NCBI RefSeq assembly: GCF_009914755.1
Contig: NC_060941.1
DNA length: 64,000 bases
Reading direction: 5' to 3' (one strand)
Origin: the human T2T-CHM13v2.0 reference genome, Homo sapiens
Each line of letters begins with the position of its first letter. Positions within the stretch are counted from its first letter, which is position 1. The position numbers and the translations under genes were made by a program. Below are positions 1 through 64,000 of this stretch, piece after piece. The notes under the pieces are model-generated. The model was not told where the DNA came from, made no database searches, and saw only the letters and a list, made by a program, of their open reading frames with translations.

Positions 1-390
1 GTAAAGTGGTGAAAGAACAGCTACTCCATAGACAGAGAAGGGCGTTCCCGAAACTAAGAGAAGGAACGTATCCACCCTAGGTACAATGCTTGTATACATG
101 GGGAGAGGTGCTCTGCTACAAGGGTTTGTGATAAAGAATTAACTTTAATTATTACATTTTGCAAGAATCCCTATTACTACCTTTAAAGCAAAATTAGGAA
201 CGCCTTTGTTCTCCAGATATCCAGCTATCTGGACGCTCGGGTCTCTTCAGTAAACATTAATTTGTTCCCTTAACCGTAAGCATCTGAAAGCTAGGAATAT
301 CCTTCTGAGAATGCAGGCCCGTAAGTCCCGGCCTCATTTTTCTAGCCCTCACTCAAAATGGGGTCGCTTCAGGTTCCAACGTCTCTGACA
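1..390 (-). mobile_element. MER41-family ERV1 LTR (cut by the window edge), near-identical to 3855-4240
   Basis: The reverse complement starts TGTCAGAGACGTTGGAACCTGAAGCGACCCCATTTTGAGT, resembling the MER41 5' end. A GAS-type TTCTGAGAA lies at 303-311. Confidence 0.7.
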
Positions 391-884
391 GTCATACTAC
401 ATATGACTCAGCCACGTCAATGGAAAAAGTAGACTGGATAGTGACGTACCCGCAGAAAACGAATACAACAATCTGTCATATAGATCTGACCGCAGTCAGA
501 TTCTGCAGTGAAGTAAAGCCGGTAAACTTGCATGCAACGATCTTCATACCGCATCCAACAAAGCCACGTAAATCCAAAAGCAGTGCGACTCTGGATAGTG
601 AAACACATGCGGGAAACTTGAATGGAAAGATGTTTATACTGCCTCGGATGGAGACACGTAAATGAAAAAACAGTCCCGCTTGGGATAGTAAAGTAGGGGC
701 GCTAAACTTAAATATAACGATCCGAATATCGCATCTGAGTGTGCCAAGTAATAGCAGAGACCAGTCAGAATACGGATACTGATGTGGGTGCGGTAACCTT
801 AAATCCAATGACGGTCACACCGCATTTGATTAAACCAAGTGAAACCTAAAGCAGCCACACTCTCCAAAGTACGCGCTGCTGACT
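391..884. repeat. Cassette 1 tail: degenerate ~90-bp tandem units, CpG-rich
   Basis: Recurrent (G)CAGTC..GATAGTGAA..GC..AAACTT.AAT..CACGTAAAT motifs. Homologous to 4241-4720 and 6588-6950. Confidence 0.75.
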
Positions 885-1069
885 TATACACAAGTGTGCT
901 AACAGGCCCCGAAGATCCGATGCAAACGCGTGGAGGTAACGAAAGAAGCTCCCATTCCACCTTGTCAGCAGACAGCGTTTAGAGATCTCCTTTGCTGATG
1001 TAACGCGAAATAACAGTAACTGATAGAGCAAGTTCCGCACTTAACCTGAGCCTAAACGACCAAGGCGCT
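885..1069 (-). pseudogene. Extremely diverged U2 snRNA-derived sequence (cassette 1 head)
   Basis: Minus-strand TGGAATGGGAGCTTCTTTCGTTACCTCCACGCGT matches U2 TGGAATAGGAGCTTGCTCCGTCCACTCCACGCAT at 26/34. The 5' part AGCGCC..TTAGGCTCAGGTTAAGTG..TATCAGTT is colinear with the U2 5' end. The span is ~185 nt, like U2. Confidence 0.7.
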
Positions 1070-1104
1070 GCCGGCATTAGCGTTCGTCCACGGCCCTCCT
1101 CCTC

Positions 1105-2190
1105 TTAGAGCCAAGTGTATTAATAGGTCCCGACAATCTGAGTGGAGATGACAAGAGGCTCCCATTCTATGAGTGGAGATAACAAGCTGATGACGAAACC
1201 CGGGTGCTCCCCTCATTGGCACCCAGCAGGCAGCACCGGCCCGCTCCCGGAGCCCTCCATCCTGCGCTTTCCCAAACCCCCATCAAAACACCAACCCAGT
1301 CTCCTCCCTCTCAAGCCATTTTCCAACCTGCCTGGGAGCCACTCTGATCTCCCAGAACACCTCATTTTGTGAATTATAAACCTTTTCACACCTTCTCGGT
1401 CCCTGTGTGATGTCACCAGTCTCGATTTCCAAAATAAATTTGGGGTCAGTGGTGGGGCTGGGGTCCATCTAGTTCTGCAGAGTGGGAACAGCACAGAAGC
1501 TACCGGACTTGCTGTGCGCATAGTCCAATTTGGGTGCAAAAGCCTCCCCACTGGACTGGGTGGCCTCTTATCAGTGACAAAACCAAGGGATTTGCTAGTC
1601 CCTCATTTACACACTGGTTACTGAGTGCCTCCCGTTGAGTTGAACACTTTTACTTCCGGGGAAAATTCGTTGTTCCAGACCAAGTTGACTACTGTCTTCA
1701 CTGGACATTCTAAGAGGTGCTTTTGGTCCCAGGGAAATACCCCGGAAGCTGTGAAGTACAACAGCCTTAGGCCCTGTCCCAAATATTCTAATTTAATGGC
1801 TGTACGGTGGGGCTAGGACCTCAGGATGATTCACTCCACCGAGGTATCCGGTCGTCCTGAAGTATAGCCAAGGTTGAGAAGCACCGATAGACACGGAAGA
1901 ATTTTCACTCCCCTTCAGCAAAGACCTTTGTAGGTATGACCTCCTTTGGCTGTCATTGTTCAGAATGGTGGGGGGTCTGGCAAGAGCGAGTCTTAGGGCT
2001 GAGACTAAACCCAATTTATAGGATTTAAGTCCTCTAGATGGGAGGTGGGACAACTGGGACTGCTCACTTGTTCACATGTACATCGGCCTGGTGTATTTCC
2101 ACCAGAAACTGTTCCTCATTATACTGTCTGCCTGGGCCGATCCCTCCTGTCATAAGTTGACACAAGTAAATTGCAAAGTCCTAATCACCT
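1105..2190 (-). mobile_element. Probable ERV internal (env SU-like) remnant replacing the cassette 1 promoter
   Basis: Broken minus-strand frames contain gammaretroviral SU-like pieces (DFAIYLCQLM; NPLVLSL..W..GL). It starts abruptly after the promoter-proximal remnant at 1084-1104. Confidence 0.4.
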
Positions 2191-2194
2191 AATT

Positions 2195-2971
<777 letters not shown>

Positions 2972-3741
2972 TAGCTACAAAGGAGTTTTTTTAGTGTGCA
3001 AAACCAAACAAAACAGCAAGGAGAAAAGTCCCCTGATTTCCACCCTAGTGCTTCTCAATCACACTCAGCATAGCAGCAACAAAACACAACCACATCTATC
3101 GAATCTTATTGCTCACGGCTGTTAAATATCAAATCTCAATCAGCAATTTTAGAGACGGATCCTCCAATGCTTTTGGTTCCCAGTGTTTCACAAGCAAACG
3201 GACAGAAATCGGGAGGGACATAGGAGAAGAATCAGTTAAAATCTCTAAGACCAGTTAAATGAAGTCTCCTGAAAATGACACTGAAACGGAGACAGCAACC
3301 AAGACAAGGAGGACGAGGCAGATTAATACAAAGAGCAGAGCCTGCGGTGTCAAACCTGTTTTTTAGCCGAGAGGGACTTTACTGAGAGGGGCCTCTAACC
3401 CCCTAAATCTTAGAAGGGACTCTAACCCTCCTCGATCCGGCCTCTAACCCGAGGTCGGTCAAGCGTCCTTGCCTTTTATTAAGAGGGGCCTCTAACCCAC
3501 TCTCTTTTAGGAAAGACTCTAACTCCATTAAGTTGGGCCTCTAACCCAATCCCATTCTTTACCCGGGCACTCCACCACTTACCCAAAGTCAGTCTACTGA
3601 CTACTGCAGTGCTGCAGTCTACTTCCTTTGGGTTGGGGGAGTTTCTTCAGTATCGTCCCTTCCATCATTCGCCAGAAATATGTTATAGGACCCCAACACT
3701 TCCCCAAAGCACTATAGTCCCATCTGTGGTGGCCAGAAATA
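2972..3741 (-). mobile_element. ERV1 (MER4/MER41-group) internal leader adjoining the LTR
   Basis: Abuts the 3' end of the LTR, contains CCTCTAACCC reiterations and PBS-like TGGC starts on the minus strand. Confidence 0.5.
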
Positions 3742-4240
3742 CGTCACAGGAAAAGGGCCCCGATCCAGACCCAAAGAGAGGGTTCTTGGGTCTCGCGCAA
3801 GAAATAACTCAGGGCGAGTCCACGGTGCAAAATAAAAGCAAGTTTATTAAGAAAGTAAAGTGGTGAAAGAACAGCTACTCCACAGACAGAGAAGGGCGTT
3901 CCTGAAACTAAGAGAAGGAACGTATCCACCCTAGGTACAATGCTTGTACACATGGGGAGAGGTGCTCTGCTACAAGGGTTTGTGATAATTAACTTTAATT
4001 ATTACATTTTGCAAGAATCCCTATTACTACCTTTAAAGCAAAATTAGGAACGCCTTTGTTCTCCAGATATCCAGCTATCTGGACACTCGGGTCTCTTCAG
4101 TAAACATTAATTTGTTCCCTTAACCGTAAGTATCTGAAAGCTAGGAATATCCTTCTGAGAATGCAGGCCCATAAGTCCCGGCCTCATTTTTCTAGCCCTC
4201 ACTCAAAATGGGGTCGCTTCAGGTTCCAACGTCTCTGACA
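3742..4240 (-). mobile_element. MER41-family LTR, full length
   Basis: The + strand runs from CGTCACAGGAAAAGGGCCCCGATCCAGACCCAAAGAGAGGGTTCTTGG to GTCTCTGACA. GAS-type TTCTGAGAA at 4153-4161. Confidence 0.75.
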
Positions 4241-5134
4241 GTCATACTACATATGACTCAGCCACGTCAATGGAAAAAGTAGACTGGATAGTGACGTACC
4301 CGCAGAAAACGAATGCAACAATCTGTCATACAGATCTGACGGCAGTCAGATTCTGCAGTGAAGTAGAGGCGGTAAACTTGAATGCAACGATCTTCATACC
4401 GCATCCCACAAAGCCACGTAAATCCAAAAGCAGTCCGACTCTCGATAGTGAAACACATGCGGTAAACTTGAATGGAAAGATGTTTATACTGCCTCGGATA
4501 GAGACACGTAAATGAAAAAGCAGTCCCACTTGGGATAGTGAAGTATGGGCGCTCAACTTAAATAGGACCGTCCGCATATCGTATGTGAGTGAAGCAAGTA
4601 ATAGCAAAGGGCAGTCAGATTACGGAGACCGATGGCGACTGAAGTGAGTGCAGTGATCGTCACGCCGCAACCAAGTGAAACCGAAAGCAACTAAGCGCTC
4701 GAAAGCACGCCCGGCCAGCTCAAAAACTACGGCGCTGATGGACCCCAGTGATCCGACGTAAAGGTGCAAACGTAAAGCGCACACGGCCAATTTAAAAGCA
4801 GCGGCGCTTATAGGCCCGGACGAACCGACGTGAACGCGTAGAAGTAAGGTACGCGCGATGAGCTTAAATATGCGAGTACTAAGAGACCGTGAAACCCGGA
4901 TTTAAGCGTGTAAACGCAACACACAACCTAGGAGGTCAGTAACAACGGTCCCAACTGATGCAAACGGCCCAATGCAAACACGTTGAGAATCTCCCGTTAG
5001 CGACAGTAACACACGCTAAGCAACCAATACGAACAAAACTCCCGCTTCGAAAACTGCACCTCGGAATCCTTCCAGCAATCAAGGGCCAGCAACAGCACAA
5101 ACCTTCCACGGTATCAACGCCGCTTTCAAAATGA
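4241..5134 (-). ncRNA. Cassette 2: putative ~0.9-kb snRNA-promoter-driven ncRNA built of ~70-bp and ~90-bp degenerate tandem units
   Basis: Lies directly downstream of a PSE and DSE at canonical spacing. Unit starts: GCAGTC at 4342, 4430, 4520, 4611 and CGGCGCT-like at 4730, 4802, 4873. Transcription is inferred, not shown. Confidence 0.5.
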
Positions 5135-5362
5135 AAACGTTAACGATCGGCCACTGTACTCCTTCTCCCACACATCCTAACCTCAGGGTGACAGATAGCA
5201 CCCTGAATAACTCTCTCTCCTACGTTGAGATTGTGTATCTTTATCCAAATCTGAACACCTGCGTAAGTAATATTGTTACTATTTTGGAGGATATTCACTT
5301 TCCTTTTTTGCTCCCATAACTCCCGAGAGAAGCAGCCATTTTAAATTTGCATGCCCCGCCCC
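5135..5362 (-). promoter_or_regulatory. Pol II snRNA-type promoter: PSE 5171-5192, octamer 5345-5352, GC box 5354-5362
   Basis: The minus strand reads GGGGCGGGGCATGCAAAT (as in the U2 DSE), then AAAATGGCTGC (YY1-like), and ~160 bp later GTCACCCTGAGGTTAGGATGTG. No TATA box. Homologous to 11871-12107. Confidence 0.8.
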
Positions 5363-5504
5363 AGACGCGCCGTGCCCTGCCTGCCAACCACTGAACAGAA
5401 AAGCGCCTGTAAATCACTGGAATCTTGGGAAAGCTCCTTCGGCTTCATTGCCCTTCAGGAGGAAAAACCCACAACGGAAAAGACACGAAGAGCTCTAGGA
5501 GGCT

Positions 5505-5605
5505 CTTCTTTCCTCCTCCTCCCCCTCCCCTTCCCCTCCCCTCTCCCTCCGCCTCCCTTCCCCTCCGCATCCCCTCCCCCTCCCTTCCCCCTCCCCCTCC
5601 CCATC
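5505..5605. repeat. C/T-rich low-complexity tract
   Basis: Runs of CCCCT/CCCT. Confidence 0.9.
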
Positions 5606-5703
5606 TCGTCCTGACCTAGCTGGCATCCAACATTACTTTAAACTTTTTTTCACACATACGTTGAAAGAATTGTTTGGTGAACACCCGTATGCCCATCACC
5701 TAA

Positions 5704-6052
<349 letters not shown>

Positions 6053-6239
6053 CAATTACATATTTTGTATAGCTGCACACATGGAGACAGGTACTCAGGT
6101 CTCGTCCCTCTAGCCATTTCTCAACTGTCTGGTCCGGCAAGGGCAAGTTTTCGAGGAGGCCAGGGTGCAGCCCTCAGGGGAGCACATGCTCTGACTGGTT
6201 GCAGGGCTGGGCGGAACCTTGGGAAAGGGGCCCCTGTAA

Positions 6240-6548
<309 letters not shown>

Positions 6549-6587
6549 TGAGGTACCGCACCCAGCCCCACATTACTATCTTCAAAG

Positions 6588-9035
<2,448 letters not shown>

Positions 9036-9039
9036 TGGC

Positions 9040-10880
9040 CGTTTTCTCTAGTTTCTTTAAATTTCCTCAAAATGGCTATTTTGAATTCTCTGTCTGAAAT
9101 GTCACGTCTCAGTTCCTCTGGAATTGAACAAATGTGGTTTGGTGAGACCATGTTTTCTTGGATGGTCTTGATGTTTGTGGATGTTTGTTTTGTCTGCGTA
9201 TGGAAGAATTAGGTATTTACTGTATTTTTCACAGTCTGGGCTTGTTTCTGTGTGTCTTTCTTGGGAAGGCTTTCTGGGTATTCCAGGATATGTGTGCCCC
9301 AAGTCCAATCATGCTGTGATTCTTACAGACTTGTAGAGGTACTACCCTGGTGGTTATTGGGGGAAATTCAGCCAGCTATCAGGCAAAATTCACCCCTGAT
9401 ATTTTACGTAGTTCTTTTCTATTTTCCCGAAGTGTCGGCCAGTCTGAGAAATAAAGGGACAGAGTACAAAAGAGATAAATTTTAAAGCTGGGTGTCTGGG
9501 GGAGACATCACATGTTGGCAGGTTCCGTGATGCCCCCTGAGCCATAAAACCAGCAAGTTTTTATTAGTGATTTTCAAAAGGGGAGGGAGTGTACGAACAG
9601 GGTGTGGGTCACAGAGATCATGTGCTTCACAAGGTAATAGAATATCACAAGGCAAATGGAGGCAGGGCAAGATCACAGGACCACAGGACTGGGGCAAAAT
9701 TAAAATTGCTAAGGAAGTTTCAGGCACACATTGTCATTGATAACATCTTATCAGGAGACAGGGTTTGAGAGCAGACAACTGGTCTGACCAAAATTTATTC
9801 GGCGGGAATTTCCTCGTCCTAATAAGCCTGGGAGCGCTATGGGAGACTGGGGCTTATTTCATCCCTACAGCTTCGACCATAAAAGATGGCCGCCCCCCGA
9901 AGCAGCCATTTTAGAGGCCTACCCTCAGGGACGCATTCTCTTTCTCAGGGATGTTCCTTGCTGAGAAAAAGAATTCAGCAATATTTTCCCATTTGCTTTT
10001 GAAAGAAGAGAAATATGGCTCTGTTCTGCCCAGCTCACCGGTGGTCAGAGTTTAAGGTTATCTCTCTTGTTCCCTGAACATTGCTGTTATCCTGTTCTTT
10101 TTTCAAGGCGCCCAGAATTCATGTTGTTCAAATACACATGCTCTACAATTTGTGCAATTTACACAATCATCACAGGGTCCTGAGGTGACATACATCCTCC
10201 TCAGCTTACGAAGATGACGGGATTAAGAGATTAAAGTAAAGACAGGCATAGGAAATCACAAGGGTATTGACTGGGGAAGTGATAAGCGTCCATGAAATCT
10301 TCACAATTTATGTTCAGAGATTGCAGTAAAGACAGGCGTAAGAAATTATAAAAGTATTAATTTGGGGAACTAATAAATGTCCATGAAATCTTCACAATTT
10401 ATATTCTTCTGCCATGGCTTCAGCCGGTCCCTCCATTCAGGGTCCCCAGCTTCCCGCAACAGTGGTCTTGGATGAGATCTGAAAGAATCCTCTGGATTAC
10501 CAGGCAGAGACTCTTGTTCTTTTCCCTTACTTTCTCCTAAATAAATGGAGTCTCTCTCTGTGCTGAGATGCCTAAGCAACCCTGTGCTGGTTCAGACCCA
10601 AACCCAGCACAGCACCAGGTCTCACTCAAAGGCCTGCTAGATCCACTACCTGCTACCACCTATGCCCCCTCAAAGCAGTAGAGCTCTAGGATCAGGTGGC
10701 CAAGCCAGCCAGGATTATGTCCCTCCCTTTAGGGCAGTGAGCTCCCTCAAGCCCTGGGTGGGTGCTGGAATGCTGTCTAGGAGCCAAGGTTTGGAGTCAA
10801 GACCTTAGAAATGTAACTGATGTTTTATTCTACTGCAGTTAAGCTCCTAGGGAAACCACAAGAAAAAAGTTCTCCCCACT
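9040..10880 (-). mobile_element. Old L1 5'/ORF1 region interrupted by MER11
   Basis: Minus-strand translation ISDREFKIAILRKFKE is L1 ORF1-like. The sequence resumes after the LTR. Confidence 0.7.
9355..10461 (-). mobile_element. MER11 (HERV-K11) solo LTR
   Basis: The reverse complement begins TGTTGCGGGAAGCTGGGGACCCTGAATGGAGGGACCGGCTGAAGCCATGGC. Flanked by the TSD GTGGT. Confidence 0.85.
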
Positions 10881-11664
10881 CTTGGCTAACTGCAAGATGC
10901 CTCCGATGAGGCCTCCTACCCAAACCTTTCTTATTCGCAGGGACCAGGCTTTCTTACTCGCAGGGACCAGGCTTCAGCTCCCTGACTAAGAAGTCAAATA
11001 AAGGTCGGGCGCGGTGGCTCAGGCCTGTAACCCTAGCATTTTGGGAGGCCAAGGCGGGCTGATCACTTGAGTTCAGGAGACAAACCTGGCCGACATGGTG
11101 AAACTCCCTCTCTCCTAAAAATACAAAAATTAGCCAGCCATGGTAGCGAACGCCTGTAGTCCCAGCTACTCGGGAGGCTGGGGCGGGAGGATCGCTTGAA
11201 TCCGAGAGGCAGAGGTTGCAGTGAGCCGACATGAGGCCACTTCACTCCAGCCTAGGCAACAGAGTGAGACTCGGTATCAAAAAAAACAAAAAAGAAAAAA
11301 TGTGAGCAGTTGGGAAGCAATAATATGAAAAATGAGAGCAAAAGTAACTGCAACATTGGGGAAGACTAAACAACGTCGCTTCTGGCGTTGGCTTATGGAT
11401 GACCACCCCGCTTTCTTCACGTTTTAACTGTCTGGAGTCCAGAAATTAGCAATGCACCTCCTTGGCATATCAGGATGCCAACAAGCACCCTTGTCCCCAG
11501 TTTCAGGACTCGGCGGCGTACTTTCCCAATACGCATTCCCTTATTCTCAATCCGGTTAAAAGCAAAGAAGTAATACCACCCACCAATACTTTCCTTATAC
11601 AACACAAAAACACACACACACATACACAACACCACATAATGAAACCAACGCGAATGTAAGTAAA

Positions 11665-11681
11665 TCTGTTCTTTGTAAAAC
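11665..11681 (-). terminator. snRNA 3' box
   Basis: Minus-strand GTTTTACAAAGAACAGA just past the U2-like 3' end fits GTTT-N-AAARNNAGA. Confidence 0.7.
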
Positions 11682-11685
11682 GTGT

Positions 11686-11870
11686 TTTGACCCTCTTTGG
11701 AAACACGGCAATACCAAGTCGATGCGCAGAGTGGAAAAAACCAGCTCCTATTTCATCTTTCTATTCCAAAACCCCACTTAAATATATCGTCCTCAGACCA
11801 AAAAAAATCAGTTATTCAACTGATAAAAACATGCTACATTGGATCTTAGTCAAAAAGCCAAAAAAGAAAC
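11686..11870 (-). pseudogene. Diverged full-length U2-like snRNA gene or pseudogene
   Basis: Minus strand TTGGCTTTTTGACTAAGATCCAATGTAGCA..TATCAGTTGAATAACTGAT..GAGGACGATATATT..AGATGAAATAGGAGCT..GCATCGACTTGGTATTGC is colinear with U2. The branch-point recognition and Sm sites are altered. Confidence 0.88.
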
Positions 11871-12107
11871 AACACGTTTCTTTCGGCCACAGCACTCCTT
11901 CTCCCACTCATCCTGAGGTCACGGTAAGAAAAATGATCCTCAAGTAAAGAAGCACTCTCTTCCCTAAGTTCACACAGTGTTCCTTGTTACAATTTGTAAC
12001 ATTGCATAAGTAATACTGTTACAAATTTGGGGGGGATATTCGCTTTCTCTTTTTGTTCCCATAGCTCCTGAGCGAAACAGCCATTTTATATTTGCATGCC
12101 CCGCCCC
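11871..12107 (-). promoter_or_regulatory. Pol II snRNA-type promoter: PSE about 11907-11928, octamer 12090-12097, GC box 12099-12107
   Basis: CTTACCGTGACCTCAGGATGAG at about -58 and GGGGCGGGGCATGCAAAT at about -225. Confidence 0.85.
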
Positions 12108-12539
12108 ACAGGCTCCGAGCTCCGTCCTCCCCGCAGGCTGGCCCTATTACCACCATCTAACATCATCTTGCTGGACTTGCTTTATGTATTTATTTAAGAC
12201 GGATTCTCGCACTGTTGCCCGGGCTGGAGTGCAGTGCCGCCATCTCGGCTCCGCTTCCCGGGTTCACGCAATTCTCCTGCCTCAGCCTCCCGAGTAGCTG
12301 GGATTACAGGCGTACACCAGCACATTAGGCTAAATTTTTGTATTTTTAGTAGAGACTGGGTTTCACTATGTTGGCCAGACTGGTCTGGAACTCCTGACCT
12401 CGTGATCCGCCCGCCTTGGCCTCCCAAAGTGCTGGGATTACAGGCGTGAGCCACCGTGCCCGGTCTGGACTTACTTTATTATATGTTATAGACATGTAAT
12501 TACATATTTTGTATAGTTGACCACACAGAAACAGGCACT

Positions 12540-13050
12540 TAGGTCTCCGTCCCTCTAGCCATTTCTCAACCGTCTCGACCGGCGAGTTTTCGTTGAGGCG
12601 AGGGAGCGCTCGCTCCCACAGGTTCGAGGGCTGGGCGGAGCCTTGGGAAACGGGCCCTGGTAATCTCCGCTCAGTGAGTGGCGCTGCGAAGCTGCTTCTG
12701 CCCGGGAAGGAGGAGAGGGGCCTGGAACCGCCGAGGGAACCACCAGTTCCGACGCCCTGGGGTGGGCCCGGAGGACCGAGTGGCTGGGGCGGCACGGGGC
12801 GGGGGGCTGGGCGGGAGGAGCGGGGGTCCAGGAGGTGACCCAGGAGGGGGTAGGATCGGGCTGGGCCTCGTGGGCTCCCTGCCCCCGGAGGGGGCGCGCA
12901 GAGGGAGGGCGGTAGCCCAGTGAGCGCGACCACTACTTCCCTGTGAACGCGAGAGCTCAGACAAGCCACAGGGGGCCAGAGCCGAGAAACCGGAAGACCG
13001 GCGAGGAGACCATAGCACACTCCCAGGAAAGAGAGCGCGAGGGCTTGGGC
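12540..13050. promoter_or_regulatory. CpG island upstream of the U2-like gene
   Basis: High GC and CpG content, GC boxes, and an ETS-like ACTTCC. Confidence 0.65.
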
Positions 13051-13199
13051 CAGGATGGGGGCAGTGCGGGGGCTGAGGAGTGGCCAGATTCTGGGTGTAC
13101 TTTGAAAGCAGAGCTGATGGCCTTTGCGGACAGTTGGGATGAGGGGTGAGAGAAAGGAGTGGAGGGTGACTCCAAGGGTTTGGCCAGAGCGACTGCCAC

Positions 13200-14840
<1,641 letters not shown>

Positions 14841-15534
14841 CTATAGAGTGAAGTGGGGTCAGGGTAGGGTTTATTTTATTTACTTATTTTTAGGGTTTGT
14901 TTTAAAGTGGAAACAATAACAGCACTTTTACATGCTGGAGGTGGGCAGGGGGTGGGGGCTGGAAGAGAATACAACCCAGAGAATATGAAGGATGCAGGAG
15001 AGAGAGAGGGAGAGTTACCAGAGGTAAGGAGGGATGGATGGGTTCCTGTGCCCAAGTGGCAGGTGGGCCTTTGCCAGGAGCACGGATGGCTCATCCACAG
15101 CACCAGAGGGGAAGGTAGAGGTGGTGGTTACACGTGGAGGAGGTGGGTGGATGTGTCCTGGGAACTCACGGAAGTTTCCTCTGATTGTTTCTATTCCCCT
15201 GGGGACATAGAAAGCAAGGTAGTCAGCTGAGGTTCTTTGGAGGTTGAAGAAGAAAGTGAGAATCAGCTGTCTGGAAAATGTAAGATCTATACATTAGGGA
15301 AACAGGATGATTTCACTTCTCAACACTAAGAGGCTCACCTGAGTCAGTGATTGCAAAGTTAACCCCCACTATACCACCAGGGTCCCTTGGACCCAAAGTT
15401 ATAGCTGACTAATCCATTCTTCTTCCCACCCCGAGCCCCCATTCATTTCCGTTTCTTTTTGGAGCAATTCTAGATGTACATACTGATATTTCATGACCTT
15501 TGTTCTTTTACAGGTCTTCCAATGAAATAAATAA

Positions 15535-17612
<2,078 letters not shown>

Positions 17613-19299
17613 TTTCCAGTAGAGACAGGATTTCACCATGTTGGCCAGACTGGCCTCAAACGCCTGACATCAAGTGATCTGCCCACCTCTACCTCTCAAA
17701 GTGCTGGGATTACATGCGTGAGCCACCATGCTCTACCGTTTTCTTCCCTTTTTAAACAGAATAAAACTCATTATGTCTTGCAATGACCATATAGATCTAT
17801 TGGTAGGCCCTCTTATAACCTGTCAGCACCATCCAGCCAAAGGCCACCAGGAACACACCTGTCATGACATGAGTTAGCTTTGAGGGAGAACGTTTTGCAT
17901 GCCACGGGGAACTGTGGGGCAAATAAGTAAGAGGGTGTCAGGGATGGTTTATTACAGGATTTGGGCATGTGTTAGGTGGTTTGAGGAGTCCTTTCTCTGG
18001 GATGCTCTCAGGAAGTGGGGGTAATTCTATGATTGAGGATCTTAACAAATTTCACCAAGAAGGAGGGAAGAGTAGAGGAAGGCCAAAGCCGTAATTGGCT
18101 AAAGTAGCAGCAGTCGATCCTATTAGCCAGGACATGGGGTATGGCCTGGCTGTGAATCCCAGACCCACTTCTGGTTCTGCTTTTCTCTTTCCAAAAATCC
18201 AAGACATATTGTGGGATCTTAGCGGTCTTACTTCTTCTGCATCTTGAAATGATTTGCTATTTCATCATCCTGGGAAATCTTCTGTAGTTAATTCATTGAT
18301 TCCCAAAAATGACTTAAGAGTCTTCAAGAGGCCAGGCACGGTGGCTTATGCCTTAATCCCAGCACTTTGGGAGGCCGAGGCGGGCGGATCATGAGGTCAG
18401 GAGTTTGAGACCAGCCTGGCCAACATAGTGAAACTGTGTCTCTACTAAAAATACAAAAATTAGCCGGGCATGGTGGTGCATGCCTATAATCCCAGCTACT
18501 CAGGAGGCTGAGGCAGGAGAATCGCTTGAATCTGAGAGGCGGAGGTTGCAGTGAGAGGATTGTGCCACTGCACTGCAGCCTGGGTGACAGATTGAGACTC
18601 TCTCAAAAAAAAAAAAAAAAAAAAAGAGGTGTAAGAATTAAAGAGGAAAGAAACATGAAAGGGGATGGGCAGTGGGGAAGTGGAGTAACATGTACCACAG
18701 AGTAACAGAGGGAGGGGTGGTAGAAGGTGATTGGAGAGTGTGACCCTGGAAGTGGATGGTGGATGGCGTTATGGCATCAGCAATGACAAGATCTAGACTT
18801 AGACCAGGGAAGTGAGTGGCTGGGGTACGTAAGGCCTAGGTCAAGGAACTGGGGAACTGGGTGTCAACTGATGACAGGAGTTATGTTGGAAAGTGAGCCA
18901 GGAGCTAAAACCTTCAAGGAATAAGTAAGTGTTGGCATGAGTGTGACTGGCCACCAGGACAGATGACAGCAATAAAGGGAGGTAGTGGGCAGTATGGGTA
19001 CAAGGCACAATGGAATGAGGGGTGGGGAGAACCAACAGAGAAAGGAAAGCAATCAATGTCCTTAGTGGAGGATAAAGCGAAAGAAGAAAGGAGGCTGGGA
19101 ATAGGGAGGACAGCAGGAAAATGAGCAAGGTTTCAGGAATCAGACACGGGATAAGAGATGAAGCTTCTTGTGCCTGACCCACACAGAGCAGAAATGCAGA
19201 ACTTCAGGGTCATTCTACAGTGAGTGGCAGATACATGGAAGACAGCTGCAGCATTAGTTCTTTGCACTCACTACCTGGGGGATGTCACCTCTGTCCAAG

Positions 19300-20612
<1,313 letters not shown>

Positions 20613-20831
20613 CAAGCAGTCAATACCAGGAGCCTCTGAAGACCACCATAGCAGTCCTCAGTGCCAGGCAAATCCACTAAAATAGAAACACCAGGCTTTG
20701 CCAAGAAGGGAAAACAAAAAGAAAAACAAAACAACTTTATCGCACATTTCATTAGAATTTCAGGGACAGGCTGGGTGTGGTGGCTCACAACTGTAATCCC
20801 AGCAATTTGGGAGGCCCAGGTGGGTAGATCA

Positions 20832-21065
<234 letters not shown>

Positions 21066-21981
21066 TCATGTTCAGGAGAAGGGGGGTCTGGGCACTGGAG
21101 TTGGAGGAAAGAGCCTCAGTAAAGGTACAGAAACGTTAAGCACAGGGCAATCAGAAAATGAGGGGACCGGTTCATACATCTATGACCCATCCAGCCACCT
21201 GGGAAGGTAGGATCTGGGCCTTAGCCTGTCCCAGAGAATGCAGTAATGCCCTGTCCCAGAGAATGCAGGCTCCACGTGGGCTCCTTCCTACTGTAATTGC
21301 CCCCATTACACCCACATCCATCCCCTCACAGACTGGTTTATGTGCCAGACTCAGCCAGCGGGTGGAGCTTCTCCCGGGAAGCCACACCTCCACCTCCCCA
21401 ACACGCAGCACCCCAGCCTCGCTCTGACAGGCTCTTCCTTACATCATGGCAGTTTTTCATCAGGGAACCACTGTCTCCACAAGCCAAATGCTGTTGTAGG
21501 CCAATCAGACTCTGAAATCCATGCACCTTTGTTAGCAGGTCATCGTGGAGGATGCACCCATCGAAGGTGGCCTTCCACCCCCGTCCTATAAAAAGAAGGC
21601 CACTTCAGCAAATAGAATAAAGAGTCTGACAATGTCTTTTTTTTTTTTTTTTTTTTTTTAACTTTCTTGTTATGGACCAATCAGTAACCATGATCACGAC
21701 CACATTTGAGAATCAGGGCTCTTTGCAGCTGGGGCAATACTTCTGGATCGGGAGCAACTTATCATGGAGGACCTGGTATTAGAGGACACGTTGACAACAT
21801 AGAATAATACAGGCAAGTACGATCAAGGCATTAAAAGTCCTCACATCAAGATGGACATGGCCTTCTCCCAGTCCATTCCACATACAGCATTTATTTGGCC
21901 GGCACTGCTGTCTATTTCTTCAAGAATGCATTTTCTCCTAATCATTCCATTTCAAACAGAGCCACGGCTTTAAATGCTTAG

Positions 21982-22464
<483 letters not shown>

Positions 22465-22509
22465 TGAAACACTGTCTCTACTAAAAATACAAAAATTAAT
22501 TTACAATGA

Positions 22510-23050
22510 GCTGATGGACCCACCCGGGGTCAAGACAGTGACCAAGCGAAATGGGCGTGGGCGTCACGAGGTGTCTGCGGAAGGAAGTTGGAGGAGAGTG
22601 GTCCGAGCTCTTTTGAGGAAAGCCATTACTGTGAAGAGCGGAGCTTCAGCGGTCTGGCTGGGTCGGAGGCGAAAGCGGAGCCCATGAGCCCCCTCTCCCC
22701 CACTGGGGGGGGACTTCCCGGGGCCGCAGAGAGAAGTCCGACTGCGACTGCGAGATCGCGCCCTGAGGGGGCTGCCGCCCTGGGAGTCACAGCCCCGCCC
22801 CTCTCCCTGCCCTGTCAGTGGGGACTGGGGACAAACTACTTAACCTTCGGACTCTCAGTTTCCCCAGCTGGGAAGTGGAAACACCACTGCCTACCTCGTG
22901 GGGTGGAGGGAGCAGAAACGGAGCCGAGGGCGCGACCGCGGCTCAGTAGTCTGGAATGTGGGTCCCAGTATCCGACTAGCTTCCCCCGAAGGGGTCTTGG
23001 CTGTGATACCGAAGCACCTGAGCAACTGCGTTGCCTGCGGACAATACAAT
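22510..23050. promoter_or_regulatory. Small CpG-rich promoter-like segment
   Basis: CpG-dense, with GGGCGTGGGCGTCAC, GGAAG motifs and a CCCCGCCC GC box. Confidence 0.45.
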
Positions 23051-23575
23051 AGGAAGCATTTACTGTTTGGCCTAGGCTGTGTGCTAAGTGCTCTCGTCAT
23101 TACAAACTCGCAAAGGTTACCTACAGAAGGAAACCTTGAGATGGAGGTTAAGCAGCTTAGGCAACAGAGCAAGACCCAGTTTCTACCAAAAAAAAAAATT
23201 TTTTTTTAATTATTATTATTATTTTTTTTAAACGGAGACTCGCTCTGTTGCCAAGGCTAGAGTGCTGGAGTGCAATGGCACAATCTTGGCGCACTGCAAC
23301 CTCCACCTCCAAGGTTCGGGGTAGTCTCCTGCCTCAGCCCCCCGAGTAGCTGGGATTAGATCTTTTAGCAAGTTGGGCAGATGACTCATGCCTGTAATCC
23401 CAGCACTTTGGGAGGCCGAGGCAGGTGGATCACCTGAGATCGGGAGTTCGAGACCAGCCTGACACCAACATGGAGAAACCCCGTCTCTACTAAAAATACA
23501 AAATTAGCCAGGTGTGGTGGCGCATGCCTATAATCCCAGCTACTAGGGAGGCTGAGGCAGGAGAATCGCTTGAAC

Positions 23576-24308
23576 ACCCCTTCTCTGGTCTCATGGAAAA
23601 ATGGTTTGGAAATGGAAGGGACTCATGACCTCAATCTTTACCTCCCTTGCAATTATTACCAGTGTACTCATTCTTGTAGGTTGTGTCATACCTTGCATTT
23701 GTGGATTTGTGCAAAGGCTTATAGAAACAGCTCTTACCAAACCCCTCTCCATTCTCCCCCACCCTACTCAGATAAACTCCTACTTCTAGACAACCAAGAG
23801 GAGCAACAAAGCCAAAATATATTAGAGGAATTTGAAGAGGAAGAACTATAAAGTCAGGAGGGGGAAAATTGCCAGAAACAGTAAGTTCCTCTTCAAAGTT
23901 TCCTTGGTCTTTCTTGCTCTATACGCAGCCCTTCCTGCTTAATCAGGAAGGAGCACTTGTTTCTCTGTTTAATGGGTAACTAGCAAACCTCTTACTTGGT
24001 AAACAACCCTTCCCGCCTAGTTGGTAATGGACAGCCTCTCCCTTCCTGCCTAATTGGCCTTATTCAATTTCAAGCACTAGTCAATTGGGTCAGCTTAGAC
24101 TGTGCTGTCCAACTCCAGCAAATGGGGAAAGGACACAGAAACAGAAACTGTGTTAGGGATAAAAACCCCTGCTCTACCCGGCTTGATGTGCTCTTGGGAT
24201 CAGTCAGACGCAAGCTGTACCCTTCTGCAGAAGTAAATGTGCCTTGCTGAGAAATTCTTTGTTTAAGTGGTGGTTTTTCTTTGCAGCACTGAACACTTGT
24301 TTCTAACA
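23576..24308 (+). mobile_element. ERV1 env TM C-terminal fragment, polypurine tract and 3' LTR (HERV-I/LTR10-like)
   Basis: Translates to LAIITSVLILVGCVIPCICGFVQRLIETALTK and PPPYSDKLLLL. AGGAGGGGGAAAA precedes an LTR ending TTTCTAACA. Confidence 0.7.
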
Positions 24309-25584
24309 CCTGGGGGGCAGAGGTTGTGGTGAGCCGAGATCTTGCCATTGCCCTCCAGCCTGGCGCCATGGCTCACATGGGAGGCTGAGACAGGCAGATC
24401 ACTTGAGCACAGAAGTTCGAGATCAGCCTGGGCAACATTGGCAAAACCCTGTCTCTACAAAAAATACAAAAACTAGCTGGGCATGGTGGTTCAGGCTTGT
24501 CATCCCAGCTACTTGTGAGGCTGAGGTGGGAGGATAACTTGAGTCCAGTAGGCAGAGGTTACAGTGAGCTGGGATCATGCCATTGCATTCCAGCCTGGGT
24601 GACAGCCAGACTCTGTCTCAAAAAAGAAAAAGAAAAAGAAAAAAAAGTGGTGGAATCTCTTACACCAGTAAGGGGGTGTACCTTTTTGCATGCTTAAGAT
24701 CTTCTATTTTCTTTTCTATGAGCTGACTGCTCAGATCCTTTCCCCATTGGCCTTTTTGAATTGTTGATCCTTTGTATTTGCATCCCTAACCTACTTGTTC
24801 TAGTCTATGATTTCAGTTACACATCCAACTTTTGTTTTTTTAAGATGGCTAACCAGTTGCCTCAGCATCATATATGGAGCAGCCCACCTTTTCATCAGTC
24901 TGAGATGCCACTTTTATCATATAATAAAGGCCTCATATATACTTAGGTCTATTTCTGAAACTTTCTTTTAAACAAAAGAGCCTTCTGGTATCATGGCTGT
25001 TTTTTAAACTTTTGATTGATTGTGTACCTACCTTTGTATACCTACCTTTGTGTACCTGTGAACGTGGCCTTGTCCGTGTGGTTAGCAAGGAGCATGTGTT
25101 CCATTCCTCCTCTGGCTGCCCTTCAACACCATCCACTGCTCACAATGCTGCCAGGGAAGCCTGGGCACCTCCAGAGGTGCCAACCTGACCATGCCAAGGC
25201 TGCCAACTCCAGGTGCTTCTAAGGTTTTCAGTCCTTGGGCACCAGGAGGCTGCCAGGTTTCCTGCCAGCTGAGGAGAGCAGCCTATTCAACTATTCAACC
25301 TATGCAACTCCAGGTCCTGCTATTTCTGTTTTTCTTGGCCCTGATTGCACTTCAGTTTTCGCCCTGTCTTCTGGAATGGCTCCTTCAAATTCCCCTTTTC
25401 ATCACATCAGTTTTCACAGGTAGTTGAAGAGATCTGCTTGGAGAGAGATACCATTTGTTTCCCTATTTTCCTTTGCCTCCTCTCTGACTCCTTCCACCAC
25501 CCCTGCCCCCTGCCCAGCCCCACCATTCTTTTCTCTCCCGCCTGGGCCTCTTCACAGTTACCAACCAAAAACTTTCACTTATAG

Positions 25585-26049
<465 letters not shown>

Positions 26050-26159
26050 TGAAGAGATCACGGCTCACTGCAGCCTTGACCTCCCAGGCTCAAGCAATCC
26101 TCCTGCCTCATCCTCCCAAGTAGCTGGGACCACAGGCGCGCATCACCACAACTGGCTAA

Positions 26160-26450
<291 letters not shown>

Positions 26451-26654
26451 TAATTTTTGTTAATTTTTTTTTTTTTTTTGGTAGAGATGAGGTCTACCTA
26501 TGTTGCCATGGGTGGTCTCAAACTCCTCCTCAAGCGATCCTCCCCCCTCGGCCTCCCAAAGTGCTGGGATTGCAGGCATGAGCCATTGCGCCAAGCCCAT
26601 ATGCCCCTTTAAAAAAAAGATATTTAGTAGAAATGGAGCATCTTGCTACAGTCT

Positions 26655-26815
26655 TGCTGCTCACAGTGTGGTCCCCAAACCAGCACCATTGATATCATCT
26701 GGGGGTGGGTTAGAAGTGCAGAATCACTGGCTCCAGACCTATTGCGTCAGAACCTGCATGTTAACAAGGTTCCCCCAGAATGCACATGCACATCAGAGTT
26801 TGGGAAGCATTCTGC
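26655..26815. mobile_element. MER5A-like hAT DNA transposon fossil
   Basis: GTGTGGTCCCC..CCAGCA..GTTAGAAGTGCAGAATC..AACAAG..AGTTTGGGAAGCA pattern. Confidence 0.65.
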
Positions 26816-27304
26816 TCTGGGACTTGATGACTGAAGGAGGGAGGCTGAGGGAGAGAGAAGAAGCAAATATGTTTTTTGAGACCTCAATTCTCACTACCAA
26901 TATCTGAAACTTGGGGACCACATGGATTTGGATAACAAGTGATACAGTTATAACTCCAGATGTCTACGCTGGTGGCTGAGTGGGTCTTAGAACACTTTCT
27001 GGGGTTATAAAATACAGAATCAGCAAGTTGAGGCAGAAAGGCCTGAAGGGAGATGGCAAATCCGTGTGAGCAAGGCTAAGTCTAAAGACCCATGGGCCAG
27101 GGGTGCTTACTGAGAACAGAGTACGTGGCACCATTAGGGGCAGAGGATGGAAGCAAGCACATATGAAACTAGGCATGGTGGCATGCTCCTGTAGTCCCAG
27201 CTACTCAGGAGGCTGAGGTGGAGGGTCACTTGAGCTGGGGAGGTCGAGGTTGTGAGCCATGGTCATGCCACTGCCCTCCACCACGGGCCACAGAGCGAGA
27301 CTTG

Positions 27305-27330
27305 AAAAAAAAAAGAAAGAGAGAGAGAGG

Positions 27331-27364
<34 letters not shown>

Positions 27365-27438
27365 GAGAGGGAGAGAGAGAAAGAAAGAAAAAAAGAAAGA
27401 AAAAGAAAAAGAGAAAAAGAAAGAGAAAGAGAGAAAGA
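27305..27438. repeat. GA-rich microsatellite from an Alu tail
   Basis: (GA)n and (GAAA)n runs. Confidence 0.9.
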
Positions 27439-29567
27439 GTTGAAAATCTTGGAGGCCTTTGAAAACATAGAGAGACTGGACTTCTGTTTCTATGATCAGG
27501 GTGAGGTATACAGGTGGTCCCCAGTAGCCATGGACTGGGAGAGATGACACGGAGATACTACTTTGTGTAAGAGAAGAGTACATGTTTCAGAATCACAGGA
27601 ACACCAATGTGTAATGAGCAGGCAGGCCGAGAGAAATGACAACGTATGTCCTTATAAAGACTTAGAGGCAAATGTTTAGAGCAGAATTATTCGAATAGCT
27701 TTGAACTGAAAACTACTCAAACGTCCATCAGTGGGTGAACGGATAAACAAAATGTGATATTCAGGAATAAAAACATAATGGTACAACATAATGGCACATG
27801 TCACAATGGGGATGAACCTCAGAAACATTATGCTCAGAGAAAGACATCAGTCAGACACAAAAGACCACATACTGTGTAATTCCTTTCATATGAAATGCCA
27901 GGAACGGGAACTCTAGACATAAAGTAGATCAGTGGTTAACTCAAGATGAGGGTGGGAGTGGGCAATGACTGTGTAGGGGAGGCAAAACTTTATCTCCTTA
28001 GGGTCCTTGCTGGGCCTGAGACTCAAACTGACATAGATTAGCAGGAGGAAAGCTATCATAAAAGCTGTCAATGTAAGTTTTACATGACACGGGAGCCCTC
28101 ACAAGGAAATGAAAACCCAAGGCCACGATCATATATGTGCATTTGTTCTGGTTATTTTCTGCCTCCCCTTCCACTTGCCATTCTTCTCTCCCCTGCTCTT
28201 TTGTACTGCATAGAGCTGCATAAGGGTCGTGAGCCAAACAGCACTCCCTCTTGCTGCAGCTGGTCACAGGGCTGCCCCTGCTACTCATCCTGTGCCTCAT
28301 GGGCAACATGTTATGCCCATGTCCAAGGTACAGAGAAGTGGACCCAGAGCCAGGGAGAGGTGATAGGGACCTTTGGGCGGGGTGGGAGGTGCTTATTGAG
28401 AACAGAGTCCATGTCACCATTAGGGAGAGAGCATGGAAGCAAGCACGTTTGACAATCCTGTGTCTGCCCTGTTTCTGGAGAGGCAGATGCAGACAGCAGG
28501 TCAGAGGGAATTTGACTGGACAGGAACTTGGGGGGTTGAGGGTAGCCATTGCATATAACCAAACCTGTTACACATTTCTTTGATATCTGATGTCATTGTG
28601 ACATGATCTAGAAACCTCTGTCAAAATAGTTCCTGATGATACTAAACAACAACTGAGACTGTTTATTGAGTTTGTGAAATCAAGGAGTGGCTGCTCTTCT
28701 AGAAGCAGTGAGTTGATGTCTGTTCTAACATTGTTCTGAGACAAGGAAACCTTTTTATACTTTAATAGCCAGGGTCAGAATTTCTCAGATTGTATATTTG
28801 CATGTAGCACAGGAGATGCTCTTTTAATAAAAATCCAGAAATTTGTTGTGCACATTATTCAATAGAGAACAATATCAAATTAAACCAACAACAATGACAC
28901 TTAACATTTGCCCAAAGCTTGGTAAATGTTGATGGTCACTGTGTACCTTCAGATAGCTGTGTACTCTAACAGAGAGAATGATTTCAAAATCAGTTGAAGA
29001 GAAACCGCCTCTGCCTGCCTGTACCTGTATATTACTGTCAATGTCAATCAGGAATGTGTGGGTTCATTCCAGTTATTTTCGGGCTCCCAATCTACTTGCC
29101 ATTCTTTCATCTCCTGCTCTTTTGTACTGCATAGAGCTACAGAAAGTTAGTGAGTCAAACGACAGCCCCTCTTGGTGCATTTGGTCACAAGGCTGCCCCT
29201 GGTACTCAACCAGTGCCTCCTGTCCTCTCCCCTCCAAATCCCCCCTCCTTCTCAGCTATCAACTCTGTTAATCCTGGTGGTTTCCCTGGCTACCGTGACC
29301 CAAACTCTCATTCCTGAAAAGTCTAAACCCCTCAAGGCCACATCTTTCTCAAGTCAGGGTTCCTGCACTTGTCCATTCATGTCACAGGTGGACCTGGGAG
29401 TAACACGTGGCACCCAAACAGATCACCAGAGTTCACATATATTCCACCTGCCCTCCCTGCATAAGAGCACTACTCCCTCTTCCTGATGATGGTTCAGGGC
29501 CATTAATCCCTGCCAAGATGGTGACTGCTCCTGCCTGCTAGTTCAACCTGTCCAGCCACAGCTGTAG

Positions 29568-29873
<306 letters not shown>

Positions 29874-30315
29874 TAGGCTGGAGTGTAATGGCGTGATCTC
29901 ACCTCACTGTGGCCTCCTGGGCTCAAGCCATCCTCCCACCTGGGCCTCCCAAAGTGCTGGGATTACAGGCATGAGCCACAGTGCCCGGACTGAAGATATC
30001 CTTTAGAGAAAGAAGCAGCGGGTAGTTTTGCCAAGGCCAGACAAGATTTCTGGAGTTTGGAAAGGGTGAGAGATTGGGTCAGCAAAAGACACATTCTGAT
30101 CTTTATGCTGGGATGCAATTTATAGATACAGGGATGAGACCCAAAAAAGCTGGGAGAGATTTGTCATCATGGTTGCAAGGCAACTGCCGGTGGCTGATCC
30201 CGTAAAGGATACACATACCTAGAACACAGCCTAAAAAAGCATCAAGCATGAAGGGTGGAGCCACGATGCTTGGACTCGAGTTCTGCTCCTGTGCATTCCT
30301 CGGTAACTTAAACTA

Positions 30316-30781
<466 letters not shown>

Positions 30782-31002
30782 TCATCACCCCTCCACAGCC
30801 AAGCTGAGATTTAAAGCCCTCCAAGTAAAGTCGAACATGTTCCCTCCTTGGAAATGAATATTCTTGTTTTGGGTCCTAGGATACTCTCCATAAATCATGA
30901 ACCTTATGATACTTAAAGGAGTAAGAAAACCTACCAACTATCCTAAACTACCCGGCGCAGTCTTTTCTTTCTAACCTTGCAAACAGGTTGTATCCCAGGA
31001 GA

Positions 31003-31191
31003 GGGAGCCCCATTCCTGGAGGTACTGCAATACCAGGTCGACGCGTGGAGTGGACAGAGCAAGCTCCTATTTCATCTCCCTGCTCCAAAAATCTATCTAA
31101 TATAATTGTTCTCTGATAGAGGACGTATCAGATATTAAACTGATAAGAACAGATACTACACTTGATCTTAGCCAAAAGGACGAGAAGAGAT
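31003..31191 (-). pseudogene. RNU2-4P: Near-intact U2 snRNA gene copy with genomic flanks
   Basis: About 90% match to U2 by eye, with GTAGTA and the Sm site GATTTTTGG intact. 3' box-like GTTTGCAAGGTTAGA at 30970-30984. The symbol is inferred from remembered position upstream of ARL4D. Confidence 0.9.
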
Positions 31192-31231
31192 GTCGTCGCC
31201 TTCCTCCCTGCCATCACCGTCCCACTCTCAT

Positions 31232-31251
31232 CTACATTCAAGACGCGGTGA
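31232..31251 (-). promoter_or_regulatory. U2 PSE
   Basis: TCACCGCGTCTTGAATGTAG versus the U2 PSE TCACCGCGACTTGAATGTGG, in the same CTGGGGCTC...GATGAGAGTGGGACGGTGA context. Confidence 0.9.
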
Positions 31252-31361
31252 GAGCCCCAGCCTCGCTCCTTGCCTCATTCACTTTGTCTTGTCCACACCA
31301 ATATTGACGCCATTACACACTCGGGCTGATTTCTTATTCTCCACGTTTTAAAAGAAAAATC

Positions 31362-32048
<687 letters not shown>

Positions 32049-32085
32049 AAGAGAAATCTTACACCAGTTCTAGTTCCGGGGTTTC

Positions 32086-32118
32086 CGGGCTTTCATTTCG
32101 AATTTGCATGCCCTGCCC
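32086..32118 (-). promoter_or_regulatory. U2 distal sequence element (octamer 32102-32109)
   Basis: Minus-strand GGGCAGGGCATGCAAATTCGAAATGAAAGCCC matches the U2 DSE context, with the GC box mutated. Confidence 0.85.
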
Positions 32119-32119
32119 T

Positions 32120-33240
32120 TTCCCAGGAGGCGTGGCCACCGCGGTTGACTCCACCCCCGGGCCCGCCTCCAGCTAAGGAGCCGCGGCTGGGCTAGGGGCG
32201 ACTTCCTTGTTTGTATGAGCGAAAAGACTGAACCAAAAGAGACAGGGGGTGAAAACAAGATAGGTCTGTGGAAGAGACCTGTAGGCGGAGAGCGGTCCCT
32301 GTTTTCCTGGAGAAAGACGAGTCGCAAGATATCATCACCAGGGGAAACCAGGCTGAGCTGGATCTTTACGTCGTCACCAGTGGGCGGGGAGACCAGCCTT
32401 GTACCCACTGGACAGCGGGCCCATTCCGAGTCAGGGAAGCAGAAGGCCTGGAGGAGCTTCGGGGAGCAGGGGCTGGAGTTCCTCTGCCAGGCAGGAGGCT
32501 GACACCAGACACCGGGCAGAGGGAGGCGGCGCATGGACGGCGAGGGCCCAGCAAGGATTCTCCCCAGCCCCTGTGCCTGCGTCTCCTGCGGCTTCTGTGC
32601 GCGGACCGTGTCCTGTGCTGTGTAGGGAAAGCTGCTTCTCTGCTTGGGACGTGGATTCCTTTACCCTCCTCCTCGCCTGACTACTTCTGACGCGGGTCGT
32701 CAGGACTCCGCTTGGGTGTCACCCGTCCAGGAAGCCTCCCTTAATTAAGGGCCCTCGGCACCCACCCCATATGTGATTAGCAGCCCTCCTGTGTATTTCA
32801 TCGCACCTCGTTGTTTATATCAACTACTCCACTCACCACCCTTCTGGGCAGTCCTTTATCTCCCCCTCTGAAATCCGATCGCTGAGGGCTGGGACCCTCA
32901 TCAGTACTTATCCCCGTTTCTCTGCGCTAGTCTAATTAGTGCCTGGCAAGTTGAAGGCGCTCAGTAAACGTTTGTGGAGCGAAGAAACGACGGATAGGGC
33001 GTAATGAGCACGACACACGCAATCAGAGAGGACGCAGTTAGGAGGCTATTGGCCCGGGGCAGGCGTGAAGGGGGAAGATCGGGCTCGGGGTGGGAGGACA
33101 CCAGAGGGCGGGGTGACTGTCGGGGTGCTCTGGAGGAAGATGGGCGTCAAGGCCCCCAGCAAGGTTGGGATAAATTTTCTCTCTGAGGCACAGACTGCCG
33201 CCTGTAGCGTCAGCATTTACCATTCCCGTCCTCCTTCCTA
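32120..33240. promoter_or_regulatory. CpG island, possibly the promoter of the lncRNA recalled here (LINC00910)
   Basis: CpG/GC-rich segment. The lncRNA assignment is from memory of the locus only. Confidence 0.55.
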
Positions 33241-33784
33241 ACACAACAGTTGAGATGAGAGTTTATGGCTCTTTTATTTGATTTCAGAAAAGCAAGAAGG
33301 TATCATAGATCCGATAGTGACACTCAGTCAGTCATGCTCCCCCTGCAGGATGGAAAGCCGGATGGCAGGGATTGCCTGGTGAACAACCAGGTCAAAAAAT
33401 ATAAACTGTGCCTTTCCCAATGCCAGCCTCGGGTCCGAGGGCTCTACGTGCATTATCTCTTTTAGTTCACTCGACAGCCCTAAGAGATGGGCGTTATTAT
33501 TAGCCACGGCCAGGATTAGGGTGAGGTCATTCCTCTAGGTTCGAATTTCAGGGGGTGATCCTCCAGAACCCTTCAGTAATCAAAATAAATAATAGTTCAA
33601 TGCAATATATCTTATCTCGATTATAAGATAATCAAGCCATTTATCTGGATTGCTGAGTCTTTTGGTGCCCCCTTATTTTTTTTTTTAACCTCTCAGCAAG
33701 TGTTTCCCTCATTTCACTTTACCCCAGTCTCCACCGAGTCATTGTCATCTCCATTCTATTACCCTGTGAAGTGCAATATGGCAG

Positions 33785-35740
<1,956 letters not shown>

Positions 35741-36996
35741 TGAAGCTTTTTTCTTTCTTCTTCCCTCTCTCTCCACTTGTCACCATGTTTTTCACTTTCT
35801 ATTTCATGATCACACTCCTCAGGCACAGGACAGAGGTAGGAGAGTGCAGACTCTTGCAGGAGTCCAGAGGCCCTCTGTCCCACAACTTAGGATGGTCCCT
35901 GTGACCTCAAAACTCACTAGTCAAGTAGGAGGTCTGAGCTCCCAGTGGAGTAACCAGCCATCCAGTTTGCTAGGGGATTAGGGGTTTCCTGGAATATGGG
36001 ACTTTGAGAACTAAAACTGGCAAAGTTCCAGGTGATCAGGGAGAGTTGGTTACCCTAGAGCTCTGAGCTGTGCCAGACCTCAGAGTGGGCTCCAAATTTT
36101 GGGGGAAATGAGAACAACCATCCTGATATAGTTCACAGGTGGCTTTCCCCAAGGGTGGCACATGCTGAAAGGATGCAGTCAGGGGGATGCAGCTGGTCTT
36201 CGGTGGTCTCCGGAGCCCACAGGGAGGCAGAGGAGCCCCCCCACCCCACGAACTATAGGCTTATTGCCTTTCGCACACCAAGTCCCAAGAGCCCATAACA
36301 CCTCTTTCGACCATCAAGGCCCTCATTCTGCTCCTCAGGAAGTCCTGGCACCCAGGCCATGAAATCTGGCTTTGAGACTGACATTCTTGCTGAGACTGGG
36401 GTATTCTCCTTTTACCCATATCTAAGAGCCTGTGAGTTTCCTTTTGTGTCCAATAAGGGCTAATCCTGGTGGTCTATGACTGCCTGTCTGCAAGGTCACA
36501 GAAGGACGTGACCTCCATCTGCTGTTGCTTTCCTGATGGCTCCCTTGGTCTCCTGCAAGTTCTCCAATGCCAGCTTAGTCCTTGTTCAACTCTACGTTTT
36601 CTGGAGAGAACCCTTCTTGGCACTGTCACCTCTGTTGAGATAACTCTCCTCCAAATCTCCAGCCCCCTTCTCTAGCCACCCCTAGACATTCTTCTTGGGA
36701 ACCCCCATCCCCAGGCTGTCCGAATTCCCTCTGGCCTCTCAGTCCTTGGATGCTGAGGGCCACTCCCTTTTACTTCCTCAAGTTCTTACTTTCCTTGGCT
36801 TCAGGCACTTGCAGCTTTGTGGCCTTTTAAAGTCCTATGGTTTTCCTTCTACCTCTCCAGATGCTGCTTCTCCATCTTTCACTTCATTTCCCTGCCTTGA
36901 ATGTGGAGATGCTCATGACAGTGTTATGGAACCACTTTCCTCCTCTCACCCCATTGCTCCCTGGGGAATTCCACCCATCTCAGGACTCTTTTCTCA

Positions 36997-37428
<432 letters not shown>

Positions 37429-37891
37429 TTAGCTGGGTATTGTGGTGGGAGCCTGTAAGTCCCAGCTACTCAGGAGGCTGAGGTGGGAGGATCACTGAAG
37501 CCCAGGATATAGAGGTTGCAGTGAGCTGAGATCACACCATTGCACTCCAGCCTAGGTCATAGAGTAAGACCCTCTCTAGGAAAAAAAAAAAAAATCTTCC
37601 CCACCCTGCAGCCCTCTCCTGCCTGCCTCAGTGTTCCCTGGACCTATTAGACCCTCTGTAAATACATGGAAAATGTCATCAAAATTAGAGTTTCTGCTCA
37701 AATAGTGTTCATTTTAATTTGGTATCTCACACACACTAAAAACTTGAAGAGGGTGTATTTTCTACCTCCAACCTGAAACTGTAGGAAAGGCCCTGTCTGA
37801 AAGGAGACTTCGGGAGCTGACAAAGGAACCTGAATAACTTCATCCACTAAGACTCCGCTTTTCTTCACCAATCAGGCGGTGACAAATACAT

Positions 37892-37906
37892 CCACCAGGG
37901 GGCAGC
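37892..37906 (+). promoter_or_regulatory. CTCF consensus site
   Basis: CCACCAGGGGGCAGC. Confidence 0.65.
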
Positions 37907-39416
37907 ATCTACTTATTTCTAGCCCCTGGCTCCACCCTAGGCCTTGATTTTGGGGTGGTTGCCAGGGAAAGAGTTCCTGGTTGGGGAGAAGGGTATCTTT
38001 GGGGCCCTTTCGCACATTTTTGCCCCACACTCATACTTAGCGATAGGTTGGGTTTTCTCAATTTTGTTCATGAGGAAACAGAACTGGGATTTGAAAAATG
38101 GGCCTTCGTGATTGCCGAGCTGGTAACTGCTCCGTGGCGTCCATTCCCCCACCCCACCCCCTACTCCTGCAGACTCCTCTTTCCCTCGTTTGTTCACGAA
38201 GACAAGTACTTGGTTAAGATGCTGCAGAGACAAGGATGTTCTCAGCCACTTCCTAGAAGAGCTCCACGCATCCTCCTACCCTCCCTTACTTCAGAGCATG
38301 GGCTGTTATGGGGAAACGACCTGGAGACATCTAAAGCCCCTCATTACAGGATGAGGAAACCGAGGCTCCCAGGTGGGGAAGTTACTTTTTTTTGAGACGG
38401 AGTCTCGCTCTGTCGCCCAGGCTGGAGTGCAGTGGCGCAATTCGGCTCACTGCAACCTCCGCCTTCCCGGTTCCAGCTATTCTCCTGCTTCAGCCTCCGG
38501 AGTAGCTGGGACTACAGGCGTGCGCCACCACGCCCTGCTAATTTTTTTGTATTTTTAGTAGAGACGAGGTTTCAACATGTTGGCCAGGCTGGTCTTGAAC
38601 TCCTAACTTGAGGTGATCCATCCGCCTCAGCCACCCAAAGTGTTGGCATTATAGGCGCGAGCCACTGGGCCCGGCCGGAAGTGGCTTTTTACTTTTTCAA
38701 GTCACTCTACTAGTGAGGAATGGAAGGATGGGACTCACGCACTGAATCTCAGTCTGGTGTTCCAGCATGTCCTAAGGGCAACCTGTCTCTCCAGTGTCAT
38801 CCCCATTTTTGGTCCTTGTTTTTCTCCTTTAAGTTCCTCCTCTCCAATAAAGGCCTGAGAGTTCTATACTACTCAGACACTGCCTAGAAATGCAGGGTTT
38901 GTAGGAATTCCTGGCCAACCCAGTATCAACAGAACCCCCAAGGGCCCAAGGGCCCAAGGACCCCAGGCTGGGAAACTCCCACGCTAAGGGTGGAGGTTTG
39001 GTTCTCCTACTCAGGGAGCCCTCTGAGTACATTTATTCCATCATGCATTCATTAATTCACACAAGATTTTCTGACTGCCTATGTGTGCCAGGCATGGTGC
39101 TGGGCATGGTAGAGCTACAGATAAGAACCAGCTGCTGCCCTTGATCACGTAGTCTGGTGGAGGAGACAGCTCTGAGGAAGAATGATGCTTATCTGACTCA
39201 GTGTCACTTAAACCTTGGCTCAGCGTCGCCGCTTTGAAACTTTCTCCTGCACACTCTTCCACCAATCTAAAGTAGTTCTCCAGCCACATGTGGTGGCACG
39301 CACCTGTAATCCCAGCTACTCAGGAGTCTGAGGCGGAGGATCTCTTGAACCGAAGAGTTCAAGGCTGCAGTAAGCTATGGTCTCGCCACTGCACTCCAGC
39401 CTGGGTGACAGAGTGA

Positions 39417-39521
<105 letters not shown>

Positions 39522-39538
39522 TGAGACCATCTTGGCTA

Positions 39539-39739
<201 letters not shown>

Positions 39740-39759
39740 TTATTTTTATTTTAATTTTG

Positions 39760-39832
39760 AAAAAATAGGGAATGCTTCATGAATTTGCAAGTCATCCTTG
39801 CACGGGGCCATGCTAATTTCTGTATCGTTCAA
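39760..39832 (-). pseudogene. 5'-truncated U6 snRNA copy
   Basis: Minus strand reads GAACGATACAGAAATTAGCATGGCCCCGTGCAAGGATGACTTGCAAATTCATGAAGCATTCCCTATTTTT. Confidence 0.9.
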
Positions 39833-40915
39833 AAAAAAATGATTGCTTAATGTACAAATGTTCAGATGTTCTCTGCAGGGATTAGTGTAAGCCCATAGCT
39901 TAGTGCTACCTGGACGAGCTGGGCCCCTTTTTTTACCCCTCCCCAGCCCCACCTTCTCCTTCCCATTTGTTCATTAACACCTTCTCTGGCAAACATGAAA
40001 GACGGAAGGGTGGGGTAGGATTGTCAGTTTCATTTCCTTTATCAGATAAGTGACAATTTCTGTCTTGGATGTGAGTCCCAAGACAGATTATAGGAGCCAT
40101 GTTAAAGAAGCTTCAAAGATTGTGGAAGAAACAAGACAACTTGTGTATTTTCAGTTTTTGTGTGTTTTCAGTCTCATAGCCATTGTAACATTTGTTCAAA
40201 GCCAGGTTTGGCCAGTTTCTAGCTGGATGACCTTCAACAAATTACCTAACCTTTCTGTGCTTCAGTTTCTTCTTTTTAGACTAACCATACTTACTTCATG
40301 GGCTTGACTTGTGTATTAAAAAAGGAAAAGTAAGCAAAGTTCCTAGACCAGAGCCTGGCATGCAGTGGCCACTCAACAGTGCAGTGGTTCTCAACCGCTG
40401 GGCCTGCTCCGTCTTCCCCTCTCCTAACTTCACCATGCTCAGGTCTGTCTCCTGTACGTTAGCTGCTGCTGCAACCTGTCACCCTCCAACTTGGGGTGTA
40501 ACAAACTAATTTCCTAAGGTCTTAATCTTAGACTAATTTCCTAAGGTCTTTAGGGATTTGGGGAGGCTCCCTGCATTGCTGGGGAAACCAGGTGGCTGGT
40601 TTTGTAGTGGAGGGGAGAAAAAGGAGGTGGCAAAGCACACTGGTGACAAACAGATGGGAAGCTTATTTATCAGCACTTGATTGAGGAGGGTGGGCAGGAA
40701 AAGGCTGGGCCGTGCTGTCTGGCAATGACTTCCCTTCTCCTTTTTCCAATCCCTCTCACACATAGCCCTTAAAAAGATTAATTCTGAATTACACAATAAA
40801 TAAAATAATCCACGCCTGTAAATCCCAACACTTTGGGAGGTCGAGGCGGGCGGATCACCTGAGATCGGGAGTTCGAGACCAGCCTGACCAACATGGAGAA
40901 ATCCTGTCTGTACTA

Positions 40916-41074
<159 letters not shown>

Positions 41075-41544
41075 TCAAAAATAAATAAATAAATAAATAA
41101 ATAAATAGATAAAGTTACAATTTACAATTTCATTCTTCTTTGATTGGCCCTCTTCTCTCCCCCACCTAATTGCTGTTGTCCTTTTGGTCACACTGCCCTT
41201 TGTGACATCTCCTTCCTTTCAGGGCTGCCCAGACTGTAGCAGGCTGCAGTGGCTGGGGAGACCCTACTCATTCCTGTGCCCCTCCTAACCAGTCCTAGAT
41301 AGGGCTAAAGAACGTCTATAAACCTTTTCAGAAGCTTCCAGTTGACACATTCTCTCTCTTCTCTGAAATCCTACAAGTGCTATCTCATGATTTACAAAGA
41401 CCCAATACATGTGCTGTCTCATTCTGTCATTGCCAGTCTTAAGTCTTAAGCCCTTTGAGGCCTGATTCTACAGCTGAGACATCCTCTATTTCTCCACCAT
41501 CTCTCTGTCTCATTCAGAGCACACAGTATGAATGAGGTCAATAA

Positions 41545-42128
<584 letters not shown>

Positions 42129-42609
42129 TGATGTGCCTGCCTCAGCCTCCCAAAGTGCTGAGTTTACAGGTATGATCCACTGCGCCTAAACATACTGTTG
42201 AGTGTAACCTCAAATAGGTCATTTAACCCTTCAGGGCTTTGTGTATCTGTAAAAGGCAGACAACAGTCCCTAACAGGCTATTGCAGATAATGGGCTTAGC
42301 ACTATGAAGCAGCTGTTTTATGGGGCTCCAGGTTCACCCTAGGTTTGACAATTGAATTATGAAAGATAAAGGAGAAAGACTTGTCAGCCTCTCCGAGTAG
42401 ATCCTTTGGCCGAAGGAGTGTCCATGTGGGGTGGTATCTCGGCCTGGTGGAGGGGGATGCGATGGTAGTGAGAATATTAGGGTATTCATATCTTTCCTCC
42501 CGAGTCAAACGTTGCCAGGCACGTTCCTTTCGCCCCTCCCACCCTCCATTCTGCATTAATTCCAAGTTTAATTCCAAATATTAGAGTGTGGTAGAAAAGG
42601 TCAAATAGA

Positions 42610-42740
42610 GCAGCCACGGATTAAGCAAACGCCCCTCCGCGTATGGTGGGGGCTGCAGCGCCCGTAGCTCCACGCTCCGCCCCGCCGCCGCTGATTGTCC
42701 CGCGCCTTGTGACGTCACACGCGGGTTTTTAAGGCCGAAC
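42610..42740 (+). promoter_or_regulatory. ARL4D: ARL4D CpG-island core promoter
   Basis: GC box at about 42677, palindromic CRE TGTGACGTCACA at 42708-42719, and a TATA-like TTTTAA just after. Confidence 0.75.
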
Positions 42741-42857
42741 CCTAGGCAGGCTCTGCAGAGGCAGCGGTTGGAGGCGCGGTGGGTGTCTGCGGGGGTCTCG
42801 CGGGGCGGCTGCGGTGTTTCACCGGGAAAGGCTCGAGGAGAGCGCGGCTCACGAGAG
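42741..42857 (+). other. ARL4D: ARL4D non-coding exon 1 (intron 42858-43424)
   Basis: Donor GAG|GTAAAC at 42857/42858. Polypyrimidine tract and TTCAG| acceptor at 43424. The start position is approximate. Confidence 0.65.
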
Positions 42858-43496
42858 GTAAACGGACCCTGCAGACCGTGCTGAGGCGGTCCCGGTGCCG
42901 GGCCGCTGGAGCTGGGGTCGGCCATCGGAGGAGGGCGGGCGGGCAGGAGAGTGTCGCGGGGCGGTGGGGCGAGGGTCGCGGAGTAAGGAAGGGCACCGTG
43001 TCAACGGCTTGGGGCTTCGGAGGGCGGGTGGGAGCCGGACTCAATCTCCGGTCTCAGCGTCTGCACCCTAGCTCTTAGTTTGGGGGCACTGTCGACTTCC
43101 CCCGTCCCTCGGGGATCTTGCCTGGGGGATGGCGCCATAAGCTCTGAGAAGAGGCTCTAGAAGCCCACTGTCCATGGATCGAGCCCTCACCCCCCACTTG
43201 AGTGGCCCAGGACCTGGGAGTCTCTCTAGGTCCCATCGTCCCCCTCACGACCCCCCCAGGGAGTGGGGGAACACCTCTGTTATGCCTTAAAAAAAAAAAA
43301 AAAAAGGAAAGGAATTTTAAAAATGAAGGATGGGAGGGTGATTTAGGAAGGGATCAAGAAGTTGCAAATCTTGTGTGTATTATTAAACGTCTCCTTTTTC
43401 TCCCATGACCTTTTCTTGGTTCAGATAACCCAGCTGTGCTCCCTGGAACCTTCAATTTCAAGGCCTCCCTGCCTCTACTAGGCGCCTTAGCTCACT

Positions 43497-44102
43497 ATGG
43501 GGAACCACTTGACTGAGATGGCGCCCACTGCCTCCTCCTTCTTGCCCCACTTCCAAGCCCTGCATGTCGTGGTCATTGGGCTGGACTCTGCTGGAAAGAC
43601 CTCCCTCCTTTACCGCCTCAAGTTCAAGGAGTTTGTCCAGAGTGTCCCCACCAAAGGCTTCAACACCGAGAAGATCCGGGTGCCCCTCGGGGGATCGCGT
43701 GGCATCACCTTCCAAGTGTGGGACGTCGGGGGGCAGGAGAAGCTGCGACCACTGTGGCGCTCTTATACCCGCCGGACAGACGGTCTAGTGTTTGTGGTGG
43801 ACGCTGCGGAGGCTGAGCGGCTGGAGGAAGCCAAGGTGGAGTTGCACCGAATCAGCCGGGCCTCGGACAACCAGGGCGTGCCAGTGCTGGTGCTGGCCAA
43901 CAAGCAGGACCAGCCCGGGGCACTGAGCGCTGCTGAGGTGGAGAAGAGGCTGGCAGTCCGAGAGCTAGCAGCCGCCACTCTCACTCATGTGCAAGGCTGC
44001 AGCGCTGTGGACGGTCTGGGCCTGCAGCAGGGCCTTGAGCGCCTCTATGAGATGATCCTCAAGAGGAAGAAGGCAGCTCGGGGTGGCAAGAAGAGACGGT
44101 GA
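43497..44102 (+). CDS. ARL4D: ADP-ribosylation factor-like GTPase 4D, 201 aa, single coding exon
   Basis: MG myristoylation start, GLDSAGKT P-loop, WDVGGQE, NKQD and the basic tail [13 protein letters not shown]. Candidate poly(A) signal ATTAAA at 44679-44684. Confidence 0.98.
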
Positions 44103-45602
44103 CCCAAGCCCCCCCTCCCTTTCCTCCCACCTAGTAGGGGTCTGCACACTTGGACAGCAGGGTGGGACCAGCCTGTGACCTCTCAGTCAGACTGGGGTGC
44201 AGGACCTGTCCACCTCAATGAAGGAGAGAGGAGCATGGGGTGTCCCGTTTTGGTGCCACACTGGGGTGGGGATGGGAGATGGGATGTCTTTGCATATCTC
44301 TCTCATCCTCTCTGGAGAAGTGGGCGCTGCAGGACTGTGGAGACGTAAATGTAAACTGTGACTCTACCTCGACCCTGTTTCTTATTTTTCTTCTCTGGCT
44401 AAAAATTTTTAATTGGATGTGTTTGGGGGCGGGGGGATGGAAGTGACTTGGAGAATGTGTTTGGGATGAAATAACTATCTCCCCTTCCTCTGTCCCCCAA
44501 CTGGGGAGTCTCCCCAGGCTGCTTTTCTAGGAATACCAGTCACATAGTTTTTATTTTTGTGTCTGTGAAAGTGCCAAGAACCCCTCCCCACATTTGTAGA
44601 TCCATGACCCTTTTTATAAGCTGTGTGTGTCCTCTGTATTATTGTTATTAACTATTTTTTAGCATTTGCCTGTAAGTTATTAAAGACTGATAACTGTAGC
44701 TCTTACCTTGGTCTGGGGCATTTTCCTCTCCTTATCTTGCCCCAGAGACAATTCAAGATTTCTATATGGGGTTGTGGCGCAGGGGGAGGGAGATTTATCT
44801 TGAAGCTGAATTTGCAAAGCAAGCACTTATAAAAATTAGATTGTGTGTTACGGGATGGCTTGTGAAAATTATAGGGGGGAGTGGAAAACCCCTCAAGCTA
44901 TTGCCTGATCTCTGTAGTTTTTTGGGTGGGGTCACTTCCTTTTTCTCTGATTTAACACCCCTCCCCTCATCCTCTGGGTCTTACTTGTCCCTTATATCAA
45001 CTGCTCCTTGCAGATTTAACTTCAAATTTTGCTAGTCTGAGCTACTCCTAGGTTCTTGACCTTGGTGACACCTAAGTCTATATAGGTAAGTCCTCAAAGA
45101 GCCATTCTGTTCCCATCCTCCCCACTTCCCCAGTCTTAGGTTGGTTTGATTTTTTTCCTCCTTGTAAGATGTGGTGAGAGTGGAAAGTAATTCCTCCCTG
45201 GCCTTAAGTCACCTCTGTGTACTCAATCCTGCTGACTGGCTCACTGGCATGATGGCAGCGGCTGGTGCTAGGGAGGCCTGGGCTGGATTGAGCCAGCCTG
45301 GCCCTGGTGACTAAGCCATGAGTTTTCCAGCTCTGGGAATGGTAGCTCTTCTCACGAGAGGGGCAGAAGTAGTAGCTGTTTGTGCTTGGTGGCAGAGAGG
45401 ACTGCTGGACATACACCCTCCAGACTCCAAGATAGAAGGGGGAAGACATAAGCCCCCAGTATTTGTGGTGATTGTAAGAATAAAATGCTAATATTACAAG
45501 GGCTTGAGTGCCCCTACTCACCAGCACCAGGGCCAGCTATGTCTGATAACAGAACCCTTAGATCCTCTTAATCTTCTGGGTGGGAGCAGTGAGTAAGAAC
45601 TA

Positions 45603-45830
<228 letters not shown>

Positions 45831-47072
45831 TCACACCCTGCTTCTCCCCAGTTCTGTCTCCTCTTCTCCGGAATCAGATGAAAGGACCTGGGGAGAAAGA
45901 GAAGGTGCCGGCAACCCCCACTTCTGGGGAAGGTTTCCTAAAGAACTTGCTTCTTCCTACCCAGCGCTGCCAGAAGCTCAGATTTGGTCCCCTCCCCATC
46001 CCTGTAGCTGGCAGGATTGGGGTGAGTGTGCATTGATCCGGAAGGGTGCCCAAGTGTGCGTCAGTGCTAGGGCCTGCTTGACAGAACTGCTGGGCTGGTT
46101 CTGCTGGGAACATGTGCTACCTGCCCCTCCCCCAGACACACCTGCGACTCCTCTCCCAGTCTTTTTGGGGCACAGTCCTATAGCCCAAGGACAGGTTGAG
46201 GCCCCAGTCCAGGCTGGAAAGGAACTGGCCAGAACTGACCCTCTGTCCTGCCAGGAGATCTTTCCTCCCCACCCCACCCAAATTCTGCTCTTTTGTCTTA
46301 AAATCTTCAATTATACATTTTCATTTCTTGTCACTTGGTGTACTTAGGTCTCCAGATTTGGGGGAAGAGGTGCAGAGGTGTTCCCCAATCCCTAGCAGAG
46401 GGGCCTCCAAGATGTCAGCTCCTGATTCTGGCTCTTCCAACCACACTCCTTCCCTACCTGCTTAAAACAGGTATCTTCTGCTTCCCCATGCCCAGCCCTG
46501 GGGGCGGTCAGGGATCATGGTCCACAGGAGGCCTTTGAATGTCCCAGGCTCTTCCCCAGTCCCTCTGGCCTGACTGTCCAGCTGGTGGCACTAAAGGAAG
46601 ATGGGGGCTTGTGTCAGAGAGAGACGGAGAAGCCAACTGCTCTGCCAGAGTAGTGGGGAGAGGGGAACACTGGGGAATTCTGAGTAGAAAGCCACAAATT
46701 GTGGCCGGGTCAGAGTCAGGAGCTTTGGAATAATCCTCCTGCCTTGGCTCATCAAAGGGACTGGAGAGCTGGAAGGGAAGGGATCACTTCCTATCTGCAG
46801 GATGAGAGAGGGAGAGAGAACCTCTCACTCTCCAGTCCTGCCCAGAGATTCTGCATTTTGAACTCAGGGCAAGGGCAAGGAATGAGGGTGTGATCAGGAT
46901 GGAGAGTGAGGTTATATTTGCCCTGTACTGGCTTCTCTATTAAGTAGGATTTCTTCGAGACCCTGGCATGGGTGCTGAGGAGCTCTTCCTTGGGGGCCAA
47001 GAGTGGTGTGGCTGAGGCTAGTTGCCTGTAAAGTTGAGGGAAACCTGCTGTAGACCCAGAGTTCCAGAGTAG

Positions 47073-47375
<303 letters not shown>

Positions 47376-48239
47376 TGAGGCTTTCTTCTGAGCTGTCCTT
47401 CCCCACCCAGCCACCCCTTCTTGCACAGGTTGGAACATAAAATCCAGATGGAAGCCTTCCTTTCCTGGAGCTCCTCATCATGAGGGCAAAGATGGCAGTG
47501 GTCCCCCACTTTCCCATGCCCTTTCCAGTCCTCTCCATGCTGCAAGGGCTCAAGGAAGACAGAGGAAGGAAAGAAGTCCCTAAGGCCCAGAGTGGGCAGT
47601 GACTTGCCCGCGGATACACGGCCACTTAGCAGTGCACCCAGCTCCTTCCTCCCAGGCCAGGTCTTTGTACTCCCAGGGCAGAGGATAGGAGGTAGGAGAC
47701 AGGGAGCGAGCACAGTTATCTCAGAGCTCAGATTCCCCCCTCCCTCCCTCTTCCCTCTCCTTGATTAGATTAAGGACCAGCTTTCCGCTCTCTCACTCCC
47801 CTTCCTGGGGAGTGAGAGCTTTATCTCCTAAGCCCAGCAGAGGTCTGGCCTCAAATCTGGCCAGAAGTTCCCATCCTTCCTTTATCCTGACCACGTGTCA
47901 TTGCAAGTCTTTCTTGAGATGGACACCTCCACCAGGGCCTGGGAAGTGCTGAGTTCTGCCCAAGTGCTAGGAGCACACAGGACAGCATGTTCTCTAACAC
48001 AAGCCTGTTTTGAATGGGGCCAGTGGGTAGAGAGGAAAGGGAGGGAGTGAGGGTGGCAAGGGAGACCCAGGCCAGCATTCAGCTGGAAAGGGTGGGCAGT
48101 GTGGCTGCACTTCATTTCCAAGGCCATCTGTTGGGGAGTTTGTGGGTGGATGCATGAGACCTCCTCCTCTGGATGATCCAGAAGAGGGTATTCGCTGTTC
48201 CCTTAAAAAATTTTTTTGAACATGTTAGATATTCCTATT

Positions 48240-49664
<1,425 letters not shown>

Positions 49665-50156
49665 TCATTTATATCTTGGACATTATTCCATGCATGCCAT
49701 TATTCCATTATACCACTGCCATCTTTGCCCTCATGAGGAGGGGCTTCAGAAGGGAAGGCTTCCATCTGGATTTTTCTCATTCTTTTTGATGACCACATGA
49801 GATTCCATTGTATGAATGTACCATCATTAATTAATTAAATCACTTGTTGAAGACACAGTCTGCCCACAGCCATGGTCCTCCTTGCATATATATTTTTTGG
49901 TACACTTGGGGAAGCTTTCCCATAAGATATATTCCTAGAGTTGCAATTGTTGTGTCAAAGGGTGTATGTATTTAAAGTTGTCATAGATACTGCCAAAGTT
50001 TATGTGTTTGTGTAGAGGTTGGGTGGGAGGGAAATTAAATCCAGCTTCCTCATCCTCTATTCCCAGATCTCAAGGCTTTTTCAAGCTAAGATGTGTGTAT
50101 ATGGTAGAGGAGACATTACAGTGCTCTTGCTTTTTTTTTTTTTTTTTCTTTTTTGA

Positions 50157-50261
<105 letters not shown>

Positions 50262-51007
50262 TGAGTAGCTGGGATTACAGGCATGCGCCACCATGCCTGG
50301 CTAATTTTGTATTTTTAGTAGAGGCAGGGTTTCTCCATGTTGGTCAGGCTGGTCTCGAACTCCCGACCTCAGGTGATCTGCCCGGCTCGGCCTTCCAAAG
50401 TGCTGGGATTACAGGCACGAGCCACTGCACCTGGCCTCCTTATTTATTTTTTATTTTTTTAAAATTTTTTTCACCAGAGCTGCCAGTAAAGGCGCCTGTG
50501 CTTTTTGGGAGGTAAGGAATAAAATCACCAGCAACTCAGCAGAGGATTTGCAGGGATAGCGAGTAAGCTTGGGCTCACTTTCCGGGGCTAAGGATTGAGC
50601 GCCACCTGGGACTGCCTGGCTGGTGGCGGAGGTGGGCAGATGGTGAGGACTCCCTAGCACCCAGCTTGTCACAGACGTCAGGCAGAGTGGGCGAAACAAG
50701 CCCTGAAATAGATTCCCGGGATTTGGCTTAGGGAGGAAGTGAGGCTGAGACCAAGAGTGTATGCTCTGAAGGGAACACAGAGAAGGAAACTTCAGCCCGA
50801 ATGAATTGGGCAGCAGTGGAGCCCTGGACCTCCCCCATACAGACACCCCACCCCCATGTAGAGACTCCCACCAACTGCTATAGCTCAAGGACTCTTGTAA
50901 AAGGAAGCAGAAGCCTGAAGTAGCAGATATCTTGGTCACTCTGGAGTGTTTGGGGCTTGACTTAAGGCTCCTGGGAAAATCCTGGGTCTATGCCCCTCCT
51001 CAGTGGA

Positions 51008-51057
51008 GTGGGGAGGTGGGGAGGTGGGGAGGTGGGGAGGTGGGGAGGTGGGGAGGT
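51008..51057 (+). repeat. (GTGGGGAG)x6 tandem repeat, G-quadruplex-prone
   Basis: Six GGGG runs with an 8-bp period. Confidence 0.9.
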
Positions 51058-52417
51058 GAGCAAGCGGGAGAGCTTATCTCTTTAGCAGTCCCTACCTCCT
51101 CCTATTAAATTTGTTAAATCTCATGAGAAATCCTTTGGAGGAGGGTGGGGGGACAGCTGGGTTTCAAAAGCTTGTTGAAAGTGAAGTTTGGTGCTTTTGA
51201 TTGTATTTGTTTTTATAAGATTACCATTGCTTTGCATTCCAGATGCCTCTCTTATCCTTAAGGAGAGAGAAGACAGAACTGCTTACTCACTCTCTGGAAC
51301 TCTCCTAGCCTGATGGGGGAGGAACAGAGCCACCAGTCTGACTTTGCAGTGCCCCAAACAGTAACCCACAAGGCAACATACAGGTTAAGACTTGGCTCTG
51401 CCACCAACTTCTGTGACTTTGACCGAGCCATTTCTAGTCTCTTGGCCTCAGTTTACTCATCTGTAAAGTGAGGGGATTGAGTAGGCAATAGCAGATCTTT
51501 TCTAGTACACTTTCTATGGTTCTCAGTACAAGGTGGGCATGGGAAGCTCTTTAATAGTCTTTCTCTCTTCATCTGTTTTTTTGTTTTTGTTTTATTTGTT
51601 TGCTTGTTTTTGAGACAGAGTTTTGCTGTCACCCAGGCTGGAGCGCAGGGATACAATCCTGGCTCACCGCAGCCTTGACCTCCCAGTTTCAAGCGATTCT
51701 CCCATCTCAACCTCCCAAGTAGCTGGAACTACTGGCATGTGCCACCATGCCCAGCTAATTCTTTTATTTTTTTAGAGACAGGGTCTCTATCAGTTAAGGT
51801 TGGAGAATTTATCTGGGAAGGCTTCCTGGAGGAGGTAAGGAAAAGAAGTCAGCTTGGAGCCAGAATTAAGTATTCTGATTAATGAGGGACCTGGAGCATT
51901 GTAGGCTTCGGAGCACCTTTTTGGCTCCACCTACTCCTCAGGAGGAAAGGCCTGAGTCTGAGGTTTAATAGATACAGTTTTGTTCCTCCTTTCCCTGTAA
52001 TTACCTGGCCTGAGACACTCTCAGACTCTGTCCACCACTCCTGTCCTTCAACTCCTCCCACTGTCACCTGAGGATAGGCTGTATCTAGATTCACATTCTC
52101 TACCTCCTACTCCAGAAGAGTAGGTTGTAGGGCAGGTGTCAAAGAAGAGACTCCCAAGCTCTAGACCTGTGGTGTCCAATATGGCAGCCATGAGCCACAC
52201 ATGGTGATTGAACATGGGGAGTGTGGCTGGTCTGAACTGAGATATGCTGTACGTGTAAAATACACAACAGATTCAGAGCCTTCATGTGAAAAAAGAATGT
52301 AAAATTTCTTATTAATACTTTTTATATTGATTATGCATATGTTGAAGTGATACTTTTTACATAATGAGTTAAATAAAATGATTAAAATTAGATTCAGTTG
52401 TTTCTTTTTAACATTAA

Positions 52418-52690
<273 letters not shown>

Positions 52691-53442
52691 TAGTAGAGAT
52701 GGGGTTTCATTATGTTGGCCAGGCTGGTCTTGAACTCCTGGCCTCGGAGTCCACCCACCTTGGCCTCCCAAAGTGCTGGGACTACAGGCGTGAGCCACTG
52801 TGCCCGGCTTCACATTCTGTTTCTACAGATAGTGCATCCACATATTTGGGGGGAAGGAGCATTATGAGTAAAAGAATGAAACACTTGTTCTCCTTTTTGT
52901 CTGAAATCAGAAGAGAAACAGGGCCAGGCGCAGTGGTTCATGTCTGTAATCCCAGCACTTTGGGAGGCTGAGACGGGAGGATTGCTTGAACTCAGAGTTC
53001 AGGACCAGCTTGGGCAACTAAAGAAGATCCTGTCTTTACAAAAAGAAAAATTAGCTGTGCATGGTGGCTCCTGTGGTCCCAGCTACTCAGGAGGCTAAGG
53101 AGGGAGGATTGCTTGAGCCTAGGAGGCAGAGGCTGCAGTCGTTGTGTTCAAACCACTGCAACTGCACTCCAGCTTCAGTGACAGAGTGAGACCCTGTCTC
53201 AGAGAAAAAAAAAAAAAGAGAAACAGACCAGAACTGTAACAGTATGGAAGGAAGGTAAATTATAGGAAGGCCTTCTTGATAGGAAGGACTGAAAAACCTG
53301 AAAGATCCACATACTTCTTTTCTTGGAAAGCTTTCAGAATAGGAGAGGACTTTGCATATCTTAAATCATTTTAAGATGGTATCTTCAGTACCGCCAATAC
53401 CACACCTTAGAAACAAGCTGCTGTTAAGAAACTAGGCTTCGC

Positions 53443-55713
53443 CTCTCCCTCTTCCTCTCCCCCTCCCTCTCCCCTCTCCCCTCTCCCCTCTTCCTCTCCC
53501 CTCTTCCCTCTCCCTCTCCCCACGGTCTCCCTGTCCCTCTCTTTCCACGGTCTCCCTCTGATGCCGAGCCGAAGCTGGACTGTACTGCTGCCATCTCGGC
53601 TCACTCCAACCTCCCTGCCTGATTCTCCTGCCTCAGCCTGCCGAGTGCCTGCGATTGCAGGCGCGCGCCGCCACGCCTGACTGGTTTTCATATTTTTTTG
53701 GTGGAGACGGGGTTTCGCTGTGTTGGCCAGGCTGGTCTCCAGCTCCTAACCGCGAGTGATCCGCCAGCCTTGGCCTCCCGAGGTGCCGGGATTGCAGACG
53801 GAGTCTGGTTCACTCAGTGCTCAATGGTGCCCAGGCTGGAGTGCAGTGGCGTGATCTCGGCTCGCTACAACCTCCACCTCCCAGCCGCCTGCCTTGGCCT
53901 CCCAAAGTACCGAGATTGCAGCCTCTGCCCGGCCACCACCCCATCTGGGAAGTGAGGAGCGTCTCTGCCTGGCCGCCCATCGTCTGGGACGTGAGGAGCC
54001 CCTCTGCCTGGCTGCCCAGTCTGGAAAGTGAGGAGCGTCTCTGCCCAGCGCCATCCCATCTAGGAAGTGAGGAGCGCCTCTTCCCGGCCGCCATCCCATC
54101 TAGGAAGTGAGGAGCGTCTCTGCCCGGCCTCCCATCGTCTGAGATGTGGGGAGCGCCTCTGCCCTGCCGCCCCGGCTGGGATGTGAGGAGCGCCTCTACC
54201 CGGCTGCGACCCCGTCTGGGAGGTGAGGAGCGTCTCTGCCCGGCCGCCCCGTCTGAGAGGAGACCCTCCGCCTGGCAACCGCCCCGTCTGAGAAGTGAGG
54301 AGCCCCTCCGCCCGGCAGCCACCCCGTCTGGGAAGTGAGGAGCGTCTCTGCCCGGCAGCCGCCCCGTCCGGGAGGTGAGGGGCGTCTCTGCCCCGCCACC
54401 CCTACTGGGAAGTGAGGAGCCCCTCTGCCCGGCCAGCCGCCCCGTCCGGGAGGGAGGTGGGGGGGGGGTCAGCCCCCCGCCCGGCCAGCCGCCCCATCCG
54501 GGAGGTGAGGGGCGCCTCTGCCCGGCCGCCCCTACTGGGAAGTGAGGAGCCCCTCTCCCGGCCAGCCGCCCCGCCTGGGAGGGAGGTGGGGGGGTCAGCC
54601 CCCCGCCCGGCCAGCCAACCCGTCCGGGAGGGAGGTGGCGGGGTCAGCCCCCCGCCCAGCCAGCCGACCCGTCCGGGAGGTGAGGGGCGCCTCTGCCCGG
54701 CCGCCCCTACTGGGAAGTGAGGAGCCCCTCTGCCCAGCCAGCCGCCTCGTCCGGGAAGGAGGTGGGGCGGTCAGCCCCCCGCCCGGCCAGCCGCCCCATC
54801 TGGGAGGGAGGTGGGGGGATCAGCCCCCCGCCCGGCCAGCAGCCCCATCCGGGAGGGAGGTGGGGGGGTCAGCCCCCCGCCCGGCTAGCCAACCCTTCCG
54901 GGAGGTGAGGGGCGCCTCTGCCCGGCCGCCCCTACTGGGAAGTGAGGAGCCCCTCTGCCCAGCCAGCTGCCTCATCCGGGAAGGAGGTGGGGGGGTCAGC
55001 CCCCCACCCGGCCAGCCGCCCCATCCGGGAGGGAGGTGGGGGGGTCAGCCCTCCGCCCGGCCAGCCGCCCCGTCCGGGAGGGAGGTGGGGGGATCAGCCC
55101 CCCGCCTGGCCAGCCGACCCGTCCGGGAGGTGAGGGGCGCCTCTGCCCAGCCGCCCCTACTGGGAAGTGAGGAGCCCGTCTGCCCGGCCACCACCCCGTC
55201 TGGGAGGTGTACCCAGCAGCTCATTGAGAACGGGCCATGATGACAATGGTGGTTTTGTGGAGTAGAAAGGGGGGAAAGGTGGGGAAAAGATTGAGAAATC
55301 GGATGGTTGCCGTGTCTGTGTAGAGAGAGGTAGACATGGGAGACTTTTCATTTTGCTCTGTACTAAGAAAAATTCTTATCCTGTTGATCTGTGACCTTAC
55401 CCCCAACCCTGTGCTCTCTGAAACATGTGCTGTGTCCACTCAGGGTTAAATGGATTAAGGGCGGTGCAAGATGTGCTTTGTTAAACAGATGCTTGAAGGC
55501 AGCATGCTCGTTAAGAGTCATCACCACTCCCTAATCTCAAGTACCCAGGGACACAAACACTGCGGAAGGCCGCAGGGTCCTCTGCCTAGGAAAACCAGAG
55601 ACCTTTGTTCACTTGTTTATCTGCTGACCTTCCCTCCACTATTGTCCTATGACCCTGCCAAATCCCCCTCTGCGAGAAACACCCAAGAATGAACAATAAA
55701 AAAAAAAAAAAAA
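53443..55713 (+). mobile_element. Full-length SVA retrotransposon
   Basis: CCCTCT hexamer head, antisense Alu-like region, GC-rich VNTR (about 53930-55200), SINE-R, AATAAA and poly(A). Confidence 0.97.
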
Positions 55714-55719
55714 ATTTCA

Positions 55720-56160
<441 letters not shown>

Positions 56161-56826
56161 TCACCACACAAACAACTCTTAATTGTCTACTTGGTGATGA
56201 GCCCAGATACCCGGAATCCATAGAAAATTCCTAACATGATTTTACCCAATAGTTTCTAATCTTTCATCAGACTGCTGAGGCAGCAGCAACAGTGTTGACA
56301 GACTGAGGTTTCATCATCCTGCCCTCCCCTGCTGCCTGTCTCTGCCCACCCTCTACCCCCGGGAAAGTGCTGGAGCAGAGGGAGGGTTCAGGGAGGCAAT
56401 ATTGAGAAGGAACATGCCAGCTGGGGGTCTGGATAATCCACAAACTGGATTATCTGTCCCTGACTTTGCATAGATGTAAGCAGGTGGCCTATATGTAGAC
56501 AGGATGTACTGGGATGAGCCATGGGCATCTGGTTAACGTGTGTGTGTATATGGGGGGGTGGTCCTACAATAAATTCCCCCACCTACTTATCTCCCATCCA
56601 GAGCATTAATTCAACCAATCACTCCTTCTTTCAATTAACCACATATAATATGAATAGTATTTAGCATTATTTACTGTAGTTTCATAGTGAGAGACTAGAA
56701 TTTTTTTTTTTTTTTTCAAGACGGAGTCTTGCTCTGTCGCCTAGGCTGGAGTGTAGTGGCGCGATCCAGGCTCACTACAACCTCTGCCTCCTGAGTTCAA
56801 GTGATTGTCCTGCCTCAGCCTCCTGA

Positions 56827-57030
<204 letters not shown>

Positions 57031-57479
57031 TGAAGGCTGACTAGGGGCTGACACAGCATCCTAGGCACTGGAGCTAAGGTGCAATTTGTACCCAAAGAAG
57101 TGTCTTAGATCTGGTTCCCTTGATGTGCAGACTGAGATGGGGATTTGGGCGGCACATGGTTTATTGTGAGGCAAACTCTCAGGAGAAGGGAGGAAAGGAA
57201 AGAGGGTGGGGCACAGAGTGGGGAAGCAAGGATGTGCTTCACAGCTGAGTCTGGTTTTGGCTTGATCCTGTGGGAAGCTCTGGGTGGACAACTGTATGAC
57301 AGAAAGGATCCCACCTGAGTCAGGGAGGCTAGTTTTTTATGTCCCTGTCAGTCAGCTAATTGGCTGCCCTCTAGGCCAAGGGCAAGTCCAGAGATGGAGA
57401 GCCATTGGCAGCCAAAACTCACAGTCAGCACCGGGAATCTGGGTGGAGCACCAAGGCATCCACTCAGGGAGTAGCCTGA

Positions 57480-57894
<415 letters not shown>

Positions 57895-58900
57895 TGAGAA
57901 TGTTTATCAGGTTGAAACCTTGAGTTTCTTCAAGAGGCTCCAGGAGGCTGTGGCTACTGAGTCATTCCTTGACCTCTTTCCTTGCCTATGGGTCATCTGA
58001 GCCCCACTGTTCCCTTAGGCAGAAAACTTTGATATCCTTGGGGACATCTGACCCTAACCCCTTCTCTTGCTCTTTCTCCTTTATTGGGTGTACCCATCCC
58101 ATCTCCTGTGGTGGAGAAAGGACAGTTCAAGAGAAATTCATTCTCAAGGCTTGACTCCTACTTAAACATCACAGGATACATTCCCTGGAAGGGGAAGGGT
58201 GCGTCTGTACTGGCTTCCTTAGAAACTTCAGAACAGAAAAGACGCCTCCTTTCCCTCCCCCTCCCCAATTCAAACAGGGGCTGGGAGAGAGGAAGAGATT
58301 ATTGTTTCAGGGGGTGGGGGGTGTGGATGGACTGAGTGCTGAAACTTCCTTTTCTTCTGGCACAGCTCTATTTGTAGAAGTGCCAGAGTCCTGGGGAGAA
58401 AAGCAAGAGAGGGAGAAAAAGAACATTATTTGAGGGCATTTGGCTGCTCTTTTACACTCGAGATCAAACAGAGAAAATCCAGCGTCATGCCCTCCCCATC
58501 TTTCTGTCCCTAGCATGTAGATGTCCTGTGGTGTGTCTCACAAATGCACATGCACATGCATGCGAACACACACACAAACACGCACACACACCCTCGCACT
58601 GTTGAAACCAGAGCTGCTGGCTCCAGGGAGGGGAGTGAAGAAGCAGCTGTGGACAGGTATGGGTGGCCACATACCTGCCCTTCTGGGAGGTGACACTTCC
58701 ATTACACCTCCACAGGTTTCATGTTGACCTCACCCTAGCTTTGGCCCAATGTTGTCAGGATGGGCAGAAGGATGGCAGAGCTCAGCTGGCCCAAAGCCAG
58801 CAAGCAAAGAGTTCTCAGCAGGCCCTTGAAGTGCCAGCAAATCAGTTCCCCCCAAGGACCAAATCTGGAGAAAACTCAGCTTAAAGCACAGCAGTAGCAC

Positions 58901-59007
58901 ACACTGGCTTCAGCAACACATATACTAAAATTGGAATGATACAGAGAGGATTAGTATGGCCCCTGCATAAGAATGATACGCAAATTGATGAAGCATTCCA
59001 TATTTTT
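58901..59007 (+). pseudogene. Full-length U6 snRNA retrocopy
   Basis: CTGGCTTCAGCAACACATATACTAAAATTGGAATGATACAGAGAGGATTAGTATGGCCCCTGC..GAAGCATTCCATATTTTT. Confidence 0.93.
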
Positions 59008-59633
59008 CAGTTTGTCAAGCATTTTATTCTTTTGAATAAAACCAACATGTCTATAACTTAACAAAAAAGCAGCATAGCAGCAGAGATTGGGCCTAGATCA
59101 CTAGGTGAACTTCAGTGATGGCTGAGAGAAGCACCCTGGAGACTTCTTGAGGGTTGGGGGAAGCCCCCATCTTCCCTGAGGGATTTTCGGAAGGCAGGGT
59201 GCAGGCCCAGGATAAAGTTCCGGGTCTGGATTGCAGAAAGTGACCCTGGCAGCCCAAAACCTTTGGCATTGCTGAATCAGAAGGGATTTTGACTGGCCTC
59301 ATGTCACCCCCAGTAGGCTGGGACTGGGGCTCTAATTGGCTGTAATTTGTTGATGAATGCAATTTGCAGCTGCCTTCTCTCTTTGTGACAGGCCTCAATT
59401 AGAGCCGCCAAAGGGATCTAGGGTGGGAGGGGGAGCTGGGATGTTGATTCCAACTCCTTCCCCTGGTCCGCTCTCAGCACTCTGCCCCATCCTGAAGCAA
59501 GAGGAGGTTCTTGAGGCTAGTTAATTGTCCCCCAGCTTGGCCGGGGAATGGTGGCTCACGCCTGTAATCCCAGCACTTTGGGAGGCCGAGGTGGGTGGAT
59601 CACGAGGTTAGGAGATTGAGACCATCCTGGCTA

Positions 59634-59973
<340 letters not shown>

Positions 59974-60065
59974 TTATTTATTTTAGAGCTTCTGAAAATT
60001 CTATAGAAAGGAAGACTTTTGAGCTAAAATGTTTATTTCTATCTTATAGTCCTTTCTCCCTCTTA

Positions 60066-60709
<644 letters not shown>

Positions 60710-61454
60710 TCAATGTGTAAAACACGACACAACTGATCCAGTTAAAGTGGAACTGGGGGCTCTGAGCCCCATTGGACTGGCCTCCTCCCTAAATCTTGCC
60801 TCTCCTACCCCTTGCCTTGGTGGCCTCCCTATGACAGCTATAAGGTTCAGTTAGATTGACCAACTCATCCCAGTTTGTCTGACTTTATTTATTTATATTT
60901 CTTCTGAGTGGCCAATGCAGCATACCAGTCCCAGCTGGCTCAATTTGTCTAGTTTTGGCACTGAAAGTCCTGCATCCTGAGAAATATCTGGAACCTGGGC
61001 AAACCAGGACAGTTTGTTGCCCTAGGTTCAACAGAGCATGGTTTGAAAACTAGTGATACAATCCCTCTGATCTACTGATGAAGATACTGAGCCCATAAGA
61101 GATGTGGTAGTTTGAAGTCCCATAGATAGATTATCATGCCCAGGAGTGACCTGCATTGGGGTGGTGAATATTGCTTCTCTGTCCCGTATCTCTGTGAGAA
61201 GTAAAACTGTCCATCGCCAAATCTCTCTTCTCCTTCAAGACCCCCTTTTATGAAGCCTTCCTTGGTTCTTCCAGAAAGAGTTGTGTTCTCTTTTCTAATT
61301 CTTCTTTTAGAGTACTTATCGGGTAGAGTTATTTTTAATCTTGGGTCTTTCCATTCAGACTGGAAGTTTCTTGGTTCCAAGTCCCATTTGTTTTCATATT
61401 CCTCAGCACCTAGTGCAGCGTCTGGCATAGAGTAGGCACTCAAAGATATTTTTA

Positions 61455-61595
61455 GATAGATGGATGGATGGATAGGTGGACAGTTGGATGGATTTGGAGG
61501 ATAGGTGGATGAAGAGATGGATGGATAGATGAATGGATGGGTTGGAGAATGGATAGATGGAATGGATGGGTAGAGAAAATGACGGATGCATGGAA
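61455..61595. repeat. Degenerate (TGGA)n microsatellite
   Basis: Seen directly. Confidence 0.85.
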
Positions 61596-62187
61596 GGCTT
61601 GGTGCCTTGTTGAAGAGAGTGGCATGAAACAATTAGGAAGTTTCTAGGCAAGTTCTTCTTGCATCATTTCCCCGCTACTATGGCCATTTTCCCTGAATTC
61701 GATTTTTGGAATATCTAATGTACGTACATTCAGATGCAAGGACCAAAACAACTTCCCAAGCCAATTAGAAGTCACTTAAATGTGTCATTTTTGGATTATT
61801 TGTGCCATTGCTTTCCTCTACAGAAAGTTATGGTTTAGCTACACAAATACAATATTTGATGAGAATACCTCAAATAGGCAGCTGATGGCAATGACGAAGA
61901 CTGTCTGAAAATAAAACAGCTTGAAAATATCTGACAGTGGAGAGTGTAGGAGGCAGGGACAGAGAGTAAGCCACTGGTGCAAATAGCGAGCAAGGCGATC
62001 AGGACTTGAGGACTGGAAAGGCAAGAATTATGAAAGGAGGATTCAAGACACACATTAGAAGGACTTCCCAATTATGTTTGGAAGCAAAACATTAGACTAA
62101 ATGATTATTTGTGATTTTTAAAAATTTTATTTTTGAGACAGGGTCTCATTATGTCGCCTATGCTGGAGTGCAGTGGTGTGATTATAG

Positions 62188-62687
<500 letters not shown>

Positions 62688-62889
62688 CTACTGCCTTGGT
62701 CTTCCAAGGTGCTGGTACTACAGGCATGAGCCAATGCACCCAGCCTATTCATGATTCTTGACCTACTCTCTCTCAAGTAAAATTTATTGAGCATCCATTC
62801 TGACCCATGTATCAGGCTAAGCACTTTCACTTGTATTATCTCAGCCCATCATGCCTGGGGACAGGAAGATGGAGTTCACACACTCTTGA

Positions 62890-63930
62890 TGTGCACATTT
62901 TTCTTAGACGATCTCCTCCACACCCGTGCTTTTAACCACAGAAGCTACTTTGACTCTCTGGTCCAGCTCTCCTCTTGCCCCACACCTTTCCTTTACCCTG
63001 CTGCTGACTCTCTCCCACTAGATGTCTGCAGATGCCTCCAACTGAAGGGACTCCACACAGGACTCATCTGTTTTCCCACTAAACCTTCTCCTCTGCCCAG
63101 ATTCCCCATCTCTACTCATGGCACTCTCACCTGACCCACTCAACACCCAAGTCAGAACATGGGCATCAGCTCCTTTTCCCTGCCTGTGCCCCCCATGCTG
63201 GTCACCATGTCCAGTAATTCTACTTCTTAAATGCCTCGCAGATCTGTGTTTTCCTTTTCCTTCCAATGGGAGCTGCCCTAAATTCAGGTCCTCACCATTT
63301 CTCACTGGGTTACTTCCCTAGCTTCCTTTTGCTCCCTTTCTCCCCCATCTCATATTCTGGGAATCCATTCTTTACTTAGTTGCCAGACTCATTTTCCAAA
63401 ATGCAAATCTGATCAGTCACACACCCTCCAAGCCTTTTGATGATACTCTAGCTGTTTTTAAAATAACATCCAAAATCCTTAGCTTCTCTGACAAGAGCCT
63501 TAACCCCTCACTCTGCCACACCAAATCCCAGTACTTGCTGGCCTATGCACTTTCATCCCCATGCCTTTTCACAGGCTACTTCTGCTGCCTAGGAATGCCT
63601 TTCCTCCCATTTATACCAATCTAATTCCTCCTCATTCCTCACGATTCAGTGTGTTAGATGTCACCTCCTCCAGGCAGACTCTCTGACTGCCCCTCTGCTC
63701 CTGAGTCTGAGTGAGCTCCCCCTCCTCTGGCCTCTCACTGTGTCCAGTGCTTGTCTCTTCTTTAGTACTGATTACGCTGTATTACAGTTGCCTGTTTCCT
63801 TGTGTGTCTCTCCCACTCAAATGTGAGATATTCCAGGACAGGTGTGCTGTCTTTCACATCTGCATTCCTTGCGCTGCATGTTTTGCCTGGCATGTAGTGT
63901 GCCCAGTAAATGTTTGTTGAGTGAATGTAT
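62890..63930 (+). mobile_element. Ancient L2 remnants
   Basis: L2-like motifs such as CAAATCTGATCA.TCAC and the 3' end AGTAAATGTTTGTTGAGTGAATG. Confidence 0.6.
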
Positions 63931-64000
63931 GGCTGGTAGTTCTCTATAATCTACGGGCCTTTGATCTCATTCTCTCTCATAGGACAGTCAATTCAGTACA

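What the first reader, a model, noticed from the sequence alone, without database searches (positions are those of the whole stretch)
885..1104. Cryptic U2 ancestry of the CpG-rich cassettes
Seen: 885-1069 (and its duplicate 6950-7134) is colinear with U2, with a 26/34 match over stem III/IV, a remnant of the 5' end and the right length. Next to it, TTCGTCCACGGCCCTCCTCCTC (1083-1104) resembles the promoter-proximal TTCGGCCACAGCACTCCTTCTC of the 11870 gene at a similar distance from the start. The branch-point and Sm sites are lost. Inference: all three cassettes descend from a U2 gene, and copies 1 and 3 lost their PSE and DSE to an ERV-like segment.
Basis: partly seen in the sequence, partly recalled or inferred. 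Interest (0 to 1): 0.8.

Follow-up and report, generated by a model that had tools for sequence, protein, structure and literature searches.

The report
Decayed U2 gene relic beside RNU2
The flagged stretch is a real but badly decayed leftover of a U2 spliceosomal RNA gene, copied twice by a recent human duplication, and it is an ordinary kind of gene fossil whose unusually fast decay is the only mildly interesting part.

Summary
Window 866-1104 (minus strand) and its duplicate 6931-7169 are collinear with U2 snRNA and with 35 nt of U2-type 5' flank. Five tests agree: Smith-Waterman against dinucleotide shuffles (z 7-8.6, 0 of 400), an empirical scan, nhmmer in both directions (E 2e-6 to 2e-4), a U2 profile HMM, and a custom U2 covariance model with filters off (14.7 and 15.5 bits, E about 0.005-0.008).

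Rfam's own U2 model finds nothing at E<=10. The branch-point and Sm sites are gone and the fold is no better than shuffles, so this is a dead relic, not a U2.

Copies 1 and 3 are one lineage. They are the two 'A' segments of the polymorphic 'Jana' structural variant (bioRxiv 2025), with 0 substitutions over 983-2738.

The middle cassette has a genuine U2-type DSE/PSE, paralogous to the promoter of the U2 at 11682-11869. The two units are 80-90% identical upstream for over 1 kb, and this falls to random at the start site. The middle cassette's body shows no U2 similarity and only modest similarity to the relic.

Loss of the promoter to an ERV is not shown.

My inferred mechanism is transcription-linked hypermutation plus germline hypomethylation.

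The parts
866..1071 (-). Relic U2 gene body, cassette 1 (full-length match to the U2 model; branch-point and Sm sites lost)
   Evidence: fold z +0.72
1082..1104 (-). Promoter-proximal motif of the 11.7-kb-gene type, 11 nt upstream of the relic's +1
   Evidence: (17/22; only 4 places at 16/22 or better in 111 kb), alignment
1105..1169 (-). Partial tandem duplicate of the relic's 3' part (weak support)
   Evidence: nhmmer E 0.0097 and 0.0057; the wider stretch 1105-1300 against the relic gave z 2.4-2.6
508..862 (-). Four units of a roughly 90-bp CpG-rich tandem repeat (the 'stutter' of Jana), directly downstream of the relic; not U2-like
1275..1498 (.). Dispersed old repeat, probably the ERVL-derived part of Jana 'A'
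   Evidence: copies at 71-75% identity on other chromosomes; RepeatMasker summary in the preprint, section 8
6931..7169 (-). Cassette 3: duplicate of the relic plus proximal motif, made by the recent A duplication
524..2970 (.). Jana 'A' segment, proximal copy (98.9% identical to 6589-9034)
   Evidence: preprint sections 8 and 15
6589..9034 (.). Jana 'A' segment, distal copy
4699..5146 (-). Cassette 2 body: CpG-rich (o/e 1.1-1.8), T-over-A skewed, no detectable U2 similarity. Its two halves each align modestly with the cassette 1 relic
5147..5207 (-). Cassette 2 proximal motif and PSE-like element
   Evidence: (D17, 75% to 11883-11943)
5286..5375 (-). Cassette 2 DSE: GC box plus octamer, letter for letter as in the array U2 promoter
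   Evidence: searches (D15, 84%; 83% over 119 nt), alignment
4358..4619 (-). Three 90-bp stutter units of cassette 2; degenerate units continue to about 4920
11682..12138 (-). Diverged U2 gene (LOC124904147) with promoter; closest surviving relative of the cassettes' lineage
   Evidence: 61.1 bits; E 1e-22

Best explanation
Window 866-1104 (minus strand), and its copy at 6931-7169, is a dead, very decayed U2 snRNA gene.

Shown:
- It arose by DNA duplication of a U2 gene of the same local lineage as the diverged U2 at 11682-11869, because it keeps that lineage's promoter-proximal motif at the same spacing.
- It lies inside the 'A' segment of the polymorphic Jana structural variant, just distal to the RNU2 array.
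- The two copies exist only because A was duplicated very recently.
- It cannot act as U2: the branch-point and Sm sites and the stems are gone.
- The middle cassette (Jana 'C') keeps a U2-type DSE and PSE, followed by a body that no longer resembles U2.

Inferred, at about 40%: the bodies decayed far faster than their flanks because the copies went on being transcribed from snRNA promoters after selection on the RNA had lapsed. That would expose them to the transcription-linked hypermutation reported for primate Pol II snRNA genes. The same domain stayed unmethylated in the germline, which would keep CpG near its random expectation.
For: U2 ancestry: as listed in the observation check.

Duplication at the DNA level: the 5' flank motif and its spacing.

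Locus-specific: the relic has 2 places in the whole genome and cassette 2 has only local matches.

One lineage for copies 1 and 3.

Fast body decay:
- Cassette 2 against the 11.7-kb unit is 80-90% identical from 6226 to 5147, including a shared Alu. This drops to 34-49% from 5139 onward, within about 10 nt of the predicted start.
- The 11.7-kb gene shows sense-strand bias: C>T 18 against G>A 9, and A>G 7 against T>C 1. In 19 dispersed pseudogenes the totals were 128 against 105 and 21 against 28.
- From the start site to about +700-900, both cassettes have CpG o/e near 1.0-1.8 and T exceeding A. Upstream they do not.

Published basis: Pol II snRNA genes are 11-25-fold hypermutable in primates, within gene bodies, with C>T biased to the non-transcribed strand (bioRxiv 10.64898/2026.10.12.758683; abstract and part 1 of 2 of the Results read).
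Against: - Rfam's U2 model gives no hit at E<=10. The custom model's hits are only 14.7-15.5 bits, with rough E-values.
- The shuffle test can overstate significance. One of 8 intended control windows (1800-2025) scored z 4.8 against the relic, and the empirical tail reaches 191.
- Cassette 2's body is not U2-like, and profiles that include it lose the U2 match.
- The identity cliff could be a recombination breakpoint instead. Downstream of cassette 2 the sequence is related to cassette 1, not to the 11.7-kb unit.
- The T-over-A skew of the 90-bp units is not independent evidence, because they were amplified from one unit.
- No transcription, methylation or population-variant data were available.
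Confidence: 0.8

Rival explanations
1. It is an ancient relic evolving at the ordinary rate. On this view the cassettes are U2 copies that died more than 100 million years ago at this long-standing U2 locus and drifted at the normal rate. The cliff at the start site of cassette 2 is a recombination joint between an 11.7-kb-type promoter and an older A-type relic.
For: U2 genes have sat between CCDC200 and ARL4D in many mammals (preprint 10.1101/2025.11.08.687349, section 5 passage). Downstream of cassette 2 the homology is to cassette 1, not to the 11.7-kb unit. The substitution spectrum of the relic is near saturation, with 23 transitions and 21 transversions.
Against: CpG o/e near 1 is not expected of old methylated neutral DNA. 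The relic keeps the proximal motif of the 11.7-kb lineage at 77-82% while its body is far more diverged. The cliff falls within about 10 nt of the start site rather than inside the gene, where homology-driven exchange would be expected.
Confidence: 0.25
2. It is a live snRNA-type transcription unit. On this view cassette 2's intact DSE and PSE still recruit Pol II and produce a new, non-U2 small RNA or a regulatory transcript, and the cassettes are kept by selection as regulatory DNA.
For: The octamer and GC box are letter-identical to the array promoter, and the 5' half of the PSE fits the consensus as I recall it. CpG o/e is 1.1-1.8. RefSeq lists enhancers at 3829-4524 and 4570-4734 (annotation supplied with the finding).
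Against: No 3' box by the recalled consensus anywhere in the window. The relic folds no better than shuffles (z +0.72). The cassette 1 and cassette 2 bodies are only about 59% alike (116/197), which shows no sign of constraint. No expression data were available.
Confidence: 0.1
3. The likeness to U2 is chance in a CpG-rich, compositionally odd sequence.
For: Rfam found no hit. Identity is low. One intended control window gave z 4.8 in the shuffle test.
Against: Five different methods pick the same 200 nt on the same strand, full length and in order. The reciprocal search returns only U2 genes. The flanking motif and its spacing agree.
Confidence: 0.04

Closest known systems
Degenerating RNU2 repeats of the distal flanking region (RNU2-4P and neighbours), as described by Scholten, Segel and Haig, bioRxiv 10.1101/2025.11.08.687349
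   Same: These are dead U2 copies at the edge of the RNU2 array, inverted relative to it, outside the zone of concerted evolution and broken up by Alu and ERV insertions (sections 7 and 11 passages).
   Different: The preprint places RNU2-related sequence distal to Jana. In the sections I read (7, 8, 9, 15, 17) and in term searches ('CpG' and 'proximal sequence element' gave 0 hits), it describes Jana's A and C only as Alu and ERV plus repeats, with no U2 relic. The relic is also far more decayed: 14.7 bits here against 177.9 bits for RNU2-4P.
LOC124904147, the diverged U2 at window 11682-11869
   Same: It shares the lineage: the same proximal motif, and its promoter is 75-84% identical to that of cassette 2. 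A shared upstream Alu is 82% identical and the sequence beyond it 86%.
   Different: It still scores 61.1 bits with Rfam and is 135/186 identical to array U2. The cassettes are below any Rfam threshold.
Dispersed U2 pseudogenes (RNU2-nP)
   Same: They are non-functional U2 copies.
   Different: The 19 I examined are 85-94% identical to U2, with CpG falling from 9 to 0-6 and symmetric transitions. The relic has 12 CpG, a near-saturated spectrum, and carries 5' flank.
Hypermutable Pol II snRNA genes (Xue et al., bioRxiv 10.64898/2026.10.12.758683)
   Same: Excess mutation is confined to the transcribed body, with sense-strand C>T bias, as seen in the 11.7-kb gene and suggested by the start-site cliff.
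   Different: That work concerns living genes and present-day variants. Here the link to fossil copies is my inference and is untested.

Membership tests
U2 spliceosomal RNA (Rfam RF00004), functional member | Reaches the family gathering score (46 bits) | tested here: not met
   No U2 hit at E<=10 on 600-1400 or 880-1110. Not among the gathering-level hits of the window.
U2 spliceosomal RNA (Rfam RF00004), functional member | Branch-point recognition sequence and Sm site present | tested here: not met
   In the alignments, both sites are replaced by unrelated letters.
U2 spliceosomal RNA (Rfam RF00004), functional member | Stem-loops kept; stable fold | tested here: not met
   Many non-pairs in the CM alignment. 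MFE -56.4 against a shuffle mean of -59.4, z +0.72.
U2 gene relic by DNA duplication | Collinear similarity to U2 above chance, on one strand only | tested here: met
U2 gene relic by DNA duplication | Homology continues into the 5' flank (which excludes retroposition) | tested here: met
   Motif at 17/22, spacer 11 nt against 12 nt. The nhmmer alignment starts 21 nt upstream of U2 +1.
U2 gene relic by DNA duplication | Same ancestry for the body of cassette 2 | tested here: inconclusive
   Against U2, z 0.2 and -1.0. Against the relic, z 5.0 twice, and top-ranked in the empirical scan. The joint profiles lose U2.
Pol II snRNA-type promoter (cassette 2) | DSE with octamer and GC box, and PSE at snRNA spacing | tested here: met
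   The octamer at 5345-5352 and the PSE start at 5192 were read.
Pol II snRNA-type promoter (cassette 2) | 3' box downstream | tested here: not met
   0 matches in the window to the consensus as I recall it. The test is weak: the window's two U2 copies did not match either.
Pol II snRNA-type promoter (cassette 2) | Actual transcription, with SNAPc and Pol II occupancy | not testable with these tools
   No expression or ChIP data are held.
Jana structural variant, long form (ACBAB) | Two A copies about 2.4 kb long at 99% identity, two B copies at 93%, a 260-nt stutter, GCCTCTAACC tics | tested here: met
   524-2970 equals 6589-9034 at 98.9%. -1096..784 equals 2724-4634 at 92%. The stutter has 90-bp units, and the tics are at 3378-3547. 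Preprint sections 8 and 15.

The most novel reading that the evidence does not exclude
The cassettes are fossils of snRNA-gene hypermutation. On this reading, U2 paralogues kept working Pol II snRNA promoters after losing their function. They were then mutated beyond recognition from the start site onward while their flanks changed only 10-20%, and they stayed unmethylated in the germline throughout. Cassette 2 may still fire and produce a non-U2 transcript. This would be a natural long-term record of a mutational process so far seen only in present-day variants.
Probability: 0.3. Interest if true: 0.6.

Novelty: new member of a known kind. Interest (0 to 1): 0.33.

Why it matters
The finding extends the known belt of decaying U2 copies around the RNU2 array into the Jana structural variant, which marks the distal edge of the BRCA1-RNU2 low-recombination block. 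It also explains what part of Jana's 'A' and 'C' sequence is.

The sharp loss of homology exactly at a U2-type start site, next to well-kept flanks, offers a testable fossil of the hypermutation recently reported for primate snRNA genes.

In itself the relic has no function as U2. Dead snRNA copies are common.

Tried and rejected
- **Rfam cmscan on the region**: no U2 hit at E<=10.
- **90-bp repeat as U2-derived**: the profile of 19 units found nothing in any U2 gene or in the relic body. It also found nothing in the 91-bp repeat at 10222-10406 or downstream of the other U2 genes.
- **Cassette 2 body against U2**, with plain and transition-aware scoring: not significant.
- **The two halves of cassette 2 against each other**: z 0.25.
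- **Upstream 1105-1300** against the cassette 2 promoter, the 11.7-kb promoter or U2: not significant.
- **Paralogue profiles as a stand-in for ancestral reconstruction**: they did not come closer to U2.
- **A further relic at 1839-2014(-)**: z 4.8 against shuffles, but inside the empirical tail. Left open.
- **LTR13 resembling U2** (-8970..-8784): z about 5 by shuffles, but not found by the U2 profile HMM. Rejected as unsupported.
- **TpC context of C>T changes**: too few events to judge.
- **3' box search**: no match.

Full report
**Setting**

The window lies just distal to the human RNU2 array.
- The last array unit ends at window -36226.
- An old inverted RNU2 unit at 28184-33786 holds RNU2-4P.
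- The first 9 kb of the window is a nest of duplications: 524-2970 equals 6589-9034 at 98.9%, 1-784 equals 3855-4634 at 94.6%, and -1096..784 equals 2724-4634 at 92%.
- This is the long form of the polymorphic structural variant 'Jana' (order ACBAB) described by Scholten, Segel and Haig. I read sections 7, 8, 9, 15 and 17 of bioRxiv 10.1101/2025.11.08.687349, plus term searches.
- The finding's cassettes 1 and 3 lie in the two 'A' segments, and the middle cassette lies in 'C'.

**The observation**

On the minus strand, 850-1110 aligns with U2 far better than dinucleotide shuffles do.
- Against the U2 at 31000-31191: z 7.2, 0 of 300. The plus strand gave z -0.6.
- Against the array U2: z 7.3 and 8.6, 0 of 400 each.
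- The alignment is in order, from U2 nt 9-172 to window 1062-904.

Shuffle tests can flatter, so I also made empirical scans.
- One of 8 windows I meant as negative controls scored z 4.8 against the relic.
- Of 576 windows over 23 kb on both strands, the cassettes (scores 210-230) came directly after the windows centred on the annotated U2. One window on that gene's edge scored 183, and the best unrelated windows scored 171 or less.

Profile methods gave the same answer.
- nhmmer with the whole 6.1-kb array unit hit 1102-924 and 7167-6989 (E 7.7e-5 and 3.9e-5).
- With the cassette as query over 111 kb, the only significant non-self hits apart from local repeat units were the array U2 genes (E 1.8e-6) and RNU2-4P (E 4.5e-5).
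- A profile of 13 human U2 copies gave E 6.6e-5 and 2.3e-4, with the next hit at E 0.06.
- A covariance model built from the same 13 copies, run with filters off over 1-13000, gave full-length hits at 6931-7136 (15.5 bits, E 0.0052) and 866-1071 (14.7 bits, E 0.0083). Everything else was above E 1.6. These E-values are rough by the tool's own account.
- Rfam's own model found no U2 at E<=10.

The 22-nt motif next to the relic matches the promoter-proximal motif of the U2 at 11682-11869 at 17/22. In 111 kb on both strands, only that gene, cassette 2 (18/22) and cassettes 1 and 3 reach 16/22. The spacer to U2 +1 is 11 nt here against 12 nt there.

The branch-point and Sm sites are indeed lost, and the RNA folds no better than shuffles.

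**What it is**

It is a relic of a U2 gene copied as DNA together with its 5' flank, not a retro-pseudogene. It belongs to the lineage of the 11.7-kb gene. That lineage's flanks are unrelated to those of the array gene, although its body was long conserved.

The relic occurs at only two places in the genome. Those two copies differ by 0 substitutions over 983-2738. They therefore count as one lineage, in line with the preprint's human-specific duplication of A.

Directly downstream lie four units of a 90-bp CpG-rich repeat (the preprint's 'stutter'). I could not link these units to U2.

**The middle cassette**

It has a U2-type GC box plus octamer and a PSE.

Its upstream kilobase, including an Alu at the same place, is 80-90% identical to that of the 11.7-kb gene. 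Identity then falls to 34-49% within about 10 nt of the predicted start and never recovers.

Its body is not U2-like by any test. Its two halves (5111-4925 and 4916-4699) each align in order with the cassette 1 relic (z 5.0, 0 of 400). Cassette 2 windows rank just after the true U2 genes among 2494 windows, scoring 205-206 against a background tail reaching 191.

Three results weaken this link:
- The two halves do not resemble each other (z 0.25).
- nhmmer supports only a roughly 75-nt unit (E 5.6e-4 to 0.0085).
- Profiles that add cassette 2 to cassette 1 weaken or lose the U2 match.

So the promoter is certainly U2-type, but U2 ancestry of the body is likely rather than shown.

**The ERV claim**

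A dispersed repeat lies at about 1275-1498. It fits the 'ERVL 13%' the preprint gives for A. Between it and the relic, 1105-1169 looks like a partial tandem copy of the relic's 3' part. Replacement of the PSE and DSE by an ERV is therefore possible but not demonstrated.

**Mechanism (inferred)**

Three features point the same way.
- There is a cliff in homology at the start site.
- A domain from the start to about +700-900 has CpG o/e of 1.0-1.8 and T exceeding A on the sense strand, in both cassettes.
- The 11.7-kb gene has sense-strand-biased transitions, which 19 dispersed pseudogenes lack.

Xue et al. (bioRxiv 10.64898/2026.10.12.758683; abstract and part 1 of 2 of the Results read) report 11-25-fold germline hypermutation of primate Pol II snRNA genes. 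The excess is confined to gene bodies, with C>T biased to the non-transcribed strand.

A copy that stayed transcribed after losing its function would decay in just this pattern. I put this at about 40%. The main rival is an older relic joined to a younger promoter by recombination. The rising identity from the body into the stutter (53% to 100%) fits either a mutation gradient or recent gene-conversion patches.

**Novelty**

Two literature searches and the parts of the Jana preprint I read show no description of a U2 relic inside Jana. RepeatMasker tracks, which I could not see, may already label it. Dead U2 copies at array edges are a known kind, so this is a new member of that kind.

Noticed in passing
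window 11682-11869 (-): RefSeq calls LOC124904147 a U2 snRNA gene, but it is only 135/186 identical to array U2 and scores 61.1 bits. One base of the branch-point recognition box is changed. Its substitutions are biased to the sense strand (C>T 18 against G>A 9; A>G 7 against T>C 1). It is probably a pseudogene that was transcribed for a long time.
   Followed up: partly
upstream locus, window -8970..-8784 (+), inside an LTR13 copy: Smith-Waterman aligns this LTR stretch in order with U2 nt 6-189 (score 184, z about 5 against shuffles). The U2 profile HMM does not find it, so I treat it as unsupported.
   Followed up: partly
window 1839-2014 (-), and its copy near 7900-8080: This stretch aligns in order with the cassette 1 relic (score 178, z 4.8, 0 of 200), but the score lies within the empirical background tail. 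It may be a further, older relic inside Jana A.
   Followed up: partly
window 30981-32193 (-): RNU2-4P keeps its PSE. The part of the unit that carries the DSE (unit 3-148, at 32049-32193) is separated from the rest (unit 138-518, at 30981-31362) by about 0.7 kb, which coincides with the masked repeat at 31343-32049.
   Followed up: no
window 1-440 against 3855-4290: This part of the two B segments is 98-100% identical, whereas B as a whole is about 92%. It looks like a recent gene-conversion or exchange patch.
   Followed up: no
window 5512-5602: A (CCTCC)n polypyrimidine tract lies just upstream of cassette 2's DSE, inside the RefSeq 'silencer' at 5506-5605. It sits within about 330 bp that the 11.7-kb unit lacks at this place. 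It is reminiscent of the polypyrimidine microsatellite of RNU2 units.
   Followed up: no
window 10222-10406: Two copies of a 91-bp tandem repeat, unrelated to the 90-bp stutter by profile search.
   Followed up: yes

What the first reader, a model, noticed from the sequence alone, without database searches (positions are those of the whole stretch)
4241..5362. Intact snRNA-type promoter driving a ~0.9-kb repeat-built RNA instead of an snRNA
Seen: a PSE (5171-5192) and an octamer plus GC-box DSE (5345-5362) at U2-like spacing, with no TATA box, predict a minus-strand start near 5134. The promoter and ~1 kb of upstream flank are homologous to those of the U2-like gene at 11870. The downstream body is not recognisably U2: it is G/T-skewed, CpG-rich, built of tandem units, and I see no 3' box before the MER41 LTR. 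Established: PSE plus DSE without TATA recruits SNAPc and Pol II, and 3' end formation uses the 3' box and Integrator. Inference: a U2 paralogue became a longer capped, probably non-polyadenylated ncRNA that U2 homology searches would miss.
Basis: partly seen in the sequence, partly recalled or inferred. Interest (0 to 1): 0.9.

Follow-up and report, generated by a model that had tools for sequence, protein, structure and literature searches.

The report
Fossil U2 gene with surviving promoter
This is a decayed, ancient copy of a U2 snRNA gene unit beside the human RNU2 array: its promoter is still recognisable, its RNA-coding part has rotted into a CpG-dense repeat, and nothing shows it makes a new RNA.

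Summary
An exact GC-box plus octamer (5345-5361, minus strand) and a PSE (5171-5191) stand at the spacing of the working U2 genes: octamer -220 and PSE -59, against -221 and -60. There is no TATA box and no 3' box. The promoter and about 1 kb of flank are about 74% identical to those of the U2-like gene at 11869.

The body is not foreign. Its only detectable relatives in the window are two unannotated, badly decayed U2 genes 4 kb to either side (1106-926 and 7171-6991; nhmmer E 1e-7 to U2). The body lines up with them in the same order: U2 relic, 3' flank, 90-nt repeats, LTR. Part of the body, equivalent to U2 nt ~133-160 plus flank, is triplicated.

So this is a fossil U2 repeat unit that kept its promoter, not a promoter driving a new kind of RNA.

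Whether the promoter still fires could not be tested. The PSE scores in the range of working PSEs, but only the DSE is conserved above background.

The body is the most CpG-dense stretch of the window (o/e 1.26), and its CpGs decay slowly. That is unexplained. Verdict: a new member of a known kind, of moderate interest.

The parts
6054..6239 (-). Upstream flank shared with the U2-like unit at 11869 (12465-12663). The block 6132-6080 is also shared with the Jana A relic unit (1335-1281).
   Evidence: blastn 74%. Local alignment score 44, reached by 0 of 300 shuffles.
5756..6053 (-). Alu inserted in the upstream flank. It sits at a different place from the Alu in the 11869 unit.
   Evidence: Many Alu-type matches within the window. 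SRP/Alu-type Rfam matches at 5773-5919 and 5940-6053. Direct reading.
5512..5602 (.). Purine/pyrimidine tract between flank and DSE. It coincides with the RefSeq 'silencer' 5506-5605 in the hub's table.
   Evidence: TRF periods 6, 11 and 17; hub annotation.
5345..5361 (-). DSE: GC box plus octamer, identical to that of the array U2 unit.
   Evidence: 17 of 17 identical to the 11869 paralogue, against 75.8% for the rest of the promoter; Fisher p 0.011.
5171..5191 (-). PSE, 161 nt downstream of the octamer as in the array unit.
   Evidence: Alignment A1. Matrix score 9.9 bits. Spacing. nhmmer U2-unit profile hit 5195-5145, E 0.006.
5131..5133 (-). Start predicted from PSE spacing, with an A at 5132. 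This is an inference only.
   Evidence: PSE at -59/-60. No expression data were available.
4921..5146 (-). Proximal body, single copy in the genome. It is probably the decayed 5' two-thirds of a U2 gene and is collinear with Jana A relic 1093-968. Homology to the 11869 and array promoters stops at about 5147.
   Evidence: Unique in the genome. Score 32, reached by 2 of 500 dinucleotide shuffles. A direct comparison with U2 is not significant.
4698..4920 (-). Three tandem units of ~75 nt. Each is homologous to Jana A relic 943-862, which corresponds to U2 nt ~133-160 plus 3' flank. CpG o/e is 1.64.
   Evidence: nhmmer E 0.004, 0.14 and 0.77. The reciprocal search gave E 0.0069 and the reversed control found nothing. 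Alignment A4. CpG figures.
4241..4697 (-). 3' flank and the 90-nt repeat ('stutter' of the Jana preprint). Local copies lie at 391-874 and 6589-6939.
   Evidence: TRF 4357-4563; preprint passages.
3710..4240 (-). LTR of a dispersed family, called MER41C in the preprint. It carries the first poly(A) signals downstream of the predicted start (ATTAAA 3999, AATAAA 3848).
   Evidence: 1252 first-look candidates. 40 were scored, giving 41 matches that include the query itself and two local copies; the copies on other chromosomes are mostly 79-83% identical. Most begin at query base 1-3. Poly(A) signals; family name.

Best explanation
This is a fossil repeat unit of an older generation of the U2 snRNA gene cluster. 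It lies inverted in the 'Jana' C segment, about 40 kb distal to the present RNU2 array.

Shown: the enhancer (GC box plus octamer), the PSE, their exact 161-nt spacing and about 1 kb of upstream flank descend from the same ancestor as the array U2 promoter and the U2-like gene at 11869.

Shown through a sister relic: the DNA after the promoter is what is left of the U2 coding region and its 3' flank. It has decayed past recognition by U2 models. One ~75-nt piece is triplicated. It is followed by the same 90-nt repeats and LTR that follow two decayed U2 genes in the neighbouring Jana A segments.

Inferred: it no longer makes any snRNA-like product. The DSE has been kept since the paralogues split and probably still binds Oct-1 and Sp1 as an enhancer or weak promoter. 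The body behaves as a CpG island that is unmethylated in the germline. If the PSE still recruits SNAPc and Pol II, the transcript would have no 3' box, no Sm site and no stable fold. It would run on towards the LTR poly(A) signals and be degraded, rather than accumulate as a functional long ncRNA.
For: Promoter homology and spacing.

Paralogy with the 11869 unit.

The sister relics are U2-derived:
- Array U2 nt 3-148 aligns to window 1067-928 with score 54. The 200 dinucleotide shuffles gave 26.7 +/- 3.4, maximum 41.
- The nhmmer U2 profile hits 1106-926 and 7171-6991 at E 1e-7.
- The reciprocal search hits RNU2-4P at E 2.5e-5 and the array unit at E 4.5e-7.

The body is homologous to the sister relic:
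- 4813-4612 aligns to 984-762 with score 107, against 27.4 +/- 3.6 in 100 shuffles.
- 5111-4846 aligns to 1093-866 with score 46, against a maximum of 41 in 200 shuffles.
- The proximal 226 nt alone score 32, reached by 2 of 500 shuffles.
- With the body as nhmmer query, the only hits in the masked 64-kb window are the two relics (E 0.0069), and a reversed control found none.

The order relic, 90-nt repeat, LTR is the same in both.

The DSE is 17 of 17 identical between paralogues, against 75.8% elsewhere (p 0.011).

CpG island behaviour: o/e 1.26, the top of the window. CpG-site divergence is only 1.9 times the non-CpG divergence in the body (12 of 61 against 42 of 409). In the adjoining LTR it is about 16 times (3 of 22 against 3 of 364).

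No 3' box, 5' splice site or poly(A) signal lies before the LTR. Folding z-scores are +1.53 and +0.10.

Passages of PMC12667742 say that poorly cleaved snRNA variants are degraded.
Against: A direct comparison of the body with U2 is not significant. The Smith-Waterman score of 34 was reached by 11 of 200 shuffles, and that match lies in the LTR. The proximal 226 nt against three U2 sequences scored no better than shuffles. U2 profiles, with or without the relic included, find nothing in the body. Rfam finds no U2 in either the body or the sister relic.

The link for the first 226 nt therefore rests on one pairwise alignment at about p 0.004. MAFFT offers a different register for it.

By the transitive map the U2 start would lie near 5088. 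That is about 103 nt from the PSE rather than 60, so a junction or insertion near 5147 is not excluded.

Features that fit a live promoter: the PSE score is in the working range, the spacing is exact, a CpG island begins just downstream of the predicted start, and the hub's table lists RefSeq enhancers at 3829-4524 and 4570-4734. I had no expression, ChIP or methylation data.
Confidence: 0.65

Rival explanations
1. The snRNA-type promoter is live: SNAPc and Pol II start near 5132 and make a 0.9-1.3 kb capped RNA from the repeat-rich body, which has taken on a role of its own.
For: The DSE is exact, and the PSE scores 9.9 bits against a mean of 9.0 for 12 working genes. Spacing is identical to the array unit and there is no TATA box. 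The CpG-dense, slowly decaying island starts at the predicted start. Passages of PMC3499247 report seven unannotated loci bound by SNAPc, GTF2B and Pol II, plus a 'U2-like' locus. Their coordinates are in a supplement I could not open.
Against: The hub's RefSeq table has no transcript here. The PSE is conserved no better than background. There is no 3' box and no fold signal. CpG density and slow CpG decay are also seen in the Jana A relics, where no DSE was found (2 of 81 CpG-site columns differ against 10 of 696 others). The island therefore does not argue for PSE-driven transcription. Variants that lack good 3' cleavage are reported to be unstable.
Confidence: 0.2
2. The working element today is an enhancer or orphan CpG island, independent of the PSE. 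The octamer and GC box, together with the CpG-dense relic and repeats, act on neighbouring Pol II units or mark a chromatin or recombination boundary.
For: The DSE is conserved and the PSE is not. The two sister DSEs lie at lncRNA starts in the hub's table: 32102-32118 is inside LINC00910 exon 1, and 12090-12106 is about 300 nt from the LOC105371785 start (plus hub). The hub lists RefSeq enhancers over 3829-4734. CpGs are retained. Preprint passages place Jana at the edge of the BRCA1-RNU2 linkage block.
Against: The RefSeq enhancer intervals do not cover this DSE. No target gene is known. The evidence is indirect and the CpG counts are small.
Confidence: 0.35
3. Chimera. A rearrangement joined a U2 promoter at about -15 to unrelated local repeat DNA, so the body never was a U2 gene behind this promoter.
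For: Homology to the 11869 and array promoters stops sharply at about 5147. There are about 43 extra nt between the PSE and the mapped U2 start. The body does not match U2 directly.
Against: The body's only relatives are themselves U2 relics and are collinear with it. The Jana A unit carries the same upstream flank block and has a PSE-like site at 1179, about 110 nt from its own U2 start. The long spacing may therefore be shared ancestry. Even a join between two diverged U2 units would leave this a fossil U2 unit.
Confidence: 0.15

Closest known systems
Degenerate RNU2 repeat units in the distal flank of the RNU2 array (RNU2-4P at 31003-31191; LOC124904147 at 11681-11869)
   Same: Same strand, same promoter ancestry (DSE, PSE, flank) and the same chromosomal neighbourhood. 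Preprint passages describe 34 kb of 'degenerating RNU2 repeats', mostly inverted, proximal to ARL4D.
   Different: Those two still score as U2 in Rfam (177.9 and 61.1 bits), and this one does not. This one keeps DSE-to-PSE spacing exactly, whereas RNU2-4P has its DSE displaced to -918. It lies inside Jana. The passages I read describe Jana in terms of Alu, ERVL, PRIMA41 and MER41C and do not mention U2.
Working U2 gene of the 6.1-kb RNU2 array unit (L006, U2 at 5457-5647)
   Same: GC box, octamer and PSE at the same distances, with no TATA box.
   Different: No U2 coding sequence is recognisable. There is no 3' box; the array unit has GTTTCCTAAAAGTAGA just after the gene. No homology to the rest of the 6.1-kb unit was found apart from Alu.
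Transcribed snRNA pseudogenes and variant genes, and the SNAPc-bound 'Unknown-1 to 7' and 'U2-like' loci of PMC3499247
   Same: An snRNA-type promoter next to a defective or unannotated body. Passages report Pol II and SNAPc on a subset of such loci.
   Different: Those were defined by occupancy, and here occupancy is unknown. The reported unknown loci are said to carry 3'-box-like motifs, and none is found here.
Jana A relics (1106-926 and 7171-6991)
   Same: Sister fossils: a decayed U2, then 3' flank, then 90-nt repeats, then (for the copy at 1106-926) the LTR. They are CpG-rich with slow CpG decay.
   Different: No DSE was found in them, and only about 190 nt separate the flank block from the relic. 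Their U2 part is better preserved than the finding's.

Membership tests
Pol II snRNA-type (SNAPc-dependent) promoter | PSE about 55-60 nt upstream of the start | tested here: met
   Score 9.9 bits on a matrix from 12 real genes (leave-one-out range -0.6 to 23.3). The site is homologous to the array U2 PSE. The start position itself is inferred from the PSE.
Pol II snRNA-type (SNAPc-dependent) promoter | DSE with an octamer about 220 nt upstream | tested here: met
   Octamer at -220 and GC box at -229, against -221 and -230 in the array unit. The 17-mer is exact.
Pol II snRNA-type (SNAPc-dependent) promoter | No TATA box downstream of the PSE (the Pol II rather than Pol III type) | tested here: met
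   No TATAWA between 5191 and 5132.
Pol II snRNA-type (SNAPc-dependent) promoter | 3' box for Integrator cleavage downstream of the RNA | tested here: not met
   0 matches to GTTTN0-3AAARNNAGA in the window. 0 matches to the looser form quoted in PMC3499247, or to a still looser one, in 5140-3400.
Pol II snRNA-type (SNAPc-dependent) promoter | Occupancy by SNAPc, Pol II and Oct-1, and a capped transcript | not testable with these tools
   No ChIP, CAGE or RNA data were available.
U2 snRNA gene or pseudogene (Rfam RF00004) | Match to the U2 covariance model | tested here: not met
   0 matches at E<=10 in 3800-5400. The controls at 31000-31191 and 11682-11869 score 177.9 and 61.1 bits.
U2 snRNA gene or pseudogene (Rfam RF00004) | Sequence homology to U2 | tested here: inconclusive
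   The direct comparison is not significant. The transitive link through the Jana A relics is significant for 4920-4612 and borderline for 5111-4974 (2 of 500 shuffles).
Degenerate RNU2 repeat unit | Promoter and upstream flank homologous to other U2 units at the locus | tested here: met
Degenerate RNU2 repeat unit | Homology to the rest of the present 6.1-kb array unit | tested here: not met
   Only Alu matches between window 1-13500 and the array unit at E 1e-6. This fits an older generation of unit.
CpG island | At least 200 nt with GC >= 50% and CpG o/e >= 0.6 | tested here: met
   The 400-nt windows at 4601 and 4801 have GC 0.525 and 0.505 with o/e 1.38 and 1.29. The whole body has GC 0.486, just under the GC bar, with o/e 1.26.

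The most novel reading that the evidence does not exclude
The fossil is not dead. Its exact DSE-PSE architecture still recruits SNAPc and Pol II, and it transcribes a CpG-dense tandem repeat with unmethylated CpGs at the polymorphic 'Jana' segment, which bounds the BRCA1-RNU2 linkage block. Transcription or the open CpG island there would then help set a chromatin, replication or recombination boundary. A retired snRNA promoter would have been reused as a boundary element rather than as an RNA gene.
Probability: 0.15. Interest if true: 0.65.

Novelty: new member of a known kind. Interest (0 to 1): 0.35.

Why it matters
It extends the known zone of decayed U2 repeat units by about 10 kb, into the polymorphic Jana segment. 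Together with the two sister relics it adds three unannotated fossils, and it shows that an older generation of the U2 unit existed (U2, then 90-nt repeats, with an LTR of a different family).

It is also a clean example of unequal decay within one dead gene. The enhancer stays perfect, the core promoter drifts at the background rate, and the coding part is lost.

The CpG behaviour is the one unusual point. The body is the densest CpG stretch of the window, denser than the ARL4D promoter island, and its CpGs decay hardly faster than other sites. If the promoter proved active, the locus would join the few unannotated SNAPc targets.

Tried and rejected
1. Rfam on 1-35000 at E<=1, on 3800-5400 and on 840-1140 at E<=10 found no U2 in the body or in the Jana A relic. 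Covariance models are blind to these fossils.

2. A PSE consensus recalled from memory found 0 matches at up to 3 mismatches. I replaced it with a matrix from real genes.

3. Short U2-like matches in the 90-nt repeats (4510-4485 to U2 65-90, and 4264-4238 to U2 18-43) are rejected as chance. The repeat units are homologous to each other yet hit different parts of U2, and the scores are at the shuffle maximum.

4. MAFFT's alternative register has ATCG at 5146 as U2 +1 and an Sm-site-like stretch at 5057-5039. It is not supported by any test and is left open.

5. A four-sequence profile of U2 plus the relic did not reach the body.

6. Finding promoter against DNA upstream of the Jana A relic: score 32, reached by 5 of 300 shuffles, and not collinear. 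This is not used.

7. RNA folding of 5132-4921 and 4920-4698 gave no signal.

8. Literature searches by coordinates returned nothing, and the search probably does not read such strings. Searches for LINC00910 with snRNA, for RNU2-4P, for SNAPc ChIP-seq and for SNAPC4 with lncRNA gave no paper that describes this promoter.

Full report
**The observation**

On the minus strand, the 17-mer GGGCGGGGCATGCAAAT (GC box plus octamer) is exact at 5345-5361. The window holds three such sites at up to two mismatches, where 0.01 is expected. The other two lie upstream of the two annotated U2 relics.

I aligned the finding with a working unit of the RNU2 array. I fetched that unit from the same genome as L006 and located its U2 at 5457-5647 by comparison with the window's RNU2-4P. 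The alignment shows that both the DSE and the PSE of the finding are homologous to those of the array gene.

With +1 set at 5132, the octamer, GC box and PSE stand at -220, -229 and -59. In the array unit they stand at -221, -230 and -60.

To judge the PSE without relying on memory, I took 12 real pol II snRNA genes (U1, U2, U4, U5, U7, U11, U12) from this genome and built a position matrix. The finding's PSE scores 9.9 bits. Leave-one-out scores of the 12 genes run from -0.6 to 23.3, with a mean of 9.0. Retro-pseudogene controls score below zero. Only 15 of 127,960 window positions reach 9.0.

There is no TATA box. There is no 3' box by the strict pattern anywhere in the window, nor by looser patterns between 5140 and 3400.

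The promoter (5147-5375) is 74% identical to that of the U2-like gene at 11869. The flank homology runs to 6239.

Rfam finds no U2, or anything else, in 3800-5400 at E<=10.

The body (4241-5146) has CpG o/e 1.26 at GC 0.486. On the minus strand it is T-rich (34% T, 17% A), but G and C are about equal.

Tandem units are real: 90 nt x 2.3 at 4357-4563, and three units of about 75 nt at 4920-4698.

The LTR begins exactly at 4240. It belongs to a dispersed family: 1252 first-look candidates, of which 40 were scored, with the copies on other chromosomes mostly 79-83% identical.

**What the body is**

In the whole genome, 4711-5146 is single copy. 4241-4710 has only local copies, at window 391-874 and 6589-6939, plus a weak one about 8 kb proximal.

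The surroundings are nested duplications. 1-874 matches 3855-4710 at 91%, and 524-2970 matches 6589-9034 at 98.9%. The former extends proximally beyond the window.

Passages of a 2025 preprint (10.1101/2025.11.08.687349) name this 10-kb structure 'Jana', with segments in the order d-ACBAB-p. They describe A, B and C in terms of Alu, ERVL, PRIMA41 and MER41C, and describe a 260-nt 'stutter'. By coordinates the finding lies in the single-copy C segment and the adjoining B. None of the passages I read mentions U2 sequence in Jana.

The turn came from aligning U2 against the neighbours:
- Array U2 nt 3-148 aligns to window 1067-928 (minus strand, Jana A) with score 54. The 200 dinucleotide shuffles gave 26.7 +/- 3.4, maximum 41.
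- An nhmmer profile of three U2 units hits 1106-926 and its twin 7171-6991 at E 1e-7.
- With the relic as query, RNU2-4P returns at E 2.5e-5 and the array unit at E 4.5e-7.

These two decayed U2 genes are not in the hub's RefSeq table, and Rfam does not see them.

The finding's body is homologous to these relics and collinear with them:
- 5111-4846 aligns to 1093-866 with score 46, against a maximum of 41 in 200 shuffles.
- 4813-4612 aligns to 984-762 with score 107, against 27.4 +/- 3.6 in 100 shuffles.
- 4710-3855 aligns to 874-1 at 91%.
- With the body (5146-4698) as nhmmer query against the window, masking the finding itself and the recent duplicate, the only hits are the two relics at E 0.0069. 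A reversed-sequence control finds nothing.

The three ~75-nt units each align to relic 943-862. That segment corresponds to U2 nt ~133-160 plus flank.

The upstream flank block 6132-6080 is also shared with the Jana A unit at 1335-1281, with 0 of 300 shuffles reaching the score.

All these units therefore descend from one ancestral unit: flank, DSE, PSE, U2, 3' flank and 90-nt repeats. The finding is the one Jana fossil that kept its promoter.

**Limits of that argument**

Direct comparison of the body with U2 is not significant. Neither the three-sequence nor the four-sequence profile reaches the body.

For the first 226 nt after the promoter, the only support is one pairwise alignment to the relic, reached by 2 of 500 shuffles. 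MAFFT proposes another register.

Homology to the 11869 and array promoters stops at about 5147, roughly 15 nt before the U2 start. By the transitive map the old U2 start lies near 5088, so about 43 nt are extra.

The Jana A unit has a PSE-like site at 1179, about 110 nt from its own U2 start. The long spacing may therefore be inherited, but a junction between two diverged units is not excluded.

**Is the promoter alive?**

I could not test this. No expression, ChIP or methylation data are reachable.

Indirect evidence cuts both ways.

For activity:
- The exact architecture and a PSE score in the working range.
- The body holds the highest CpG o/e of the window. The top 400-nt windows reach 1.39 against a 99th percentile of 1.05, above the ARL4D island at about 1.01.
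- Its CpGs have decayed slowly. Between the two B copies, CpG-site columns differ at 12 of 61 against 42 of 409 for other columns (ratio 1.9). In the adjoining LTR the figures are 3 of 22 against 3 of 364 (ratio about 16).
- The hub's table lists RefSeq enhancers at 3829-4524 and 4570-4734.

Against activity:
- The same CpG behaviour holds in the Jana A relics, where no DSE was found. There 2 of 81 CpG-site columns differ against 10 of 696 others, while the rest of A shows 8 of 74 against 7 of 1595. The island is thus a property of the relic and repeat DNA, not evidence of PSE-driven transcription.
- Between the two promoter paralogues the DSE is 17 of 17 identical against 75.8% elsewhere (Fisher p 0.011). 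The PSE is 15 of 21, no better than background (p 0.77).
- The predicted RNA has no 3' box, no poly(A) signal or 5' splice site before the LTR (ATTAAA 3999, AATAAA 3848), and no fold signal (z +1.53 and +0.10).
- Passages of PMC12667742 report that snRNA variants with poor 3' cleavage are removed by the NEXT-exosome.

My committed reading has three parts. The locus is dead as an snRNA gene. The DSE is kept as an enhancer. Any PSE-driven transcript would be unstable.

**Comparison and novelty**

The closest known things are four. They are the degenerate RNU2 units in the distal flank (RNU2-4P and LOC124904147), transcribed snRNA pseudogenes, the unannotated SNAPc loci of PMC3499247, and the Jana A sister relics found here.

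The locus passes the sequence tests for an snRNA-type promoter except the 3' box. It fails the U2 covariance test. It is best filed as a degenerate RNU2 unit of an older generation, because it shares nothing but Alu with the rest of the modern 6.1-kb unit.

Searches, and the passages I read, gave no description of this promoter or of U2 relics in Jana. The two coordinate searches probably could not match such strings.

The finding is a new member of a known kind. Interest is moderate, chiefly for the CpG anomaly and the selective survival of the DSE.

Noticed in passing
window 926-1106 (-) and 6991-7171 (-): Two unannotated, heavily decayed U2 genes in the Jana A segments. nhmmer gives E 1e-7 to a U2 profile, and they are collinear with U2 nt 3-148. 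Rfam does not detect them, and the hub's RefSeq table has no row for them.
   Followed up: yes
window 32102-32118 (-): A third copy of the U2 DSE (16 of 17). It lies 918 nt upstream of RNU2-4P, separated from it by Alu insertions, and inside exon 1 of LINC00910 (32063-32672 in the hub's table). The lncRNA may use the old U2 enhancer.
   Followed up: partly
window 12090-12106 (-) and 12408 (+): The exact DSE of the U2-like gene at 11869 lies about 300 nt from the annotated start of lncRNA LOC105371785 on the other strand. This looks like a divergent arrangement around a U2 enhancer.
   Followed up: no
window 3855-4710 against 1-874: Identity between the two B copies changes sharply at the LTR edge. 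Non-CpG divergence is 0.8% in the LTR part and 10.3% in the repeat part. This suggests a recent conversion or crossover ending at about 4240.
   Followed up: partly
window 524-2970 against 6589-9034: All 27 differences between the two A copies lie in 524-982 and 2739-2925. The central 1.7 kb is identical. The ends of the duplicate have a different history from the middle.
   Followed up: no
G000:C17:44197827-44198729 (L004, L005, L008): A third local LTR copy, 79% identical, has 90-nt-repeat-like DNA on its other side. On the minus strand the order there is LTR then repeat, the reverse of the finding. This is as expected if one old provirus had inserted into a repeat array.
   Followed up: partly
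window 4253-4272 (-), also 388-414 (-): Right at the LTR edge the repeat ends in TGACGTGGCTGAGTCAT. From memory this reads as a CRE-like half site next to an AP-1/NF-E2-type TGAGTCA. It lies inside the RefSeq enhancer 3829-4524.
   Followed up: no
window 1159-1179 (-) and 7224-7244 (-): PSE-like sites (11.1 bits on the matrix from real genes) lie about 110 nt upstream of the Jana A U2 relics, within a short local duplication (TCATCTCCACTCA appears twice).
   Followed up: partly

What the first reader, a model, noticed from the sequence alone, without database searches (positions are those of the whole stretch)
4241..5362. Intact snRNA-type promoter driving a ~0.9-kb repeat-built RNA instead of an snRNA
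Seen: a PSE (5171-5192) and an octamer plus GC-box DSE (5345-5362) at U2-like spacing, with no TATA box, predict a minus-strand start near 5134. The promoter and ~1 kb of upstream flank are homologous to those of the U2-like gene at 11870. The downstream body is not recognisably U2: it is G/T-skewed, CpG-rich, built of tandem units, and I see no 3' box before the MER41 LTR. Established: PSE plus DSE without TATA recruits SNAPc and Pol II, and 3' end formation uses the 3' box and Integrator. Inference: a U2 paralogue became a longer capped, probably non-polyadenylated ncRNA that U2 homology searches would miss.
Basis: partly seen in the sequence, partly recalled or inferred. Interest (0 to 1): 0.9.

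Follow-up and report, generated by a model that had tools for sequence, protein, structure and literature searches.

The report
Orphan U2-type promoter without a U2 gene
A complete-looking promoter of the kind that drives U2 spliceosomal RNA genes sits here without any U2 gene behind it, pointing into an unusually CpG-rich block of short repeats; it probably still opens chromatin and may fire, but nothing suggests a stable new RNA.

Summary
On the minus strand a GC box plus perfect octamer (5362-5345) and a PSE (5191-5171) sit at the spacing of the RNU2 array (octamer -221, PSE -60), with no TATA box. The 17-nt GC-box/octamer string occurs 11 times in the genome: 9 RNU2 units, the U2-like pseudogene at 11869, and here. 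The promoter and about 490 alignable bases of upstream flank are 80-85% identical to the U2-like unit. Homology stops about 9 nt past the start site.

The body (5131-4241) is not diverged U2. It has no Rfam match, no U2 similarity above shuffles, no Sm site, no 3' box and no unusual fold. It is locus-specific 72- and 90-bp repeats, the 'stutter' of the published Jana structural variant, ending at a MER41-type LTR.

The body has the highest CpG observed/expected ratio in 114 kb (1.25). That fits active snRNA genes better than dispersed U2 pseudogenes, but a promoter-less repeat copy is also CpG-rich.

My reading is an orphaned, motif-intact U2-type promoter, probably open and making unstable transcripts. 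Occupancy and transcription could not be tested. SNAPc/Pol II loci without snRNA genes are already in print; I could not check whether this is one of them.

The parts
5345..5362 (-). Distal sequence element: GC box (Sp1-type) directly followed by a perfect octamer ATGCAAAT (5352-5345)
   Evidence: Read. The 17-mer is found 11 times in the whole genome, all in U2-lineage promoters of this locus. Octamer at -221 as in the RNU2 array.
5171..5191 (-). Proximal sequence element (TCACC-type)
   Evidence: 10.4 bits on a matrix of 15 real PSEs (leave-one-out range 5.9-20.4). 8 of 127,958 window 21-mers score as high. Its first T lies at -60; the real genes lie at -60 to -62.
5126..5136 (-). Predicted start-site zone (no TATA box upstream)
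   Evidence: PSE distance gives 5131-5129. The base aligned to +1 of the U2-like gene is 5136. Nearest purines are 5132 and 5127. Inference; no transcript data.
5128..5375 (-). Promoter block paralogous to the U2-like unit (11861-12120)
   Evidence: 195 of 245 aligned bases identical. Homology ends at 5128, about +9 of U2. BLAST E 3.6e-37.
5512..5602 (.). Purine-rich low-complexity run upstream of the DSE, absent from the paralogue
   Evidence: TRF. RefSeq 'silencer' 5506-5605 (hub annotation).
5685..5745 (-). Upstream flank segment paralogous to 12142-12201
   Evidence: 48 of 59 identical.
5756..6053 (-). Alu inserted into the upstream flank after the paralogues split
   Evidence: Alu matches. 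Own target-site duplication, 30 bp from the independent Alu in the paralogue (read).
6061..6239 (-). Far upstream flank paralogous to 12505-12663
   Evidence: 134 of 158 identical.
4711..5127 (-). Proximal body: sequence with no other copy found in the genome, CpG observed/expected 1.35, holding two ~72-bp units (4920-4846, 4847-4774)
   Evidence: No second genomic match. Units 64-66% similar to 866-940 and 6931-7005. CpG. No U2 similarity.
4241..4710 (-). Distal body: 'stutter' repeat with a 90-bp period, shared with 391-874 and 6589-6939
   Evidence: TRF 4357-4563, 2.3 copies. 87-89% identical to the other copies. Not part of the dispersed LTR family. Called 'stutter' in bioRxiv 10.1101/2025.11.08.687349.
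3743..4240 (-). MER41-type 5' LTR in the same orientation, with ATTAAA at 3999 and AATAAA at 3848
   Evidence: Dispersed copies match query positions 89/91-588, with 1274 first-look candidates. PAS scan. Family name taken from the preprint, not from a call of mine.
11681..12120 (-). Paralogous unit: degenerate U2-like gene (11681-11869) with its own DSE and PSE
   Evidence: RF00004 61.1 bits. PSE 10.0 bits. Octamer at -228. 17-mer DSE at 12090-12106.

Best explanation
This is the orphaned 5' half of an old U2 repeat unit. It keeps the upstream flank, the GC-box/octamer enhancer, the PSE, the start site and at most about 9 nt of U2.

It is a paralogue of the U2-like pseudogene unit 6.7 kb distal. 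It lost its U2 body at a breakpoint just inside the gene. It now abuts a locus-specific CpG-rich minisatellite (the 'stutter' of the Jana structural variant), followed by a MER41-type LTR.

Shown: the anatomy, the paralogy, the motif quality and spacing, the absence of any snRNA feature in the body, and the lack of CpG depletion.

Inferred: Oct-1/Sp1 on the DSE and SNAPc on the PSE still keep the site open and unmethylated and load Pol II toward the repeats. Because the body has no U2 fold, no Sm site and no 3' box, the products would be heterogeneous, short-lived transcripts. They would end within roughly 1-1.5 kb, as Pol II does behind real snRNA genes, or at the LTR poly(A) signal at 3848. 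They would not be a stable snRNA-like RNA.
For: The U2-specific 17-nt DSE occurs only at 9 RNU2 units, the U2-like unit and here.

The PSE scores within the range of 15 real PSEs and above 7 of them. PSE at -60 and octamer at -221 match the RNU2 array. There is no TATA box.

Paralogy of 80-85% ends about +9.

The body has no Rfam match at E<=10, no U2 similarity (3 comparisons at or below the shuffle mean), no Sm-like site, no 3' box and a fold z of +0.71.

The 894-bp window with the highest CpG observed/expected in 114 kb is 4251-5144 (1.25; median 0.31; RNU2 array units 0.96-0.98).

Calibration: 15 real snRNA genes have medians of 0.69 (promoter) and 0.74 (+1..+894, range 0.28-0.81). Twenty other U2 hits have 0.155 and 0.245 (range 0.03-0.57). 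This locus has 0.76 and 1.22.

Pol II is detected up to about 1200 bp past snRNA coding regions (PMC3499247, passage). Un-annotated SNAPc + Pol II loci exist (same paper, section 7).
Against: No occupancy or transcript data could be consulted.

The promoter is no better conserved between the paralogues (79.6%) than the flanks (81-85%). A 21-nt identical run also occurs in the flank. So there is no sign of extra constraint since the split.

CpG richness is not tied to the promoter alone. The promoter-less stutter copy at 6589-6939 has 0.94, and CpG-depleted sequence (0.30-0.54) lies between it and the promoter.

RefSeq annotates no transcript here (hub table).

The RefSeq 'enhancer' marks at 3829-4734 cover the LTR and the repeats, not the promoter, and could reflect the LTR.

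The set of 'real' promoters used for the matrix was chosen from top Rfam hits and recalled gene locations. The PSEs were anchored by a core pattern, which favours a TCACC-type site.
Confidence: 0.55

Rival explanations
1. Silent relic. The promoter motifs have simply not yet decayed, and nothing is loaded there. The CpG-rich body reflects a property of the stutter minisatellite itself, such as its own bound factors, its ACGTG-core motifs, or frequent conversion and recombination. The regulatory marks come from the MER41-type LTR.
For: The promoter is not more conserved than the flanks.

The promoter-less stutter Y has CpG observed/expected 0.94, and the recombinant copy at 201-1094 has 0.97.

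Stutter parts diverge much faster than adjoining sequence in the same duplicated blocks: 89.1% against 98.4%, and 97.1% against 99.2%.

The RefSeq enhancers overlap the LTR and repeats, not the PSE or DSE (hub table). There is no annotated transcript.
Against: The 17-nt DSE, including its CpG, is intact. The displaced DSE of RNU2-4P has decayed at that CpG.

The CpG maximum starts exactly at the predicted start site and peaks in the promoter-proximal 72-bp units (1.54-1.59).

Promoter CpG of 0.76 sits with real genes, not with dispersed pseudogenes.
Confidence: 0.3
2. One reading: an active gene for a discrete, stable, capped, non-polyadenylated ncRNA of about 0.9 kb (up to 1.3 kb if it ends at the LTR poly(A) signal) with a function of its own.
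For: An intact promoter at canonical spacing. A CpG-island-like body starting at the start site. A precedent of un-annotated SNAPc/Pol II loci (PMC3499247).
Against: No 3' box with patterns that find up to 11 of 15 real ones.

No Sm site. No structure beyond shuffles; 16 of 20 shuffles fold at least as well. No RNA family.

The body is a fast-diverging minisatellite that takes part in structural polymorphism.

Export and identity of Pol II RNAs follow RNA features rather than the promoter type (PMC2241894, abstract). So an snRNA-like fate is not expected.
Confidence: 0.15

Closest known systems
Promoter of the RNU2-1 genes in the 6.1-kb RNU2 array (40-90 kb proximal on the same chromosome)
   Same: Identical 17-nt GC-box/octamer DSE. 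Octamer at -221, TCACC-type PSE at -60, no TATA box.
   Different: Outside the DSE the two promoters barely align; BLAST finds only 25 bp. There is no U2 coding region and no 3' box behind it. It lies on the opposite strand.
LOC124904147, the U2-like pseudogene unit at 11681-12120 of this window
   Same: Same old U2 lineage: promoter and flanks 80-85% identical, same DSE, PSE of equal score.
   Different: That unit still carries a degenerate U2 body (61 bits). Here homology stops about +9 and a repeat array follows.
'Unknown-1 to 7' loci bound by SNAPc, GTF2B and Pol II (James Faresse et al. 2012, PMC3499247)
   Same: Un-annotated loci with a PSE and other snRNA-promoter elements that are not known snRNA genes (section 7 read).
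   Different: Those have ChIP evidence and are said to contain 3'-box similarities. Here occupancy is unknown and no 3' box was found. Their coordinates are in Table S1, which I could not open, so identity with one of them cannot be excluded.
snRNA gene-like Pol III units of Pagano et al. 2007 (PMC1790723)
   Same: PSE/DSE promoters in front of non-snRNA sequence, found by motif search (passages read).
   Different: Those carry a TATA-like box 18-22 bp after the PSE and T-run terminators, so they are Pol III units. They were found with H1, U6 and 7SK PSE queries. This locus has no TATA box.
RNU2-4P (31003-31191)
   Same: Another inverted, decayed RNU2 unit in the distal flank. Its PSE is like the array's.
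   Different: It keeps the U2 body (178 bits), but its DSE now lies about 0.9 kb upstream behind Alu insertions and has a CpG-to-CpA change. That is the opposite kind of decay.

Membership tests
Pol II snRNA-type (SNAPc-dependent, TATA-less) promoter | PSE about 55-60 bp upstream of the start | tested here: met
   10.4 bits, against a leave-one-out range of 5.9-20.4 for 15 real PSEs. First base at -60 (real genes: -60 to -62). 8 of 127,958 window positions score as high.
Pol II snRNA-type (SNAPc-dependent, TATA-less) promoter | DSE with an octamer about 200-230 bp upstream | tested here: met
   Perfect octamer at -221 with an adjoining GC box. 10 of 15 real promoters have a perfect octamer between -203 and -229.
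Pol II snRNA-type (SNAPc-dependent, TATA-less) promoter | No TATA box 15-20 bp downstream of the PSE (this sets Pol II rather than Pol III) | tested here: met
   -35..-18 holds no A/T-rich element.
Pol II snRNA-type (SNAPc-dependent, TATA-less) promoter | Occupancy by SNAPc, TFIIB and Pol II; PSE-dependent initiation | not testable with these tools
   No ChIP, CAGE or PRO-cap data are reachable. Table S1 of PMC3499247 was closed.
Pol II snRNA gene (whole transcription unit) | 3' box shortly after the RNA end | tested here: not met
   No match between 5131 and 4241 with four patterns that find 5, 6, 6 and 11 of 15 real 3' boxes. The only loose matches lie inside the LTR.
Pol II snRNA gene (whole transcription unit) | Structured RNA body with an Sm site | tested here: not met
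   No Sm-like site; shuffles give 0.4. Fold z +0.71. No Rfam family at E<=10.
U2 snRNA gene or pseudogene (RF00004) | Match to the U2 covariance model or sequence | tested here: not met
   No hit in 1-11000 at E<=1 or in 4100-5250 at E<=10. Local alignment to three U2 sequences is no better than shuffles, while the control U2-like vs U2 scores 75.5 against a shuffle mean of 9.9.
CpG island (Gardiner-Garden type criteria, recalled) | Over 200 bp, G+C at least 50%, CpG observed/expected at least 0.6 | tested here: met
   The three 200-bp windows spanning 4600-4999 have G+C 0.51-0.55 and observed/expected 1.26-1.59. The whole body has G+C 0.49 and 1.22.
Dispersed LTR/ERV sequence (as origin of the body) | Other copies elsewhere in the genome | tested here: not met
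   Only local copies on chr17 within 15 kb for 4241-4710, and none for 4711-5146. The LTR family's homology starts at 4240.

The most novel reading that the evidence does not exclude
The promoter has stayed active for tens of millions of years after losing its U2 body. SNAPc-loaded Pol II runs into a G/T-skewed, CpG-rich minisatellite that it keeps unmethylated. This transcription, with possible R-loops or slipped structures, would make the 'stutter' repeats a transcription-dependent breakage and recombination site. That would help explain why the Jana block is structurally polymorphic and marks the distal edge of the BRCA1-RNU2 linkage block, in analogy to the transcription-dependent fragility recalled for the RNU2 array itself.
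Probability: 0.12. Interest if true: 0.7.

Novelty: new member of a known kind. Interest (0 to 1): 0.4.

Why it matters
If the promoter is active, it is a natural experiment. An snRNA-type promoter loads Pol II together with the snRNA 3'-end machinery, but here it is followed by a body with no 3' box and no snRNP signals. That bears on the old question of how promoter type is coupled to 3'-end formation and RNA fate.

It would also add a locus to the very short list (about 70) of SNAPc-bound promoters in the human genome.

The locus lies in the single-copy 'C' block of Jana, the structurally polymorphic element described as the distal boundary of the BRCA1-RNU2 haplotype block. In the passages I read, the paper naming that element does not mention a promoter there.

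If it is silent, it is an ordinary relic of the decaying, inverted RNU2 repeats that fill this flank.

Tried and rejected
1. The body as diverged U2. Local alignments of 5134-4850 to the U2-like gene, RNU2-4P and array U2 score at or below the shuffle mean. Rfam finds nothing. Rejected.

2. The body as part of the RNU2 6.1-kb unit. Sensitive BLAST finds only the 25-bp DSE. Rejected.

3. The body as tRNA-derived or another RNA family. ARAGORN finds 0 genes and Rfam finds 0 matches.

4. A structured RNA. z +0.71 for the sense strand and +2.23 for the antisense strand.

5. Coding potential. Only 6 ORFs of 58-83 aa on either strand. Not pursued.

6. The stutter as the end of the LTR or provirus. 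Dispersed copies start at 4240 and the stutter is local only. Rejected.

7. An ancient tandem of U2 units with the stutter as downstream spacer. The U2-like unit has no stutter-like sequence, and the ~200 nt after the start has no U2 signal. Not supported.

8. Extra constraint on the promoter. It is not better conserved than the flanks.

9. Identifying the 'U2-like' locus of PMC3499247 through its GA motif at -1172. An exact GABP-core search gave 3 sites, none near any of the three U2-type promoters. Led nowhere.

11. A listing of all window positions above the PSE score with nearby octamers. Only the count is used.

12. Literature searches found no paper describing a promoter or transcript at this spot. 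The Jana preprint passages describe the blocks but no U2-type promoter in block C.

Full report
**Where this is.** The window is T2T-CHM13 chr17:44,206,001-44,270,000 (hub note; confirmed). It lies distal to the RNU2 array, whose nine U2 genes sit 40-90 kb proximal on the plus strand. The finding lies on the minus strand.

**The promoter is real and belongs to the U2 lineage.**
- Read on the minus strand, a GC box runs straight into a perfect octamer at 5362-5345.
- A TCACC-type PSE starts at 5191.
- The 17-nt GC-box/octamer string is expected 0.01 times in shuffles of the window. It occurs twice exactly and once with one mismatch.
- In the whole 3.1-Gb assembly it occurs 11 times, with 0 for the reversed control: nine RNU2 array units, the U2-like unit at 12090-12106, and this site.
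- I built a 21-nt PSE matrix from 15 promoters of top-scoring U1, U2, U4, U5, U7, U11, U12 and U4atac loci.
- Four of the 19 rows listed were left out of the matrix: two near-duplicate U1 rows, one uncertain U5 row and RNU2-4P. Fetched loci L049, L051, L054, L055 and L065 were never tabulated.
- Which loci are the working genes rests on Rfam score and recalled chromosomal places.
- The finding's PSE scores 10.4 bits. The 15 real PSEs score 5.9-20.4 when each is left out in turn, and seven of them score lower. Only 8 of 127,958 window positions reach 10.4.
- In all 15 real genes the PSE starts at -60 to -62. That puts the start here at 5131-5129.
- With +1 = 5131 the octamer starts at -221, exactly as in the RNU2 array. 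Ten of the 15 real promoters have a perfect octamer between -203 and -229.
- No A/T-rich element lies at -35..-18. By established rules for snRNA promoters this is a Pol II-type, not a Pol III-type, promoter.

**It is a paralogue of the U2-like unit, cut just inside the gene.**
- The promoter aligns to that of the U2-like pseudogene at 11869 (195 of 245 identical).
- Two upstream flank segments also align (48 of 59 and 134 of 158).
- Different Alu elements, each with its own target duplication, interrupt the two flanks 30 bp apart. The duplication is therefore older than those Alus.
- Identity of 80-85% implies tens of millions of years (inference; rates recalled).
- Homology ends at 5128, about 9 nt past the equivalent of U2 +1.
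- With the true array promoter only the 25-bp DSE aligns (alignment).
- The promoter is not better conserved than the flanks, and the flank also has a 21-nt identical run. So there is no sign of extra constraint since the two paralogues split.
- Perfect retention of the DSE against an otherwise unalignable array promoter argues for constraint earlier in the lineage.

**The body is not U2.**
- Rfam finds U2 at 31000-31191 (178 bits) and 11682-11869 (61 bits). It finds nothing in the finding at E<=1 or E<=10.
- Local alignments of the first 285 nt to three U2 sequences score 8.5-10, against shuffle means of 9.9-10.5. The control (U2-like against U2) scores 75.5.
- There is no tRNA and no Sm-like site.
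- The fold is no better than shuffles: z +0.71, and 16 of 20 shuffles fold at least as well.
- There are no ORFs over 83 aa.
- No 3' box lies between 5131 and 4241, using four patterns that recover 5, 6, 6 and 11 of 15 real 3' boxes. The only loose matches lie inside the LTR.
- The first poly(A) signals on this strand are ATTAAA at 3999 and AATAAA at 3848, both in the LTR.

**What the body is.**
- 4241-4710 has a 90-bp period (TRF; autocorrelation 0.495 against a mean of 0.26).
- It has copies at 391-874 and 6589-6939, and a weak relative about 8 kb proximal.
- 4711-5146 has no other match in the genome.
- That stretch does contain two adjacent ~72-bp units. They resemble the sequence just beyond the other copies at 64-66% identity (E 4e-4 and 0.14).
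- The first ~200 nt show no significant periodicity.
- The LTR family begins at 4240, so the repeats are not part of it.
- A preprint (bioRxiv 10.1101/2025.11.08.687349; passages read) describes this 10.1-kb region as 'Jana'. It is a structural variant of blocks A, B and C: ACBAB in CHM13 and ACB in GRCh38.
- The preprint describes 260-nt 'stutters', Alu pairs, and a PRIMA41/MER41C element in block B.
- My block map agrees: 524-2970 equals 6589-9034 at 98.9%, and 1-784 equals 3855-4634 at 94.6%.
- The promoter lies in the single-copy C block, which is present in both variants.
- The passages I saw do not mention a U2-type promoter there.

**CpG retention.**
- The body has CpG observed/expected 1.22, peaking at 1.54-1.59 in 4700-4999.
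- Among 2263 windows of 894 bp across 114 kb, the maximum (1.25) is 4251-5144, starting at the predicted start site. The median is 0.31 and the RNU2 array units reach 0.96-0.98.
- As a calibration, 15 real snRNA genes have medians of 0.69 (promoter) and 0.74 (+1..+894, range 0.28-0.81). Twenty other U2 hits, mostly dispersed pseudogenes, have 0.155 and 0.245 (range 0.03-0.57).
- The finding (0.76 and 1.22) sits with, or above, the active class.
- This is the signature expected of long-term germ-line hypomethylation (established for CpG islands; here an inference).
- Against a simple link to the promoter: the promoter-less stutter at 6589-6939 has 0.94, and CpG-depleted sequence (0.30-0.54) lies between it and the promoter.
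- The copy at 391-874 is not independent. It is a recombinant of the other two.
- Differences at CpG sites between stutter copies are mostly not TG/CA changes (3 of 15). In the adjoining LTR, 3 of 3 are.

**Most likely working.** Shown are the anatomy and the motif set. I infer that Oct-1/Sp1 and SNAPc still bind and that Pol II starts near 5131 and runs toward the repeats. Pol II is seen up to about 1200 bp behind snRNA coding regions (PMC3499247, passage), so transcripts should fade before or in the LTR. RNA features rather than promoter type decide the fate of Pol II transcripts (PMC2241894, abstract). With no Sm site or 3' box, the products should be heterogeneous and unstable rather than snRNA-like. 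I give this 0.55, a silent relic 0.30, and a stable discrete ncRNA 0.15.

**Known context and novelty.**
- James Faresse et al. 2012 report about 70 SNAPc-bound promoters. They include seven un-annotated Pol II loci and a 'U2-like' locus. Their coordinates are in a supplement I could not open, so this locus may already be among them.
- Pagano et al. 2007 describe PSE/DSE units of the Pol III type.
- Six full-text searches found nothing on a promoter or transcript at this spot.
- I therefore file it as a new member of a known kind, of moderate interest.

Noticed in passing
window 32102-32118 (-): A one-mismatch copy of the U2 17-nt DSE (the CpG reads CpA) lies about 0.9 kb upstream of RNU2-4P, inside the span of LINC00910 exon 1 (32063-32672). 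In the promoter alignment an Alu replaces the DSE position of RNU2-4P. So the pseudogene's enhancer seems to have been pushed away by Alu insertions and now sits in the lncRNA's first exon.
   Followed up: partly
window 391-874 versus 4241-4710 and 6589-6939: The proximal repeat copy is a clean recombinant. At sites where the other two differ, it follows the promoter-adjacent copy up to about 533 and the distal copy from 593 on. This fits the published idea that the long Jana variant arose by crossover within the 90-bp repeats.
   Followed up: partly
window 1-874 / 3855-4710 and 524-2970 / 6589-9034: Within the same duplicated blocks the repeat part diverges far more than its neighbours: 89.1% against 98.4% in block B, and 97.1% against 99.2% in block A. 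Part of the block-B gap reflects the recombinant origin of the proximal copy. For the block-A gap, faster mutation or conversion is a possibility.
   Followed up: partly
window 11681-12120 (-): The RefSeq 'snRNA' LOC124904147 is a badly degenerate U2 (61 bits against 193-197 for array genes; 68% identity). It keeps the exact DSE, a PSE of 10.0 bits, and CpG observed/expected of 0.61 and 0.77. It may be a second decayed unit with a live promoter.
   Followed up: partly
window 4267-4269, 4419-4421, 4509-4511 (-): ACGTG-core motifs recur at a 90-bp spacing in two successive repeat units (TTACGTG at 4511 and 4421), and TGACGTGG lies at 4269. They could be bZIP or bHLH sites and might explain CpG retention or the RefSeq enhancer marks.
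   Followed up: no
window 5512-5602: A purine-rich (GGGGA-like) low-complexity run sits between the DSE and the older flank. It is absent from the paralogue and coincides with a RefSeq 'silencer' (5506-5605).
   Followed up: no
window 5756-6053 and 12194-12464 (-): Two independent Alu insertions, each with its own target duplication, hit the paralogous upstream flanks only about 30 bp apart.
   Followed up: no
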